A stretch of 64,000 bases of DNA from a bacterium (GTDB lineage: Bacteria; Patescibacteriota; Dojkabacteria; SC72), in contig JAIORF010000102.1 in the NCBI GenBank assembly GCA_021108295.1, positions 226,681 to 290,680 of the forward strand, given 5' to 3'. Both the position numbers and the translations under genes were made by a program. Position 1 is the stretch's first letter. Each line of letters starts with the position of its first letter. The notes below the pieces were generated by a model that was given only the letters and a program-made list of their open reading frames with translations, was not told the origin of the DNA and searched no databases. This document shows positions 1 through 64,000 of the stretch, piece after piece.

Positions 1-64
1 TAAAAAAGCTATTTTTATCTGGTATATTATATTAATCATATTTAATCTTATTAAAATAGTCTGA

Positions 65-376
65 ATGAAAAGCACAACCAAGAGTTACAATCTTAATTTA
101 TCAATAACAATAGGTGTTGCTCCTCATCATTTGTCTGATGATGTTGCTATGCTTGATTTGTTAGTAGGTGTTGGAGATGAAAATGATTCAAAATACACGG
201 ATAAAGAGTTTAATAAAATGATTAAGGCAGGTAATGTGATTGTTGCGATGCTGGAAAATGATCCGATTGCTTATGCTGTAGTTAATAAAGGCTCGGTAGA
301 AGATATATATATTTCATATTCATTTAAAAATACAGAAGTTGAATCATTACTAAGAGAGTTTATTATTGAAAAATAG
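65..376 (+). CDS. hypothetical protein (103 aa)
   Basis: ORF in the six-frame track. I recognise no motifs in it. It sits at the window edge just upstream of a convergent gene. Confidence 0.3.
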   Translation: MKSTTKSYNLNLSITIGVAPHHLSDDVAMLDLLVGVGDENDSKYTDKEFNKMIKAGNVIVAMLENDPIAYAVVNKGSVEDIYISYSFKNTEVESLLREFIIEK

Positions 377-384
377 CAGGAAGG

Positions 385-1086
385 CTATTCTTCTCTCTCA
401 AATGATACGCTATAAGTCTGTACAATCGAACATTCTGCAATGTGTTCTTCGTAGGTTCTACTCTCAGTAGAGAGAGTCCCAGTATAAGTTTCTTCGTCAT
501 AGGTATTAATAATTCTATGCATCTTCGAAGTATCATAGATATGTAGTGTATCAACTGCTAAAAATTCTTCCATAGACGCAAATGAAGTTCCATTTCTTAG
601 TAAAAAAGTAGAGGTTGGTTCCCATAGGTTCCAGTCGAGCATTTCTTGACCACAATATAGATCGATTGAAGTATCAAAAGGATTCTTTTTAAGTGCTTCC
701 TCATTACAATATACCTCTTGTAGGTCTGTAGCATGTACTTGGGAAGGATCTTCTGAACTTACAAAGTTTGCAGTGTAATGATATTTGATCTCTTCTGGTC
801 CATGATGTGCTAGTTCTTCACACCAATCCCCTTCTAGGTCTACACATACTCCATTCCTATTAATATTTGAGTCATTTAAGATAAAGGAGTATTGAACATA
901 TACTTGACCACTCTCTTCGACTGTAGCTTCACCGAATATTTCAGTATCATCCGTTGTTATTGTATAGGTTATTTCGTTTTTTTTATTTTTTTTGTCTGAG
1001 GATGGGATTATAATGACAAAGAGTGCAATCAGTATTATGGCAAGAACAATTAGAATTTTCTTGTGCTTCATTATTAATTGTAACAT
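385..1086 (-). CDS. hypothetical membrane-anchored or secreted protein
   Basis: 233-aa ORF with an N-terminal hydrophobic helix (KKILIVLAIILIALFVIIIP) followed by an acidic, Cys-containing extracytoplasmic region. I recognise no catalytic motif. Confidence 0.45.
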   Translation of the reverse strand: MLQLIMKHKKILIVLAIILIALFVIIIPSSDKKNKKNEITYTITTDDTEIFGEATVEESGQVYVQYSFILNDSNINRNGVCVDLEGDWCEELAHHGPEEIKYHYTANFVSSEDPSQVHATDLQEVYCNEEALKKNPFDTSIDLYCGQEMLDWNLWEPTSTFLLRNGTSFASMEEFLAVDTLHIYDTSKMHRIINTYDEETYTGTLSTESRTYEEHIAECSIVQTYSVSFEREE

Positions 1087-1148
1087 TGTTTTGTAGAATT
1101 ATTATATATGATTAAGTATATCAGATATTTGTAGTTGACAAGAAGGAA

Positions 1149-2303
1149 TTAAAGGTCAGAAAGTAGTTTGTCTGGATTGAGTAGATTGTATTCAATTTTA
1201 ACCTTAAGTATTTTCACTACCTTTCGGTTTAGTATTTCTAGATCTATATTTTCGTTCTTTACTTCTTCTACAATATATTTGTATACATCTTTTTGAATAG
1301 TTGGGTACTTGTTACTAAATTTACTGTAGATTAATATATCGTTTCCTGCAAGTAGGGCTTGTTTAGCGATTACCGTATGTTTTTCTATATTATCCAATGC
1401 ATCCATTTCCATATCGTCAGAGATTACAATACCTTCGTAGTTAAGATTGTCTATTAGTCTTTCATTGAGTATCTCATTGGATATGGTAGAGGGTTTAGAG
1501 TCAATATTAGGATATTGTATGTGTCCAACCATTAGAGCATTTACTTTGGTTTGTTCTAGCAATTTACTGAAGGGTTCTATATATTCGTTCCATTGGTTTC
1601 CCTTAATATTTACCACAGGGAGGTTGTAGTGAGAGTCTGGTGAGCTATTAGCGTGTCCTGGGTAGTGTTTGGGTACTGGTATTATTTCTGCTTGTGTATA
1701 CCCTTCTATACTTGAAATACTTTTTTGTAGTACTTCTTCCCTACTTCCTTTGTATACTCTGTCAGAGAGGAAGGAGTTTGTATTGGTGATGTATTCTACG
1801 ACTGGTGCTAGGTTCATATTTATTCCTAAGTTTTTGAGTATTTCTCCTCTCAGGAGAGCAATGTTGTATGCTTCTTGGGGGGTAGAGATAGAGGTTTGGG
1901 ATTTGGTTAGTGTCTTACTCCATTTGATTCTTGCTACACTTCCTCCTTCTTGGTCTATGGAGATGAGGAGTGGTATTGGATTTGTATTTTGTATTTGGTT
2001 TGTGAGTTGTTTAAGTTGTTTTTCAGTAGTAATATTTTTACCTAAGAGTAGTACCCCTCCTAGGTGAGTGTCTTGGAAGAATTGTTTAGTTTGGGTATTG
2101 ATGGTAGTTCCGTCGAAGCCGAAGATGAATAGTTGCCCTACTTTTTGTTCAATGGTCATTTTGTTTAGTATTACCTCTTCTATTGGTTTAAGGGGGATAG
2201 AGGTTGGGTCGAATGGTTTGTAGCTAGGTAGAAAGGATTGTGGGAATATGAGGAAGGTTAGAAGGAAGAGAAAGGTGAGGAATGGTTTGTAGAAGTTTTT
2301 CAT
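1149..2303 (-). CDS. glycoside hydrolase family 3 beta-N-acetylhexosaminidase-like (NagZ-type), secreted
   Basis: It has an N-terminal signal-like hydrophobic segment. It carries GH3 N-terminal domain signatures: HLGGVLLLG resembles the GGVILF motif, KHYPGH resembles KHFPGHG, and there is a downstream acidic D-D/E stretch (ISDDMEMDAL). Confidence 0.6.
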   Translation of the reverse strand: MKNFYKPFLTFLFLLTFLIFPQSFLPSYKPFDPTSIPLKPIEEVILNKMTIEQKVGQLFIFGFDGTTINTQTKQFFQDTHLGGVLLLGKNITTEKQLKQLTNQIQNTNPIPLLISIDQEGGSVARIKWSKTLTKSQTSISTPQEAYNIALLRGEILKNLGINMNLAPVVEYITNTNSFLSDRVYKGSREEVLQKSISSIEGYTQAEIIPVPKHYPGHANSSPDSHYNLPVVNIKGNQWNEYIEPFSKLLEQTKVNALMVGHIQYPNIDSKPSTISNEILNERLIDNLNYEGIVISDDMEMDALDNIEKHTVIAKQALLAGNDILIYSKFSNKYPTIQKDVYKYIVEEVKNENIDLEILNRKVVKILKVKIEYNLLNPDKLLSDL

Positions 2304-2367
2304 GTTTAAGTATATATCATTTTGAGTAGGTTGATTAACAAAGGCTTTTTAATTATAATTAAACATT

Positions 2368-2829
2368 ATGGGGGAAACAGACAGTGAACTAAAAGCTTTT
2401 TGTAAAGGATGTGAGCATGAGAGTAAAAGATTCAACACTTCATTTTATAAAGATGATCCACTTTTGACTAGTATTGAGCAATGGGGTAAAGGAAAGTGGT
2501 TGCAATGTAGGTTCTATCAATTACTGGCTGATTCAGACATTAATTGTGGACCAGACAGTTTTATATTTCATCCGAAGGAAAATCCTGATACTGTGATAAA
2601 ACTTTATCATACTGCTACAAAAGAGAGGATTGAAGGATATCAAAGGTTAACGCTTGATATGGGAAGAATCCTTTCAAAAGGGAGATTAGAGATTGGAGGG
2701 AATGAGTTTACAATTAGGGTGAATCCCATTGATGAAGTAGTTTCTTTATCAAATGGTTGTGTATGTGCAGTTTCTCGGTATATCCCCTTTCAAAACGAGA
2801 AGGATCGAGTAGATTCAACATATTACTGA
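2368..2829 (+). CDS. hypothetical protein (153 aa, several Cys)
   Basis: ORF of plausible coding composition. I recognise no family. Confidence 0.35.
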   Translation: MGETDSELKAFCKGCEHESKRFNTSFYKDDPLLTSIEQWGKGKWLQCRFYQLLADSDINCGPDSFIFHPKENPDTVIKLYHTATKERIEGYQRLTLDMGRILSKGRLEIGGNEFTIRVNPIDEVVSLSNGCVCAVSRYIPFQNEKDRVDSTYY

Positions 2830-2937
2830 CATGATAAATACAATGGAGAATTGTGAATTTCTTTAGGTGAATAATAAGTGAAGTGACAACTATTTCACAT
2901 TGACTATGAATTATAATTAGAGATATACTTCTACAGT

Positions 2938-3618
2938 ATGATTAAGCTCACAGACATCACAAAGGTATATGGTAAGGGTTCTAATGCTTTTCAAGCACTA
3001 AGGGATATTGACTTAGAGATTGGTAAAGGGGAGTTTGTTGCCATTATGGGGGCTTCTGGTAGTGGTAAGTCTACCCTTATGAATATCCTTGGTGTACTAG
3101 ATACCCCTACTTCAGGACAGTATTTCTTTAATAGTGAGAGTGTTGAAGGGTTTAGGGATAGTAAATTGGCTGATTTTAGGAATATGACGGTTGGTTTTGT
3201 GTTTCAGCGATTTAATCTCTTAAACAATATGTCTGTATTTGAGAATGTCGCATTACCTGCTAGATATGCAGGGCTTAGGGATATTAAGAGTAAGGTTGCT
3301 GAGAGTTTAGGGACAGTTGGGATAGAGGATAAGCAGAAGAATATGGCTAATGAGTTGTCTGGTGGTGAGATGCAGAGGGTTGCTATGGCTAGGGCTCTCA
3401 TTATGTCTCCAAGCATAATTATGGCTGATGAGCCTACGGGTAATTTGGATAGTAAGACTGGTGTAGAGATTATGGAGTTAATAGCAGGATTGCATAGGAA
3501 GGGGCATACCATTATCTTAGTTACTCATGATAGGTATGTTGCTAATTATGCAGATCGTATTCTTGAGATAAAGGATGGTGTTATTGTTAAGGATTACGAA
3601 AGGAGTAAAGAATTATGA
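2938..3618 (+). CDS. ABC transporter ATP-binding protein (MacB/LolD-like)
   Basis: It has Walker A (GASGSGKST), the ABC signature (LSGGEMQRVAMARAL) and Walker B (IIMADEPTGNLD). Its stop overlaps the start of the downstream permease gene. Confidence 0.9.
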   Translation: MIKLTDITKVYGKGSNAFQALRDIDLEIGKGEFVAIMGASGSGKSTLMNILGVLDTPTSGQYFFNSESVEGFRDSKLADFRNMTVGFVFQRFNLLNNMSVFENVALPARYAGLRDIKSKVAESLGTVGIEDKQKNMANELSGGEMQRVAMARALIMSPSIIMADEPTGNLDSKTGVEIMELIAGLHRKGHTIILVTHDRYVANYADRILEIKDGVIVKDYERSKEL

Positions 3619-4895
3619 AAGAGGTAAAAAGATTTTTACAAAACATTCGGTTTTCACTTCAGGGTCTTGGTAGTAACAAGATGACTAGTTTTCTTACCTT
3701 ATTGGGTATTGTCATAGGTATTGGGTCTGTAATTGGTCTTATGAGTCTTGGTCAGGGTACACAGGAGAGTATTGTTAGTGATCTGGAGGATTTGGGTACG
3801 GATATTGTTACAATTAGTGCTGGAGCGAATATGTATGATAGTCCCGTTATGTCTGAGAACGCTGATGAGAAGGATTTCAATCAGGGTTTGCAAGAGAAGT
3901 ATAGTGTGGTTGATGAGAGTATCAAATTAACAATAGATGATTACAATTTCTTGGGTGAAGAAGGTATAGAGAATGTAAGGGATGTTTCTTTTACAATCAT
4001 TTCGTTGCAGGATATATATTTAGAGGATGAGGAGAGTGCAGAGTCTTACTCTGTAGTTGGTACCAATACTGATTTGTTTGATATTTATAACTTTGAGTGT
4101 GAGTCTGGTAGTGGGTTTGTACAGGCCGATATTGATGAGGGTAATCTTGTTGCTGTAGTTGGTTCTGAGGTTTTAGAGGAATATGTGGTGGGTGTAGGTG
4201 ATGTTCTTAATATTGGTGGTGTAGAGTTTGAGGTTGTGGGTGTTTTGGTTGAGCAGGAGGATTCTTTGTTGGGTAGTTCTCCTAGTGTAGAGATTTATAT
4301 TCCATTCTCCGTAGTTGATGAGATTGGTGGTGATTCAGATTCAGAGATTCTTACAAGGATTATTCTAAGGGTTGAGGATGATGGGGTGTTGGATCAAACC
4401 ATCTTGGATATTGAGGAGCGTTTGATGGAGTTTAGGGATGTAGAGGAGATGGATTTCTCTATTTTTAGTATTCAGACGTTGGTTGATAGGGTTAGGAGTA
4501 TTACAGAGACTTTTACTTTACTTCTTACTGGTATTGCTGCTATTTCACTTTTAGTTGGGGGTATTGGTATTTCCAATGTTATGTTAATTACTGTGTCTCA
4601 GAGGACTAGGGAGATTGGTATTCGTAAGGCTGTGGGTGGTAGGAGGAGTGATATTTTAGTTCAGTTTTTGTCAGAGGCAGTATTTCTTACATTGATTGGG
4701 GGTGTGGTTGGTATGGGGTTTGGTATATTGATTGGGGATTTAGCAGAGAGGTTTTTAGGTCTTAGTGCTGTTATTACATTAGATTCAGTAATTCTAGCAG
4801 TGGGTATTTCAGTGGGTATTGGTATATTGTTTGGTATATTACCTGCTAACAAAGCTAGTAGGTTAAGTCCAATAGAGGCGTTGAGGTATGAGTAG
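3615..4895 (+). CDS. ABC transporter permease, FtsX/MacB-type
   Basis: 426 aa with an N-terminal TM helix, a large periplasmic domain and a C-terminal cluster of TM helices with FtsX-like topology. It is translationally coupled to the upstream ATPase by a 4-bp overlap. Confidence 0.85.
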   Translation: MKEVKRFLQNIRFSLQGLGSNKMTSFLTLLGIVIGIGSVIGLMSLGQGTQESIVSDLEDLGTDIVTISAGANMYDSPVMSENADEKDFNQGLQEKYSVVDESIKLTIDDYNFLGEEGIENVRDVSFTIISLQDIYLEDEESAESYSVVGTNTDLFDIYNFECESGSGFVQADIDEGNLVAVVGSEVLEEYVVGVGDVLNIGGVEFEVVGVLVEQEDSLLGSSPSVEIYIPFSVVDEIGGDSDSEILTRIILRVEDDGVLDQTILDIEERLMEFRDVEEMDFSIFSIQTLVDRVRSITETFTLLLTGIAAISLLVGGIGISNVMLITVSQRTREIGIRKAVGGRRSDILVQFLSEAVFLTLIGGVVGMGFGILIGDLAERFLGLSAVITLDSVILAVGISVGIGILFGILPANKASRLSPIEALRYE

Positions 4896-4922
4896 GTAGA
4901 TTTAATTTTAGGAGTTTATCTT

Positions 4923-5663
4923 ATGAACAAGAGAGTAGTAATTGGAAGTGTGGTAGTGATTGTGTTGTTGTTAGGAATATTTCTAATTGTTCGTTCTAGT
5001 GATGGGTTTAGTTTGTCTTCGTCTCCCAAGACTACTTCTAAGAGTGTAGGTATTGAGTTAGCTCAAGAGGGGTATATTTCTACTTGGGTATATAGTTCGG
5101 ATGATGGTAGTGTTCATATTAGGTTCTTACCAAATATTAATTTATCTTTAGTTAGTGAGGATTATTCAATTATTCCTACTTCAGTAGAGATTGTTAATGC
5201 TGGGTTTAGTAAAGCACCTAAGGTTGGTAGTTCTTTGAGGTTGTACCCTACTACTTTGTCTAGAGAGGAGACTTGTTTGGGTAATTATTACGAGGGTTGT
5301 GATAGTCCTCTTACAATGGAGGAGTTGGTAGATATGGGTGATAGTGGAACTTTTGTAGTGTCTGAGTCTCCTACTACCTATGGTGAGGTTCCTGAGTATT
5401 TGGGGTCTATTGATTTTTCTATTTATCTTCTTGATGTAGGTAGTTATGATCATGGTGTGATAATGGAGAGGGATGGTACTTTCGATAGTTCTAAGATGTT
5501 GGAGTATAGTGGTATTAGTCTTTCTGATCTTGATTGTACTATTGAGTTTGATGTTGTTGTTAAGCTTAGTGATGGTACACAGGTTAGTAAGCATTTTAAA
5601 GGGGATATTGAGGGTTCTTCTTTAGTAGAGATGTCTTATCAAGGGGAGTTGGGGGTGGAGTAG
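4923..5663 (+). CDS. hypothetical secreted or membrane-anchored protein, possibly ABC-associated
   Basis: 246 aa with an N-terminal TM or signal segment (VVIGSVVVIVLLLGIFLIV). It lies immediately downstream of the ABC pair on the same strand. It has no HlyD-like motifs. Confidence 0.45.
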   Translation: MNKRVVIGSVVVIVLLLGIFLIVRSSDGFSLSSSPKTTSKSVGIELAQEGYISTWVYSSDDGSVHIRFLPNINLSLVSEDYSIIPTSVEIVNAGFSKAPKVGSSLRLYPTTLSREETCLGNYYEGCDSPLTMEELVDMGDSGTFVVSESPTTYGEVPEYLGSIDFSIYLLDVGSYDHGVIMERDGTFDSSKMLEYSGISLSDLDCTIEFDVVVKLSDGTQVSKHFKGDIEGSSLVEMSYQGELGVE

Positions 5664-5709
5664 TGTTGCAAAGTTAGGGGGAGGAAGTCTGTTCTGAAGT
5701 GATTTGTTC

Positions 5710-6492
5710 TTACTCTATTAAATTACCATTTGCCAAGGTCGTTTCTAGTAAGGTTATAACTAGATAGGCCGATGCCATACCTACGAGTAACGGAATATTA
5801 TGCTTCATGCTTTTAGTAGAATGTGTTGTACGAACATTCCGGATTAATCTTGAATTATTAAGACCTCTGAAAAAATCTTTACTTAATCCTCCGAAGCTTA
5901 ATTTAAGCTTCCCGTCATTTTTTTCGTCAATAAGTATTTGTAACTGAGTTCCAATCTCCTTAGAAGCTAAGTCTGGATGTAAATTTAATATAGCACTAAG
6001 AAGAGAATTGGCATTTGAGCATAACCCTTCTGGAGATTTATCATCAAAGGAGGTTTGAAGTGCCTTGAGTAACGAATAAATATGGTTCAGTGAAGGTATT
6101 CTCCCTACTTCTTCAATAAGCCATTTGGGTACTAATTTATGATCCCCTTCTAATTGTTCAAGTCGTACTAACGCTGTACACTTCGCGATTTCTATAGGTA
6201 CAAAGATATGATTACTTAATAGCCCCTCTGTTTTCCCGTTTCTTATTGCTTGTGTCATTCTTTCTTTGTAATGCACAATATTCTTCTGATCATTACGAAC
6301 ATCGAATACAGCTAGAAAATCTTTAATAATGAAATCTGGTAATCCGATGTCTTTGAATAACATTCCTAGATTTGCAGACCACATCATAATCTCTTTTCTA
6401 TCAGGAAATGGTTCAGTTTTAAGATAATTTATCAGATAATTATCTATATTCTCAAGTTGCTCTTTATATCTTTGGATTTGTAATTTAGTCAT
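5710..6492 (-). CDS. hypothetical protein with a C-terminal TM helix and an Rx5H (HEPN-like) motif
   Basis: The ORF track extends to 6546. The likely start is MTKLQ at 6492, 2 nt after the stop of the upstream gene. There is a C-terminal hydrophobic helix (IPLLVGMASAYLVITLL). The RNVRTTH motif fits Rx4-6H. I cannot assign a family. Confidence 0.4.
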   Translation of the reverse strand: MTKLQIQRYKEQLENIDNYLINYLKTEPFPDRKEIMMWSANLGMLFKDIGLPDFIIKDFLAVFDVRNDQKNIVHYKERMTQAIRNGKTEGLLSNHIFVPIEIAKCTALVRLEQLEGDHKLVPKWLIEEVGRIPSLNHIYSLLKALQTSFDDKSPEGLCSNANSLLSAILNLHPDLASKEIGTQLQILIDEKNDGKLKLSFGGLSKDFFRGLNNSRLIRNVRTTHSTKSMKHNIPLLVGMASAYLVITLLETTLANGNLIE

Positions 6493-7036
6493 CAGATTCC
6501 TCTCCATCTTTGAAGTATTTATATGTTGAATCGCCCTTCTCGTCAAAAAGTATGTATATTCCTAATTGATAAGCAAAATCTCCATCCCTTTTTGTGAACA
6601 ATTTCAACTTTTCTATATCAAATTCTTCGGGATTAACTTCTTTATCTTTATCATCGATAGTAATCTTTAACGTTCCATTTGATTTGTTATTATCCTTCTT
6701 CACTTCGATTACTAACAAGTTTTCTTTTGTTCCTCTTTTGTGAATTATAATATCTGGGAAAACTGTTGAACCTTTCACGTCATTGAAAGGGACTTTATTT
6801 TCGGTTTTAATAAAGGGGAGTCTTTTAGGTGTTGGTTCACTTCCAAATCTATTGTATTCACAATCAATATGGAAGTAAGAAAAGGAGGTGTCTTTACTAA
6901 GTATTGTAGCTAATCGGTGAGATATTGTTCTTTCATTAACGTCAAGAGTAAAAAGATTGGATTCGTTTTTAAGCTCTTCACAAGCTCTTCGAACGGCATC
7001 TTTTATTTTTTCATCATCCATATTTAGTCCCTTCAT
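6485..7036 (-). CDS. small PD-(D/E)xK-like nuclease-fold protein (putative)
   Basis: 183 aa. It carries the motif FPDIIIHKRGTKENLLVIEVKK, which is a PD-x14-EVK arrangement typical of restriction-endonuclease-like folds. It is translationally coupled to the downstream gene. Confidence 0.4.
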   Translation of the reverse strand: MKGLNMDDEKIKDAVRRACEELKNESNLFTLDVNERTISHRLATILSKDTSFSYFHIDCEYNRFGSEPTPKRLPFIKTENKVPFNDVKGSTVFPDIIIHKRGTKENLLVIEVKKDNNKSNGTLKITIDDKDKEVNPEEFDIEKLKLFTKRDGDFAYQLGIYILFDEKGDSTYKYFKDGEESDD

Positions 7037-7468
7037 AGAGTAACTATATCAAGAATTTTGAAAATTTAACAGAGTTTGTATGTAATCCTGCTTTCTTTCT
7101 TCATAATGTCATTGAAAGGATGTAAAATATTCAAGAAGTTAAGGTAAGTAACCACTACCTTCTTATCATGCAGTTTAAGTTGGTCTAGTATGTCTATGAT
7201 ACAAGTGAAGATATAATGGGTTGTGTATATGTAATGATTTAACCTACTGATGACGATTGGTATATGGAACCCAATATTGTTTTGTTGAAGATGAAGACGA
7301 TGTCAATGATATTAAAAGTGGAGACAAGATAACTGTCCAAGGACAAGTAGAAGGATTTGATTTATTCAACATAGAGGTTGAAGAGTGTAATATTATATAA
7401 GTTCTACGGACTCTCTGGTGGGGGGAACTCTTCTCCCCATGGACAACTTTTTTGTAGTATAATCAGCT

Positions 7469-8203
7469 ATGCAAAAGAAATATGACAATATCCTTCTGAA
7501 AATTGGTATCGCTTTAGTGTGGAGTATCTGTCTTTATTTCTTTTTTTCCTATATATTTGACCTACTGGTAGAGAAACTTACGTTATCCCAAAGTTCTTTG
7601 ATAATTGATTCTCTCAAAGTTTTAATATCTTTTCCTACTGCTTTACTTATTGCAATACTCTTATTTAAAGAAGAAATCCGAGACCGAATCTTGAATATAA
7701 AATTTACCAAAGTAGGCAATATGGAAGCCGAATTTGGGAAGCAGGGGAAGGAAGTAAGCGAAGCTCAAGATCAAATAGAAAAAGAGACAAAGCACGAAGG
7801 CTTAGTAGTAAATGATGGGCAGATCCAGGTTTCCAAGGAAGCCTTAGAGAATATCGCAAAAGATTTTGATAGCAAGGATAATAAAATAAAAGAGTTTGTG
7901 GAGCTTGCAAGTATTCTCCAAATTCGGGCTCAAAAATTCGAGTTTGCATTTTTAAGCCAATATCTGGTTACTAATTCTCGATTAGCTATTCGTTGGTGCA
8001 AAAAAGAAAATCGTTTTAAGAAAAAAGACTTTTTAAACAACTATATTTTACCCGTGAAAGTTCGAAATGAAGGATTGGAAAAAGAGGTTATTTTTGATAC
8101 TTTAGTAGATGCGGGTCTTATTCAGAAGATTAAAAACGAAGATTTTACAATTTCTGTTAAGGGAGTTCGGTTCTTAGAATTCATTGGTTTGAAGGCACAG
8201 TAG
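7469..8203 (+). CDS. hypothetical membrane protein (2 N-terminal TM helices plus a charged, coiled cytoplasmic domain)
   Basis: 244-aa ORF. The TM segments lie around residues 10-30 and 45-66. The remainder is Lys/Glu-rich. I recognise no family. Confidence 0.4.
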   Translation: MQKKYDNILLKIGIALVWSICLYFFFSYIFDLLVEKLTLSQSSLIIDSLKVLISFPTALLIAILLFKEEIRDRILNIKFTKVGNMEAEFGKQGKEVSEAQDQIEKETKHEGLVVNDGQIQVSKEALENIAKDFDSKDNKIKEFVELASILQIRAQKFEFAFLSQYLVTNSRLAIRWCKKENRFKKKDFLNNYILPVKVRNEGLEKEVIFDTLVDAGLIQKIKNEDFTISVKGVRFLEFIGLKAQ

Positions 8204-8333
8204 ATGAAGAGTAATATATTACAGCTTCTTTCTAACTAAAGTTTGCTTCTCGAAGTTATGAGTTAATTTATGAACTAGGGAGGGGTATAAGCTTTAACGG
8301 TGTATATGGAGGAATGTTTATAAACATTGGTAT

Positions 8334-9122
8334 ATGATTACAAAAGAACTACATACACAAATTCAAAACTTAGATACTAAGTATTGGGATCGACGAGTGT
8401 CTTTTGCTTTTGATAAAATCAACACCTATAAAAAGCTTGCAAACAAATCTCCCTTCATCATAGATCTCTATACTTCATATTTACAGTTGATTGAGATATT
8501 CTTGCTAAACACATTGTCCTTATTGAAGTTGAGCTGGGTAATTGTGTTTATTAAAAATCACGAGTTAAGAGACTTAGTAAAAAAAACGTTTTATAAAGAT
8601 TATTCAAAAAAACGTTTTGATAGAGAACTTATATCCAATTTAATTAACAATCTAGTTCTTGGAAAGAAGGGTACTGTTAGGTTAAAAGATCGAAAGGGAA
8701 AACTATCTTCATATTCTATGTTTCTACAAGAAGTCATTACAGATTATTTAGCAGACTACGATTTGCTAAATGCTTTTAAACATGGATATAGGGTACAAGG
8801 ATCTGGTGAGAATAGTATCAGTATCACTCCAACAGGCTCAACCAAGTCTTTTATACTTAGTGAATTCACGGCATCAATTGTGTATCTTTCTAAGGAGAAG
8901 CAGACTATTTATGAAATGAGTGTTGCATTTAACTATGAAAGAATTTACTTAAAAAGCCAATACCTAATTAATATGTTAGAAAATATGAAGGAAATTGAAA
9001 GTGCAATTTATGGGAAAAGACCAATCACTACTTTGAATCATTTTATCATAACCGATAAGGCTAAAATAAGAAGTTCTTTTGGAGTTTCTAGATGGAAAAC
9101 TCCTAAATATGAAATTAATTAA
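8334..9122 (+). CDS. hypothetical protein (262 aa)
   Basis: Soluble ORF immediately upstream of tRNA-His. I recognise no motifs. Confidence 0.4.
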   Translation: MITKELHTQIQNLDTKYWDRRVSFAFDKINTYKKLANKSPFIIDLYTSYLQLIEIFLLNTLSLLKLSWVIVFIKNHELRDLVKKTFYKDYSKKRFDRELISNLINNLVLGKKGTVRLKDRKGKLSSYSMFLQEVITDYLADYDLLNAFKHGYRVQGSGENSISITPTGSTKSFILSEFTASIVYLSKEKQTIYEMSVAFNYERIYLKSQYLINMLENMKEIESAIYGKRPITTLNHFIITDKAKIRSSFGVSRWKTPKYEIN

Positions 9123-9168
9123 CAATGAAAGAATCACAGAAGGATATTTCGGACAGCGATTTAACACA

Positions 9169-9246
9169 TGGGGTGGATGATGGGGCTTGAACCCACAACC
9201 CTCGGTTCCACAAACCGATGCTCTAACCAGTTGAGCTACATCCACC
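9169..9246 (-). tRNA. tRNA-His (anticodon GTG) with encoded G-1 and CCA
   Basis: Reverse complement reads G-GTGGATG TA GCTC AACTGGTTA GAGC A TCGGT TTGTGGA ACCGA GGGTT GTGGG TTCAAGC CCCAT CATCCAC C CCA. This folds as a cloverleaf with anticodon GUG and an extra 5' G paired to C73. Confidence 0.8.
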
Positions 9247-9277
9247 ATAACCTGTCATTATATCACAAAAATATACC

Positions 9278-9735
9278 CTACTCCTTAAGATAATCTTCTA
9301 ATTCCTTCTCCCAACTAAGTAAACTCCTCTTACTAACATCAGACAACTTCATACCCAAAGCCTCCTCAAAAGACACCCACTTAAAATCTTGATGCTCAAA
9401 AGAAAGTCTTACCTTCTCTGTATCTGATTTATACAAACCAACTAACCTAATATATGGAATCCCCTTATATCTAGAAGAAGTAGCCATATCACTCATATAG
9501 GACACAAGAGGTCTTAAAGGATAAACAAATATACCAGCCTCTTCCATTACCTCCCTCTCTATTGCATCTCCTAGATCCTGACCAATATCAAGCTTACCAC
9601 CTGGGATTTCCCAAAGATTAGCCTCATGAACATCATCCTTACTTCTTTGTATTAGGAGTATCTTTGATTTAAAAAGAACAATAGCTCTTACTACGAGAAG
9701 AACTCTTGGTCTAGATTCAATAGCTTTATTCATAC
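9278..9735 (-). CDS. NUDIX hydrolase
   Basis: It has a NUDIX box, GGKLDIGQDLGDAIEREVMEEAGI (GX5EX7REUXEEXGU). The ORF track extends the N-terminus to 9991. The likely start is MNKAIES at 9735. Confidence 0.7.
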
Positions 9736-9857
9736 TAAATATGATATCAGAAGATGTGTTGATTAGAAAGATACAGCCAATACACGAACCACAATGCACT
9801 ATAGGCCCTACTTGTGCTATAATTACACAATATATCAATGTTGTATAACTTGGTTTA

Positions 9858-10235
9858 TTGGCCTTCGAAAGAAGGTGCTCATTCAAAATAGAAGCAACAG
9901 AGGAGGAGAAGATGGAGAAAGGTGTATGGAATGGTATTGGAGTGATAGGAGTAGTAGCTGTAGGATTGGTATCTTTATTACTAGTCTGCAATACACCGCT
10001 TCACTTATCGAGTGGAGAATCCATACCAATCGCTTTACGGATTTTTATCTTTATCGCATGTGTAGTTTTTATAATAACAATATTTCGAGAAATAGGATTT
10101 TATTATTTGTATATCTTTAGCTGGCTAATAATCATTGGGATCTTCTTTATTAGTGAAGTTCCTACAGCCAGAATAGGGGAAGAAATGCAAGGATTAAGGG
10201 AGGCTCTTGAAATAATAAAAGCATATATTCAATAG
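9858..10235 (+). CDS. small hypothetical membrane protein
   Basis: 125 aa with 2-3 hydrophobic helices. Confidence 0.3.
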   Translation: MAFERRCSFKIEATEEEKMEKGVWNGIGVIGVVAVGLVSLLLVCNTPLHLSSGESIPIALRIFIFIACVVFIITIFREIGFYYLYIFSWLIIIGIFFISEVPTARIGEEMQGLREALEIIKAYIQ

Positions 10236-10251
10236 AAACAGGAGGAACAAA

Positions 10252-10524
10252 ATGATTACTGAATTAGGATTGATAAAGCTAGGGATTTGTCTGGAAGCGT
10301 TTTTCTATACCACCATTGCACTTGTTGGAAGCAAAAGAGGAGGGAAACTAGGAAAATCTATGTTCAGAATAGGTCTAATCAGTCTCTTGTTTCTCTTTGT
10401 ATGTCTTATGATGGAAGCTATTATATCTTCCGGTAGTCGGATACTGTACGTCCTCGTCGGACTACTAATATATAAGGCAGTGCTGAGCATCATCATAGCT
10501 TGGATATGGTTCAAGAAAACATAA
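10252..10524 (+). CDS. small hypothetical membrane protein
   Basis: 90 aa with three hydrophobic helices. It follows the previous small ORF on the same strand, with an RBS-like ggaggaac upstream. Confidence 0.35.
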   Translation: MITELGLIKLGICLEAFFYTTIALVGSKRGGKLGKSMFRIGLISLLFLFVCLMMEAIISSGSRILYVLVGLLIYKAVLSIIIAWIWFKKT

Positions 10525-10600
10525 CTTAAGCGAAGTAGATTAGACTCAACACTTTCTCTAGACCTTTTGGTCAATCTCCATTGAATCTGTTGCTTCTATT

Positions 10601-12382
10601 CTACTTCACAGTTACAGACTTAGCCAAATTCCTAGGCTTATCCACACTATTCCCTAAACTAAATGCTAAAAAGTAAGAAAGAAGTTGAAAAACAACCACA
10701 TTAGAAAGTGCAGACAATTCCTTACTCTTAACTACTGGTAAAAAGAAGTTAAAACACTCCTCTTTCCTAAACTTACTATCTCCTACCCCTACTGTATAAG
10801 CACCCCTTGCCCTTACCTCCTCTGTAGCAGAAAGCAAATCCTTACTACACATATCATCTGAAATAATGGTAAATACAGGAGTACCCTTCTCTATCAAAGC
10901 AATTACCCCATGCTTAAGCTCTCCTGCACTAAAACCCTCAAAATGTTTGTAAGAGATCTCCTTAATCTTAAGAGCACCCTCTAATGCAATGTATGAGTTC
11001 TGTTCCTTACCAAGTATGAAGAAGTGATTTCTATTCTTTATACTTCTTACTAACTTCTTAATATGATTAAATACCTTTTCTGTAAAATACTCTCTTAAAC
11101 CACTACTAAGGGACTCTACCTCTTCCCTAGCTCCTGTGTACTCTCCTACCATGCTTTTAGCTAGTAGATACCCAAATACACACTGAGAGGTGAAAACCTT
11201 TGTAGAGGCTACACAGATCTCAGGACCAGCATGGATTAAATAGGGTAAATCTGACATACGATGTATGGTAGAACCCTCTACGTTGATAATGCTGGCTATA
11301 GTACAACCCAACTCTTTAGCATACTCTAAAACTTCTATGGTATCTGCAGTCTCCCCACTCTGGGAAACAGCTATTATTAAATCATCTTTCTTAAGAATTG
11401 GAAAGTAAGAAGCAAAATCATACGGTCTTACATCTAATACATCTATATTTGAGATAGTTCTAAGGTAGTAAGCAATCTGTCCTGAAGCAAAACCAGCAGT
11501 ACCTGCTCCTGTTATGTATATACGTTTAGCTTTCTTAATTATATCTATCAGTGGTTTTAGATCATCTAGTTTATAATTAACTGCTTTAAGTATGGTATCT
11601 TGTTGTTCTAGAATCTCTTTGAGCATAAAATGGTCATATTTACCCTTAGAGATATCTTCTACCTTACTATTTAGTTTTGTAATTTTGTATTTCTTCTCCT
11701 TGCCAGTTTTAGAGTCGTATATTTTAAATTTGTTCCCCTTTATTTCTATTAAATCAAGATTGTCGAAAAATACCACATCTTTTGTATATTTAGTAAAAGC
11801 TAGTGCATCAGAAGCTAGGAAGAGTTCATCTTTTCCAATACCTAGGGCTAATGGAGAGCCGTTCTTAACGGCTATTATATGATTGTCTTCCTTACTGTCT
11901 AGTACAATGATGGTATTTCTTCCCTCAAGCATATTGAACGCTTTTCTTACACTGTCTCTAAAAGTTTCATCTTTTTTCGTTTGTTGTTCTATCAATCTGA
12001 CTATTACCTCTGTATCTGTTTGTGTTTTGAAGGTGTATTTTTTCTTTTCTAACATTTTCTTTAAGGTAGAGTAGTTTTCTACAATACCGTTTTGGGCTAG
12101 TATGAAGTCTTTGGTTGTAGAGATATGGGGGTGAGCATTGGTCATGGTGACTCCTCCGTGTGTTGCCCATCTGGTGTGTCCTATGGCGCATGAGGTTTTG
12201 GGTAGTGGTAGCATAGAGAGTTTTGTTTTTATTTCTCCTATTTCTTTGAATATTTTAATTTGGTTTTTGTCTTGTACTGCTATACCCCATGAGTCATAGC
12301 CTCTGTATTCGAGTGTTTTAAGCCCTTCTAGTACAATCTTAGATGAGTTTTGTTTACCGCTGTAGCCTACTATTCCGCACAT
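10601..12382 (-). CDS. glmS: glutamine--fructose-6-phosphate aminotransferase (isomerising)
   Basis: The N-terminus is MCGIVGY, which carries the N-terminal Cys nucleophile. It has a class-II glutaminase domain and two SIS domains with matching motifs (GHTRWATHG, SQSGETADT). The protein ends KPRNLAKSVTVK, similar to the canonical AKSVTVE C-terminus. Confidence 0.92.
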   Translation of the reverse strand: MCGIVGYSGKQNSSKIVLEGLKTLEYRGYDSWGIAVQDKNQIKIFKEIGEIKTKLSMLPLPKTSCAIGHTRWATHGGVTMTNAHPHISTTKDFILAQNGIVENYSTLKKMLEKKKYTFKTQTDTEVIVRLIEQQTKKDETFRDSVRKAFNMLEGRNTIIVLDSKEDNHIIAVKNGSPLALGIGKDELFLASDALAFTKYTKDVVFFDNLDLIEIKGNKFKIYDSKTGKEKKYKITKLNSKVEDISKGKYDHFMLKEILEQQDTILKAVNYKLDDLKPLIDIIKKAKRIYITGAGTAGFASGQIAYYLRTISNIDVLDVRPYDFASYFPILKKDDLIIAVSQSGETADTIEVLEYAKELGCTIASIINVEGSTIHRMSDLPYLIHAGPEICVASTKVFTSQCVFGYLLAKSMVGEYTGAREEVESLSSGLREYFTEKVFNHIKKLVRSIKNRNHFFILGKEQNSYIALEGALKIKEISYKHFEGFSAGELKHGVIALIEKGTPVFTIISDDMCSKDLLSATEEVRARGAYTVGVGDSKFRKEECFNFFLPVVKSKELSALSNVVVFQLLSYFLAFSLGNSVDKPRNLAKSVTVK

Positions 12383-12424
12383 ATGTATGTGTTTAATCAA
12401 GTTATTGTATATGGGGAAATTACT

Positions 12425-12565
12425 GACTACCTTTTTGTATATTTGTAGGTAATCTTTAGGATAGTAATATATCCTAGGAGTATCCGCTGATATTTCGATA
12501 GCTCCTTCCTCGTAGTAATGTATTTCTCATTACCCAGCCGCTTAACTGTATTAATGTTCCCTAAG
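12425..12565 (-). ncRNA. glmS ribozyme-like 5' leader (putative)
   Basis: The minus-strand leader of glmS reads ..UUAAGCGGCUGGGUAAUG..UACGAGGAAGGAGCUAUCGAAAUAUCAGCGGAUACUCCUAGGAUA..CCUAAAGAUUACC. This matches the conserved glmS ribozyme core (AGCGCCAGAACU, then GACGAGGA, then AUCGAA..CGGCGGAUGCCUCC, then UAAGG). The boundaries are approximate. Confidence 0.55.
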
Positions 12566-12657
12566 TAACGTTACAGGATGTGTAAATTGGTGTCAAATAT
12601 TGAAACTATTCTAAAAACACGCTATCATGGACTATTAATTTAATTATTTATACATAT

Positions 12658-13212
12658 ATGAGTATTGCACTAGTAATTGTAGTAGTGGTACTAGTAGTTT
12701 TAGGGGGATTTTTAATATCTCTTTACAACAGACTAGCTACACAGAGACTTGTTGTTCATGAGGCTGAGGCAGATATTGAGACATTCCTTAAGCAAAGATA
12801 CGATATGATTCCAAATCTTGTTGAGATTGTTAAGGGGTATGCTAAGCATGAGAAGGAGACTTTTGAGAGTGTTATTGCTATGAGGAGTAAGGCTATGGCA
12901 GCAGGTACTTTGGATGAGAAGATGGCTATGGAGAAGCAGTTGACTGCAGGTGTTATGAAAATCTTTGCTGTAGCAGAGAGTTATCCAGAGCTTAAAGCAA
13001 ATGAGAACTTTAAAGAGTTACAAGCAAGTCTTAAGGGTTTAGAAGAGAATATTCAGAAGTCTAGAAGGTTTTACAATGGTACTGTTAGAGATTTCAATAC
13101 AGTCATTGCAGTATTCCCAAACAGTTTAATTGCTGGAATTATGGGTTACAAGGCTATGCCTTTCTTTGAAGCTGATGAAGAGGAGAAGAAGAACGTCAAG
13201 ATTAAGTTCTAA
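12658..13212 (+). CDS. lemA: LemA family protein
   Basis: It has an N-terminal TM helix and the LemA signature region (DMIPNLVEIVKGYAKHEKETFESV, MRSKA, ESYPELKANENF). Confidence 0.8.
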   Translation: MSIALVIVVVVLVVLGGFLISLYNRLATQRLVVHEAEADIETFLKQRYDMIPNLVEIVKGYAKHEKETFESVIAMRSKAMAAGTLDEKMAMEKQLTAGVMKIFAVAESYPELKANENFKELQASLKGLEENIQKSRRFYNGTVRDFNTVIAVFPNSLIAGIMGYKAMPFFEADEEEKKNVKIKF

Positions 13213-13221
13213 GCTATTTAT

Positions 13222-14943
13222 ATGAAGAAGCATTTTTTAATTGCACTATTGTTTCTGTGTAGTGTATTTGTAGTTCCTACTTTTGCACAGGATATTACAG
13301 TCGAGCATATCTCTGAGTTTAATAGTGAGATTGTGATTAATGAGGATGCTAGTATAGATATTGTAGAGGAGATACATTATGTATTCTCTGAGAGTAGGCG
13401 TGGAATATTTTGGACATATCCTGTGGATTACAGTGTACAGGGTTTTAAGAGAGCTACTAGTTTTAAGATGAATGATATCTACTACTACCCTGTTAATGAT
13501 CCAAGTCTCAAGGAGTCGGAATATGAGAGAATTAGTAATACTGGGGGGTGGGCAGAATACAAAATAGGTGAGGAGGATGTGTATCTTTTGGGTGAGTATG
13601 TTTATGTAGTTGATTATACTATCAAGGATGTAGGTGTTTCCTATTTCGATGATCATGATGAGATATATCTAAATATCATTGGCCCTGGTTGGGAAGTCCC
13701 TATTCTAACATCTACTGCTACTATTACTACTCCTGTAGAGGATACCAACCGTGTGTGTTACACAGGTCCTGAGGGTTCTTCTGCAAGTGATTGTACTATT
13801 GTAAATACAGACAATGGTATGGTGATTTCTACTGATACTATGTTGGATTCGTTAAGTGCTTTTACACTTGTTTTAGCTTTTCCAGTAGGTACTATCGAGG
13901 ATCATACAGCTGGTATGTGGTTACAGCTTCTTATTGCTAATTTGGGTATATTAATACCTGTTCCTGTGATCTTTATATTGTTTAAGAAATCGAAGGATTG
14001 GAAAAACAAAAAAATTACAATTATACCTCACTACGATGCTCCAGAAGGTCTAGATCCTATGCTTACAGGTCATGTTTTTCTGAAGAAGTATGATCAGAAG
14101 CATTTAACAGCATTAATTATATGGATGGCTGTTAAGGGATATCTTTCAGTAGAGAGAGAGGGTAAGAAGAACTTCCTAAACAAAGAGGTTGAGAGTGTTG
14201 AGGGTGAGAGTAATTACATTGTGAAGTTGTTTGATGCTATGTTTAGTAAAAAGGACAGGGTTGAAGTTACTAAGATGCCTATTAGCTTTTCTAGTAAAAT
14301 ACCTACAATTGTTAGTTCAGTAAGTTCATTAGTTACCACGAAAGGTTATATTGAGAAAGAGAGGGTAGATAGGAAGAATATGTTAACAATATTGGGTGGT
14401 ATTATTGCAGGGTTTTCATTTTTTACTATTATGCCTCTTCTCATGGTCTATGCTGCTGTTGGTACTGCTTGGGGTATCATCGTAAGTGGTTTAGCTATGG
14501 TCATTACTGGTACTAAGATAGATGTTCGTGGTGTAGAGGGTAATAAGTTGTATTACAAGTTACTTGGTCTTAAGATGTATATTAATACTGCAGAGAAGCA
14601 TAGGATAGAGTTTCATAATGATCCTGAGAAGTTTAGGGGTGTATTTGAGACATTGCTCCCCTACGCTATTATCTTTGGTTTAGAGAAGAAGTGGGCAGAG
14701 GAGTTTAAGGAGTTGTACAAAGACACACAACCAAGTTGGTACAAGGGGGATTACAATACCTTTACTCCATATCTAATGACTAGGTCTATAAGTAGTCTTA
14801 GTAGAGGGGTAAAAGCAGCTAACACGAAAGCTTATGGTAGTAGTTCTGGGTATAGATCTAGTGGATGGTCTTCTGGAGGCTCAGGATTTAGTGGTGGTTC
14901 TTCAGGAGGAGGTGGTGGTGGTTCTGGTGGTGGTAGTTGGTAG
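13222..14943 (+). CDS. DUF2207-like membrane protein (LemA partner)
   Basis: It has a signal peptide, a large extracellular domain, central TM helices and a C-terminal Gly/Ser-rich tail (GGSSGGGGGGSGGGSW), which is typical of DUF2207 proteins. LemA is encoded immediately upstream. Confidence 0.65.
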   Translation: MKKHFLIALLFLCSVFVVPTFAQDITVEHISEFNSEIVINEDASIDIVEEIHYVFSESRRGIFWTYPVDYSVQGFKRATSFKMNDIYYYPVNDPSLKESEYERISNTGGWAEYKIGEEDVYLLGEYVYVVDYTIKDVGVSYFDDHDEIYLNIIGPGWEVPILTSTATITTPVEDTNRVCYTGPEGSSASDCTIVNTDNGMVISTDTMLDSLSAFTLVLAFPVGTIEDHTAGMWLQLLIANLGILIPVPVIFILFKKSKDWKNKKITIIPHYDAPEGLDPMLTGHVFLKKYDQKHLTALIIWMAVKGYLSVEREGKKNFLNKEVESVEGESNYIVKLFDAMFSKKDRVEVTKMPISFSSKIPTIVSSVSSLVTTKGYIEKERVDRKNMLTILGGIIAGFSFFTIMPLLMVYAAVGTAWGIIVSGLAMVITGTKIDVRGVEGNKLYYKLLGLKMYINTAEKHRIEFHNDPEKFRGVFETLLPYAIIFGLEKKWAEEFKELYKDTQPSWYKGDYNTFTPYLMTRSISSLSRGVKAANTKAYGSSSGYRSSGWSSGGSGFSGGSSGGGGGGSGGGSW

Positions 14944-14949
14944 TATTTC

Positions 14950-16314
14950 TTAGAACCTTTTGTATAGTTTACTTTCTTTGAGCTTTTCTATTAGTTTCTT
15001 ACCGTCTGTATCAGACTCTATCCAGAAGAGAGGGGTGTTACTGAAGAATTCCTTTGAAAAGTTGTATACGTCGTCAAGGGTAATCTTTAATGCTTCTTTT
15101 CTTGCTTTATTAAATTCAAAGATGTCTCTATTTTCAATTAATGCGACTCCCTTTTGTTCTGCATAGGAACTTTTGTATGGTATTGTTCTAGGGAATATGT
15201 AGGTACTAACCCTTGATTGAAACCATATTTTCCCTTCTTTACTGTCTAAGAATTTCTTAAGATCTTTCTCAAGAAGGTTGTTGACTGCAGAGAGGACTTT
15301 TTCAAAGTTCTTAGGTTGAGTGGATACTTCATACCCTACTACTCTTTGACTGAAGCTTGAACCGAACTTACTAGACATGTGAGCAGAGTAGATTAGTCCT
15401 AGTTCCTCTCTTAGGGTATCGTGAGATATTTTTCGCATAAGAGACCTGAAGAGGTATTCTAATCCTTGTGCTTTGTAGTCTAGTTTGTCTTTTCTCTTTA
15501 TTGTCATTAGTATTGCTAGATATATTCCCTCTATTTGTTCATCTTGGAAGTGGTTTATTCTTTTGTCGGTAGTTATAGGTGTGTGTGGAGTTTGAATCTC
15601 TTTGGGGGTTTGGTTGTAGATATTCACAATATTTTCTATTTCTTCTTTATGACTTGGTAATAGTTCTTGTCCTGTTTGTAGGGTGATTAGGATATTTTCT
15701 GGTACAAATTGTGTTTGAAAGAATGTTTGTAGGTGTTGTGGTTGGATAGTTTCGATGTCTTTTTTCTCCCCTAGTATAGTGTGTGTGAAGCCGTTGTTTT
15801 TGTTGTCGTAAAGAAACTTACTGAATTGGTAGTGTCTGTCGTGTTTGTTTTTGTTTGTGTGTGATTGTTCAGCTAGTATTATTTGTCTTTCTTTTTCAAT
15901 GTATTTTGTGATGTTTTCTATTGGGTAATCTAGCATAGATTTTATTCTTAAGTTTATCCTGCTTGATCCGTCTTGGTTTCCGTAGGCGTATAGGTACATA
16001 TATTTTTGTGAGGTGGATGCGTTAGCGAAGATTGCTGGTTCGTCTTTGTTTCCTGATTCGAATTCGTCTATTTCAAATTTTGTTTTGAGTAGTTTGTTGG
16101 GGTTCCCTGCTATCATGTGTTCTAGAAAGTGTGCAGTGCCGTGTGGGAGATTAAGGGTTGTTTCAAAGGTGCTTCCTGCTCTTATTATTACAGTTAGTAC
16201 GTAGTCTGTGCTAGAGGGGTGCAGGGCGTGCATTAGTTTAATGCCGTTGTTAAATTGGTAGGTGGTGTGTTGAATTTTTGTTAGGCTGTCTGTGAATTGG
16301 TGTATTTTTTTCAT
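14950..16314 (-). CDS. M16 family zinc metallopeptidase (insulinase-like)
   Basis: It has the inverted zinc motif HGTAHFLEH (HxxEH) near the N-terminus. It is 454 aa. Confidence 0.75.
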   Translation of the reverse strand: MKKIHQFTDSLTKIQHTTYQFNNGIKLMHALHPSSTDYVLTVIIRAGSTFETTLNLPHGTAHFLEHMIAGNPNKLLKTKFEIDEFESGNKDEPAIFANASTSQKYMYLYAYGNQDGSSRINLRIKSMLDYPIENITKYIEKERQIILAEQSHTNKNKHDRHYQFSKFLYDNKNNGFTHTILGEKKDIETIQPQHLQTFFQTQFVPENILITLQTGQELLPSHKEEIENIVNIYNQTPKEIQTPHTPITTDKRINHFQDEQIEGIYLAILMTIKRKDKLDYKAQGLEYLFRSLMRKISHDTLREELGLIYSAHMSSKFGSSFSQRVVGYEVSTQPKNFEKVLSAVNNLLEKDLKKFLDSKEGKIWFQSRVSTYIFPRTIPYKSSYAEQKGVALIENRDIFEFNKARKEALKITLDDVYNFSKEFFSNTPLFWIESDTDGKKLIEKLKESKLYKRF

Positions 16315-16384
16315 AGTTGTTGTTTTAAAAGGTATAGAGGGAGGTTGTTCCTCCCCCTATTGTACCTAATTTAAGAGTTTTTTG

Positions 16385-19300
16385 TTACTCTTCTTGCTTG
16401 TTACTTAGTATTACGTATGTTGTGGTAACACCTAGTGCAAGGATTATTAGTAGGATGTACCAGTATTTTTGCCAGAAGTTTCTCGTGTCAATTCCTGCTA
16501 TATCGAATTGTGTTTCGTCTTGGTCTTCTGATACTGTTACAGCGAGTACGTCTCCTATGTCAATGTTTTTAGGTAGGTTTTCTGAGTCTACAGAGATGTT
16601 GTAGTCTCCTGGGCATAGGTATGTTTCCCAGTAGCCGTTTTCGTCTGTAGTTATTTCTTTTACCGTAATTTCATTGTCGTTGTATGGTATGAAGATTTTG
16701 AGGGATATATTAGCTAGTGCTTTCTCATTGTCTTCTTTTTCACCATTTTTGTTTTTGTCTATGTACAGATATCCAAAGAGTTTCTTAGTTGTCTCGCAGC
16801 TGTTTATTCTGTCTAAGAGTCCTTGTATGTCGTCGTCACTACCTAGTACCTCGTCGTCTGGTACGTAGGAGTCTGCTAGGAGGGCATCTCCACTTCCTGT
16901 ACCGTCTGCATAGTATCTGTAGTCTCCTGTACCTGCTACATCTCCTTCTGGAGGGGCATCTACCGTTATATCGAAGCTGTCAGTTCCAATGTCTCCGTCT
17001 GTATCGATTACAGTTACTGTACATGTGTATGTCCCTTCTGTTGTAGGATCAAATGTTGTTGTATCTGTAGTTCCTGTGCAGTCATCGCTCCAGAGGTATG
17101 TGAATGGTGCGTTACCGTCAGTTAGAGTAGTTGTGAGTGTTATTGGGTCGTCTCCTTCTACTGCAGTGTTTGTACCTTGTATTGTAATTGTTGGTGCGTT
17201 GTTTGATACAGTGATCTCTATTGTGTAATCATCACATTCTCCTTCTCCTTGATCAACATCAGATTCACATACTTCAAATTGTGCAAAGTATGTTCCTTCA
17301 TTGATGTAGGTGTGTGCGAATGTGAGTGTTTCTCCTGGTATGTCTGTTGTATCATCAAAGCTTGCTGTTCCTTCTGGAAGGAAGGAGTATGTCCAAGGTG
17401 CATCATCTGCATGTTCTTCTCCACTAGCATATGTCATGTAGCTTGGGTCTGAGAATACAGCTTCGAAATTTATTGTTTCTCCTTCTGTGATAGCTATTGC
17501 ATCTGATGTGAAGGAGTCAATAATTGGAGCTACGTTAGTGATAGTGATGGTTAGTGTTTCTTCTGGACTTGGATTTCCTGCTAGGTCTTCTGCATGGTAT
17601 GTGATGGTGTATACTCCTTCTGGTATGTAGAAGGTGTCTATAGTTAGAATATCTTCGCCAAAGTATGCTAGGGCATATTCTTTGACTAAGTCAGAGATAT
17701 TTATAGTTTCTGATAAACCAGAGAGAGCTTTTGTATCAAAGAATGTACCTAGATCAACATTCGAAAGTTCATAGTGTACATTTTGAAGTCCGGTTTCATC
17801 TGTAACTTCAGCTAGTACATCTGGAATATTGTCTCCTTCTTCAAGGTCTAGGGTATCAATAATATCTTCTATCTCAGGTGGTGTGTCATCGTATGTTATT
17901 TGACAACTACCTTCTAAAGTTTCTGCTGATAAAGCCCATTCTGATATGTTTCCTGCTTTATCAATTGTTCTAACTGCAAATCCGTATGTTCCTTCATTTG
18001 GTGTCCAACTGCCATTGTATTCAAAGATTGATTCATCGAATCTTCTCTCGTCAATTCCTTGACTCCCATTTGGTGCGTTGAAGGATGAGTATTCGTAGTA
18101 ATCAAAGTTTGTATCTGTACTATCATCCCAATCTGGATGCATCCCTTGTATTGGTGAGTAGGCTCCACATTCGAAGACTATACTGTGATCTGAGCGTAGT
18201 AGTCTGCGTAAGCCAGATGGTGTGTCAGGTACAGTATTGTCTACAGTTATAGTTATTACATGCTCTGAATCTCCATCGAGTTCCCTATTTCCTGCTAGAT
18301 CTCTAGCTGCTAATCTGATTTGATATTCTCCATCAGGATATCCTGTTGTATCCCAAGTATAGATGACTGTTTCACCGAATTCAGGGCCATATACTGTTTC
18401 TTGCTCTAATCGTAGAGAGAAATCGTGTACATCTACTCCTCCTGGGTATATTGATATGTTGTAGTGACTTAGGTTTGTGTCTGTGACAAATCCGGAAATA
18501 TCTACCACTCCTTTTACAAAGTCATTATCAGCAGGATCTGTTATACCTACTACTGGAGCAATTGTGTCTACTACGAAGTGTAATCCTAAGACATCTCTAA
18601 ATTGATGTATAGAAGGAATATCTTTTCTGATAGCGTTGTCATATACATGGTGTGCCATGTAGTATTCTCCATCTTGGAGTGATGCTATACAGTTAGTAAA
18701 TTCTATCCTTTCTGATGTTTCATTGTATGTAACACCATTTAGATGTACTAAGTTTGGTTCACTTCTCCAACTGCAGTATGCTAGTTTTCCATCATTACTA
18801 AATCCAAAGCTTCCATCATCTTGTGCCTGAAAGATTACGAATGAATCTTTGAGTAATTCAGATGAAGGTAGATCGTCAGTGTATGATCCGGTGAATGTAA
18901 GTTGACCAATATTGTTTACAAATGTAATCGGATCTGTGACAACATCAATTTCTGCACCATCTTTATATTGTATATATGTTGCTCTTGGAGCTACAGTATC
19001 AACAAAGAGATCTTGTGTTATGGTTGTAGTATTTTCTGCATTGTCTGTTATAACTGCTGTAATAGTGTGTTGACCATCTGGAATGTCTATAGAAAATACT
19101 GATTCCCAAGCATTTCCTAATATTGTAGTTGTACTTGGTATTCCATCAATAGTTACTAAGACTGATGCTACTCCACTACGTTCGTCGTCTGCAAGTCCTT
19201 CTATTGTAGGAAGATCTTCGTTAATAATCCATTCAGTGATGTGATACACAGTTCCATTGTTTGAGTTAACCATCCTTATTGAATCAATACTTCCGGCAGG

Positions 19301-22300
19301 ATCTATTGAGTCCATAGTTATTTTTCTTGCATCGGCCCAGACTCCTACATTTCCTGCAAGGTCAACGCCTCTTACTTGCCAGTAGAATGTAATATTATCA
19401 TTGTGTACATCTCTATATTTTACAGTTCTAGTTGTTTCATATATCAGATCACAAAATCCTTCTGCTGTAGGATTGTTCCAACAGCTTCTGTAGTCATAGT
19501 GTTCAACATCTGTAGCATCAGTATCCCAAGTTTGTCTAACAATTGTGTCGTTTGTAAAGTAGTTATCAATTGGAGATGTTAATTCTACTATTGGAGGAGT
19601 TGTGTCAATTGTAATAGTTATATCAGTAGCTCTACTCCAATTTTTAGCTAGATCTCTACCTTGAGCTCTCAGACGATATACTCCATCTACTGCTGGATCA
19701 AAGGTGTAGCTGTAACTGGTGTCTTGAGAGTTATTGTTATATCCTGAGTTCCATGTTTCTCCTTCTAATTTCCATTTAAACCTAAAATTGTTCATGGTTT
19801 CATTTGTATGAGCACTTAGTAGGACTGGAGTATTGTGAAGACTGTCATCATCTGGTGTGTCCCAAGTTATAACAGCAGGTGTTGTATCTATATTAAATGG
19901 TCCGTAGTGTGCTGTAGAAGTGATGTTTCCTACATTGTCCATGGTTCTAATATTAAACCACCATTGTCCGTCTGTTAGTGCTGAACTTGTTACAGTGTTC
20001 TCACTTGCGTCTAGCCAGTTTGATGGATCAATAGCAGGGGTTTCTTCTGTGTTAGAGAAAGAGTAGTAATAACCTGCAATTCCACTTAATCCGTAATCAT
20101 CTGCTCCAGAGAAGGCTACTTCAATGGTATTGTCTTTTGAATATTCATCTACTTCATGACTTGAGCTAAATGTTGTAGGGTCCTGTGGGGCTTGCATATC
20201 CCATGTGAATGAGTCTGAGCGTCCAACCCCAGGTCTTATGTGTACTTGATCCCATGCATATGGAGTTACGGTATATTCTACTCCATTTCTAAATGTTGAA
20301 TATGGATATGGCCCTGGATAGGTCCACATATTAGTCCCTAGTACTCTATGGAAACTTCTTGGATTGATATATCTTGTCCAGTTCCAAAATCCTGGCATAT
20401 TGTTCCAGTAGTAATTATCTGTACCTCTTTGTATAGTGAGTTTTACAGATGAAATATCACTTACAGTATCATGTGCCTTTCCAATAATCTCTCCAAAGGG
20501 TACCCATGTTTGTGGACCATAGAAATCTTCTTGAACAAGGACTTTAACACTTGGGAGTTTTGCATCTACGGTTCTTCCTAATTGTGTACCCTCTCCAGTA
20601 TTCCCTGCATTATCAGTTACCCTGACATTGATAGATAAGGTTTCTGCATCTTGCAATCGTCCAATACGAAATGTACAGAATCTCCGGTGATAGTCTCCTG
20701 CGTACCAATTGATACCATCTAAAGTATATTCACATGATCTTCCATTTATCCCTGAAAGGGAGTCTTTAACTCTTGCACTTCCAGAGAAGCCTGTAAATCC
20801 ATTTACATATTTATCTACATAGTCCATAGTAAGATGTATTGTTCCTACTTTAGGTTCTGTAGTATCAAATGTGATATTTGTCATGACTGGACTCTGTTCT
20901 TCATTCCCTAGAGCATCAAATGCCGATGCCTTTATATCAAAAGTTCCATCTTGTACGGGTGTCCAAACGTATGACCAGTTAAAAGGTGTTGGACTAATAG
21001 ATACAGCTGGATTTAGTATCGTTGTTATTGGTTTCCATTCTGTTTCATGAGATGGTTTGTAGTAAAGATTTACACCTTTAACATGACTAAACTTGTCAAC
21101 TGAGTATCCAGATATTTTAATTGGAGAGTTAAATACTCCATTTGAGATATCTGGTCTAAATGTAGATACAGGAGCACTGTTATCAACAGTTAGCTCTACC
21201 CAATCTACAGAATCGTTTATTACCTCTGGATCACTTATTACAGGTGCTTCATTAGGGTCTTTATTCCCGGCTTTGTCTCTAGCTTCTAGCTTTATTGTAT
21301 ATACTCCATCATCCACTCCAGTGGTATCCCAATCAAATGTTGGTAATACAACAGGTCCATCATTATATACGGTTTGTGGACCAGCAATTGTTGTACCTAA
21401 AGCATCAACTACTACGAACCAGTAATGTGAAAGATTTAGGTCTGAAACTTCCCCTTCTATTGTTTGTAAACCTGCAACTATATTTCCATCGTCGTGTGAT
21501 GCTACTTCAACTTTTGGAGGAATACTGTCAAGTATTATCTGACAGCTACCTGCTAATGATTCTTCTGTTAAAGCCCATGCTGATGCATTTCCTGCTTCAT
21601 CAACTGCTCTTACTGCATATCCATACATCCCATCTGTAGGGGCTACCCAACTATTAACAAATTCTGAAGTGTAAAAGACCTCTTCGTCTAGTCCTTGGGC
21701 TCCACCAGGGTGGAAAGAGGAATATTCATAGTGACTTAAATCACCTTCTGGATTATTGTCCCAATCAGGGATTAATGCTTGTCTAGGAGAGTAGTCTCCA
21801 CAAGCGTAAATATCTCCATCATGATCTCTCCATTCTAGACCTATTGGTCTAGCTGGTGCTGTATTATCAACTGTAATCTTTACTTCGTCTGTTCTGGCCC
21901 AGTTCCCTGCAATATCTTTACCCGCTGCATAGAAGTAGTAATCTCCATCATCCATTACATAGCTAGGATCGCCTCCCCATCTTTCTGCATCTAGAGTGTT
22001 TAAGCTCCAATTAAAGACAGTTCCATTGTCATAAACATAATGATATCGTCTATCTGGTGAGACATTGGAGTAAGTTTGTCCTTCTGCTCTCCACCAGAAG
22101 TTAATGTAGTCTAAATCTTCAGTTCCAGTAGCTTGTAAATCTACAATGCCAGCGTGTAATGAATCAATTACTGGTGAGTCTAGTGTAATTGTTGGTCTTG
22201 TTCTATCATATGTAACTTTACAGTCATTACTCCAATCAGAAACAGCATCAACACTCTCGTCTAAAATGCTATTGCTATCTATATCTACCCAAGCTCTTAC

Positions 22301-23461
22301 TCTAGTATTCCATTCTCCCTCTGTTCCTTCTGAACTACCGAAAGATGAAAACGGAGTGTAATTATTTGTGTATGTACCTCCATCTGTTGTCCAAGTACCA
22401 CTTTCTGGCACCATCCATTCTCTTTGATACAAGACATTTGCTGGAGCATTTAGTAGCTCCCAGTTTTGTGAGATTCTCCCTCCATTTCCATAAGTTGGAT
22501 AGTCTCCATTTGTAGTTGAACCGCAAGCTAGATCTACTGGTCTTTCTCCTGGTGTAGCTGATTTAGACCTTATATTCCAACCAAGGTTTGTAGGTGCAAG
22601 GATACGTATTGTATCTTCAGTACCAGCAGCATCAACAGCCTCTTGTATTGTGTCATAGCAGTATGTATCACTTCCAACTAATTCTACCGTACAGGTAGCG
22701 TTTACTTCTGTAGTTCCCTCAGTTATTCCTGCAGGTATACTTGGTACCACTATATAGATTGTAAAATGATTTAACCCTTCTATCTCTACAATATCTCCTT
22801 CTATGCTCACCCCTTCTTCTATCTCTGTACCACCATCTAATAGGTCACTCCTACTCTCTGCGTACACAACATCTACATCATTTGATGTAGTAGGAAGTGT
22901 GAGATCATACTCATAAGTACCATCTACCATATCCGTAGTAATATCATAAGCAGTGTTTGAGATAGCACCAAGTACTTCTACTTCTTCCTGTGTAAGAATA
23001 ATTTCATTAATTGTTAGATAACCACTTTCTTCTGGTAATTGGGTAAAGGATAAAGAAACAGCACCATTTTGTGGTGCCATGTATACTTCTCCTAAAACCA
23101 CTACATCGCTTGTAGTGGAGCTACTTCCATTCTCTATCCAAATGGGTCCTGTAGATATCCCCTCGTCTAATATATCCTCTGATTCGTCAAGAGGAGGTAT
23201 GAGAGCATCTAATATGTCTACTGATTCTTCTAATGGGATTGTTCCAACAACATCCAATATCTCTTCTACTTCATCTGAAGGTAGAGTTTCAACTTCCTCT
23301 TCAACAAGAAGATTTTCAACAACCTCTGTGTGAGGTAATTGATCTATTTCCTCTGCAATTACAATCGCAGGGAAGAATACACTGGAAGTTAATATGGATA
23401 ATAGGAGCAGAACATTGGGAACCGAGGCAGATAATTTAATGATGGCTTTCTTAATTTTCAT
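16385..23461 (-). CDS. giant cell-surface protein (2358 aa) with Ig-like, PKD-like and Cna-B-like domains and a C-terminal TM anchor
   Basis: It has an N-terminal signal or TM segment. There are many about 100-aa Ig-like repeats with a recurring D-G-x-Y...A-x-D-x-AGN motif and ITVDNT(A/V)P linkers. Two about 120-aa paralogous inserts are present. A PKD-like segment reads NNAPTITIQG...FTYLWSDD. A Cna-B/SdrD-like domain reads GYLYIDKNKNGEKEDNEKALANISLKIF...DENGYWE. The C-terminal TM helix plus charged tail is YWYILLIILALGVTTTYVILSNKQEE. Confidence 0.8.
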   Translation of the reverse strand: MKIKKAIIKLSASVPNVLLLLSILTSSVFFPAIVIAEEIDQLPHTEVVENLLVEEEVETLPSDEVEEILDVVGTIPLEESVDILDALIPPLDESEDILDEGISTGPIWIENGSSSTTSDVVVLGEVYMAPQNGAVSLSFTQLPEESGYLTINEIILTQEEVEVLGAISNTAYDITTDMVDGTYEYDLTLPTTSNDVDVVYAESRSDLLDGGTEIEEGVSIEGDIVEIEGLNHFTIYIVVPSIPAGITEGTTEVNATCTVELVGSDTYCYDTIQEAVDAAGTEDTIRILAPTNLGWNIRSKSATPGERPVDLACGSTTNGDYPTYGNGGRISQNWELLNAPANVLYQREWMVPESGTWTTDGGTYTNNYTPFSSFGSSEGTEGEWNTRVRAWVDIDSNSILDESVDAVSDWSNDCKVTYDRTRPTITLDSPVIDSLHAGIVDLQATGTEDLDYINFWWRAEGQTYSNVSPDRRYHYVYDNGTVFNWSLNTLDAERWGGDPSYVMDDGDYYFYAAGKDIAGNWARTDEVKITVDNTAPARPIGLEWRDHDGDIYACGDYSPRQALIPDWDNNPEGDLSHYEYSSFHPGGAQGLDEEVFYTSEFVNSWVAPTDGMYGYAVRAVDEAGNASAWALTEESLAGSCQIILDSIPPKVEVASHDDGNIVAGLQTIEGEVSDLNLSHYWFVVVDALGTTIAGPQTVYNDGPVVLPTFDWDTTGVDDGVYTIKLEARDKAGNKDPNEAPVISDPEVINDSVDWVELTVDNSAPVSTFRPDISNGVFNSPIKISGYSVDKFSHVKGVNLYYKPSHETEWKPITTILNPAVSISPTPFNWSYVWTPVQDGTFDIKASAFDALGNEEQSPVMTNITFDTTEPKVGTIHLTMDYVDKYVNGFTGFSGSARVKDSLSGINGRSCEYTLDGINWYAGDYHRRFCTFRIGRLQDAETLSINVRVTDNAGNTGEGTQLGRTVDAKLPSVKVLVQEDFYGPQTWVPFGEIIGKAHDTVSDISSVKLTIQRGTDNYYWNNMPGFWNWTRYINPRSFHRVLGTNMWTYPGPYPYSTFRNGVEYTVTPYAWDQVHIRPGVGRSDSFTWDMQAPQDPTTFSSSHEVDEYSKDNTIEVAFSGADDYGLSGIAGYYYSFSNTEETPAIDPSNWLDASENTVTSSALTDGQWWFNIRTMDNVGNITSTAHYGPFNIDTTPAVITWDTPDDDSLHNTPVLLSAHTNETMNNFRFKWKLEGETWNSGYNNNSQDTSYSYTFDPAVDGVYRLRAQGRDLAKNWSRATDITITIDTTPPIVELTSPIDNYFTNDTIVRQTWDTDATDVEHYDYRSCWNNPTAEGFCDLIYETTRTVKYRDVHNDNITFYWQVRGVDLAGNVGVWADARKITMDSIDPAGSIDSIRMVNSNNGTVYHITEWIINEDLPTIEGLADDERSGVASVLVTIDGIPSTTTILGNAWESVFSIDIPDGQHTITAVITDNAENTTTITQDLFVDTVAPRATYIQYKDGAEIDVVTDPITFVNNIGQLTFTGSYTDDLPSSELLKDSFVIFQAQDDGSFGFSNDGKLAYCSWRSEPNLVHLNGVTYNETSERIEFTNCIASLQDGEYYMAHHVYDNAIRKDIPSIHQFRDVLGLHFVVDTIAPVVGITDPADNDFVKGVVDISGFVTDTNLSHYNISIYPGGVDVHDFSLRLEQETVYGPEFGETVIYTWDTTGYPDGEYQIRLAARDLAGNRELDGDSEHVITITVDNTVPDTPSGLRRLLRSDHSIVFECGAYSPIQGMHPDWDDSTDTNFDYYEYSSFNAPNGSQGIDERRFDESIFEYNGSWTPNEGTYGFAVRTIDKAGNISEWALSAETLEGSCQITYDDTPPEIEDIIDTLDLEEGDNIPDVLAEVTDETGLQNVHYELSNVDLGTFFDTKALSGLSETINISDLVKEYALAYFGEDILTIDTFYIPEGVYTITYHAEDLAGNPSPEETLTITITNVAPIIDSFTSDAIAITEGETINFEAVFSDPSYMTYASGEEHADDAPWTYSFLPEGTASFDDTTDIPGETLTFAHTYINEGTYFAQFEVCESDVDQGEGECDDYTIEITVSNNAPTITIQGTNTAVEGDDPITLTTTLTDGNAPFTYLWSDDCTGTTDTTTFDPTTEGTYTCTVTVIDTDGDIGTDSFDITVDAPPEGDVAGTGDYRYYADGTGSGDALLADSYVPDDEVLGSDDDIQGLLDRINSCETTKKLFGYLYIDKNKNGEKEDNEKALANISLKIFIPYNDNEITVKEITTDENGYWETYLCPGDYNISVDSENLPKNIDIGDVLAVTVSEDQDETQFDIAGIDTRNFWQKYWYILLIILALGVTTTYVILSNKQEE
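17867..18244 (-). repeat. intragenic repeat copy 2 (paralogue of the 21506-21871 domain)
   Basis: Same as copy 1. Coordinates were derived by counting residues and are approximate to within about 10 nt. Confidence 0.6.
21506..21871 (-). repeat. intragenic repeat copy 1 (about 120-aa domain, DNTAPARPIGLEW...GSCQIILDSIPPK) inside the giant protein gene
   Basis: Residues about 531-652 of the giant protein. They align along their full length with residues about 1740-1865 (DNTVPDTPSGLRR...GSCQITYDDTPPE), with conserved CG.YSP, PDWD, YYEYSSF, QG.DE, GTYG.AVR and AGN.S.WAL motifs. Confidence 0.6.
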
Positions 23462-23598
23462 AGTGTATATGAATTAAATTATTTGTAACATTCTAGTAAG
23501 ATTTTACAAATAAATGAAAATGAAGTCAATGTAGCCTTTTAAGGGCCTTAATTTATACTTTGTTAATTAATTGCTGAAGTTGGAGTCAATTATCTAAT

Positions 23599-24141
23599 TT
23601 ACACTACTACTTTATACAAAGAACAACCTAAATACCCCCCAATGATCCCAGTAATTAACTGCATATATCCCATACTTGAAAGAAATATTCTAGGTAAATT
23701 AAAATGATTTACGAAAATATATGCAAAGAGAAAAAGTAACAAAGCTTTACAAACACTACCAACCACAACACTTAAAAAACCAGCCCTAAGATACTTGATT
23801 AGCAATATGTATATTGCATTACCTATAAATATCACAGGTAAGAAATATATCAAAAAGAAAGTAGCTCCTCCAAAAAGAACACTACTACCAAAAGCTACTA
23901 CAGAAGGAAGAACTACAGAAGGAAGAGACTTCTTAAACCCTAGCTTAAGCACAGAGAATGTAAGAATCAGATTAACAACACTCCCCACTAAAAACTGTGG
24001 AGATTTAAGCAGTAGAGGTGCACAAACAGATAAACAGGTTAGTAATGTAACCTGAACCCACTCCTTCTTCAATACACTTATCAACCTACTACCATATATC
24101 TCAACACGTTTTAACATACTAAAGTGTATCATGAATATCAT
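23599..24141 (-). CDS. hypothetical polytopic membrane protein
   Basis: 180 aa with 4-5 hydrophobic helices. I recognise no family. Confidence 0.4.
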   Translation of the reverse strand: MIFMIHFSMLKRVEIYGSRLISVLKKEWVQVTLLTCLSVCAPLLLKSPQFLVGSVVNLILTFSVLKLGFKKSLPSVVLPSVVAFGSSVLFGGATFFLIYFLPVIFIGNAIYILLIKYLRAGFLSVVVGSVCKALLLFLFAYIFVNHFNLPRIFLSSMGYMQLITGIIGGYLGCSLYKVVV

Positions 24142-24164
24142 AGCTAGTCATACCTCTATCTTTA

Positions 24165-25043
24165 ATGATATATTTATCTATGGATCACCTAAAAGTCTGT
24201 GAGAAGATACTTAAGAGTAAGAAAGATACAGTATGTATGCTAGCACCCTCCTTTGTAGCAGACTACGAGTATCCGGACCTCATATACAGATTAAGAGCCT
24301 TGGGATTTGATAAGGTAGTGGAACTTACTTTTGGTGCTAAGATGACCAACCTAACCTACTACGCTATCCTCAAAGAAGATATTGATCGCACTTGGATAGC
24401 CTCTCCATGCCCTACCCTTGTAAACCTAGTTCGAAATAAATACCCTCACCTTATTAAAAACTTAATGCCTGCCCACTCTCCTATGGGTTGTATGTCCTTT
24501 GTTTGTCAAAAAGTTTACCCTAAACACAAACAGGTATTCATTGGACCATGTCTTACAAAGAAGATTGAAGCTCAAGAGCTTGGCACCATAGAGAGTGCGT
24601 TGACATACAAGGAGTTAGAGCAACTGTTTACCAAGTACAAAATTCCGGAGAAAGTGACTGACAGGAAGTATCTAAAGACATTTGATAAGTTCTACAACGA
24701 TTACACCAAGATATACCCAGTATCAGGAGGCCTATCCTCCACATTACATCACAATGAGATTCTAAAGAAGAAAGATATTCTAGTAGAGGAAGGTTTAGGG
24801 AATATAACGAAAATATTTGATGATTTTAAGGATGGGTGGTACAAAAAGTACAAATTCCTAGATTTACTTACATGTGATGGTGGCTGTCTTGGTGGTATAG
24901 GCATGGCTGGACACTTTCCAGTAAGTCAAAGAAAGAAGAGAATATATAAGTATAGAGACTATGCAAGACGTTATGAAAAAGATTTGGGCAGGGCTGGTAA
25001 GAAGATGCATGTAAAGGGTATTGATTTCACAAGAGATTTCTAA
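24165..25043 (+). CDS. [FeFe]-hydrogenase H-domain-like protein (minimal, 292 aa)
   Basis: It matches the three H-cluster motifs of Fe-only hydrogenase large subunits. L1 reads ASPCP (versus TSCCP). L2 reads GPCLTKKIE (MPCxxKxxE). L3 reads LLTCDGGCLGGIGM (MACxxGCxxGGGQ). It also has MLAPSF (versus xAPAVR), FGAKMT (versus FGADLT) and HSPMG. It has no N-terminal ferredoxin-like domains. Confidence 0.55.
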   Translation: MIYLSMDHLKVCEKILKSKKDTVCMLAPSFVADYEYPDLIYRLRALGFDKVVELTFGAKMTNLTYYAILKEDIDRTWIASPCPTLVNLVRNKYPHLIKNLMPAHSPMGCMSFVCQKVYPKHKQVFIGPCLTKKIEAQELGTIESALTYKELEQLFTKYKIPEKVTDRKYLKTFDKFYNDYTKIYPVSGGLSSTLHHNEILKKKDILVEEGLGNITKIFDDFKDGWYKKYKFLDLLTCDGGCLGGIGMAGHFPVSQRKKRIYKYRDYARRYEKDLGRAGKKMHVKGIDFTRDF

Positions 25044-25109
25044 GAGGCTTCCAATTGACAAAATATTCAGCTTTTATTAACATGTTACATTAAAATTATT
25101 GTTACTAAC

Positions 25110-25475
25110 ATGTCGACTACTAATAATACTGAAGGGGGAAATCACGAAAATATCCCTGATATATCAAAAATTACTTTAGGAGGGGTTGTTTTTGGCCAAG
25201 AAGCAGGTTGTGAAGTCGGGTTTTTGTCATTGGGATACCTAGGTGCTTCTCTTGGAGAACCCACATTTGTTGAATTTCTTCACCCTTTAGAGGCTGAGAA
25301 TGAAAAGGTGTTGAGAGCATTTCTTGCTTATTGTAAGGGGAAATATGGTGTTGAAAACATAGGGGCAGAGAATGGAGTGTTTTATGGTAAAGAGGTATAT
25401 ATAGGAGGGAAATCAGCTACTATGACTGCTGAGGAGTATAAAATAGCTCGAGAGTCTTTGAAGGAGATAGTTTAG
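25110..25475 (+). CDS. hypothetical protein (121 aa)
   Basis: ORF between the hydrogenase-like gene and the Mur ligase, on the same strand. I recognise no motifs. Confidence 0.3.
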   Translation: MSTTNNTEGGNHENIPDISKITLGGVVFGQEAGCEVGFLSLGYLGASLGEPTFVEFLHPLEAENEKVLRAFLAYCKGKYGVENIGAENGVFYGKEVYIGGKSATMTAEEYKIARESLKEIV

Positions 25476-25493
25476 ATTAATGGATATCGAGAA

Positions 25494-27077
25494 ATGAATA
25501 GATATGAGGTTGAGAGTGTAACAATCGTGGGTATAGGTGGTAGTGGTGCCTACTATATCGCTAAGTTCTTACTCCTTTGTGGTGTAAATGTAGTTGGTTT
25601 TGATCTTGAGCAAAGTAAGAGGACAGAGGAATTAGAAAAGATGGGTGCTTCGATTACTTACAGTAATCCTACGGAGGTTTTCGATACTTCTTACTTCATA
25701 TATACACACAGTCTTCCTGAGAAGATTAGGAAGGAGATACAGGTACTTAATTGTGATATTGATGGGTATGAGGTTGGCGAGATGTATAAGCATATTATGG
25801 ATGATTTTGAAGATGATCTGTTGAGTGGGAATCAGGTAGAGGCTTTTTTAGAGTCAGATATTGCTCCACTCTACTCTCTTAATTTAGATAATTTAAGATT
25901 GATTGGGGTTACAGGTACTGATGGTAAGACTACAACTTGTTCAATGATTCACCATATTCTTAAGAGGAATGGCTTTAAGCCTGCATTGATTAGTACGGTA
26001 TCAGCAATTATTGGGGATGAGGAGATTGATACCGGTTTCCATACTACAACCCCTACTTCTCAGGAACTTTTTAAATTGATTAATTTAGTATTGGAAGCTG
26101 GTTGTACACACTTAGTTTTGGAGACTACCTCTCAAGGTTTAGAACAGGGAAGGCTTGCTGGTCTTAAGTTTGATACAGTTGCCTATACCAATGTTACTGA
26201 TGAGCATTTAGATTACCACAAGACTTGGGATAGGTATCTTCATTCCAAGAGTCTTTTGATTAAGGAGCATACTAGTCCAGATACAGTCATTGTACTTAAT
26301 AGGGATGACAGGTCATATGATTACTTAAGTAGTATTTCAATGGGTAGGGATATGGATTACAGTATTAGCGAGAAGTCTGCGACTCTTTTTGTTAGGGGTA
26401 TTAAGAGTGGTAATGGTTTAGAGTTTAAATTGTTGGTTGGTAAAGAAAAGATTGATGTAGTGATTTCAATCTATGGTGCTTACAATATAAGTAACTTCTT
26501 AGCAGCTTGTGGTAGTTGTTTGAATGAGGATTTGGATTTGAAGGATATTGTAAATGGGATAGGAAGTTTTAAAACAGTAAAGGGAAGGATGGAGCTTATA
26601 CAAGAGAGTCCTTTTAAGGTGTTTGTAGATTTTGCACATACTGCTAATTCTACTAGGGAAGTTTTAGAGAGTGTAAGAAAGTTGACTAAGGGTAGAGTTA
26701 TACATGTATTTGGTTGTGCAGGAATGAGGGATCCTTCTAAGCGATTCCCTATGGGTAAGTTTTCTAATGAGTTGGCTGATATTACAGTATTGACTGCAGA
26801 GGATCCACGGAGTGAGGTTTTGAAAGATATTAATGATGAGATAGAGGTGGGATGGAGAGATGGGAGTAACAAGGAAGGTGAGTTAATTAGGTTTGATGAT
26901 AATACTCATAATGTAGAAGTTAGGAGGGATGCTATTGCTAGGGCTTTTGAGTTAGCTAAGAGTGGTGATCTTGTAGTTATTACTGGAAAGGCACATGAGA
27001 TGTCTCTTTGTTTTGGGAATGTAGAGCATGATTGGAATGATATTGAGGAGAGTAAGAGGTTGTTAACAATAGAGTAA
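25494..27077 (+). CDS. Mur ligase family protein (MurC-like N-terminus, UDP-N-acetylmuramate--amino acid ligase-like)
   Basis: The N-terminal Rossmann region is IVGIGGSGAYYIAKFLLLCGVNVVGFD. The central-domain P-loop is IGVTGTDGKTTT. It has TNVTDEHLDYH (TNIxxDHLDxHG) and a C-terminal domain ending FGCAGMRD. There is a roughly 90-aa insert between the N-terminal and central domains. Confidence 0.75.
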   Translation: MNRYEVESVTIVGIGGSGAYYIAKFLLLCGVNVVGFDLEQSKRTEELEKMGASITYSNPTEVFDTSYFIYTHSLPEKIRKEIQVLNCDIDGYEVGEMYKHIMDDFEDDLLSGNQVEAFLESDIAPLYSLNLDNLRLIGVTGTDGKTTTCSMIHHILKRNGFKPALISTVSAIIGDEEIDTGFHTTTPTSQELFKLINLVLEAGCTHLVLETTSQGLEQGRLAGLKFDTVAYTNVTDEHLDYHKTWDRYLHSKSLLIKEHTSPDTVIVLNRDDRSYDYLSSISMGRDMDYSISEKSATLFVRGIKSGNGLEFKLLVGKEKIDVVISIYGAYNISNFLAACGSCLNEDLDLKDIVNGIGSFKTVKGRMELIQESPFKVFVDFAHTANSTREVLESVRKLTKGRVIHVFGCAGMRDPSKRFPMGKFSNELADITVLTAEDPRSEVLKDINDEIEVGWRDGSNKEGELIRFDDNTHNVEVRRDAIARAFELAKSGDLVVITGKAHEMSLCFGNVEHDWNDIEESKRLLTIE

Positions 27078-27078
27078 A

Positions 27079-27894
27079 TTACTGTTCAATTATCCAAGGG
27101 ATAGCTCTGATATATCCTAACTCCTGGAGTTCTCTATACTTCTGGTTAGAGTCTTCTCTAGCATGTATTATTAATCGCCTGCCGTAATCTTTCATTAAGC
27201 TTTCTAAAGTATTTTGTATCTTCTCATGGCTCCAATTCATTCTTTCTAAATGTTTTAGGTCTACTGCTAGTCCTAGATTATTGAAATTTCTTATTTTAGA
27301 AAGAACTTGCATAGGATCTGTCATCCAAGATAGGTTGGTAGAGTATCTTGGACTTGAAAGAACTACATTCTCAATAAAAATTTTAATATTTAGCACTTTA
27401 GAGAAAGAATCTAATTCTGTAAGAACCTTCTGCTCTCTACTTGCTTGTCCCTGTGTAAGGAAAAAGATAATGTCTGGGTGAAATACAAAAGTGATTTCTT
27501 TATTCGGATTGTCTAGTCTTTGTTCAAGGATGTACTTTGCAATAAATTTTGATGGATCTGTGCTATCACCTTCTTTATAGTGTTTTCCCCCAGAATTAGG
27601 TTGATAATCTCCATACAGTTGCTGGTTAGTCGTTTTATTAAGAAAAGTTAGTAAGGCAGATCGTTGCAAATGGTTTGTTCTTAAAAGAAGTGCTGATAAG
27701 TCGTCTTGAAGTTCAATCTTGCCTCTTTCAGTAGATGAAGGTAAACAAAGGGAAGGATTCTGTTCCAGAGGGAGGGATTTCGAATAGTTAGATGTTTCTT
27801 GAAGATCTAACAACGAATTGGGAGCATGAAGTATGAGTAGATTTGTTCCTGTCTCTGTTTCTCTCAAAAAGAGATCTTGTGGATATTCAGACAT
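27079..27894 (-). CDS. xylose-isomerase-like TIM-barrel protein (sugar phosphate isomerase/epimerase or AP-endonuclease-2 fold), putative
   Basis: It has a weak motif pattern, VFHPD...IENV...GLAVDLKH...IHARED, reminiscent of the HPG / EN / DTxH metal-site series of that fold. It overlaps the upstream nucleotidyltransferase gene by 8 bp. Confidence 0.35.
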   Translation of the reverse strand: MSEYPQDLFLRETETGTNLLILHAPNSLLDLQETSNYSKSLPLEQNPSLCLPSSTERGKIELQDDLSALLLRTNHLQRSALLTFLNKTTNQQLYGDYQPNSGGKHYKEGDSTDPSKFIAKYILEQRLDNPNKEITFVFHPDIIFFLTQGQASREQKVLTELDSFSKVLNIKIFIENVVLSSPRYSTNLSWMTDPMQVLSKIRNFNNLGLAVDLKHLERMNWSHEKIQNTLESLMKDYGRRLIIHAREDSNQKYRELQELGYIRAIPWIIEQ

Positions 27895-28633
27895 ATTCCG
27901 AACCTTTTAATTTATTATATTCCTCAAGCGTATTGAAAGTGTAGTGTTTTGCTTCGGGCATATAGATACATTTACTAAGTAAATTCCCTTTTCTTGCTTG
28001 TTCGATTAAGTCGTTCTCTCCAAAGAAACCAATAAATTCATCGTTATTAAGTGTTTCCAGAAGGGTTTTACTAAATAGGAAGGTCCCAATATTATTATAG
28101 AACTTTGAAACTTTAGGAATATCCTCCGAATAGAATCTAATGCTTTGATTAATATTAACTCCAACAATGTTATCATCTTGATCACAAACAATTGGAAATG
28201 CCTGCGTTGCAGAGCATTTATTTGAGAGAACCAAAAGATTAGTATCTTTAGAAAATTTATTGAAAAAAGTATCTTTGAACATAAACTTTGTGTATGAATC
28301 ACCATTCTGACCTAGTAACACCTCTATTTCTGGGTGTTGTAGAAAACAGTTTTGAATGGATTTGCCATGACCTATTGGAGTTTTTTCATACACCAACTCT
28401 ATTTCGACGAGTTTTTTAAAGCTATTAATTTGTTTTAAAAATTCATCTTTCCTATAGCTGTAAGATATAAAGATTTTCTCGACATTTTGTTTAATTAATT
28501 TTCTTATATTTAATTCCAACATTGATTCATTGTCCTGAGTCCAAGGGATTAATGGTTTTGGTGTTTTATCTGTAAGAGGTTTAAGTCTTGACCCATGACC
28601 AGAACAAAATATATATGCAGAGAGATTGTGCAT
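27887..28633 (-). CDS. sugar-phosphate nucleotidyltransferase (NTP_transferase family)
   Basis: It has an N-terminal GxGxRLxPLTxxxPKPL motif (CSGHGSRLKPLTDKTPKPLIP). It is 248 aa. Confidence 0.65.
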   Translation of the reverse strand: MHNLSAYIFCSGHGSRLKPLTDKTPKPLIPWTQDNESMLELNIRKLIKQNVEKIFISYSYRKDEFLKQINSFKKLVEIELVYEKTPIGHGKSIQNCFLQHPEIEVLLGQNGDSYTKFMFKDTFFNKFSKDTNLLVLSNKCSATQAFPIVCDQDDNIVGVNINQSIRFYSEDIPKVSKFYNNIGTFLFSKTLLETLNNDEFIGFFGENDLIEQARKGNLLSKCIYMPEAKHYTFNTLEEYNKLKGSEYV

Positions 28634-30738
28634 TAATCCTTAATATACAATTTAGCATCTACTGCTACTACTTTATCCTCTGTTAACATTACAGGGTTAA
28701 TATCCATACTAATTATATGGGGGTATGATACTAACAATCTTTGGATATTCTCTAACATATCTAAAAGTTTTTCTTTTGCTAATGTTGGTCTCCCCCTATA
28801 TCCATCTACTATCATAGAAAGTCTTGTTTCACTGATAGCCTCCAACATATCTTCTCTATTAGTAGGGATTAGTACATGTTTGATATCTTTGTAAACCTCT
28901 GTATAAATGCCACCCTGACCTATTGCTAGAAGATGACCAAAACCTTTACCCTTGTCTTGATATATTTTACTATCCCCTTGTCTAGTAGCTCCTATGAAAA
29001 CCTCTGTATTACTCTTGACCATTTCTTGTATCAATATGTCTGGAGAGGTAGTACCTGTAACCTTAGAGATTGCTTCTCTTAGTTCATAGAACTTAGACTC
29101 AAACTCTGAAATGGTTCTAATGTCTAAGTGTACTGCCTTAAAGTCTGTCTTGTGTGCTAAATCCTTCGAGGTTGCTTTCATTACTACAGGAAACCTGTTT
29201 ATTGAAAACTCTATTGCATTTTCAATATGGGGGGTAATGATTTGTTCTGGTATCACAATATTGTGTTCTTTTAGAATACTTTCTGTAATATCATCAGGGA
29301 GTATGACTGCTTCTGAAGATAAGCATTCCTTTACCTTGTCTATGTGTTTTGCAGAGATTTTAATATCTTTTACCTCTACTACATCCTTTTTGGCGATATT
29401 GTTGTTGTATTTTACCAATTTACCAATTATCTCTATCGTCGCCTCTATGTTACTTGAGGTATATATGTTGTACTCCTTAAGAAGATTCACTCCGCTTTTA
29501 ATGTCGTGGTTACCCAAAAAACATGCAAAGATTGGTTTAGATGTTTTGTTTTGTATTTTAATAATGGCTCTGGCTGTACCTACAATGTCTGTAATGAGTT
29601 GTGGGGTAAGAATTACCAATATACTATCTACTTCCTTATCATCTTCACATATAGAAATTGCTTGTTCAAATCTGTCGGCTAATGCATCTCCTAGGAGATC
29701 AATAGGGTTTTTTACACTAGATGCGCTTGGTAGCTCCTTGAGTAACTTCTTCGTTGTTTTTTCTCCGAGTTCGGATAGGATAAGGCCATGTTTTTCTATA
29801 TTGTCAGTCGCTATGATACCTGGGCCTCCTGCATTGGATACAACTGCGATTTTTTTACCTCTAGGGATTCTTTCATTGCTAATTAATTTCATAATATTGT
29901 AAAGTTCTACAGAACTTTGGGCTTGTATAGCATTTCCTTTATTTATTGCTGTAGTGATTGTGTCATATGAGCTGACTAAGGATCCTGTATGGGATGATAT
30001 CGCTTCTACGGCTTTCTCAGAGCTTCCAGGTGCTATTACCACAAGAGGTTTCTTAGAGGCTTGTGCTAATTTCACAAATTCTTTACCATCTGAGAACTCT
30101 TCCATATAGAGTGCTATTGCTTTAGTATTCTCATCATTCTGAAACATTTCTATCAATTCATTTTCAAAAATATCTGCTTTATTACCAATTGATATGATAT
30201 GGGAGAATCCAAAGTTGTCCTCACATGCCATATCAAGTATGGCTGTACAAAGTGCTCCGGATTGAGAAATAAAGGCTATATCCCCACTACCTGGATTCTT
30301 CCTAGCAAAAGATAAGTTGATATTCTCGTTGTTGTTGATATATCCCAATGAGTTTGGACCAATTAGTCGTATATTTGCGTTTTTGAGTTTCTTAGCAATC
30401 CCTTCTTCTAGTAGCCTACCTTCTTTTCCTGTTTCTTTAAAGCCTGCAGATATGATGACTACAGATTTAACCTTTTTCTCAATACATTGATCAATTACCT
30501 CTTCTACTAGATGGGATGGGATGACAATACAGACTTGATCGAGGTCTTCTTCAATGGAGAGTATGGAAGGGTAAGATTTTCTACCTACGATTTCTTCATA
30601 TTTAGGATTTACTGGGTATACTTTACCATTGTATCCTCCACTAACAAGATTTTGAAGTATGATGGTTGATATTTTCTTTGGATTGGTTGATGCTCCAACT
30701 ATTGCAATCGATCGGGGATTTAAGATATCGGCATTCAT
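28633..30738 (-). CDS. acd: acetate--CoA ligase (ADP-forming), fused alpha/beta subunits
   Basis: It has an N-terminal CoA-binding domain (RSIAIVGASTNPKKIS...YPVNPKYEEI), a succinyl-CoA-synthetase-like ligase-CoA domain and a C-terminal ATP-grasp domain. It is 701 aa. Its start codon shares a base with the stop of the gene upstream of it (KorB, 30738-31592); the shared base is the gene boundary at 30738. Confidence 0.85.
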   Translation of the reverse strand: MNADILNPRSIAIVGASTNPKKISTIILQNLVSGGYNGKVYPVNPKYEEIVGRKSYPSILSIEEDLDQVCIVIPSHLVEEVIDQCIEKKVKSVVIISAGFKETGKEGRLLEEGIAKKLKNANIRLIGPNSLGYINNNENINLSFARKNPGSGDIAFISQSGALCTAILDMACEDNFGFSHIISIGNKADIFENELIEMFQNDENTKAIALYMEEFSDGKEFVKLAQASKKPLVVIAPGSSEKAVEAISSHTGSLVSSYDTITTAINKGNAIQAQSSVELYNIMKLISNERIPRGKKIAVVSNAGGPGIIATDNIEKHGLILSELGEKTTKKLLKELPSASSVKNPIDLLGDALADRFEQAISICEDDKEVDSILVILTPQLITDIVGTARAIIKIQNKTSKPIFACFLGNHDIKSGVNLLKEYNIYTSSNIEATIEIIGKLVKYNNNIAKKDVVEVKDIKISAKHIDKVKECLSSEAVILPDDITESILKEHNIVIPEQIITPHIENAIEFSINRFPVVMKATSKDLAHKTDFKAVHLDIRTISEFESKFYELREAISKVTGTTSPDILIQEMVKSNTEVFIGATRQGDSKIYQDKGKGFGHLLAIGQGGIYTEVYKDIKHVLIPTNREDMLEAISETRLSMIVDGYRGRPTLAKEKLLDMLENIQRLLVSYPHIISMDINPVMLTEDKVVAVDAKLYIKD

Positions 30739-31592
30739 TATTTAAAATCTTCTAGAAGTTTAGATATGTCATATTGTTTAACTTCGTCTACTAACTCTGT
30801 ACCTAAACCCTTTCTATTTTCTAATCTGTCGTAGAAGGTCGGTATCGATTTGTCTGTGTATATTATACCTGTTTTAATCTTTTCGTGCATAGAAATTATC
30901 TCTTTTGCTTTGTTTATAGTTGAAAGTGGTTTATCTAGTTTCTCAATTCTTTGTGCAAACCACTCAAGGGATGATTCTTTGTTGTAGGTAGGACATATTT
31001 GCATTATTTCAATTACACTACATCCTTTGTGTAATATTGCCTCTTTGAGAATCTCTGTAAGTTGAAGAGGATCCCCGGAGTATCCTCTTGCAAAGAAGCT
31101 TGGCTTACTACTAAATACAATCTCTCCTATACTCATTTCTCTTTCAGGTCTTCCGTCTGGAAGGCCGTACATTTTCTTACCTTCTGGTGTAGTAGCAGTG
31201 GCCTGTCCTGTTGTAAGGGCGAAGTTTTGGTTGTTGTGGATTAGGATTGTAATGTTGTAATTGCTTCGGATGGCGTGTATTAGATGATCTAACCCTTCGT
31301 GTAAACAGCCTCCATCTCCTATGGTGGCAAGTACTGTCATCTTTCTGTTTGCTAGGTGTGAACCTATGGCTAGTGGTATTGATCGACCATGTAGTCCTTT
31401 GAATGCGTTTACATTGATTTTATCGGCTCCGTTTCCACTACATCCTATGTCAAAGGTGACAAATGCCTGATTTGGGGTTATCTCTAGTTCTCCTAAAGCT
31501 TTTTTAATTGCGATATGGATTGCATAGTTACCACAGCCCATACACCATGTTGGTTTTACTTCTTTGTTGTATTGTGTAATTGGTATTGGCAT
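30738..31592 (-). CDS. 2-oxoacid:ferredoxin oxidoreductase beta subunit (TPP-binding)
   Basis: It has the TPP-binding GDGG motif (TIGDGGCLHEG) and N-terminal Cys motifs typical of POR/KOR beta subunits (WCMGCGNY). It is tightly coupled to the alpha gene, with a 1-nt gap. Confidence 0.85.
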   Translation of the reverse strand: MPIPITQYNKEVKPTWCMGCGNYAIHIAIKKALGELEITPNQAFVTFDIGCSGNGADKINVNAFKGLHGRSIPLAIGSHLANRKMTVLATIGDGGCLHEGLDHLIHAIRSNYNITILIHNNQNFALTTGQATATTPEGKKMYGLPDGRPEREMSIGEIVFSSKPSFFARGYSGDPLQLTEILKEAILHKGCSVIEIMQICPTYNKESSLEWFAQRIEKLDKPLSTINKAKEIISMHEKIKTGIIYTDKSIPTFYDRLENRKGLGTELVDEVKQYDISKLLEDFK

Positions 31593-31593
31593 A

Positions 31594-33294
31594 TTAGTTG
31601 TGCAAGAAATCTAAAATATCTTCTATAAAGAGTGGTCTTCCATCATATTTGAGTATTCTTTCAGGAATCTCAAACCCACTTTCTTGTTTAATTAGTTTCG
31701 CGAAGTCTCCTGTTTGATTGTTTTCTACAATTACAACCCTAGCTCCTTCCTCATGGAATTCGATTAGTCTTTCATATTTCAGAGGGTAAATATATTGGTA
31801 GTGTAAATATCCAATGTGTGAGTTGTCTTTTAGTATATCTCTTATGGTATTGCCTACACTCCCATATCCCACAAAAACAATTTCGGGGTTTTTATTTCCA
31901 AAATATAGTGGGTCTGGGATTTGCTCTCTTAATGTTTCTGTTTTTCTTAATCGTTTGTCAGACATTTCTACTACCTCATTAGATTGTTCTGTGCTCTCTC
32001 CAGTAATCTTATGCTCATCACTATTTTGTAAGTAGGTAGGGCTATCAGCAGATGGTATCCATCTGGGTGATATTCCACTGTCTGTTATTTCATACCTATT
32101 TTCGCCTGTTGTAATTCCTCTTTCAATCATAGTTGGTTTAGGTAGTTCTTTAATGTTAAAAATTGATTCTGCAATTTGTTTGTCTGTAAGAAGTATTACT
32201 GGTATCTGATATGTTTCTGCAATATTAAAGGCTTCCTGGGTAAGAGTGTAGGCATCTTGTGGGTCGCTTACTGAGAGGACACATCTACTAAACGCTCCAT
32301 GTCCTCCATGCACTGCAAGAGATATGTCTCCTGCTCCAGTCCATGTTGGTAGTCCAGTACCTGCTCCTGCTCTTTGTGCTAGTACAATGATTAGTGGGGT
32401 TTCTGAGATTCCTGCACATGATATTGTTTCGCACATTAGATCAAAGCCTCCTCCAGAGGTTACAGTCATTGCCCTAGTTCCCATATTCATACTTCCCATA
32501 GAGAGTTGTGCTGCAGTAATTTCGTTTTCTGCTTGTTTAATGAGTATGCCCGTTTCTTTGTAGGTGTCTCCAAGATATTTCAAGATTGATGTTGCAGGTG
32601 TCATTGGATATGCATAGAGTGCTCTACATCCTGCTGATATTGCGCCAAGGGATATTGCCTCATTGCCTGTGATATTAAGAGAGTCTTTCCATTTCTTGCT
32701 TGATTTAAATGTAAGTGGTTTGAGTATTTCCTTTTTAATTTGTTCAGAGTTGTAACCAGCTCTCACACACCTTATCTCTGCTCCTAAATCGATGTTTTTG
32801 TCTTTAAAGGTCTCTCTTACAATTTCTTCTAGTGGTTTAGTATCTAGTTCGAGAAGTTTCCAAATGAAGCCTAGTATTACCATATTTGCCATTATCTCTA
32901 TTCCTTCAACCTCTAGTGCCATTTTAACCGTGTCTAGGGATATTAAGGAGATATTGTTCTTTTCGATGTAGTCCTTTTCTTCTTGAGAGAGGTTTAGCTC
33001 TTCTTTGTTATATATTATTACACCATTTGGTGATACAGAAGGAAAATATTCGTGTATTGCGTCTATGTCTAGGACTGATAGGATGTCACAAGTCCTTGAG
33101 GACGAGGCTATTTCTTCTTGTGCTATGTCTATTTGGTATGAGGCCACTCCACCCTTTATTAGTGATGGGTATTCTCTGTATGCAAAGTTGCAAAGTCCAC
33201 TCTCTTTTATTGATTTACTTAGTATCTGTCCTAGTGTATTAATACCCTGTCCGGATTCTCCTCCAAATTTTACAATTAACCTTTGATTAGACAT
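31594..33294 (-). CDS. 2-oxoacid:ferredoxin oxidoreductase alpha subunit (fused gamma-alpha)
   Basis: The N-terminal gamma-type domain is FGGESGQGINTLGQIL. The alpha domain follows. It is 566 aa. It forms an operon with the beta subunit and acd. Confidence 0.85.
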   Translation of the reverse strand: MSNQRLIVKFGGESGQGINTLGQILSKSIKESGLCNFAYREYPSLIKGGVASYQIDIAQEEIASSSRTCDILSVLDIDAIHEYFPSVSPNGVIIYNKEELNLSQEEKDYIEKNNISLISLDTVKMALEVEGIEIMANMVILGFIWKLLELDTKPLEEIVRETFKDKNIDLGAEIRCVRAGYNSEQIKKEILKPLTFKSSKKWKDSLNITGNEAISLGAISAGCRALYAYPMTPATSILKYLGDTYKETGILIKQAENEITAAQLSMGSMNMGTRAMTVTSGGGFDLMCETISCAGISETPLIIVLAQRAGAGTGLPTWTGAGDISLAVHGGHGAFSRCVLSVSDPQDAYTLTQEAFNIAETYQIPVILLTDKQIAESIFNIKELPKPTMIERGITTGENRYEITDSGISPRWIPSADSPTYLQNSDEHKITGESTEQSNEVVEMSDKRLRKTETLREQIPDPLYFGNKNPEIVFVGYGSVGNTIRDILKDNSHIGYLHYQYIYPLKYERLIEFHEEGARVVIVENNQTGDFAKLIKQESGFEIPERILKYDGRPLFIEDILDFLHN

Positions 33295-33376
33295 GGATAA
33301 TTAGTTTAACCTTATATATGTTCAGATTATCATTTCAAATATTTTAAGTCAAAAGGATATATGTTAGAATATCGAC

Positions 33377-34342
33377 ATGTTAATAGATGAAAAGAAACTA
33401 AAAATTAAGTCAGGGGATGGTGGGGAGGGATTAATCTCTTTTGATAATCGAGGTAAGGCATATGGTGGAGATGGTGGGAATGGAGCTAATGTCATTATCG
33501 TTGGGAATGTAAATGTCTACGATCTTTCAAAGTTCGACTCTAATCATACTTACAAAGCAGATACTGGGGATAGGGGGCATACACATTGCAGACATGGTAA
33601 AGATGGTGAGCCTCTTAGATTGGAAGTCCCATTAGTCACAAAGGTTTACAATATGGAGGGAGAGGAATTGGTAAGTATAGAGGAAGATGGACAAGAATTT
33701 ACAATGTTAGTTGGAGGAGAGGGAGGATTGGGGAATTTCACATTGAGAGGAGAGGGCTGGGATGGTAAATTATCTAGAAAGAGAGCTACTCGAGGTGAGG
33801 AATTAGACATTAGGTTGGAACTAAATCTAAAAACAGAGGCTATCTTACTTGGTTATCCTAACGCTGGAAAGTCTAGTATTATTAACGCACTCACTAGAGC
33901 TAGGTACAAAGTTGCTTCCTATGAGTTTACTACTCTTGAACCACAGATGGGGGTTATGGATGGGTATATTAAGTTGATGGACTTGCCAGGACTAATTGAA
34001 GGTACTTCCGAGGGTAAAGGGGTTGGTACTAAGTTTCTTAAACATACGAAATATTCCCAATTACTTATCCATTGTATTAGTTTAGAGAATGAGGATTTGG
34101 TTGAGAAGTATGAGAGTATGCGAAAGGAGTTTAAGAAGATTTCCACTACACTCCATGACATGGAGGAGATAATCGTTTTGACTAAATCTGATATCGCTAC
34201 TCCAGAAGAGGCTGTAAGCAGGCAGAAAGAATTCAACAAGACGACAGGCAAGTCTGCCATTCTTCTGTCTACCTATTTAGAAGACTCGTTGGATATTCTC
34301 AAGAAGGAAATTAAATCCAGGTTAGATTCCCAGAAGAAGTAG
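33377..34342 (+). CDS. obg: GTPase Obg (short form lacking the C-terminal OCT/TGS domain)
   Basis: It has the Gly-rich Obg fold (GDGGNGANVII...GDRGHTHCRHGKDGEPLRLEVPLVTKVY). The G1 motif is GYPNAGKSS. G3 DLPG and G4 TKSD are present. Confidence 0.85.
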   Translation: MLIDEKKLKIKSGDGGEGLISFDNRGKAYGGDGGNGANVIIVGNVNVYDLSKFDSNHTYKADTGDRGHTHCRHGKDGEPLRLEVPLVTKVYNMEGEELVSIEEDGQEFTMLVGGEGGLGNFTLRGEGWDGKLSRKRATRGEELDIRLELNLKTEAILLGYPNAGKSSIINALTRARYKVASYEFTTLEPQMGVMDGYIKLMDLPGLIEGTSEGKGVGTKFLKHTKYSQLLIHCISLENEDLVEKYESMRKEFKKISTTLHDMEEIIVLTKSDIATPEEAVSRQKEFNKTTGKSAILLSTYLEDSLDILKKEIKSRLDSQKK

Positions 34343-35093
34343 AGTGCGTGCCCATATCTAATACCCGTTTAGCATTCCATCGCAAATCATCATTATCCAT
34401 CATTTTCTCTGAGACCCATATGAGATATTCTCTATCTATCTGCACTATTTCCTCCAGTGACTTCCCAGCATATTTACCAAATCGTATCGTTCTCATAACT
34501 TGTGGCTGTTTAGAGACAAGGATCATTTGTTCTGCAGAAAGCTTTGTATTCTCCAAGAGATAATTGAACAGATCTTTTAGGAAATATACATCACTTAATG
34601 CATCATGCTCTGTGGTATGATCCTTATCCTCTGTCTTGTAAAGTCCAAGGTAGTATCGTAAGAATTGTAATCTATAGCTTTCTAAATCAGCATTACCTTC
34701 TGTAAGAGCATTCCTTGCTACCTTAAGTGTACAAATACTGTTAGGTATCTCTATCCCTTGTTTAATCATCACTTCATTATCAAAAGCTGAGTTATGGGCA
34801 ATCCAAATATACTTCTTTGCAAGAAACTTAAGGTAATCTATTAAATCATCCCCCTTGTACTCTGGATCAATATTTTCTGTAGGCAGCGGTGTGTTTTCAA
34901 AATATTGTTTGTCTACAACCATCTCGGGAGTAATGTGATGTATAGACATAGCACCAAAAGATATCTTCTGCTTTGGTTTAATGAATATATTCATTTGAAT
35001 CTTTGGATCATCTGTCAAAAATGCTAGTTGCATTAAGTCCTTAGACTGGATATCCGTTGTTTCAGTATCATAGTAAAGAAATTTCTTTTTCAT
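34311..35093 (-). CDS. DnaQ-like 3'-5' exonuclease (DEDD family) with a C-terminal extension
   Basis: Exo I motif is YYDTETTD. Exo III is HDALSDV. The likely start is MKKKFLYY at 35093; the track ORF extends to 35114. The 3' end overlaps obg convergently by 32 bp. Confidence 0.7.
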   Translation of the reverse strand: MKKKFLYYDTETTDIQSKDLMQLAFLTDDPKIQMNIFIKPKQKISFGAMSIHHITPEMVVDKQYFENTPLPTENIDPEYKGDDLIDYLKFLAKKYIWIAHNSAFDNEVMIKQGIEIPNSICTLKVARNALTEGNADLESYRLQFLRYYLGLYKTEDKDHTTEHDALSDVYFLKDLFNYLLENTKLSAEQMILVSKQPQVMRTIRFGKYAGKSLEEIVQIDREYLIWVSEKMMDNDDLRWNAKRVLDMGTHSTSSGNLTWI

Positions 35094-35220
35094 ATGTATA
35101 GTATTGTACCACAAGCCTCACATACTCTGAATATACTTGAAATCTTCTTGTCTGTAGTGGCATAATAGAAATGTTGTAGTAAGTTTGATATAGGATATTT
35201 AAAATTGTTATTTCATTATT

Positions 35221-35757
35221 ATGGAAGTCCCAGAGGGTGGTAAGTTCCTGTTTTTCATTGTACCGGTGTTCGCTATTGTCATTATAGTGGTATTTCTGAT
35301 ATTTTCTAAGGGTTCACAGATCCCAAACTTAAATTCAGTAAGTATACAAGGGGAAGAGATTTTAGAGGATATCGATACCCAAGATTTAAATTTAGAGGAT
35401 ATAGAAGGAGAAAATGTTATGGAAAATATTGATTTTGATAAGTTAAAGATAGAAACCACTACAGAAGGGAGTGGTGTTGAGTGTGTATCAGGAGATGAAA
35501 TTTCAGTACACTACTCTGGTACATTAAGAGATGGCTCTAAGTTTGATAGCTCTTACGACAGAGGTGAGCCATTCTCATTCGTACTTGGAATTGGACAGGT
35601 GATACAGGGTTGGGATAATGGGGTTGTAGGAATGAAGGTTGGAGAGAAGAGAGTTTTGGAAATTCCTTCTTCAATGGCTTACGGTGAGTATGGTGTAGGC
35701 AGTATCCCTGGAAATGCTGGTTTAGTCTTTGAGGTAGAGCTCTTAGAGATTAACTAG
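35221..35757 (+). CDS. FKBP-type peptidyl-prolyl cis-trans isomerase, membrane-anchored
   Basis: It has an N-terminal TM helix. The FKBP domain is [54 protein letters not shown]. Confidence 0.85.
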
Positions 35758-37199
35758 AGCAATCCAAAAAACATAACTATTCCTAATGCTATCATCAGTA
35801 TTCCTGATATCAGATGCATCATTCTTACGTTGGTATTTCTCCAGTCAGTAACATCCCCAATATTCTTCGTCCCAAGAAATATTAATAGTGTGATGAGAAT
35901 CATTGGTAATACAAATATGAAGTTGTAGGTTAGTAGATATGGAACTGACTTAAGGAAGTCTAGGGTGGATAGCATACCTCCTAAGATTACATATGGGCCA
36001 ATAGTGCATGGGAGCAAGAAGAGCGTCACGAAGAGCCCCATACTAAATGCTCCAAGTGGTGATGTAATTCTGCTTACGAATTTCTTCATCTTAGGTCTTA
36101 GAAACATTGGCATCTCCGTGCCTGCAGTTCCTGGCCTATATTTAAAGTAGTCTTTTAATTCAAGTGTTCCAAGTATGAGTGCAACTATTGCCAACCCTTT
36201 ATAAAAGAGCTCTTTAAAGAGCGTAAGAGACTGGAGGAATTGGAAAGCTTTGATAATGAGAAAACCATAGAACATATACATTACAATTACGGCGAGAATG
36301 AATGCTAAGCCAGAGAACAGAATCTGTCTTCTATCTTTAGGATTATATGTAGAGATAGCGAGAAGCATGAGAAGAAGTACTGAGATCGCACATGGATTTA
36401 TAGAATCTGCTAACGCTAATCCTAATATTTTCGTAAGGGATATTGGTTCTTCACATACTACTTCTTCTTCATTATCACAAAACTCTGTATCATCATTTAT
36501 TTCTGCTTTAGTTTGAACTACATCCCCATTCCATTGAAGTACCCATCCATTAATACTTAATGCATGTTGATATGTTTCACTTCCTCCTGGATATTTTACA
36601 ATTTGTGGGGTTACAAGCTCTCCTTCTTGAATCTGAAGTGTCCAATCTGCTAGTTGATTTGTTAAAAATGAGACTATTTCTTTATTCTGAGCTTCTGAGA
36701 GAGTTGTTATACTCTTCCTTATCACCGCCCTATCCTTTCTATAGATTTTTGGATAACCTTTTAAGGTATTAAGCTCGAAGTCTTCTAATGGAACTCTGTC
36801 ATTTGGAAGGTGAAAAGTATTCGTGGTTGTGTTGGTAGATAAGCTTAGTTTAAGATTGTTTTTAATCTCTGAATCTCCAACTAAGATAGTTTCTTCGCCA
36901 AGGAAGAGTACTGGTATACCCATTCCAACACCATATTCATCGTTGTAATCTGTAATAAGGGTTGCATTCATTGACTCTTCGTATACCTCATATTCAATAA
37001 GTATGAAATTTGAGTTTTCCTCAAGTATTTCTTTAATATATGGTGAAGCTAATGAACAGTGAGGACACCCTATTCCTGTAAAATATGTCGCTATATTAAA
37101 TTGAGATGTTTCTTCTTGTGCGAAGATGTTGGTAGCTGTAAGAAGAAGTATGCTGAAAAAAAATGCTGTAAGTATTGTTTTTTGGAATAGATTTCTCAT
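35754..37199 (-). CDS. thiol:disulfide interchange protein, DsbD/CcdA family, with an N-terminal thioredoxin-like CxxC domain
   Basis: It has a signal peptide. The thioredoxin-like CPHC motif is [14 protein letters not shown]. The C-terminal CcdA-type TM domain has the conserved membrane Cys ([11 protein letters not shown]). It overlaps the start of the downstream helicase ORF. Confidence 0.75.
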
Positions 37200-37228
37200 A
37201 TTTAGAAATATATACTATCATATATCTC

Positions 37229-38386
37229 ATGAATCTTGAACTCTCAGAAAAACAAACGTCGATTTTGAATGAAATTCTTAAATGGAAAAAGGATCTTCCT
37301 ACTCAATCTGTCACACTTGGTGGCTATGCGGGTACTGGAAAAACTACACTCATGGGTCATCTTTCTAACACTTTAAGGGAGAAAGACAAGAAGTTGAAAA
37401 TTGCTTTCTGTAGCTACACGGGTAAGGCTGCTAGGGTTCTCCAGAGGAAACTTAAAGATACCAAGTCTATTTACGGGAATGATTATATTGGTACTATCCA
37501 TCGCCTCATCTATCGCCCTATACTAGATGATGATGGTGCAATTGTAGGTTGGGAAAAACTATCTCCCAAGGATTTTGCTTACGATATGATAGTTATCGAT
37601 GAGGCTAGTATGGTCACACAAAACATTTGGAACGATCTCCTTTCATTTAGTAAACCAATACTTGCGGTTGGAGATCATGGTCAACTTCCCCCTATTGAAG
37701 GTAAGTTTAATTTAATGGAACAGCCTGAGTTTAGGTTAGAAGAGATATATAGGCAGGAGGCCAACAATCCAATTATTATGGTATCTCAAATCGCTAGAAG
37801 ATATGGAGTAATTCCTATTCAAGATTTCTCAAGTTGTGTGAAGAAATTAGATAAAAGAGAAATTGATACTGGAGAATTTGTACAAGATTTGTTTGAAAGC
37901 TATGATAGTGATTCTATGGTCTTAGTTGGTTACAATAACTCTAGAGTTAGACTTAATCAGGGTATTAGACAACTTCTTGGGTTTGAATCTCCAGAACCTA
38001 GTATGGGTGACAGGGTTATCTGCCTAAAAAATAATCACTGGGAGGAAATTTTTAATGGAATGACAGGTACATTGGTAGATATATCTGAAGATGGGAAAAA
38101 ATACTTTGATGTTGAAATTGATTTGGATGAAGAAGATTACCCTTTCTTGGGGAAAGTGGTTAGGGAGCAATTTAATAGGGCAAAGACATTGTTTGAAGTC
38201 CCTGAAGGCGTAAATCTCTTTGATTTTGGCTATGCTTTGACTGTACACAAGGCACAGGGTTCTCAAGCAAAAAGAGTTGTAGTATTTGAAGAAAGATTCC
38301 GCCATATGGATGATGATATGTGGAGACGTTGGCTATATACTGCAGTGACTAGAGCTAGTGAAGAGTTGTATATAATAGGGGATTAA
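37229..38386 (+). CDS. RecD/Pif1-like SF1B ATP-dependent DNA helicase
   Basis: Walker A is GYAGTGKTT. Walker B / motif II is VIDEASMV. Motif III-like is AVGDHGQLPPI. The C-terminal UvrD_C_2-like segment is TVHKAQGSQAKRVVVFEE. The start is placed at MNLELSEKQ; the track ORF begins at 37175. Confidence 0.7.
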   Translation: MNLELSEKQTSILNEILKWKKDLPTQSVTLGGYAGTGKTTLMGHLSNTLREKDKKLKIAFCSYTGKAARVLQRKLKDTKSIYGNDYIGTIHRLIYRPILDDDGAIVGWEKLSPKDFAYDMIVIDEASMVTQNIWNDLLSFSKPILAVGDHGQLPPIEGKFNLMEQPEFRLEEIYRQEANNPIIMVSQIARRYGVIPIQDFSSCVKKLDKREIDTGEFVQDLFESYDSDSMVLVGYNNSRVRLNQGIRQLLGFESPEPSMGDRVICLKNNHWEEIFNGMTGTLVDISEDGKKYFDVEIDLDEEDYPFLGKVVREQFNRAKTLFEVPEGVNLFDFGYALTVHKAQGSQAKRVVVFEERFRHMDDDMWRRWLYTAVTRASEELYIIGD

Positions 38387-38431
38387 AAATAGTTCAACTT
38401 TTAATAATTAGTGATATAATTAGAGAGAATT

Positions 38432-39175
38432 ATGATAGTCAAGAACGCTAAACAAGAAAGGTTGTTGAGGGAGGCTGGAAAAATATCCTCTGATATATTA
38501 CGTACCTTAGGTAGTAATATTGATATTGGTATTACACCCCTACAACTAGAAGAATTAGCACAAAGAATGTGTAAGGAATATGGTGTAAAACCCTCCTTTA
38601 TGACAGTACCTGGATATAACTATGCTACATGCATATCAGTCAACGACTGTATTTTACACGGTATACCAAACGACACCCCCTTCAAGGAAAGCGACTTAGT
38701 TAAGATTGATTTTGGAATTGTGTACAAAAGATTCTGTACAGACCATTGTTGGACATGGGGTGTAGGTAAGATGACAAAAGAGGATAAAAGATTAATGGAA
38801 GCTGGGAGAGAAGCCACAGAAAATGGTTGTAAAATGGCTATCGCAGGGAACACAACTGGCGATATTTCTAATGCACTCTACTCTACTGCTACAAAGTATG
38901 GCTATACTACTCTAAAAGACTACGTGGCTCATGGTATTGGTAAAACACTCCATGAAAGACCACAAATTCTTTCATTTGGTGAACCGGGTACAGGAGAAAG
39001 ATTAAAAAATGGTATGGTTGTGTGTATTGAATGTCAGGTAGTGAGCTGTCCGGACACCCACATTAGTGACAATGGCTGGGACATTATGTCCTCTGATGGT
39101 TCTAATGGTAGTATGTATGAGTATATGGGTATAATTAGAGAGAAAGGTTTTGATAAGCTAACAGAGAGTTTTTAA
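38432..39175 (+). CDS. map: methionine aminopeptidase, type I
   Basis: It has the SVNDCILHGIP motif and conserved metal ligands (D, D, H, E, E pattern: FGIVYKRFCTDH, VAHGIG, CIECQ). Confidence 0.9.
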   Translation: MIVKNAKQERLLREAGKISSDILRTLGSNIDIGITPLQLEELAQRMCKEYGVKPSFMTVPGYNYATCISVNDCILHGIPNDTPFKESDLVKIDFGIVYKRFCTDHCWTWGVGKMTKEDKRLMEAGREATENGCKMAIAGNTTGDISNALYSTATKYGYTTLKDYVAHGIGKTLHERPQILSFGEPGTGERLKNGMVVCIECQVVSCPDTHISDNGWDIMSSDGSNGSMYEYMGIIREKGFDKLTESF

Positions 39176-39194
39176 AATATTAAGTATAAAATAT

Positions 39195-40112
39195 ATGTAT
39201 GATGTTGCAATAATAGGAAGTGGACCAGCAGGATATAGTGCTGGAATATACTCAAGTAGATACCAATTAAAAACCATAATATTTGGGAAAATGATGGGAG
39301 GGACATTGTCGCAAGCTCACAAAGTATGTAACTATCCAGGAATGCAAGATATTGCAGGAATGGATTTAAGTACAAAAATGCATGAACATGCACAAGCCAA
39401 TGGGTGCGAGATGAAATTTGAAAGTATTACTAGTGTAGAAAAGAAAGGAGACACCTTTCTATTACTCAGTGATAGTGGAAATACTTATGAAAGCAAAACT
39501 GTACTGCTCACTACAGGAACCGAGAGGACTAAACTTACAATCCCTAATGAGAAGAAATATCTTGGAAAGGGTCTCTCTTACTGTGCAACCTGTGATGGGA
39601 ATTTCTATAAAGATAAGACTGTTGGTGTAATTGGTGGAAGTAGTGCTGCTACAATGGCTGCTATAATGCTTAGTAATATAGCAAAGCAGGTCTACATCCT
39701 TTATCGAGGTAACGAGCTTAGAGGAGATCCTTCATGGAAAGAGCAAGTCCTCAAGACAGAAAATATACATGTATTACTATCAACCGTAGTTACAGACTTG
39801 CAAGGAGAAGAAAGGCTGGAGTCTCTTAAGCTGAGTAAGAAGTATAAAGAGAGTAATATATTGGATGTAGATGGAGTTTTTGTAGAGATTGGGAGCGAAC
39901 CCAACAAGGATTTACCAATATTGATGGGTATTGAGAGTGATGAGAAAGGATATTTGGAAGTAAATCAAGCACAAAGAGCCAATATTGACGGAATATGGGC
40001 AGCTGGTGATTGTACAACCAATTCTAATGGATTTAGACAGGTCGTAACTGCAGCCTCAGAAGGAGCTATAGCCGCTAATGATATATATCAATACTTAAAA
40101 GGTAGAAGTTAA
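39195..40112 (+). CDS. trxB: thioredoxin-disulfide reductase
   Basis: The FAD motif is GSGPAGYSAG. The redox-active site is CATCDG. The NADPH motif is GGSSAATMA. Confidence 0.85.
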   Translation: MYDVAIIGSGPAGYSAGIYSSRYQLKTIIFGKMMGGTLSQAHKVCNYPGMQDIAGMDLSTKMHEHAQANGCEMKFESITSVEKKGDTFLLLSDSGNTYESKTVLLTTGTERTKLTIPNEKKYLGKGLSYCATCDGNFYKDKTVGVIGGSSAATMAAIMLSNIAKQVYILYRGNELRGDPSWKEQVLKTENIHVLLSTVVTDLQGEERLESLKLSKKYKESNILDVDGVFVEIGSEPNKDLPILMGIESDEKGYLEVNQAQRANIDGIWAAGDCTTNSNGFRQVVTAASEGAIAANDIYQYLKGRS

Positions 40113-40597
40113 TCCTCTCTTGAATTAACAAAATCTACCCATTCTTGAAGATAATTGGAACTAGACCACATTTTTGGATCTCCAACATTAAACTCTACTC
40201 TACCACCGCTTCTTTCAACCACTTCAAACTCTGGGACAACCTTTGACCCATCTCTATCTCCACCCTTAGTAAACACATCGGGTTTTATTATTTCAATAGC
40301 TTCAACACAGTGAGTTGCTGTTAGATGTTCATGAATCACAACATAATCCACACCTTTTATTGTATCAATAATTTTTGCTCTATCCATAGCAGGCATGAAA
40401 GGCTTCCCATTTTTTGTAATAGCTCTTGTATCTCCATCTAAAACAACAACAAGTACATCTCCAAACTTCTTAGATTCTACAATTATTGAAGTATGACCAG
40501 GATGAAGAGGATCAAAAAAGCCAGAAGTAGCTACAATTGTTTTTCCTTGCAGTTTCTCTTTCCTTAATTTGGGGAAATCTTTTAGTGGAATAACCAT
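40109..40597 (-). CDS. cytidylyltransferase-like adenylyl/cytidylyltransferase (RfaE/HldE domain-II-like)
   Basis: It has the GxFDxxHxGH motif (SGFFDPLHPGH) and the downstream LVVVLDGD and FTKGGD signatures shared with D-beta-D-heptose-1-P adenylyltransferase and TagD-type enzymes. It is 162 aa. Confidence 0.6.
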   Translation of the reverse strand: MVIPLKDFPKLRKEKLQGKTIVATSGFFDPLHPGHTSIIVESKKFGDVLVVVLDGDTRAITKNGKPFMPAMDRAKIIDTIKGVDYVVIHEHLTATHCVEAIEIIKPDVFTKGGDRDGSKVVPEFEVVERSGGRVEFNVGDPKMWSSSNYLQEWVDFVNSRED

Positions 40598-40766
40598 ATT
40601 AATATATTTACAACTTATTTAATATTTAAGCAAAGAAGCTCTCTGATTGCAATACATATACCCTATATTTTTATCTATAATCATAAGTTAGCCTGTAGTT
40701 CAACCCTATATTTTCAAAAGATTGGCACAACGACACTTCATGTTACGAGAACTACAAGACATTTGT

Positions 40767-40821
40767 ATTATACAACCCGTTGTATATAATGGGGACACAA
40801 TACACAACCAATTGTATAAAC
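40767..40821. promoter_or_regulatory. two tandem NrdR-box-like palindromes upstream of nrdR-nrdD-nrdG
   Basis: Box 1 is ATTATACAACccgTTGTATATAAT (about 40767-40790). Box 2 is TACACAAccaaTTGTATA (about 40801-40818). Both are imperfect inverted repeats of ACAA..TTGT type with centres about 32 bp apart. They end immediately 5' of the nrdR ATG at 40823. Confidence 0.4.
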
Positions 40822-40822
40822 T

Positions 40823-41266
40823 ATGAAATGTCCATATTGCGCATGCACTACCTCTAAGGTAGTAGACAAGAGAGACAACAACGAAGAAGGCACCACTCGA
40901 AGAAGGCGACAATGTCTTAGGTGTGGTAGAAGGTATACAACATATGAGCGGATAGAGAAGATTGATATAAGTATTGAAAAACGAGATAGCTCTTTAGAAA
41001 ATTTTGATATAGAGAAACTTAAGAAAGGAATTCTTAAAGCAGTTGATACCGAAAGGATACCGATAGCCGATATCGACAAATTCTGTGAGGATGTAGAACG
41101 TCAAGTAATAGTAAGTCCCCAGCCACTTACATCTACACAGATAGGCAACATCGTATTGACTTGGTTAAAAACAAAAGACCCTTTAGCCTATATGAGATTT
41201 GCTTCTGTCTATCGCAATTTCGAATCTATTAGCGATTTCAAAAAAGAATTAGAAAAAATTAATTAA
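40823..41266 (+). CDS. nrdR: transcriptional repressor NrdR
   Basis: The N-terminal zinc ribbon is MKCPYCACTTSKVVDKR...RRRQCLRCGRRYTTYERIE. An ATP-cone domain follows. Confidence 0.9.
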   Translation: MKCPYCACTTSKVVDKRDNNEEGTTRRRRQCLRCGRRYTTYERIEKIDISIEKRDSSLENFDIEKLKKGILKAVDTERIPIADIDKFCEDVERQVIVSPQPLTSTQIGNIVLTWLKTKDPLAYMRFASVYRNFESISDFKKELEKIN

Positions 41267-41283
41267 ATTATTTATCTGCCCAC

Positions 41284-43368
41284 ATGCCTAACCCAAAATC
41301 CAGTACAACACCAAAAAGTGCTACAGTAAAATCCAAGGTTAAGAAAAGAGATGGCCGTATTGTTGATTTCAATAAAGAGCGTATAGAGTCCGGAGTATTT
41401 AAAGCCGCAGAAAGTGTGGGAGGGAAAGATAGGGCTAGAGCTAAAGATGTTGCCAACGAAGTAACCAAAAGGCTTTCAGAAAAATATAAAAACAAAGATA
41501 TTGTTACCACTATAGATATTGCAGATGTCGTACAAGAGACTCTGTTAGATATGGGGCATGGGAAAACTTCTGTTGCTTTTGAATTGTTCCTAGCTCTTCG
41601 AAACGAAATAAAAAACATCAACTCTTTGGTAGATGCAAACACCTTAATCCATAAATATATCAACATGGAGGACTGGAGGATTAAGGAGAATAGTAATATG
41701 GCATATTCTTGGCAAGGTCTGAATTTCCATATTTCTTCCACAGTTCAGGCCAACTATTGGCTACACAGTATATACCCAAAGAAAATTGGAAGTGCCCATA
41801 TCAATGCTGATATTCACATTCACGATCTTGGTATGCTTGCTACATATTGCTGTGGCTGGAGCCTAGAGGACTTGTTAGTTAAAGGATTTACTGGTGTCCC
41901 TGGTAAGATTGCTAGTTCTCCTGCAAAGCATCTTAGAACTGCTCTAGGGCAGGTAGTTAATTACCTTTATACTCTTCAGCACGAAGCTGCTGGCGCACAG
42001 GCATTTTCAAGCTTTGACACCTACCTAGCCCCATTTATTAGATACGATGACTTATCATACAAAGAGGTTAAACAAGCTATGCAAGAGTTTCTCTTCAATA
42101 TGAATATCCCAACTAGAGTTGGATGCCAAACTCCTTTTACCAATATCACTATGGATCTTAGACCACATGGGATGCTTGCTGATCAGGCTGTAATTATTGG
42201 TGGTAAGCCACAAAAGGAGACATATGGAGAATTCCAGAAAGAGATGGATATGATTAACAAAGCATTTTGCGAAGTTATGCTAGAGGGAGATTCACAAGGC
42301 AGACTTTTCTCTTATCCAATTCCTACATACAATTTGACAAAAGATTTCGAATGGGAGAATCCTAAATATGACCAGTTATGGGAAATGACGGCAAAGTACG
42401 GTATCCCCTACTTTAGCAATTTTATTAATTCCGATATGAGCCCCGACGATGCTAGATCTATGTGCTGCAGATTGCGCTTGGACAACAGGGTATTAAGAAA
42501 AAGGGGTGGTGGTATGTTTGGAGCAAATCCTCTTACTGGAAGCATTGGTGTTGTAACTATCAACATGGCAAGAATTGGATATCTTGCGAAGAATAGGAAA
42601 GAATATTTTGAGATGCTTGACCATTGGATGGATGTCTCAAAAAAGAGCTTAATGATTAAAAGAGAATTTGTAGAAAAATACATGAAAAAGGGACTTTATC
42701 CATACTCTAAGTTCTACCTAGCAGATGTTGCTAAGAGATTTAAAGGGGAATATTTCAAAAACCATTTTAGTACAATTGGCTTACTTGGTCTTAACGAATC
42801 AATAGTCAACTTTATGAAAGATGAAGATATTACCACTAAGAAAGGCCACAAATTCGGTGTTGAAGTTATGGACCATATGAGAGAGCGCCTAATGGATTAT
42901 CAAAACGAAACCAATCAACTCTTTAATCTGGAGGCCACTCCTGGAGAGAGTACAACATACAGATTTGCTAAAGCTGACAAGAAGAAGTATGAGGATATAA
43001 TTTGTGCTGCAGATATTGGCTCAACAAAAGCTATGGATCCTTACTACACCAACTCTTCTCAACTTCCAGTAGGATATACAAATGATGTATGGGAAGCTTT
43101 AGATTTACAAGACGACTTCCAAGTTAAATATACAGGAGGTACAGTTCTCCATATATTCTTGGGCGAAAAGATGCCAAGTATCGAAAGTACGAGAAGTTTC
43201 GTAAAAAAAATTGCTGAGAATTACACATTACCATACTTCTCTATCACCCCCACCTTTAGTGTATGTCCAAAGCATGGATATATTTCAGGAGAACATGAAT
43301 TCTGTCCAAAATGTGATGCTGCATTAGGATTTAAGGAGGGAATGGATTATATTACTGCCGAATATTAG
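41284..43368 (+). CDS. nrdD: anaerobic ribonucleoside-triphosphate reductase (class III), lacking the C-terminal glycyl-radical segment
   Basis: It has an N-terminal ATP cone (KVKKRDGRIVDFNKERI) and a conserved active-site CCRL (SMCCRLRLD). The C-terminal zinc ribbon is CPKHGY...CPKCD. The ORF ends at TAG 43366-43368, before the expected RVxGY glycyl-radical motif. Confidence 0.85.
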   Translation: MPNPKSSTTPKSATVKSKVKKRDGRIVDFNKERIESGVFKAAESVGGKDRARAKDVANEVTKRLSEKYKNKDIVTTIDIADVVQETLLDMGHGKTSVAFELFLALRNEIKNINSLVDANTLIHKYINMEDWRIKENSNMAYSWQGLNFHISSTVQANYWLHSIYPKKIGSAHINADIHIHDLGMLATYCCGWSLEDLLVKGFTGVPGKIASSPAKHLRTALGQVVNYLYTLQHEAAGAQAFSSFDTYLAPFIRYDDLSYKEVKQAMQEFLFNMNIPTRVGCQTPFTNITMDLRPHGMLADQAVIIGGKPQKETYGEFQKEMDMINKAFCEVMLEGDSQGRLFSYPIPTYNLTKDFEWENPKYDQLWEMTAKYGIPYFSNFINSDMSPDDARSMCCRLRLDNRVLRKRGGGMFGANPLTGSIGVVTINMARIGYLAKNRKEYFEMLDHWMDVSKKSLMIKREFVEKYMKKGLYPYSKFYLADVAKRFKGEYFKNHFSTIGLLGLNESIVNFMKDEDITTKKGHKFGVEVMDHMRERLMDYQNETNQLFNLEATPGESTTYRFAKADKKKYEDIICAADIGSTKAMDPYYTNSSQLPVGYTNDVWEALDLQDDFQVKYTGGTVLHIFLGEKMPSIESTRSFVKKIAENYTLPYFSITPTFSVCPKHGYISGEHEFCPKCDAALGFKEGMDYITAEY

Positions 43369-43395
43369 AATATTTAAATTATAACTGCTCAAGTT

Positions 43396-43518
43396 ATGAA
43401 GAAAGTTCAGAGACAAAGATGCGAGGTATACTCACGAGTTGTGGGATATATCAGACCTGTCAAGCAGTGGAATAAAGGGAAAGTCTCAGAGTTCCATGAC
43501 AGAAAGATGTTTGACTAA
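43396..43518 (+). CDS. 40-aa ORF encoding an NrdD-type glycyl-radical motif (EVYSRVVGYIRPVKQWNKGKVSEFHDRK), in frame with nrdD
   Basis: Translation is MKKVQRQRCEVYSRVVGYIRPVKQWNKGKVSEFHDRKMFD. It matches the conserved NrdD C-terminus (EVYSRVxGYxRPVxxWNxGKxxEFxxRK). It is in the same frame as nrdD but is separated from it by two in-frame stops (TAG 43366, TAA 43375). It ends 2 nt before the nrdG ATG. Confidence 0.6.
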   Translation: MKKVQRQRCEVYSRVVGYIRPVKQWNKGKVSEFHDRKMFD

Positions 43519-43520
43519 AT

Positions 43521-44204
43521 ATGTTAATAGCTGGTTTTGAAAAGAACTCATTACTAGACTACCCTAGTAAGATTGCATCTATTGTATTTACCTATGGATG
43601 CAATCTCAGATGTGGTTACTGTCACAACCCCGAGTTGGTTACAGAGCCTTGTAAAAAAGATGCGATTATAGCCGAGGATATGGTTCTTACTTACCTCAAA
43701 AAGCGCAAGGGTTTAATTGATGCTTTAGTGATTACAGGGGGCGAACCTACACTACAATCTGACTTAATCCCCTTTATCAAAAAAGTTAAAAGTCTAAATC
43801 TGTTAGTTAAGCTTGATACCAATGGAGTATTAGACAGTATTGTTAAGGAGATAATAGGGTTAGACATAGTAGACTACTGGGCAATGGATATCAAATACCC
43901 TCAAGAATATTACGAAGAGTATGATATAGATACTAAATCAATTAGGCGTAGTATTGATATGATTATGGATAGTGGAAAGGATTATGAATTTAGAACCACC
44001 TATGTCAAAGGCCTACATACCATAGAAGACGCCAACGGCATTGGAGAGATGATTACAGGGTGTAAGAACTACTACATACAGAACTTTAGAAAGGGAAAAA
44101 CCATAGATCCTACACTAGATAGAAGCAATTCCTTTACAGAAGGAGAGTTAGAAGCTATTAAAAAGATTGTCACTCCCTATGTAGATCGTGTAGCTATAAG
44201 ATAG
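43521..44204 (+). CDS. nrdG: anaerobic ribonucleotide reductase activating protein (radical SAM)
   Basis: It has the CxxxCxxC cluster (CNLRCGYCHN) and the Gly-rich SAM motif (VITGGEPT). It is 227 aa. Confidence 0.85.
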   Translation: MLIAGFEKNSLLDYPSKIASIVFTYGCNLRCGYCHNPELVTEPCKKDAIIAEDMVLTYLKKRKGLIDALVITGGEPTLQSDLIPFIKKVKSLNLLVKLDTNGVLDSIVKEIIGLDIVDYWAMDIKYPQEYYEEYDIDTKSIRRSIDMIMDSGKDYEFRTTYVKGLHTIEDANGIGEMITGCKNYYIQNFRKGKTIDPTLDRSNSFTEGELEAIKKIVTPYVDRVAIR

Positions 44205-44324
44205 CCTTCATACCACCCACCTCTCTCTGATTTATAGAATCTCACTCTCCAACAATCTGTATGCTATTGTACACATAGGTAGAGATGTTATATACTTGGA
44301 GATATAAATTATATTTCAAAAGTT

Positions 44325-44702
44325 ATGGCAGAAACAACAACTGCAAAGAGTGCGGAAAAGGTTTATACCTTGGAAGACATTAAGTTTAATGAAGAGAATA
44401 AGACAATGGCAATACTAGGATGTATTCCTATTGTTGGTTTAATTCTTCTTTTCACAGAAAAGGATGATAAATTTGTAAGATATATGAGTGCACAGTTTGT
44501 TATTGCAGCATTAGTCTCAGTAGCATTATCAATACTTGTTGTTATTCCTATATTAGGAATACTTATAGCTATTGCATCATTCTTCTATGGAATTGTAATA
44601 TTTGTAATGATGATTATGGCAATGGTTAAAGTTTCAAATGGAGAAAGATACGACCTACCTGTAATTTCTGAGTATGCTCTTAAACTTATGGCTAAGATTT
44701 AA
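44325..44702 (+). CDS. small membrane protein (DUF4870-like topology)
   Basis: 125 aa with two long hydrophobic helices. The motif MAILGCIPIVGLILLF recalls the DUF4870/YIP-like family. Confidence 0.35.
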   Translation: MAETTTAKSAEKVYTLEDIKFNEENKTMAILGCIPIVGLILLFTEKDDKFVRYMSAQFVIAALVSVALSILVVIPILGILIAIASFFYGIVIFVMMIMAMVKVSNGERYDLPVISEYALKLMAKI

Positions 44703-44791
44703 TCGTTTGTTATCATAGACATACCTAAAAAAGGGAGGATTTCTCCCTTTTTTGTTTTCATAATCTATGGTAAAATCTCATCAAGTGGTAT

Positions 44792-44868
44792 CGGGGAATA
44801 GTTCAGATGGCTAGAACGCTGCTTTTGGGAAGCAGAGGTCGCAGGTTCGAGTCCTGTTTCCCCGACCA
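44792..44868 (+). tRNA. tRNA-Pro (anticodon TGG)
   Basis: CGGGGAA TA GTTC AGATGGCTA GAAC G CTGCT TTTGGGA AGCAG AGGTC GCAGG TTCGAGT CCTGT TTCCCCG A CCA. This is a full cloverleaf with an encoded CCA. Confidence 0.85.
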
Positions 44869-44968
44869 ATATAACTCCAGATGAAAAACCTTCTTTAGAA
44901 CTTGACTCCATAATTACATTTAGAGTATATTAAAAATATACTAAGTTGTTATTTCATTTCCAAAAGAA

Positions 44969-45352
44969 ATGCTGGACGATTTAATAAAAACGATAGGGCC
45001 AGTGAGAAATGCCCTAAATCAAGACCAAACTCCAAACAAATCAGGAGGTGAGACAAATAATACTTTCCAAATAGAAACAGAAAGGGACGAAACCCTACAC
45101 AATGCAACAAAGGATCAGGTGATAGCTGGGCAGAATTCAACTAGCTCTGATAATTCCTTTATGACTTTATCCAAAGGTGAAGATTTTATACAAGTTGCTC
45201 ATTCAGATAAAGGATTCGTTGTTCAATACAAAAAAGACGGCAAACAATTTGAAGCAAAAGAAGTTTTATCAAAAGAAAAAACGGGAAAGTTATGCGTAAG
45301 TTTTTACAATGAAGAAAACTTAAAGGGGGTGGCTAACTGGAGTGACTTTTAG
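44969..45352 (+). CDS. hypothetical protein (127 aa)
   Basis: ORF inside the cassette flanked by the two tRNA-Pro copies. It is hydrophilic. I recognise no family. Confidence 0.35.
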   Translation: MLDDLIKTIGPVRNALNQDQTPNKSGGETNNTFQIETERDETLHNATKDQVIAGQNSTSSDNSFMTLSKGEDFIQVAHSDKGFVVQYKKDGKQFEAKEVLSKEKTGKLCVSFYNEENLKGVANWSDF

Positions 45353-45414
45353 TTACTATAAATCTCCAAAACCCCAGCATAATTACCATATTTTATTTAA
45401 TTCTTTATATAATC

Positions 45415-46347
45415 ATGACAGACAAACAAAATGTCCCGGTAACGAGTGAGCCCGTGGCAAACAGCCCAGTAACAGACGCCCCAGCAGTCGACTCAGTTTC
45501 AGAGCCTAAGGGGAAAAAATCAAAGGTATGGCTCATTGTACTTATCATCGTCCTCATCTTACTATGCCTTGGTATTAGTGCAATAGTATTCTTTGTTAGA
45601 AATATGTCCACGGATACAATTTCAGATCTCTCCGATACCAACGAACAAGTAGACGAAATTGATGAGTCGACAGATACTACAAACCTCAGTGAAAGCTCTG
45701 ATCTGGCAGGGAAGTGGGTAGATGTATATTCTGAATCTGGACAAGGAAGTAAAAATACAAAAATATTTCAGATAGACCGGGACAACAGCAATGGATGGCA
45801 GATTATCTATACATTCGCAGGAAGCTCGGATACTTCGACATTATCTATTGATTCGACTTCCCCACCTTTAACTTATGGAACTACTGTAGTCGACCATGTA
45901 TATGAGAATGGCGAGGTCAGCCTAGATGAAGATGGTCCTTACTATCTTACGATTGCAACAGACGACGATTCTTCTTGGACAATACAGATAAAACAACTTA
46001 TGAACGATCAAATACTAACAAACGTCCTAGACGATAGCACAGGAGAATGGGCCGATATATTGTCAGACGAAGGAATCGGAAGTCAAAACACAGAGGTTTT
46101 CCAAATCAGCAAAGATAATAGTAAAGGGTGGGAAATCGTCTACACATTCCAAGGAAGTTCTGACACCTCAACCTTGTACATTGAATACGTTGTTCCAGAG
46201 TTGACTTACGGTACAACCGTAGTTGAATATGTATACGAAGGTGGAACATTTACTTTCGACGAAACCACGACAGGTTCATACTATTTGAGAATTGGGACTG
46301 ATGACAACTCATCCTGGACAGTAGAAATCCGACAACTTCTGGACTAG
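45415..46347 (+). CDS. hypothetical membrane-anchored protein with an internal tandem duplication
   Basis: It has an N-terminal Pro/Ser-rich segment followed by a TM helix (VWLIVLIIVLILLCLGISAIVFFV). Two about 100-aa repeats follow, at residues about 103-200 and about 209-310. These are W(V/A)D..S..G.GS.NT..FQI..DNS.GW.I.YTF.GSSDTSTL.I....P.LTYGTTVV..VYE.G....DE...YYL.I.TDD.SSWT..I.QL. Confidence 0.5.
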   Translation: MTDKQNVPVTSEPVANSPVTDAPAVDSVSEPKGKKSKVWLIVLIIVLILLCLGISAIVFFVRNMSTDTISDLSDTNEQVDEIDESTDTTNLSESSDLAGKWVDVYSESGQGSKNTKIFQIDRDNSNGWQIIYTFAGSSDTSTLSIDSTSPPLTYGTTVVDHVYENGEVSLDEDGPYYLTIATDDDSSWTIQIKQLMNDQILTNVLDDSTGEWADILSDEGIGSQNTEVFQISKDNSKGWEIVYTFQGSSDTSTLYIEYVVPELTYGTTVVEYVYEGGTFTFDETTTGSYYLRIGTDDNSSWTVEIRQLLD

Positions 46348-46368
46348 TTTAAAACCATATGTTCTTTT

Positions 46369-46444
46369 GCTAAGTACAGTTCAGATAGTAAGGACGCTAC
46401 GTTTGGGGGACAGAGGTCAGGTTCAAGTCTTATTTGCCCCACCA
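46369..46444 (+). pseudogene. degenerate tRNA-Pro-like copy (tRNA pseudogene or att-like remnant)
   Basis: GCTAAGTACAGTTCAGATAGTAAGGACGCTACGTTTGGGGGACAGAGGTCAGGTTCAAGTCTTATTTGCCCCACCA aligns with the bona fide tRNA-Pro at 44792 along the D-arm to the CCA. The aligned blocks include AGTTCAGAT, ACGCT, TTTGGG, CAGAGGTC, AGGTTCaAGTC and CCCC-ACCA. The acceptor 5' strand is absent. The anticodon and T stems are broken. Confidence 0.5.
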
Positions 46445-46450
46445 ACACAA

Positions 46451-47485
46451 TTACTTCTCAACATTCTCTATCTCTATCCCACCCTTCAATAATATCTGGT
46501 TCATTCTCTTTACTGTCTCTACTGCTTCAGTACCATTCGCATACTCTGATAAGTAGCGGAAGTAACGCCGTATAATCTCTTGCTTTGCAGCTTCTCTACA
46601 CACACTATCATCTACAATCCCTGTAGCTGCCATATTTACCCCCATATCGGTTGGAGATTTATAATTTATCACATTCCCTCCAGATATCCTCTTTAGAATA
46701 CTCCTAAGTATTCTAAAGTTCACTATATCCCTATCATAATTAACTGCCAATATGTTGTATGCCTCTTTATGAAATGGGTCTATCATATTTATATCACCAA
46801 TATCTGCAGTAGCCGCTTCATAAGCAAGATTTATTGGGTGATTTAAAGACAAGTTCCAGATAGGAAATGTCTCAAACTTAGTATAACCAACCTCAACTCC
46901 CCCCCTATACTCATGATAAATCTGACTTAAGCACACACCCATTTTCCCAGAGCCTCCACCAGGTCCTGTTACAACAACTAACTTCTTCTTAGTTTCAATC
47001 TTAGACTGCTTAGGGAGATTTAAAAGTACACTCTCCATATTTGTAGAATATTCTGGAATTACATTATGAAGAAATGTAACAATCCCCATCTTTTCCAACC
47101 TGCTCTTAAATATCTCAACCCTCTGCTCATCCGTGTAACGTGTTATAACAACATTCTTAATCCCCATTCCATAATTCCTTAAGCTATCTATCTCCTTAAT
47201 GGCTTGATCATCATATGCCAATCCTGTATCACCTCGTATCTTCCCCTTTTCAATATCTTGTGCACTTATACAATAGATTATCTCTAAATCACCCAACTCT
47301 TTTAGAAGTTGTAATTTTGTATCAGGCCTATATCCAGGCAAAACCCTTACCGCATGCCTGTCATTAATTAATTTCCCACCAAACTCTAGATAAAGTTTAT
47401 CATACTGATCTAAACGCTCCGTAAGTTTTTTCTTCTGGGCTTCTAAATATTTATTTGTATCAAACCCCTGTTTTTGAGTATCCAT
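46451..47485 (-). CDS. UPF0371/DUF1846-like protein (apparently C-terminally short)
   Basis: It has the motifs LYLEFGGK, RVLPGY.PD.KLQLL, VVTGPGGGSGKMG (P-loop-like), KFETFPIWNL.LNHPINLAYEAATAD, SPTDMGVNM and EAAKQEIIRRY. I recognise these from memory as the UPF0371 family. The start is placed at MDTQKQGF; the track ORF extends to 47569. The stop abuts the tRNA-like remnant. Confidence 0.4.
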   Translation of the reverse strand: MDTQKQGFDTNKYLEAQKKKLTERLDQYDKLYLEFGGKLINDRHAVRVLPGYRPDTKLQLLKELGDLEIIYCISAQDIEKGKIRGDTGLAYDDQAIKEIDSLRNYGMGIKNVVITRYTDEQRVEIFKSRLEKMGIVTFLHNVIPEYSTNMESVLLNLPKQSKIETKKKLVVVTGPGGGSGKMGVCLSQIYHEYRGGVEVGYTKFETFPIWNLSLNHPINLAYEAATADIGDINMIDPFHKEAYNILAVNYDRDIVNFRILRSILKRISGGNVINYKSPTDMGVNMAATGIVDDSVCREAAKQEIIRRYFRYLSEYANGTEAVETVKRMNQILLKGGIEIENVEK

Positions 47486-47686
47486 AATGGTGTTGTATGG
47501 TAAAAATAAAAAAGAGAGTTTTTTTTTCATAGTTCTTAAACTATAAAAACCCTCTTTAACAAAAACCATGAAAAGTATAGCATACTCTTCTGTACAACGT
47601 AAGCAATATATAGATCATCGCAATGCTTGACTTGGTGCCCCTTATATATATACTATAAATATACTATATACAATTGAAAGAGATTA

Positions 47687-49870
47687 ATGAAAATATGCTG
47701 CCCTCCTAAAATCTTTCTCGTACTGTTTTTTATTCCACTAACACTGCTTTGTGTTCTAAGACCAATACCTCTACAAGCTGCCAGCACATCAATAGTTATT
47801 AATGAGATTGTGGGGAACCCCTCAGGTTCTGAGCCACTTAATGAATGGATTGAATTATACAATTCATCAAGTAACGAAGTGAATATGGCCGACTGGATAT
47901 TAACAGACCTTGATACCTCTGCCTCTGGAAGAGGTACCTCCTTGTACCATGATGGAGTTTTTATATTCCCACCTCTTATCGTTCCACCGGGTGGCTATGT
48001 CCTCGTTTCTGTTGGGGCACATGCAAATGGACAGGGCTACTATAATAATGATTATCACTTTGATTTCGCTTCGGGAGATTACACTTCCACCTTATACTGG
48101 GGACGAACCTCCGGTGGCCTAAACAACGCTGGTGAACAAATTGTTTTACTTGAACCAATTGATGGCATACTCCCTATTTATGACGATACAAACAACTACA
48201 TAAGAGGTACTTTAGTTGATTTTGTTACTTACGGAGGCATGGCATCCAGTGGTAATAACAATATTGCAATCGATGCAAACGCTAATGGTGTAATTGATGG
48301 AGATGAATACCCTGGAGGTACTGATTTTACCAATATTCAATCTGAAAGAGCACATGAACCAGGAACAAATTCTGACGATTCTTCCATAGCACTTGATCCA
48401 AACGGTGATGATCAAGATGGTAGTTCAGACTGGCAAGATATCACTGCTGGATTTGCCACACCTGGAACTTCTAATGACGGAAGTACCGGACCAAGCTCAA
48501 ACACCTTGTATGAAGAACAGTCGGGCCTAATTATCAACGAAATCGTATATAATCAGGCAGGTGGAGATGCTTGGCTGAATGAAGATGACGAACAGATTGA
48601 GCTATACAATCCAACAACGGAGCCAATTTATATTGGGAATTGGGCAATTACCGACTTAAAGACAGCTACAAGTGGTGGTAACCATGACACATACGACTAC
48701 AACTATCATGATCATGTTTTTATTTTCCCTGGGTTACTTGTTCCACCCCAAGGTTTCGTTGTTCTTAATTTAGGCCTGGAGAGACCACAAAGCGATTGGA
48801 GTTTCGAAGGTGATAATATGGTGACTATATATTGGGGACGTGACAGATGTATTCTCAATGACGATGGTGATGAAGTTGTCCTATTGAGTCCCATTGATTA
48901 CACAACCCCCGTCTACAACGATACTACGAATGTGTTGAGGGGGAATATCCTTGATGTAGTTATCTACAATTCCATAGGCTCTAATGATGGGAATGATATT
49001 ATAATTGATTCTAACGGAGACAATGATGGCGACGACCCTGGTGAGCATGCTGCTGGAGGATTTCTTAACAATCACACTGCCGCAACCCACACCGGCACCT
49101 CGCTAACAGGAGATGAAGAATCTATTGCTTTACATCACAACGGGGAGGATTCTGACAGTGATTCTTTTTGGTCAGTAGAAACACTTTCTACCTATTTATC
49201 AACTACACAACAATCAGCCACAAGACCTGTAAGTGGGGACATCTTTACATTTTACGGAGATGGTATAAGCATTGGGGCAAGAAACGATCAGCCAATTTCA
49301 ATCATTACGGTTGCAAATACTGCTATTGACCAAACAGGGGATGTAAATGTTCATGAAATTGGTGATAGAATTCAATATACGATTACATTGGAGAATTCTG
49401 GGGACAAAGAAGATGGGATTAGCTTTGAAATCGATACACCCTCACGCACAACCTATGTTTCATCTTCTGCAACTTCAGGAGTTCTCACTATGAATGGCGA
49501 CACACTCAACTGGACAGGATTAGTACCACGCACTAATCCAGTTACCCTCTATATGTACGTCGACATTGCATCAGATGACTCCCACAGCGGTGTCGTTAGT
49601 AGCCAAGGTATTGCCAGCTTTGATGGACAAGGTAATAATACCCAAAACACAACTTCTCTCTCAGATGATCCCGATACTCCCGACCAAGATGATGCTACTG
49701 TATTGGGAGTAGCAGACGATGGGGATAGTGGCTCAACAGAGACACTTAGTAGTACAGGGATTAACCAAATTGGACATATAAACTTTGCAAGATTACTAAT
49801 ACTGTTTTCTACACTAAGTCTTGCTATATCTCTGAGGTGGAAAGTAGAAATACCCTCCTCTTTTACTTAG
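47687..49870 (+). CDS. secreted lamin-tail-domain (LTD) x2 plus DUF11-like repeat surface protein with a C-terminal sorting-signal-like tail
   Basis: It has a signal peptide. Two LTD-like modules are present: SIVINEIVGNPSGSEPLNEWIELYNSS...WILTDLD, and LIINEIVYNQAGGDAWLNEDDEQIELYNPT...WAITDLK. A DUF11-like segment reads VANTAIDQTGDVNVHEIGDRIQYTITLENSGD. The C-terminus reads LSSTG, then a hydrophobic stretch (ARLLILFSTLSLAISL), then RWK. Confidence 0.65.
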   Translation: MKICCPPKIFLVLFFIPLTLLCVLRPIPLQAASTSIVINEIVGNPSGSEPLNEWIELYNSSSNEVNMADWILTDLDTSASGRGTSLYHDGVFIFPPLIVPPGGYVLVSVGAHANGQGYYNNDYHFDFASGDYTSTLYWGRTSGGLNNAGEQIVLLEPIDGILPIYDDTNNYIRGTLVDFVTYGGMASSGNNNIAIDANANGVIDGDEYPGGTDFTNIQSERAHEPGTNSDDSSIALDPNGDDQDGSSDWQDITAGFATPGTSNDGSTGPSSNTLYEEQSGLIINEIVYNQAGGDAWLNEDDEQIELYNPTTEPIYIGNWAITDLKTATSGGNHDTYDYNYHDHVFIFPGLLVPPQGFVVLNLGLERPQSDWSFEGDNMVTIYWGRDRCILNDDGDEVVLLSPIDYTTPVYNDTTNVLRGNILDVVIYNSIGSNDGNDIIIDSNGDNDGDDPGEHAAGGFLNNHTAATHTGTSLTGDEESIALHHNGEDSDSDSFWSVETLSTYLSTTQQSATRPVSGDIFTFYGDGISIGARNDQPISIITVANTAIDQTGDVNVHEIGDRIQYTITLENSGDKEDGISFEIDTPSRTTYVSSSATSGVLTMNGDTLNWTGLVPRTNPVTLYMYVDIASDDSHSGVVSSQGIASFDGQGNNTQNTTSLSDDPDTPDQDDATVLGVADDGDSGSTETLSSTGINQIGHINFARLLILFSTLSLAISLRWKVEIPSSFT

Positions 49871-50528
49871 GGAAAGCTTCAATCACAATACGTCCATCAT
49901 CCGATCCTGCGAGAGTACATGTATACAAGGTTAGCCTGCTCTTTTCTGTTTGCTTCTCTATTTCCATTTGGTCTGGCTCTACAACATAGATATTCTTAAC
50001 AACATATATATACATCACATGATTCCAAACAATTTTGATTTCATCATCCACTTCCAACTTATCAATATTATAAAAAGGAGACTTTCTTCTTGTACTATCT
50101 ACTGTCAGCCCAAGTTCTTGCCTATGTGCTGTCAAAAGAAAGTTCCCCACCTTCTCTGGATCCCCCATTTCAGGGAATTTGTGATATACCCCTAGAGACA
50201 AGACTTCCTCGCCACCTTCAAAGATCTCCTCAAACAAATCTATCTTGGGAATAATAATCCAATTCTTTTCAATAAATTCTTCTTCCATACTACCTACCTC
50301 AACCCCATTATCAATCACGGAGATATTCGATACCTCCTTTGGAAGAGGCATCATAATTGATGGAGACATAATTAACACCATCAAATAGATTCCTATCAAC
50401 AAACTCACTAAGGATGCAAATATTAAAAATCTACGAAGTCTAAAGGCGTTTTTATTAATTAGAGCCCTCACTTTCCTAACAAGAATATTATTGGAACTTT
50501 CCCTAAGGTAGGTCTCTGTTGTTTCCAA
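49863..50528 (-). CDS. sortase (class B/E-like transpeptidase)
   Basis: It has an N-terminal TM helix. The catalytic His is LLTAHRQ. The TLxTC motif is LTLYTCT. The conserved Arg is SDDGRIVIEAFP. It is convergent with, and overlaps by 8 bp, the 3' end of the LTD protein gene. The track ORF start overlaps rsmI by about 60 bp. Confidence 0.75.
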   Translation of the reverse strand: METTETYLRESSNNILVRKVRALINKNAFRLRRFLIFASLVSLLIGIYLMVLIMSPSIMMPLPKEVSNISVIDNGVEVGSMEEEFIEKNWIIIPKIDLFEEIFEGGEEVLSLGVYHKFPEMGDPEKVGNFLLTAHRQELGLTVDSTRRKSPFYNIDKLEVDDEIKIVWNHVMYIYVVKNIYVVEPDQMEIEKQTEKSRLTLYTCTLAGSDDGRIVIEAFPK

Positions 50529-51172
50529 ACACTAATTGGTTGTGTGATAATTTTTTCATTTTCTCCATTAACTTCAATTCCCAAACAAAGGATTGTGTCC
50601 TCTGGTAGTTCAAGTAGGGCCTTAAACATACCCTCATTTCTATATGGGGCTTCTATAAATATCTGGGTTCCTTCACCTTTGTATACTCGATGGAGTAATT
50701 TGTTTAAATCCCTTTTTCTTTTGTTTGATTTCCGTGCTAAGTACCCATTGAAGGTAAACTTCTCTGCGTATAATCCGCTTGCCATCAATGTAAGCAATAT
50801 GGAAGATGGGCCAATCATTGGTACCACTTCTATATCCAGTTTCTGACAAAGCATTACTACATCCTCTCCAGGATCAGCAATACATGGAGTTCCTGCATCA
50901 GTCATTAGGCCCATATCATTACCTACCATTAGAGGCTGAATTAGGTCCTGTATTTCTTCCTCTTTGGAGTGCTCATCATATATTCCCATCTCTATCTCTT
51001 GTATCGGGATATTGAGTTTAATACTAGAAAGATATGCTCTAGCAACCTTTGGTGTTTCTACAATGAAGTGTTTGAGATTACCCACAATCTTTATATCCAT
51101 TGGCAATATCGCACTATTGAAATCATCTCCTGATATTGGTGTTGGTATTAAGTAAAGTTTCCCTTTATTCAT
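50468..51172 (-). CDS. rsmI: 16S rRNA (cytidine1402-2'-O)-methyltransferase
   Basis: It has the tetrapyrrole-methylase fold motifs GKLYLIPTPI and LMTDAGTPCIADPG. It is 234 aa. Confidence 0.8.
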   Translation of the reverse strand: MNKGKLYLIPTPISGDDFNSAILPMDIKIVGNLKHFIVETPKVARAYLSSIKLNIPIQEIEMGIYDEHSKEEEIQDLIQPLMVGNDMGLMTDAGTPCIADPGEDVVMLCQKLDIEVVPMIGPSSILLTLMASGLYAEKFTFNGYLARKSNKRKRDLNKLLHRVYKGEGTQIFIEAPYRNEGMFKALLELPEDTILCLGIEVNGENEKIITQPISVWKQQRPTLGKVPIIFLLGK

Positions 51173-52995
51173 TAATATGTTCTATCAAATTTACTATCTA
51201 TCTCCCCTATTCTCATTTTCCATACAATTGGTCTTCCATGAGGGCATGAGTAGGGATTCTCACAATCTAGTAGGTTGTAGTATATATCCTTCATAAGTGG
51301 AACCTCTAATCTTTGTCCAGCCCTAATACTGGCATGACAAGCCATAGTAGCTACCACATCCATTTTAAGCCTATCTAAGTCTTTCTTACTGTCCTCAATA
51401 TCCATATGTGTGATATCTTCAAAGAGTTTAGTGATATCTGCATGCACAAATTCCACAGGAATAGATTTAACAATCAATTTATCCTTCTTAATTTCAATAT
51501 CAAAACCGAGATTGTTTATCATACCCTTGTTCTCCTCTAAAAATTCAATGTCGGAGTGTGTAATACCCATCTCAGTTGGGACTAAGAGGTTTTGAATATC
51601 GGTATTCTTAATTTCTACACTCTTAGAAAGTTTCTCAAAGGTAATTCTCTCTGCTGCAGCGTGTTGATCTATCATCCATATCTCATCTTCAAATTCTACA
51701 ATGATATATTTCTTAAATATTTGATAAAAAGAGAAAACCTCCTCTTTTTTGTAATCCTTGCCTTCTTCTTTAGACTCTAGGAAAGATGTTTGTATACCGA
51801 TATCAGATGCGCCTAATGGTTTGGAGTCTTTTAATATAGCTTCACTGAACTTCAAGCTATCTTTTACTGTACCACCCTTAGAAAAGGAAATGTTCTTAGA
51901 TGTAGTGTAATCCTTTGGCTTTCTAGAGAAGTCGGGAGTGTATTGAGCTTTACTATCATCCTTCCCAACATCTTTGTAGCTTACAAGATTTTCTATAGCT
52001 TTGGACACTGCCTGTTCTACAGCAGAGAATACTCTATATGGGTTTAAGAATTTCACCTCTTCTTTCCTTGGATGAATATTTACATCTACCAGTTCTGGAT
52101 TAATATTAACTGCAATTAGGAAAGGGACTTTCTCTCCATGGGGAATATATCGCTCATAGCCCTGTATTACAGCTCTAGCAATCCCATTGTCCCATACGCT
52201 TCTTCCATTCACAAAGATATGTTGAAACTTAGTTCTTTTCTTGTGATCTGATGGATGTGCAGTTAGACCAGAGACCTTAATACCATTACCTTCAAAAAAC
52301 ACTTCTTTCATCCTATCTACAAAATCTTGTTTAAGTACCTCTTTTACTCTACCTTTCTCCAATATTCCAGCATTTGCTTCTTTAGATAGAAGATTAATGA
52401 CCTGTTTGTCATCTTTAAAAAATTCGAAGTGAATATTGGGATATATCAGGAAGTAAGAAGTTAGCATATCTAGGATGTGCCTGTACTCTGTCTGTGTTGT
52501 TTTAAGATATTTCTTCCTTACTGGTATATTCTCAAAAATGTTCTCTACCTTTACTACAGTACCACTCTCTCTAGGAGCACTACTAATTCTTTGCTGTGAG
52601 TCAGTACTAAACGATATCTTGTTACCGACCTTCTCCCCCTCATACTTTGATGTCATACTAACCTTAGAGACTGCTACAATGGTAGAGAGTGCTTCCCCTC
52701 TAAACCCCATACTTAGCAAAGTATTAAGATCATCCATATCGGACAACTTAGTAGTAGTATGTGCTAAGAATATGTCAGAGAGATTCTCCTTGGGAATACC
52801 TACTCCATTATCACTTACTTCAATGAGTGACATACCTCCATCCCTCACTTTGATTGTAATCTTGGTAGCTCCTGCATCAATACTGTTGTCTAGTAGCTCC
52901 TTTACAATGGATGAGGGTCTTTCGATAACCTCTCCCGCTGCTATCTGATTTATCACTTCCTTTGTAAGTTTATTAAGCTGTAATTTCTTTTTCAT
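51172..52995 (-). CDS. mutL: DNA mismatch repair protein MutL
   Basis: It has an N-terminal GHKL ATPase (IAAGEVIERPSSIVKELLDNSIDAGAT, DNGVGI, GFRGEAL). The C-terminal dimerisation domain has the endonuclease-type motifs. It is 607 aa. Confidence 0.9.
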   Translation of the reverse strand: MKKKLQLNKLTKEVINQIAAGEVIERPSSIVKELLDNSIDAGATKITIKVRDGGMSLIEVSDNGVGIPKENLSDIFLAHTTTKLSDMDDLNTLLSMGFRGEALSTIVAVSKVSMTSKYEGEKVGNKISFSTDSQQRISSAPRESGTVVKVENIFENIPVRKKYLKTTQTEYRHILDMLTSYFLIYPNIHFEFFKDDKQVINLLSKEANAGILEKGRVKEVLKQDFVDRMKEVFFEGNGIKVSGLTAHPSDHKKRTKFQHIFVNGRSVWDNGIARAVIQGYERYIPHGEKVPFLIAVNINPELVDVNIHPRKEEVKFLNPYRVFSAVEQAVSKAIENLVSYKDVGKDDSKAQYTPDFSRKPKDYTTSKNISFSKGGTVKDSLKFSEAILKDSKPLGASDIGIQTSFLESKEEGKDYKKEEVFSFYQIFKKYIIVEFEDEIWMIDQHAAAERITFEKLSKSVEIKNTDIQNLLVPTEMGITHSDIEFLEENKGMINNLGFDIEIKKDKLIVKSIPVEFVHADITKLFEDITHMDIEDSKKDLDRLKMDVVATMACHASIRAGQRLEVPLMKDIYYNLLDCENPYSCPHGRPIVWKMRIGEIDSKFDRTY

Positions 52996-53027
52996 ACAAC
53001 ATATTGTAACACAACTGAAGTGTAGAT

Positions 53028-55016
53028 ATGTTAAAATTAGAGATGATTAAGAACAATTTCAAGCTACAATCAAAATACAAACCTTCTGAGGATCAATCTA
53101 AGGTAATTTCTCAATTAGGGGATGGTCTTGAGAAAGAAAACACAAAACAAACATTGCTTGGTGTAACTGGTTCAGGAAAAACCTTTGTGATGGCTAATCT
53201 CATTGAGCAGTACAACAAACCTACTTTGGTACTTTCTCACAACAAGACTCTGGCGGCACAGCTGTATGAGGAGTTTAAGGAGTTCTTTCCAAACAATGCT
53301 GTTAAATATTTTGTATCCTACTACGATTACTACCAACCAGAGGCATATGTTCCTTCTAAAGATCTCTACATTGAAAAAGAATCTCAGGTGAATGACGAGA
53401 TAGAGGCGATGAGGTCTAGTGCAATGAATGCGTTGCTTAATAGGACGGATACTGTAGTGGTTGCTTCTGTGTCTTGTATTTACAATATTGGTAGTCCAGA
53501 GAACTACAAGAACAAGGCTATCTATCTCAATATTGGTCAGAGTATTAATCTTGATACTCTTGCAAGACAGCTTATATTCATGAGATATGAACGAAGTACA
53601 TATGATTTAGAGAGAAAAGGGTTTAGGATATCGGGGGATAATGTGGAAATATATATGCCATATGATGAGTACCCCGTAAGAATTGAGTTCTGGGGTAACG
53701 AGATTGATGCTATTTCTAAAATACATCCAATTACAAGACAGAAGGTTGAGGAGTTAAAAGAGTTGGATGTTTTTCCAGCTACACCTTTGGTGTTTGAAAG
53801 AGAGAAGATATTGGATGCGGTAGAGAGGATAAAGGGGGATTTAGAGAAGCGAGTAGATTTTCTTAAGAATATTGGGAAGTTGGTAGAGGCTCAAAGGTTA
53901 GAAGAAAAGACTATGTATGATTTAGAAATGCTTAGGGAGGTTGGATATTGTAAGAGTATGGAGAACTACTCCATCTACTTTGATGGTAGGAGTACAGGAG
54001 AACCTCCTTTTTCACTTCTTGATTACTTTCCCAAAGATTATCTTCTCTTAATTGATGAGAGCCATATCACTATTCCTCAGGTTGGTGGTATGTACAATGG
54101 GGATAGGGCAAGGAAAACCAATTTGATTGAGTACGGTTTTAGATTGCCAAGTGCATATGATAATAGGCCTCTTAATTTCGAAGAGTTTAGAGATAGACAG
54201 AGTAATACCATATATTTCTCTGCTACTCCTAATGAGTGGGAGTTAAGGGATAGTAATAAGCGTATAAGTGAATTACTAACTCGACCTACTGGTTTACTCG
54301 ACCCTGTTATCGATGTAAGACCTACAGAGAACCAAATAGATGATGTAATTAGTGAGATTGGTAAGAATGTAGAGAAGGGACAGAGGGTAATTGTAACAAC
54401 TTTGACCAAGAAGATGTCAGAAGATCTCACCGACTATCTCAAGGAATTAAATATCAAGGTACAGTATCTTCACTCCGATATTGATACTGTAGAGCGTGTA
54501 GAGATTCTTAGGAATTTAAGACTTGGTAAGTATGATGTGGTTGTAGGTATTAATCTTCTTAGAGAGGGTATTGATCTTCCAGAGGTTTCACTAGTACTCA
54601 TCTTGGATGCAGACAAGGAGGGTTTCCTTAGATCCAAGACCAGTTTAGTTCAAACCATCGGGAGAGCCGCTAGACATGTAGAGGGTAGAGTCATCTTGTA
54701 CGCAGACAAGGAGACGGACAGTATGAGGTATGCTATAGAAGAGACCAATCGTAGACGAGAGTATCAGATGGAGTACAACAAGGAGCACGGGATTACTCCA
54801 AAGAGTATAGAGAAAGAGATTAGGGATTCGTTAGTAGAGAAAGAGAAATTAGAGGATAGGTCTGTAGAGTTTGATATCAAAGCTCTTTCAGAGAAGCAGA
54901 AGAGGTTACTAATTAAGGATTTAGACTCTAAGATGTTGTTTGCTGCTTCTAACTTACAGTTTGAGAAGGCAGCAGATTTAAGAGACCGAATTAAAGATAT
55001 TAAATTAAGTATATAA
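53028..55016 (+). CDS. uvrB: excinuclease ABC subunit B
   Basis: It has Walker A (GVTGSGKTF), helicase motifs and the C-terminal UVR domain (ASNLQFEKAADLRDRI). It is 662 aa. Confidence 0.92.
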   Translation: MLKLEMIKNNFKLQSKYKPSEDQSKVISQLGDGLEKENTKQTLLGVTGSGKTFVMANLIEQYNKPTLVLSHNKTLAAQLYEEFKEFFPNNAVKYFVSYYDYYQPEAYVPSKDLYIEKESQVNDEIEAMRSSAMNALLNRTDTVVVASVSCIYNIGSPENYKNKAIYLNIGQSINLDTLARQLIFMRYERSTYDLERKGFRISGDNVEIYMPYDEYPVRIEFWGNEIDAISKIHPITRQKVEELKELDVFPATPLVFEREKILDAVERIKGDLEKRVDFLKNIGKLVEAQRLEEKTMYDLEMLREVGYCKSMENYSIYFDGRSTGEPPFSLLDYFPKDYLLLIDESHITIPQVGGMYNGDRARKTNLIEYGFRLPSAYDNRPLNFEEFRDRQSNTIYFSATPNEWELRDSNKRISELLTRPTGLLDPVIDVRPTENQIDDVISEIGKNVEKGQRVIVTTLTKKMSEDLTDYLKELNIKVQYLHSDIDTVERVEILRNLRLGKYDVVVGINLLREGIDLPEVSLVLILDADKEGFLRSKTSLVQTIGRAARHVEGRVILYADKETDSMRYAIEETNRRREYQMEYNKEHGITPKSIEKEIRDSLVEKEKLEDRSVEFDIKALSEKQKRLLIKDLDSKMLFAASNLQFEKAADLRDRIKDIKLSI

Positions 55017-55020
55017 ATAT

Positions 55021-55800
55021 ATGTTTGAATTTCTTAAAGGTAAAACACGCTATGCTCTAGCACTTGGCTCAGGTGGAGCTAAGGGTTTTGTACATATTGG
55101 TGTAATCAAAGCCCTTGAAGAGCTAGATATTGAAATCACCCATATTGGTGGTACCAGTATTGGTGCTCTAATTGGAGGAATGTATGCACTGTGGGGAAAT
55201 ATCTCTCAAGTTGAGACTATCTTTGTTGGATATGATACAAAACGATTACTTCAAATTTTTGGCAGTGATGTTGGGTTACTAAACGGCGTACTTAAAGGGG
55301 ACGCTTTTATGGAAGAGTTAGAAAAGTATGTTGGTAATGCCAGTATTTCCGATTGTGCGATCCCTTTTATAGCAGTTAGTGTAAATATTCTAACAGGAGA
55401 GAAAGTTTATCATACTTCAGGGCTACTTAAAGATGCAATGAGGGCTAGTTCTTCTATCCCTCTTGTTTTCAAACCTTTCGAAAACAATGGTAGATATCTA
55501 GTAGATGGGGCTCTTGCTGAGAGTGTCCCTGTACATGCCGTTAAGAGTATTGGAGGGAGGAAGGTTCTTGGAGTAAATGTTCAGGGGTTATTTGAGGATG
55601 ATGGTAAGAAACTTAATATTGCAGAGTTATCAAATAGGATATATTTAACAAATTTATATCATATTGCACAGAAGGATTTAGAATCTGCAAACAAGAAACT
55701 GTTTATCAATATCAAGAACAATTCTCTGAAGAAGATGGTAGAGAAGAGGGTTGAATACATTGATATGGGGTATAAAGAAACTCTTCGGTTATTCAAGTAA
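55021..55800 (+). CDS. patatin-like phospholipase
   Basis: The oxyanion motif is GSGGAKG. The nucleophile elbow is GTSIG. The Asp dyad is LVDGAL. It is 259 aa. Confidence 0.8.
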   Translation: MFEFLKGKTRYALALGSGGAKGFVHIGVIKALEELDIEITHIGGTSIGALIGGMYALWGNISQVETIFVGYDTKRLLQIFGSDVGLLNGVLKGDAFMEELEKYVGNASISDCAIPFIAVSVNILTGEKVYHTSGLLKDAMRASSSIPLVFKPFENNGRYLVDGALAESVPVHAVKSIGGRKVLGVNVQGLFEDDGKKLNIAELSNRIYLTNLYHIAQKDLESANKKLFINIKNNSLKKMVEKRVEYIDMGYKETLRLFK

Positions 55801-56665
55801 ATATTGATAATTGTCTCTCTGGTTCATACTTAACTCTTTTGTTTTGAAAATTGTATTTCTTCTTGATATTTCTAATCTTAATATAGAAAGCATCTCTATA
55901 AACCTTTTCTACAAAAGCACCTTTATACATCCTCTCATACTTAGGTAGAAGTAAAGGGTATTCTTTTTTTAGAAATTTAAATACTTTTTCTTTTGTGTCT
56001 CCCTTTAGATTAAGGATAGCGGGTAGTACAAAGTCTATACCTGTCTCCTTAGCATTCTTAAATATATATTCTAAACTCTCCACATCATCTGTGATATATG
56101 GGAATATTGGCATCATTAGTATACCTGTACCTGCTTTAGTCTCTTTTTTAATTCTCTCTAGCATATTAAATCTTTTAATTGTTGGTGGAGAGTATGGTTC
56201 GAACTTTTTACGTTTTTTTTCTTCTTTAAAGGCAATACTGGATGCAATATTTACTACGGTTTTTTCAGACAGTTCTTTTATCAACTCTATATCTCTTAGT
56301 ATAAGGTCTGATTTAGTACATATACATATTGGGTTTTCATACTTAATCATTAGTTTAAGGATCTTAGGCATTAGTTCTAATTTCTTTTCTATTGGTTGGT
56401 ATGTGTCTGTTACTCCCCCAATATTTATCACTTCTCCTTTCCAGTTTCTAGAGGTTAGTTGTTTTTCTAAAACCTCTACTATATTTTCTTTGTAGTAGAT
56501 ATCATTGAAAAAGTCTTTTGAGTCTAAGTATTTATGTGAGTATTGAGCAAAGCAGTATATACAGTTGTGTTTACATCCTCTGTATATGTTTAGATCATAT
56601 TTGTATGGTAGGTAGTTAGATTTGAGTTTGTGTAGGGCTGTTTTTGATTGGAGAGGTTTGTACAT
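55793..56665 (-). CDS. radical SAM protein, SPL/DNA-photolyase-like (COG1533-type)
   Basis: It has an N-terminal CxxxCxxC (YRGCKHNCIYCFA). Its length and composition are typical of the spore-photoproduct-lyase-like family. It is 290 aa. Confidence 0.55.
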   Translation of the reverse strand: MYKPLQSKTALHKLKSNYLPYKYDLNIYRGCKHNCIYCFAQYSHKYLDSKDFFNDIYYKENIVEVLEKQLTSRNWKGEVINIGGVTDTYQPIEKKLELMPKILKLMIKYENPICICTKSDLILRDIELIKELSEKTVVNIASSIAFKEEKKRKKFEPYSPPTIKRFNMLERIKKETKAGTGILMMPIFPYITDDVESLEYIFKNAKETGIDFVLPAILNLKGDTKEKVFKFLKKEYPLLLPKYERMYKGAFVEKVYRDAFYIKIRNIKKKYNFQNKRVKYEPERQLSIFT

Positions 56666-56688
56666 AGGGTATTATATCACTCCACAGA

Positions 56689-56970
56689 CTACTTCTTACC
56701 TTTTCTTTTTATTAGTAGAATGATCTGATAGAGGAGTAATCCAAATATTCCTCCTAGGATTAAACCTAGTGCTCCGAAGATGATTACTGTAACTATAATG
56801 AGTCCTATTGAACCGAATATTGCGTCAAATCCAGAGAGTTCTGCCATTTGTGTTGGGAACCAGAATTGGAGACCATACATTACCGAAAGGATTGCTCCAC
56901 CAACAGCCCCTATTACAATCACTAGGAAATTCTTCCCAGCTTTTTTAATTAATGATTCCTTTTTTTTCAT
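56689..56970 (-). CDS. small membrane protein (93 aa)
   Basis: It has two or three hydrophobic helices and a Lys-rich C-terminus. Confidence 0.35.
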   Translation of the reverse strand: MKKKESLIKKAGKNFLVIVIGAVGGAILSVMYGLQFWFPTQMAELSGFDAIFGSIGLIIVTVIIFGALGLILGGIFGLLLYQIILLIKRKGKK

Positions 56971-56974
56971 TTAT

Positions 56975-57778
56975 CTAATTACAAAATTTAATCCAACTAT
57001 CCAAATTTCTATTCTTTAGTATACCAGAGTATTTATTATTAATCGCTTCTGAGCAAAAATCGTCTAAGTTTATATCGTTATCTGTATATTCTACCTGGAA
57101 TACTGGCTTGTTTGCATCAATGAATGGTTTGAAGTCATCACAGAAGTTCCATATATGGCAGTCTTCTAGTAGAGCCCAGTCGTAGTGTTCTATTAGGTCT
57201 TCTACTTGATCAGGGTTGTTTTTCAAACCAATGCACATGTTTCTTAGGTGTACTTGTTTGGATATCCATATGTTAAATTCAAGTTGTTCTTCATAGGTTA
57301 TATTAAATCCTGTGTCTTCCATATATCCTTCTATATTGTCTGGTTCTATAGCATCACATCCTTTTTCTTTAGCAAGATCAAATCTTTTCTCAAGGGTATG
57401 GCTAAAGAGTTTGTAGTTAGATATATCTAGCCATCTTTCTCCTTCCCATCCTTCGTATTCTTGTCCTAGGACTTCTTTAGGGAAGAGTTCTGCATCATCA
57501 CGGTAGTCTTCCCATGCTCCTACGTTGATGTAGCAGATTACTTTCTTACCTTCTTTGTGTAGTTGAGTTATTGTTTCTTTTGGTGTTTCAAAGAGGTCTA
57601 TATCGTAGATATCCGCTTCTATACTCATATCTATTGGATAGGCAGAGAGTTGCCATTGTAGTGTGTTTCCTATCTGTGGGGACCAGTAGTTAGTTTCTTT
57701 CTCCTTAGTGTAGAGAAGAATACTGCCTAGTATGGAGAGGGTTAGGAGGATTATTAGGGTTGTTTTTAGGTGTTTCAT
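56975..57778 (-). CDS. putative glycoside hydrolase family 114-like (TM1410-type) secreted glycosidase
   Basis: It has a signal peptide. The motifs ICYINVGAWEDYRDD and GCDAIEPDN resemble the GH114 (endo-alpha-1,4-polygalactosaminidase) core. It is 267 aa. Confidence 0.4.
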   Translation of the reverse strand: MKHLKTTLIILLTLSILGSILLYTKEKETNYWSPQIGNTLQWQLSAYPIDMSIEADIYDIDLFETPKETITQLHKEGKKVICYINVGAWEDYRDDAELFPKEVLGQEYEGWEGERWLDISNYKLFSHTLEKRFDLAKEKGCDAIEPDNIEGYMEDTGFNITYEEQLEFNIWISKQVHLRNMCIGLKNNPDQVEDLIEHYDWALLEDCHIWNFCDDFKPFIDANKPVFQVEYTDNDINLDDFCSEAINNKYSGILKNRNLDSWIKFCN

Positions 57779-58290
57779 TGTATTGATTTCGTGAAGTCGG
57801 TTACAATCTCAATTTCGTGTCCTTGGAGAGTGTTGTTTCCTCCAAATTCTAGAGTCCCTTTTACAAACTCGCCGTTTAGAACTGTTGGGAGCCAGAGCTC
57901 ATCACCATCCCACATCAAATCGTATGGTATTTCATCTACATTAAACCATTGAGGCTTCATCTCTTCGCTTTCTGAGGGTTCATTATCCCAATTCTCAGTT
58001 AGATAGACATGTGTCAGTTGATTCCAGTCTGTATTATCAGGGCATGTGAATGTTAGTTCAGCTACTTTCTGAAGGTCTAGTACATATACTCCAATTTCTT
58101 CTTGTGCTTCTCTTCTTGCTCCTTGTTCAATTGTTTCTTCTATCTTGTCTCCTACCTTTCCACCTACTCCATTCCATTTGTTAATGCCGAAGCCTCTTTT
58201 CTTCATAGCGAGGCATACTTCAGATATCTTTCCTTTGTTTTTCTTTATAAGGAAGACAATAGTTACATCACGAAATTTTTCTATACTCAA
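57775..58290 (-). CDS. NUDIX hydrolase (MutT-like)
   Basis: It has a NUDIX box, GGKVGDKIEETIEQGARREAQEEIGV. Confidence 0.7.
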   Translation of the reverse strand: MSIEKFRDVTIVFLIKKNKGKISEVCLAMKKRGFGINKWNGVGGKVGDKIEETIEQGARREAQEEIGVYVLDLQKVAELTFTCPDNTDWNQLTHVYLTENWDNEPSESEEMKPQWFNVDEIPYDLMWDGDELWLPTVLNGEFVKGTLEFGGNNTLQGHEIEIVTDFTKSIQ

Positions 58291-58576
58291 TTTGTTAATT
58301 TGTGAAAAGTTATTTAAGTCTCTTTATCTCTTTTGCATTCTTCTTTGTAATTACCTTTGTTCCTGTCTTCTTCTCAATTTCTTTTCTAGCATTACCAGCA
58401 ATCTCACCACCATCTTTCGCTATATCCTTACTTTGTTTAAAGTCTGTTGGTTGTTTTGTTTTTCATTGGTATATTTTAACATAGCTGTATTGAGTTATAC
58501 ATTGAATAAGAGGGTAGTTCATTAGGATTTAACACTTCTGATTTATTAATCCCCCTATATATTGTAAAATACTCTT

Positions 58577-60034
58577 ATGGGACAAAGAGTGATCACTAAA
58601 ACAGACTTCATGTCATATCTAGATGCTCCACGTCATTTGTGGGCAATAAAGCATGGGAAAATGAGTAAGAAAGAAATAGGAGCTTACCTTGGCCATCTCT
58701 ATGAACAGGGATATATGGTTGAAGAACTTGCAGTACAATATATTAAGGAACATCTAATTCCTCAGTACAAAGTAGCAAACGAGGATATATTACTCCAGCT
58801 ATCACAGACTGAAGAGCCTACAAATGATGCAGATGGTCGCTATGAAGCACGTACAGACTTACTCATTAAAAACCCTACTACAAATAAATGGGATATGTAT
58901 GAGGTTAAGTCTTCTACTAAGGTAGATAAAAAACATAAGTATGATGTAACCTTTCAGTCATTGGTATTTGAAAAGCATTACGATCTTGGTGATATCTATA
59001 TCCTTCATCTCAACAAAGAATATTTTAGAGATGGTGAGATTTCTCTTGAGGAGTTGTTTGTTGCAGAGAATGTTACAGAGGTTGTAGAAGAGTTAAAAGA
59101 TGAGGTAAAACAAAAGAGGTATGAAGCATATCTAATGGTAGAGACTGAAAATATTGAAGATGTAGAGAAGTGTATACGTCCTAAGAAGTGTCCCTGTATT
59201 GAATTGTGTCATCCTAACCTACCTGAGTACTCAATATTTGATATTAATAATCTTACTCGCAGTGAGAGGAAGGTAAGAGAGCTTCTGGAGGATGGTGTAC
59301 TGGATATTATGGATGTTCCAAAGGATCTACCTTTGTCTGAGAAGCAGAGACTTCAGGTAGATGTTGCTCAATCGGGAGAGACAACTATTATGGATGTAGA
59401 GATCAGGGAGTCTTTGGATGAGCTTGTTTATCCTTTGTATTTCTTAGATTATGAGACTTTCAATCCTGCAATTCCTATGTATGATGGGTACAAGCCTTAT
59501 GATCAGATGCCTTTTCAATATTCTGTGCATGTACTTAAATCTCCTGGTTCAGAGTTAGAGCATTATGAGTTTGTAGAGACAGAGGCTATTGACCCTATTC
59601 CTAAGATGTTTGATTCTTTAGAGAGTGTGATTGGTAGAGAGGGTTCTATTATTGTCTGGAACAAGTCGTTTGAGGCTACTGTTAATACTCGTGTGGGTGA
59701 GATTCATACTCGTTTTAAAGAGTTTGGAGAGAGTATGAATAGTAGGATGTATGATCTTATGGTTATCTTTAGGGATCCTTTGTATGCAGATCCTAAGTTT
59801 AAGGGGAGTTATTCTATTAAGAAGGTTTTGCCTGTATTAGTTCCAAATCTTTCTTATGATGGTTTAGATATTGGAGAGGGTTCTGTAGCTATGGCTAGTT
59901 GGAATGAGATGGTTTATGGAGAGGGGAAGGATAGGGAGAAGGTAAAGAAAGATTTGTTAAAGTATTGTGAGTTAGATACTTTGGCTATGGTTAGGATATG
60001 GGAGGGGTTGGTGAAGACAATCTCTCAAATCTGA
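58577..60034 (+). CDS. PD-(D/E)xK (Cas4/RecB-like) nuclease fused to a DUF2779-like RNase-H-fold domain
   Basis: The N-terminal nuclease motif is D...YEVKSS (TDLLIKNPTTNKWDMYEVKSS). A Cys cluster, CIRPKKCPCIELC, is present. The C-terminal YFLDYETFNPAIP...PFQYSVH is characteristic of the DUF2779 family as I recall it. Confidence 0.45.
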   Translation: MGQRVITKTDFMSYLDAPRHLWAIKHGKMSKKEIGAYLGHLYEQGYMVEELAVQYIKEHLIPQYKVANEDILLQLSQTEEPTNDADGRYEARTDLLIKNPTTNKWDMYEVKSSTKVDKKHKYDVTFQSLVFEKHYDLGDIYILHLNKEYFRDGEISLEELFVAENVTEVVEELKDEVKQKRYEAYLMVETENIEDVEKCIRPKKCPCIELCHPNLPEYSIFDINNLTRSERKVRELLEDGVLDIMDVPKDLPLSEKQRLQVDVAQSGETTIMDVEIRESLDELVYPLYFLDYETFNPAIPMYDGYKPYDQMPFQYSVHVLKSPGSELEHYEFVETEAIDPIPKMFDSLESVIGREGSIIVWNKSFEATVNTRVGEIHTRFKEFGESMNSRMYDLMVIFRDPLYADPKFKGSYSIKKVLPVLVPNLSYDGLDIGEGSVAMASWNEMVYGEGKDREKVKKDLLKYCELDTLAMVRIWEGLVKTISQI

Positions 60035-60117
60035 ACTATCTCTCATGCCTTCTTTTTCTTATAACATTAACGTTTCTACCTATTACTTTGCTTAAACAAT
60101 TTTGATATAATAAAGTT

Positions 60118-61566
60118 ATGAAAATAAGTTCATTATTCAATCTTAATAAAAGTCAATTCGAATTGGATTTTGTTGATATTGATATCGAACATGATACTCC
60201 CCTTTTTCTTGATCCTTTTCTAATTTCAAGACGTTCTGATTCTCATTCTCAGATGGTAAATGCAACAATTAAGAACTACTTCCAACACTTAATTAGTTTA
60301 ATCAAAACAGGAAACCTTAATGATGCTAAAGGAATCTTTAAACACCTCGATGAACCTAATGATACTTGTTTTGGTTTCTCGCATGATACACCTTGTGGGA
60401 ATGGGATTGGTCCAATCAATCAAGATGACATACTTCAAAGCATAATTAATAGTAAAGCTATAGAATCTGGACTCGTTGAGGATCTTGAAGATACGGCGAT
60501 ATTTATTGAAGGAATTGGGAAAGATAAAGTCTCAGATATGACAACACAAATCATCCGAAAAGATCTTTTACAATATACTAGAGATCAATGTAACCTTTGG
60601 GATATTCCACTCACAAACAACGTTCCAAGTGGATTTTTTTGGGATATTACAAGTAAATCATGGAAACAGACATTCACAACTCGTTTAGTTGCAGATAATA
60701 AAGCTTTTTTATTAATTCCAAAATATTTGGTCTCTTATTATAAAGATTTTATTGATCAACAATATCACCAACATTTCATTTTGAATTATTTACAGGCAGA
60801 GCATCTAGAAAACAATACTAGTTTAGTTCACACAAAAAAACTGAAAAGTGGGGGAATTACAAGACGAGTCCATAAAAAAGATCTAAAAGATTCCGAAGCA
60901 CCCTTAACAAAAGAATATCTCAGAGATTTTACTAAAAAACATCCTGAGATCTTCCAGTACTTTCAGGAAAGGAAAATGGCTACTATATCCTCTTTGACTA
61001 ATTCCGAACTTACAAAAGAGAATTTGTCTCAAGTTGTAGATTTTTTACTATCAGAACTTAATAAAATTACTCCAGGACAAAAGGATGCAAATAAGTATCA
61101 TAATTTAATGATTGGAATCTTAGAATTGGTTTTCTATCCTGATTTGATGAATCCGATAAAGGAAACTAACATACATAAAGGAAGAAAACGTATTGATATT
61201 GTATTCGATAATGGCGCTGACGCGGGATTCTTCCACAGATTACATGATATTCATAAAATCGTCTCTAGCTTTATATTAATTGAATGCAAAAACTTTTCTT
61301 CAGATCTTACCAACCCAGAGTTGGATCAGTTGATTGGGCGATTTGGCGTGAATCGTAGTAAGTTTGGCTTTCTACTATGTAGACATCTAGGTGATACCAA
61401 ACTGTTTACAGAACGCTGCAAGGATACATGGAATGACAAACACGACCTTATACTCCCACTTACTGATGTTGACATTAAAAATATGTTAATAGGAATAAAA
61501 AAGGATAATCTAACCGTTATACAAGATTTATTACAAAAAAAGGCACGAGAGATTATGATGTCATAA
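60118..61566 (+). CDS. putative restriction endonuclease (PD-(D/E)xK core) of an R-M cassette
   Basis: 482 aa. The candidate catalytic motif is RIDIVFD-x19-ILIECKN (D...ExK). It is the first of three co-directional, tightly spaced genes ending with a C5-MTase. Confidence 0.4.
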   Translation: MKISSLFNLNKSQFELDFVDIDIEHDTPLFLDPFLISRRSDSHSQMVNATIKNYFQHLISLIKTGNLNDAKGIFKHLDEPNDTCFGFSHDTPCGNGIGPINQDDILQSIINSKAIESGLVEDLEDTAIFIEGIGKDKVSDMTTQIIRKDLLQYTRDQCNLWDIPLTNNVPSGFFWDITSKSWKQTFTTRLVADNKAFLLIPKYLVSYYKDFIDQQYHQHFILNYLQAEHLENNTSLVHTKKLKSGGITRRVHKKDLKDSEAPLTKEYLRDFTKKHPEIFQYFQERKMATISSLTNSELTKENLSQVVDFLLSELNKITPGQKDANKYHNLMIGILELVFYPDLMNPIKETNIHKGRKRIDIVFDNGADAGFFHRLHDIHKIVSSFILIECKNFSSDLTNPELDQLIGRFGVNRSKFGFLLCRHLGDTKLFTERCKDTWNDKHDLILPLTDVDIKNMLIGIKKDNLTVIQDLLQKKAREIMMS

Positions 61567-61606
61567 TTATATGGTATTATTGTGAAATAAGTTCAAAAAA
61601 GATTTT

Positions 61607-62590
61607 ATGCTTAATAAAGACATTTTACATATTGTCGCCGAGACCTTACATCCAACTACAGAGATTTCTTTAGAAACATTAACCCAAATATTTGAGGGTA
61701 TAATTCTTGACAAAAAGAAATTTAACCATGCTTATTTGACACTTTATATGTACGAGAAGTTTTGCAAAACAAGAGACGTTCAAACACGAAAGACTTCTGC
61801 AAGAGATTTTGAAGACTTTGTTGCAGCAATTTCAAATGGAGAAATTGCAGATAGCTCAACGAGACACAACAGTAACAATCACGACATTCTTGTTGAAAAT
61901 AAAGCAATCACAGAATGGGTTATAAACAATAAAAGAGAGAAGGCTGATATCAATTATCCTAACAACTATAGCATTACTATAAAAACACTTGTTGAAAGTA
62001 ATAAAGAAATTAATATGGGTGCTTTTGAAAAAACAGCTTTATTCGCCGAATTTGGAGTAGTTCAATATTTAGAAGAAAGAAGAAGTTCTACTAAAGGCAC
62101 TGGCCTTGGTTCAAAACCTCAATTATTTAAACTTTTATCTATCCTTCAGAGTAATGGATCTTGGGACAATTTTGCTAATCGTTTTATAAATATGGCAAAA
62201 CACATCTACTCTGACGATATTATCGTATTTATAAAAAGTGAAAAACACCCACTTATTTATTTAATCAGTTCAGACATTTTTAATAAAAAGATGGCTGAAG
62301 CTGTTCAAAGCCCTCAAAGCTTTATCAACATTGTTAATCGTTGGGAAGGAAATAACATTCGAATGAATAGAGACTCTATACTGCATAAAGTAATTCCTCT
62401 TCAACTTAATTTTAGTTATCTGAACAAACATATTATTTCTCAAATAAATACAAACCTCTCTACTATTACAAAAAACTTTGTTTTATATATTGAAGATAAT
62501 CATAATAAGGAAATTTACAAACAAGAGATTTTTGAATTGTGCGAAGAAACGTTGTCTGGTATCGATAATAAATTGTCCGAATTAATTTAA
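61607..62590 (+). CDS. hypothetical protein in the R-M cassette (possible second REase subunit or specificity/control factor)
   Basis: 327 aa. I recognise no motifs. It lies 40 bp downstream of the putative REase gene and 2 bp upstream of the MTase. Confidence 0.35.
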   Translation: MLNKDILHIVAETLHPTTEISLETLTQIFEGIILDKKKFNHAYLTLYMYEKFCKTRDVQTRKTSARDFEDFVAAISNGEIADSSTRHNSNNHDILVENKAITEWVINNKREKADINYPNNYSITIKTLVESNKEINMGAFEKTALFAEFGVVQYLEERRSSTKGTGLGSKPQLFKLLSILQSNGSWDNFANRFINMAKHIYSDDIIVFIKSEKHPLIYLISSDIFNKKMAEAVQSPQSFINIVNRWEGNNIRMNRDSILHKVIPLQLNFSYLNKHIISQINTNLSTITKNFVLYIEDNHNKEIYKQEIFELCEETLSGIDNKLSELI

Positions 62591-62592
62591 CT

Positions 62593-63609
62593 ATGAAAAT
62601 AATTTCTCTTTTTGCAGGTTGTGGAGGGTTAGACTTAGGCTTAAAGGACTATGGGCATAATCTCATATGGGCAAACGACAATGACAAGAATTGTGTTGAA
62701 ACATATGAAAAGAACATTAGTCAGAGAATTATCTTAAAAGACATTTACGATTTGGATATTGATTCCATTCCAAAAGGTGATGTTGTTGTTGGAGGTTTCC
62801 CCTGTCAAGGATTTTCAATAGCAAATCCCTATCGAACCGTAGAAGATAAAAGGAATTTATTGTTTGTACCAATGGCAGAGATAATCAAATCCAAGAGACC
62901 TAAATATTTCATTGGAGAGAACGTTCAAGGGTTAACAAATACCGGTGGATACGAGACATCGGCAGACAAGAAGAATAAAACTGGTCGAATGTTTAAACTT
63001 GTATTAAGAGAATTTTCTAACTCTGGATATAAAGTGTTTTGGGAAATAATTGACGTTAGCAAATTAGGTGTCCCTCAAAAAAGAAAAAGAATAATAATTT
63101 TTGGTATAAGAAAAGATTTATTTGACAAAAGAGTTCCCAAACTCTTTTACTCTGATACAGAAGCTCAGGTAAAAACCATTCGTGATGCTATCTCTGACTT
63201 ACCAAAAGATTTCTCTGATACAATCCCCAATCATACAGGCACTAAACACAAGGTTAAAATCAATGGATATATTGGTAACAGAGCCACAAAATGGGATGAA
63301 CCTTCTCCTACTATTGTTGGGCGAGGTGGTGGAACAGGTGGACCAGTTATAATCCCACATCCAGATCTACATAGAAGATTAAGTATAAGAGAGTGTGCAA
63401 GAATCCAAACATTCCCAGATGATTTTATATTCCAAGGTAGTAATAGCTCACAATATCGTCAAATCGGAAACGCTGTGCCTGTTAAACTTGGTTATTATCT
63501 CGGAAGACTTCTAGATGATTATGATAACAAAAACACCTCTGGAGAGAATTTTATTGAGTTCAAAGAGTTTCTCGACAATACTTACGAAAGAGAACTTTTC
63601 TCAAAATAA
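62593..63609 (+). CDS. DNA (cytosine-5)-methyltransferase
   Basis: Motif I is ISLFAGCGGLDLGL. Motif IV is GGFPCQGFS. Motif VI is ENVQGL. Motif X is QIGNAVP. It is 338 aa. Confidence 0.88.
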   Translation: MKIISLFAGCGGLDLGLKDYGHNLIWANDNDKNCVETYEKNISQRIILKDIYDLDIDSIPKGDVVVGGFPCQGFSIANPYRTVEDKRNLLFVPMAEIIKSKRPKYFIGENVQGLTNTGGYETSADKKNKTGRMFKLVLREFSNSGYKVFWEIIDVSKLGVPQKRKRIIIFGIRKDLFDKRVPKLFYSDTEAQVKTIRDAISDLPKDFSDTIPNHTGTKHKVKINGYIGNRATKWDEPSPTIVGRGGGTGGPVIIPHPDLHRRLSIRECARIQTFPDDFIFQGSNSSQYRQIGNAVPVKLGYYLGRLLDDYDNKNTSGENFIEFKEFLDNTYERELFSK

Positions 63610-63626
63610 ACTGCCTAATTCTAATT

Positions 63627-63700
63627 TGGTTGCGGGACATAGACTCGAACTATGATTCTCGGCTTCAAAGGCCGGCGTCCTACCATTAGACGATCCCGCA
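63627..63700 (-). tRNA. tRNA-Gln (anticodon TTG)
   Basis: Reverse complement reads TGCGGGA TC GTCT AATGGTA GGAC G CCGGC CTTTGAA GCCGA GAATC ATAGT TCGAGTC TATGT TCCCGCA A CCA. It has a U1:A72 pair, as in bacterial tRNA-Gln. Confidence 0.8.
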
Positions 63701-63767
63701 TTAATTTGTAATTATACTACAAAACACCCATATTGAAAAAATATCACTTACAAAGTAATCTTAAGTA

Positions 63768-64000
63768 ATGAAAAAGAAACCAAAAGATAAAGAAGTCCTC
63801 TTTAAAACTAAAGACAGTAACCTAAAGAAAACAAGAAACAAAAGAAGAAGAAAAGGACTCCTACAAAAGATTAACACTAGAAAAATACTCTTCTACACTA
63901 CAATACTACTCATCTGTATAAGTACTGTATTTGGACTAATAAAGATACTCACTAAAACAACCATAGACGAAGAAACTAAAGTTGAAACAATACTAGGACT
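63768..64000 (+). CDS. hypothetical protein, 5' partial (runs off the window)
   Basis: The ATG at 63768 opens MKKKPKDKEVLFKTKDSNLKKTRNKRRRKGLLQKINTRKILFYTTILLICISTVFGLIKILTK... This is a basic N-terminus followed by a TM helix. No stop appears before the window end. Confidence 0.3.
   Translation, partial: MKKKPKDKEVLFKTKDSNLKKTRNKRRRKGLLQKINTRKILFYTTILLICISTVFGLIKILTKTTIDEETKVETILG

Follow-up and report, generated by a model that had tools for sequence, protein, structure and literature searches.

In the genome of an uncultured Candidatus Dojkabacteria (Patescibacteria) bacterium, part of a proline tRNA gene persists as a dead fragment. It sits exactly where a two-gene cassette ends on its right side, in an islet whose content turns over between lineages. 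We tentatively read this fragment (psi-tRNA) as a decayed recombination scar in the variable islet between tRNA-Pro and p234-mutL, where the cassette or a larger element would have entered by att-type recombination; the chances of this reading fall a little short of even, and the att-type mechanism itself is plausible but unproven for the cassette. Together with a neighbouring DUF1846/UPF0371 gene cut back to a single domain, the psi-tRNA appears to be what earlier insertions and deletions left behind in a hotspot of gene exchange, an ordinary genomic scar. The features of the islet are as follows, with positions given within the window, the whole 64 kb stretch of DNA that was analysed.

44792–44868, plus strand: tRNA-Pro(UGG), functional, conserved left anchor of the variable islet (ARAGORN; Rfam)
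44902–44931, plus strand: promoter-like site (TTGACT, 18 nt, TATATT) upstream of ORF127 (consensus scan, 10/12 matches)
44969–45352, plus strand: ORF127, small lineage-restricted protein, first cassette gene (homologues; dN/dS)
45415–46347, plus strand: ORF310, membrane-anchored protein, second cassette gene (homologues; repeats; model)
46348–46367, plus strand: right end of the cassette; these ~20 nt are the final stretch that still aligns between the window, L007 and L008
46378–46452, plus strand: psi-tRNA-Pro, non-functional, comprising decayed tRNA positions 9–77 (46378–46444) and ~8 nt of 3′ flank, ACACAATT
46451–47485, minus strand: DUF1846/UPF0371 gene, N-terminal domain only, 344 codons from the Met at 47485
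46369–47619, unstranded: window-specific segment absent in L008 (junction alignment)
47627–47654, plus strand: promoter-like site of the LTD-domain surface protein gene (10/12 matches), right boundary of the window-specific segment

A degenerate copy of tRNA-Pro

The complete tRNA-Pro(UGG) gene named in the original prediction was detected by both ARAGORN and Rfam (RF00005, 66.4 bits). It is 100 % identical in the relatives L089 and L090 and differs at one position in L091, and the 50 nt of tRNA-Pro present in L008 are 100 % identical to the resident gene. Local alignment of the gene to the whole window returned one further match, the psi-tRNA, with a score of 57 against a maximum of 26 or less in 20 shuffles of 12 kb. 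As had been described from the sequence, the copy is co-directional with the intact gene and runs from the D-arm to CCA without the 5′ acceptor strand. tRNA positions 9–77 correspond to 46378–46444 with 53 of 67 aligned bases identical (79 %), the changes comprising 14 substitutions (10 transitions and 4 transversions) and one 2-nt deletion, and the longest exact run shared by the two sequences is 9 nt. Bases 46370–46377, in the place of the 5′ acceptor strand, gave 3/8 matches, indicating that homology starts at the D-arm. The bases after CCA (ACACAATT) resemble the flank of the L008 tRNA (TCACAATT) when both are anchored at CCA, and also resemble the tRNA-Pro flank of L091. We found no such copy of any other tRNA in the window, and the additional copies of the degenerate repeat that had been proposed as a check were absent from both the window and 316 kb of relatives' loci. 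The arrangement recurs in four independent assemblies with at least 99.97 % identity over the region, which rules out an assembly artefact.

The copy is not a tRNA. ARAGORN made no call, Rfam gave no match at E≤10, and direct reading of the alignment shows broken acceptor, anticodon and T stems. Its predicted fold was no better than that of shuffled sequences (z +0.93 versus −1.95 for the real tRNA; minimum free energy −13.9 kcal/mol against a shuffle mean of −16.3), with the same outcome when flanks were included and on either strand. The segment 46378–46444 is a dead tRNA-Pro fragment without a stable fold, and the prospect that it would fold as a bona fide tRNA, raised in the original prediction as a point that would overturn it, did not materialize. 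It is scarcely credible that the fragment works as an RNA, whether by signalling tRNA-like processing, by terminating the convergent transcripts of ORF310 and DUF1846 or by acting as an atypical tRNA. The fragment does lie exactly between two convergent genes and retains the anticodon-loop TGG and the D-stem, but its stems show no compensatory changes, no terminator-like site was found, and L008 lacks the fragment despite carrying the same ORF310; the missing tRNA call and the poor fold weigh the same way.

Comparison of alleles points to a source other than the resident gene. The resident tRNA-Pro departs from the class consensus at three positions and the psi-tRNA differs from it at all three, carrying the class-consensus base at two (G31 and the TTCAAGT T-loop) and, at the last, a base that matches neither the resident gene nor the consensus. 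The derived states of the resident gene are common to L089 and L008 and partly to L091. On these diagnostic sites the psi-tRNA probably goes back to the tRNA-Pro of a different Dojkabacteria lineage, with an estimated likelihood ratio of ~30 for a non-resident origin. Because of these non-resident alleles, it is very improbable that the resident gene was duplicated in tandem, alone or together with the cassette, and that the downstream copy then decayed; the alternative offered in the original prediction is disfavoured. Duplication would fit the shared orientation of the copies, the transition bias of the substitutions, as in neutral decay, and the flank similarity that runs a few bases beyond CCA. 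Against it, besides the alleles themselves, the distribution of the resident states among the three relatives makes them far older than the psi-tRNA divergence, and homology stops at position 9, where the 3/8 upstream matches have P ~0.02 at the observed identity. That divergence was estimated at K 0.20–0.25 substitutions per site, based on 12–14 substitutions and with a 95 % interval of 0.09–0.39.

The cassette and the variable islet

ORF127 and ORF310, originally thought to have no detectable homology, are real, lineage-restricted genes. ORF127 has homologues at 80 % (L007) and 72 % (L008) with dN/dS of 0.15–0.47, and the region of its promoter-like site is conserved in both on direct comparison. 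It had no Pfam, PHROGs or PADLOC match and only a sub-threshold match in NCBIfam. ORF310 has four homologues in Dojkabacteria, at 81, 64, 59 and 56 %, in addition to distant one-domain relatives, and in more distant relatives its homologue adjoins recQ. The protein is membrane-anchored and has, besides an acidic linker, a tandem pair of beta-sandwich (jelly-roll-like) domains, which are the two repeats of ~100 aa recognized at the outset and are 57 % identical to each other. A full-length model of low confidence (pLDDT 44.5) was replaced by a single-repeat model (pLDDT 89.8), whose PDB matches were generic beta-sandwiches only. Candidate defence or phage families for the two ORFs proved to be low-complexity or transmembrane noise, and a phage or plasmid origin of ORF310 was rejected, with no match in IMG/VR, INPHARED phages or PLSDB plasmids.

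An nrdG-anchored scan of JGI metagenome contigs was utilized to compare synteny. Dojkabacteria share the order nrdD-nrdG-lexA-DUF4870-tRNA-Pro, followed by a variable interval of 2–7 kb and then p234-mutL, and the gene content of the interval was different in every lineage examined. Among about a dozen lineages sharing this backbone, ORF127 and ORF310 follow tRNA-Pro in the window, in L008 and probably in L007, which supports the earlier view that they are accessory genes. Beyond the right end of the cassette, ~20 nt past ORF310, the window, L007 and L008 have three different continuations. In L008 there are 82 nt after ORF310 and then the LTD gene, with neither psi-tRNA nor DUF1846. The genome-specific piece is therefore the psi-tRNA with DUF1846 rather than the two ORFs; the segment 46369–47619 comprises the psi-tRNA, the truncated DUF1846 gene and the upstream region of the latter. 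On its right lies the LTD-domain surface protein gene (47687–49870), whose promoter-like site is conserved in L008 and L089. The synteny comparison thus upheld the suggested variability of the cassette among relatives, but L008 detached the cassette from the psi-tRNA and DUF1846. In L007, the 57 nt past ORF310 were not significant as a further-decayed psi-tRNA (P ~0.04 locally, a match equalled in other parts of the window).

Divergence between the window and L008 was lower in the cassette (dS 0.48–0.50) than in the flanking backbone genes nrdG and LTD (0.75–0.92), and this contrast in substitution rates suggests a later lateral exchange of the cassette. Half of the cassette dS (~0.25) agrees with the psi-tRNA divergence. 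The proposed check for a shift in base composition revealed no anomaly over the islet: the psi-tRNA and DUF1846 have a GC content of 0.365, equal to the window mean, whilst ORF310 is higher at 0.416, as is the backbone LTD gene.

A DUF1846 gene reduced to its N-terminal domain

Immediately past the psi-tRNA, the DUF1846 reading frame extends upstream of its Met codon to 47569 on the minus strand, and its stop codon (46451–46453) falls in the tRNA 3′ flank behind the psi-tRNA. Pfam identified only the N-terminal domain PF08903 (445.5 bits, profile positions 2–329 of 333), and the match to NCBIfam PRK13663 covered positions 2–340 of 494 with 461.9 bits, below the cutoff of 631. By contrast, 118 of the 119 non-self matches listed were ~500 aa long and included the C-terminal domain PF20921. 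Alignment of full-length homologues by tblastn ended at 46463 (residue 340), and a search with nine of them found no remnant of the C-terminal domain anywhere in the 64 kb. The protein ends at residue 340 of ~500, which is the boundary between N- and C-terminal domains (placed at about residue 340; PMC9238395). The original prediction was correct that the gene is truncated, but the loss amounts to ~160 codons, not 130.

Known UPF0371 proteins have two domains (PDB 7f00, the hemin-binding tetramer SPD_0310, and 3bh1). The window protein scores 330 bits or more to both, and its N-terminal domain is complete (PF08903, 445 bits), but it lacks the whole of PF20921 (~160 residues), which in the two-domain tetramer makes C–C and N–C contacts. 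Of 103 highly conserved positions, 11 are altered in it, an unusual divergence compared with known members. Its best match is 59 % identical, no Dojkabacteria appear among the named matches, and those in viral contigs are ordinary homologues of 47–54 % identity. tRNA-Pro adjoined DUF1846 at none of 81 loci across prokaryotes (80 genome loci and the contig of the best match), nor were the two neighbours in any sampled Dojkabacteria lineage. We conclude that the truncation is real, but that integration at the tRNA alone does not account for it. Since the 344-codon frame is still open, either the single domain is under selection or the gene was truncated much more recently. Two more far-reaching readings of the locus are a functional stand-alone N-terminal UPF0371 domain, kept by selection, ending precisely at the domain boundary and using a stop from the tRNA flank, and an integrase-free exchange of small cassettes between lineages of these reduced, recombinase-poor Patescibacteria, in which the invariant tRNA-Pro would serve as the anchor after DNA uptake and the psi-tRNA would be the footprint. 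Jointly, we consider these distinctly unlikely.

Proposed origin of the fragment and comparison with known systems

Under our preferred reading of att-type recombination, the cassette, or a larger element now reduced to it, would have entered at tRNA-Pro on DNA bearing a tRNA-Pro-like attP stretch (positions ~9–77 and a few flank bases), with the crossover 3′ of the T-loop. The left junction would have kept the intact tRNA and the right junction the duplicate fragment, which would since have decayed by ~0.2–0.25 substitutions per site, whilst the recombinase may have been lost or supplied in trans. DUF1846, lying past the scar, would represent older islet content, trimmed precisely to its N-terminal domain by a deletion that reached the tRNA flank, which supplied the stop. 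L008 would then have lost both scar and gene remnant in a further deletion, in keeping with deletional streamlining nearby, where lexA is a 17-codon remnant.

Of the attL/attR scar envisaged in the original prediction, the geometry stands: an intact tRNA is paired with a dead, co-oriented 3′ tRNA fragment that continues through CCA into ~8 nt of flank. No recombinase domain was found in ORF127 or ORF310 (Pfam, NCBIfam and PHROGs), no integrase in ten candidate ORFs of the window outside the islet (Pfam), and none in the islets of relatives on inspection of their listed ORFs, mostly without a profile scan. The 3′ half of tRNA-Pro was absent from IMG/VR and had no exact match in JGI metagenome contigs. 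The cassette ends share no exact core beyond 9 nt, and no empty site was found in relatives, where other genes follow tRNA-Pro. Several points count against att-type entry: no recombinase was found in these ORFs, the cassette is just 1.5 kb, the exact core is short, neither an empty site nor an excised form was seen, the relatives' loci contained no psi fragment, and composition is normal. Carriage of the cassette without the psi-tRNA in L008, and apparently L007, obliges the reading to assume at least one extra deletion, and the join of the tRNA flank to DUF1846 codon ~340 requires a separate event.

Alternatively, the 1.25-kb piece comprising psi-tRNA and N-domain DUF1846 (about 46369–47619) may have been captured whole by this lineage alone, landing with ORF310 on one side and the LTD promoter on the other. 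The route would be illegitimate recombination, or its homology-facilitated form (HFIR), with DNA of another Dojkabacteria strain, and the psi-tRNA would be the end of the fragment, redundant on arrival. HFIR is an established route (PMC3240628), the psi-tRNA bears non-resident alleles, DUF1846 looks acquired in having no close homologue, and relative to L008 the window-specific DNA starts within ~10 nt of the psi-tRNA start and ends just upstream of DUF1846. This coincidence of boundaries is weak, however, as selection on ORF310 and the LTD promoter would force the same deletion endpoints in L008. The piece would itself be chimeric, with the tRNA flank joined to codon ~340, tRNA-Pro adjoins DUF1846 in none of the Dojkabacteria lineages or prokaryote loci sampled, and the psi-tRNA divergence (K ~0.2) is of similar age to the L007 split (per-branch dS 0.10–0.19) or predates it. 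On balance, we regard whole capture as unlikely.

In sum, even in a reduced-genome member of the Dojkabacteria a tRNA gene anchors a hotspot of gene turnover, and one event there left a datable footprint whose allele type points to probable DNA exchange between Dojkabacteria lineages. Annotators should avoid a tRNA call at 46370–46444, mark the DUF1846 gene as N-domain-only, and describe ORF127 and ORF310 as accessory surface-related genes. The locus leaves the current understanding of tRNA-linked island formation unchanged.

Among known processes, HFIR during DNA uptake (PMC3240628) would yield a redundant copy of a highly conserved anchor at the end of an acquired fragment without a recombinase gene. 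Its homologous anchor normally replaces the resident copy, unlike the copy here, 1.5 kb downstream. Integrated elements can leave non-canonical partial tRNA genes (PMC9897764), which the psi-tRNA resembles in lacking one acceptor strand, being non-functional and lying beside variable DNA, but it is far more decayed (79 % identity), such that tRNA finders do not report even a pseudogene. tDNA islands, mapped by Islander/TIGER as attL/attR pairs of tDNA fragments (PMC4383910), differ from this locus in their integrase gene, exact identity block and empty-site polymorphism; here the enclosed DNA is only 1.5 kb, the genes also occur in a relative that lacks the fragment, and the host is a reduced-genome Patescibacteria. 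The locus nonetheless follows the tDNA-island principle of an intact tDNA and a co-oriented 3′ fragment (PMC4383910, PMC9897764), with the intact tRNA at one end and the fragment, including CCA and flank bases, at the other. As in such islands, the enclosed genes are accessory and lineage-restricted, and the fragment carries what appears to be the allele of another lineage, as an attP-borne copy does.

The decayed tRNA-Pro copy and its origin

ARAGORN identified three tRNA genes in the window, including a tRNA-Pro(UGG) gene that scored 66.4 bits with Rfam. Local alignment of this gene to both strands of the whole window returned one additional match, between tRNA positions 9–77 and a downstream fragment, with a score of 57, whilst none of 20 shuffles of a 12-kb stretch exceeded 26. 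The features concerned are as follows.

44792–44868, intact tRNA-Pro(UGG) gene
44969–45352, ORF127, first gene of the cassette
45415–46347, ORF310, second gene of the cassette
46378–46444, degenerate tRNA-Pro copy (the fragment)
46451–47569, minus strand, UPF0371/DUF1846 gene reduced to its N-domain (DUF1846-N), likely start at the Met at 47485

In pairwise comparison, the fragment differed from tRNA-Pro by 14 substitutions across 67 positions (10 transitions and 4 transversions) and one 2-nt deletion, and only three of the eight bases corresponding to the 5' acceptor strand matched. Four independent assemblies carried the arrangement at ≥99.97 % identity, and the degenerate second copy described in the original prediction is confirmed. 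Comparable copies of the other two tRNAs in the window were not found.

A hidden functional tRNA was looked for and not found. ARAGORN made no call at the fragment, Rfam returned no match even at E≤10, and the anticodon, T and acceptor stems were unable to pair. Its predicted fold was no better than that of dinucleotide shuffles (z of +0.7 to +0.9, for both strands, with or without flanks), compared with −1.95 for the real tRNA-Pro. Folding, model searches and the absence of the fragment from L008, a contig of a related lineage, thus contradict a functional RNA at this site, which we regard as extremely improbable.

Twelve Dojkabacteria tRNA-Pro genes were aligned with the fragment to compare alleles. 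The resident allele, common to the related locus L089, carries three departures from the class consensus. Two lie in the anticodon stem (T31 and A39) and are also present in the L091 lineage; the third is a T-loop G (TTCGAGT). The 3' part of the L008 tRNA-Pro is identical to the resident allele. At two of these sites (G31 and TTCAAGT) the fragment has the consensus base, and at the other it has a base found in neither allele. Deriving it from the resident allele would take a substitution at each of the three sites, twice towards the consensus, against one substitution from a consensus-type allele; we estimate the likelihood ratio at ~30 in favour of the consensus-type origin. The resident states are older than the splits from L089 and L008 (dS 0.75–0.94) and far older than the divergence of the fragment. 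Because its diagnostic alleles are non-resident and the resident states so much older, the fragment appears to derive from the tRNA-Pro of another Dojkabacteria lineage and not from duplication of the resident gene. Tandem duplication with decay of one copy, the alternative offered originally, is contradicted by these allele states and is very unlikely. The bases following the CCA of the fragment (ACACAATT) match the L008 tRNA flank (TCACAATT) and resemble that of L091; the copy therefore takes in ~8 nt of native-type 3' flank.

The variable islet downstream of tRNA-Pro

Homologues of nrdG assign the window to Candidatus Dojkabacteria (WS6), Patescibacteria. About a dozen lineages (nrdG 61–90 % identical) share the backbone nrdR-nrdD-nrdG-lexA(−)-DUF4870-tRNA-Pro, followed by a variable 2–7 kb and then p234(−)-mutL(−). 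In most lineages this islet carries genes for PEBP-like, EncFtn-like, metallophosphatase, DegT and ~700-aa membrane proteins. An alpha/beta hydrolase occupies it in L091, two minus-strand ORFs of no known family plus LTD-domain surface protein (LTD) and sortase genes in L089, and ORF127, ORF310, the fragment, DUF1846-N, LTD and sortase in the window. The tRNA-Pro itself is 100 % identical in L089, L090 and the 50 nt found in L008, and differs by one base in L091. As content varies by lineage between such conserved anchors, the interval following tRNA-Pro is a hotspot of gene turnover. That relatives hold other genes here agrees with the predicted accessory nature of the enclosed genes. By inspection, no integrase-like gene was present among the relatives' islet ORFs as listed, and ten further candidate ORFs of the window contained no recombinase domain. 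No phage, plasmid or defence signal was found, and there was no compositional anomaly.

Several additional features were observed in and around this locus. An LTD/DUF11 surface protein gene is present in the islet only in the clade of the window (47687–50528), L008 and L089 (15932–18706), and a sortase gene adjoins it in both the window and L089; in the remaining lineages its place is taken by DegT and a ~700-aa membrane protein. Two relatives' metagenome contigs stop inside tRNA-Pro (L008:1–50 and L093:10941–11002), as expected if assembly graphs branch where co-occurring strains differ downstream. All related Dojkabacteria loci have lexA between nrdG and the DUF4870 gene. The window lacks it; its 120-nt spacer at 44205–44324 contains only a remnant (44206–44256, minus strand) of 17 codons, 59 % identical to LexA residues 126–142 (E 0.18). 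A separate 40-aa ORF (43396–43518, plus strand) between nrdD and nrdG matches the NRDD family and has an RVVGY-type glycyl-radical motif, so that the glycyl-radical segment is apparently specified separately from the 694-aa NrdD; this small ORF was also called in L001, L003 and L188. The window nrdD is uninterrupted. In several relatives (L093, L094, L095, L097, L100, L103 and L106), gaps of ~0.9 kb, probably inteins or introns, interrupt the nrdD match following residues ~283–296 and ~395–411. In L091 (7305–9843), nrdR and nrdD are broken into many short ORFs; as the name of the contig points to long-read assembly, the probable cause is frameshift errors rather than pseudogenization. A C-5 cytosine DNA methylase gene (62593–63609, within 61607–63700) directly adjoins tRNA-Gln (63627–63700), and a 327-aa ORF without a Pfam family lies upstream of it, possibly its cognate restriction enzyme.

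Cassette genes and the truncated DUF1846 gene

Neither ORF127 nor ORF310 belongs to a family in Pfam, PHROGs or PADLOC, and NCBIfam gave sub-threshold matches only. The two ORFs had been thought to lack detectable homology; homologues nonetheless exist for ORF310 (81, 64, 59 and 56 % identity) and ORF127 (80 and 72 %). A dN/dS of 0.15–0.47 shows that both are real genes and that purifying selection, though relaxed, acts on them. ORF310 combines the predicted membrane anchor (TM helix at residues ~38–62) with an acidic linker and two repeats of ~100 aa, which share 57 % identity. A single repeat was modelled with confidence as an eight-stranded beta-sandwich (pLDDT 89.8) with generic structural matches only, namely the Tk-SP subtilisin C-terminal jelly-roll and GOLD domains. 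Profile searching recovered ~40 distant relatives, mostly of 155–240 aa with a TM segment and one such domain. We claim nothing more specific for ORF310 than a membrane-anchored, probably extracytoplasmic protein.

DUF1846-N is truncated, as originally suspected. It matches the N-domain model PF08903 only (2–329 of 333, 445 bits) and positions 2–340 of 494 in NCBIfam PRK13663 (461.9 against a cutoff of 631), whereas 118 of the 119 non-self matches listed are ~500 aa and include the C-domain PF20921; the closest of them shares only 59 % identity. With nine full-length homologues as tblastn queries, similarity stopped at 46463 (residue 340–341) and no C-domain remnant was found in the 64 kb. Residue 340 is where the conserved N-domain gives way to the C-domain in the crystallized family member SPD_0310 (PDB 7f00; PMC9238395). 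The last three codons and stop (46451–46462) are non-DUF1846 sequence and fall within the bases just after the CCA of the fragment. Of the 103 positions conserved at ≥95 % in the family, DUF1846-N deviates at 11 (median 1, maximum 7 in 118 homologues), indicating that constraint on it is relaxed or altered. Its 344-codon frame is nevertheless open, with a probability under neutral simulation of 0.02 at 0.1 and 0.002 at 0.2 substitutions per site. Given the ~0.2–0.25 accumulated by the fragment, either the single domain would be under selection or the truncation would be much younger than the fragment. A possible role of this UPF0371 N-domain, bounded exactly at the domain limit, as a stand-alone protein under selection merits follow-up.

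Junctions, timing and the nature of the fragment

L008 and L092 come from one sample, and the nrdG of L092 shares 90 % identity with that of the window. The gene order of L008 is the tRNA-Pro 3' end, ORF127 and ORF310 homologues, 82 nt and the LTD gene. Homology with the window runs ~20 nt past the ORF310 stop and resumes at the LTD promoter (~47620), so the window-specific DNA is not ORF127/ORF310 but ~46369–47619, comprising the fragment, DUF1846-N and its upstream region. In L007 (ORF310 81 % identical) the same ~20 nt is followed by a third, unrelated sequence up to the contig end, a 57-nt tail without significant similarity to the fragment. In the more distant L005 and L006, the ORF310 homologue follows recQ and precedes an unrelated gene for a lipoprotein, and the vicinity contains no tRNA.

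Cassette dS was 0.48–0.50 between the window and L008 and 0.20–0.38 between the window and L007, whilst the flanking backbone in the L008 genome gave 0.75 (nrdG) and 0.92 (LTD). Pooled pS was likewise lower in the cassette (0.36 vs 0.50; z ~3); the common ancestor of the cassette is therefore more recent than that of its surroundings, as would be expected if the cassette moved between lineages. Half of the cassette dS (~0.25) equals the one-branch divergence of the fragment (K 0.20–0.25), and the timing, within a wide 95 % interval (0.09–0.39), is compatible with a fragment made at cassette arrival.

These data firmly identify the fragment as a non-functional, laterally derived tDNA remnant, located where an accessory cassette has its inner boundary within a tRNA-anchored variable islet. 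Equally firm is the truncation of DUF1846 to exactly its N-domain, which abuts the flank of the fragment. For the mechanism we tentatively favour att-type recombination at tRNA-Pro, whereby an attP-borne tRNA-Pro copy, with crossover 3' of the T-loop, would have produced the foreign-allele fragment. The discrete cassette end and transfer-like dS argue for it, and the arrangement has the classical geometry (PMC4383910, PMC9897764); to this extent the predicted attL/attR scar holds, but no recombinase, exact core or empty site was found. As the fragment is missing from L008, and apparently L007, this reading also needs its later deletion there. Such a deletion is plausible, given the reduction of lexA to its 17-codon remnant in the window genome, and its endpoints would be limited by the selection acting on ORF310 and on the LTD promoter. 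The main rival, which seems less likely, is that a foreign piece containing both tRNA fragment and DUF1846-N was captured in one step, by illegitimate or homology-facilitated recombination (PMC3240628). It accounts directly for the L008 comparison, but no donor arrangement was found among sampled Dojkabacteria or 81 DUF1846 loci.

A possible integrase-free exchange of cassettes at this tRNA in Patescibacteria would be worth pursuing. Among known systems, the fragment most resembles the displaced tDNA fragment of tRNA-integrated islands. Two defining features of islands of this class, an integrase and an empty site, were not found here; as to a third, an identity block shared with the intact gene, the fragment is 79 % identical and its longest exact run is 9 nt. 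We therefore describe the feature as an integrase-less fossil scar and not as a genomic island.
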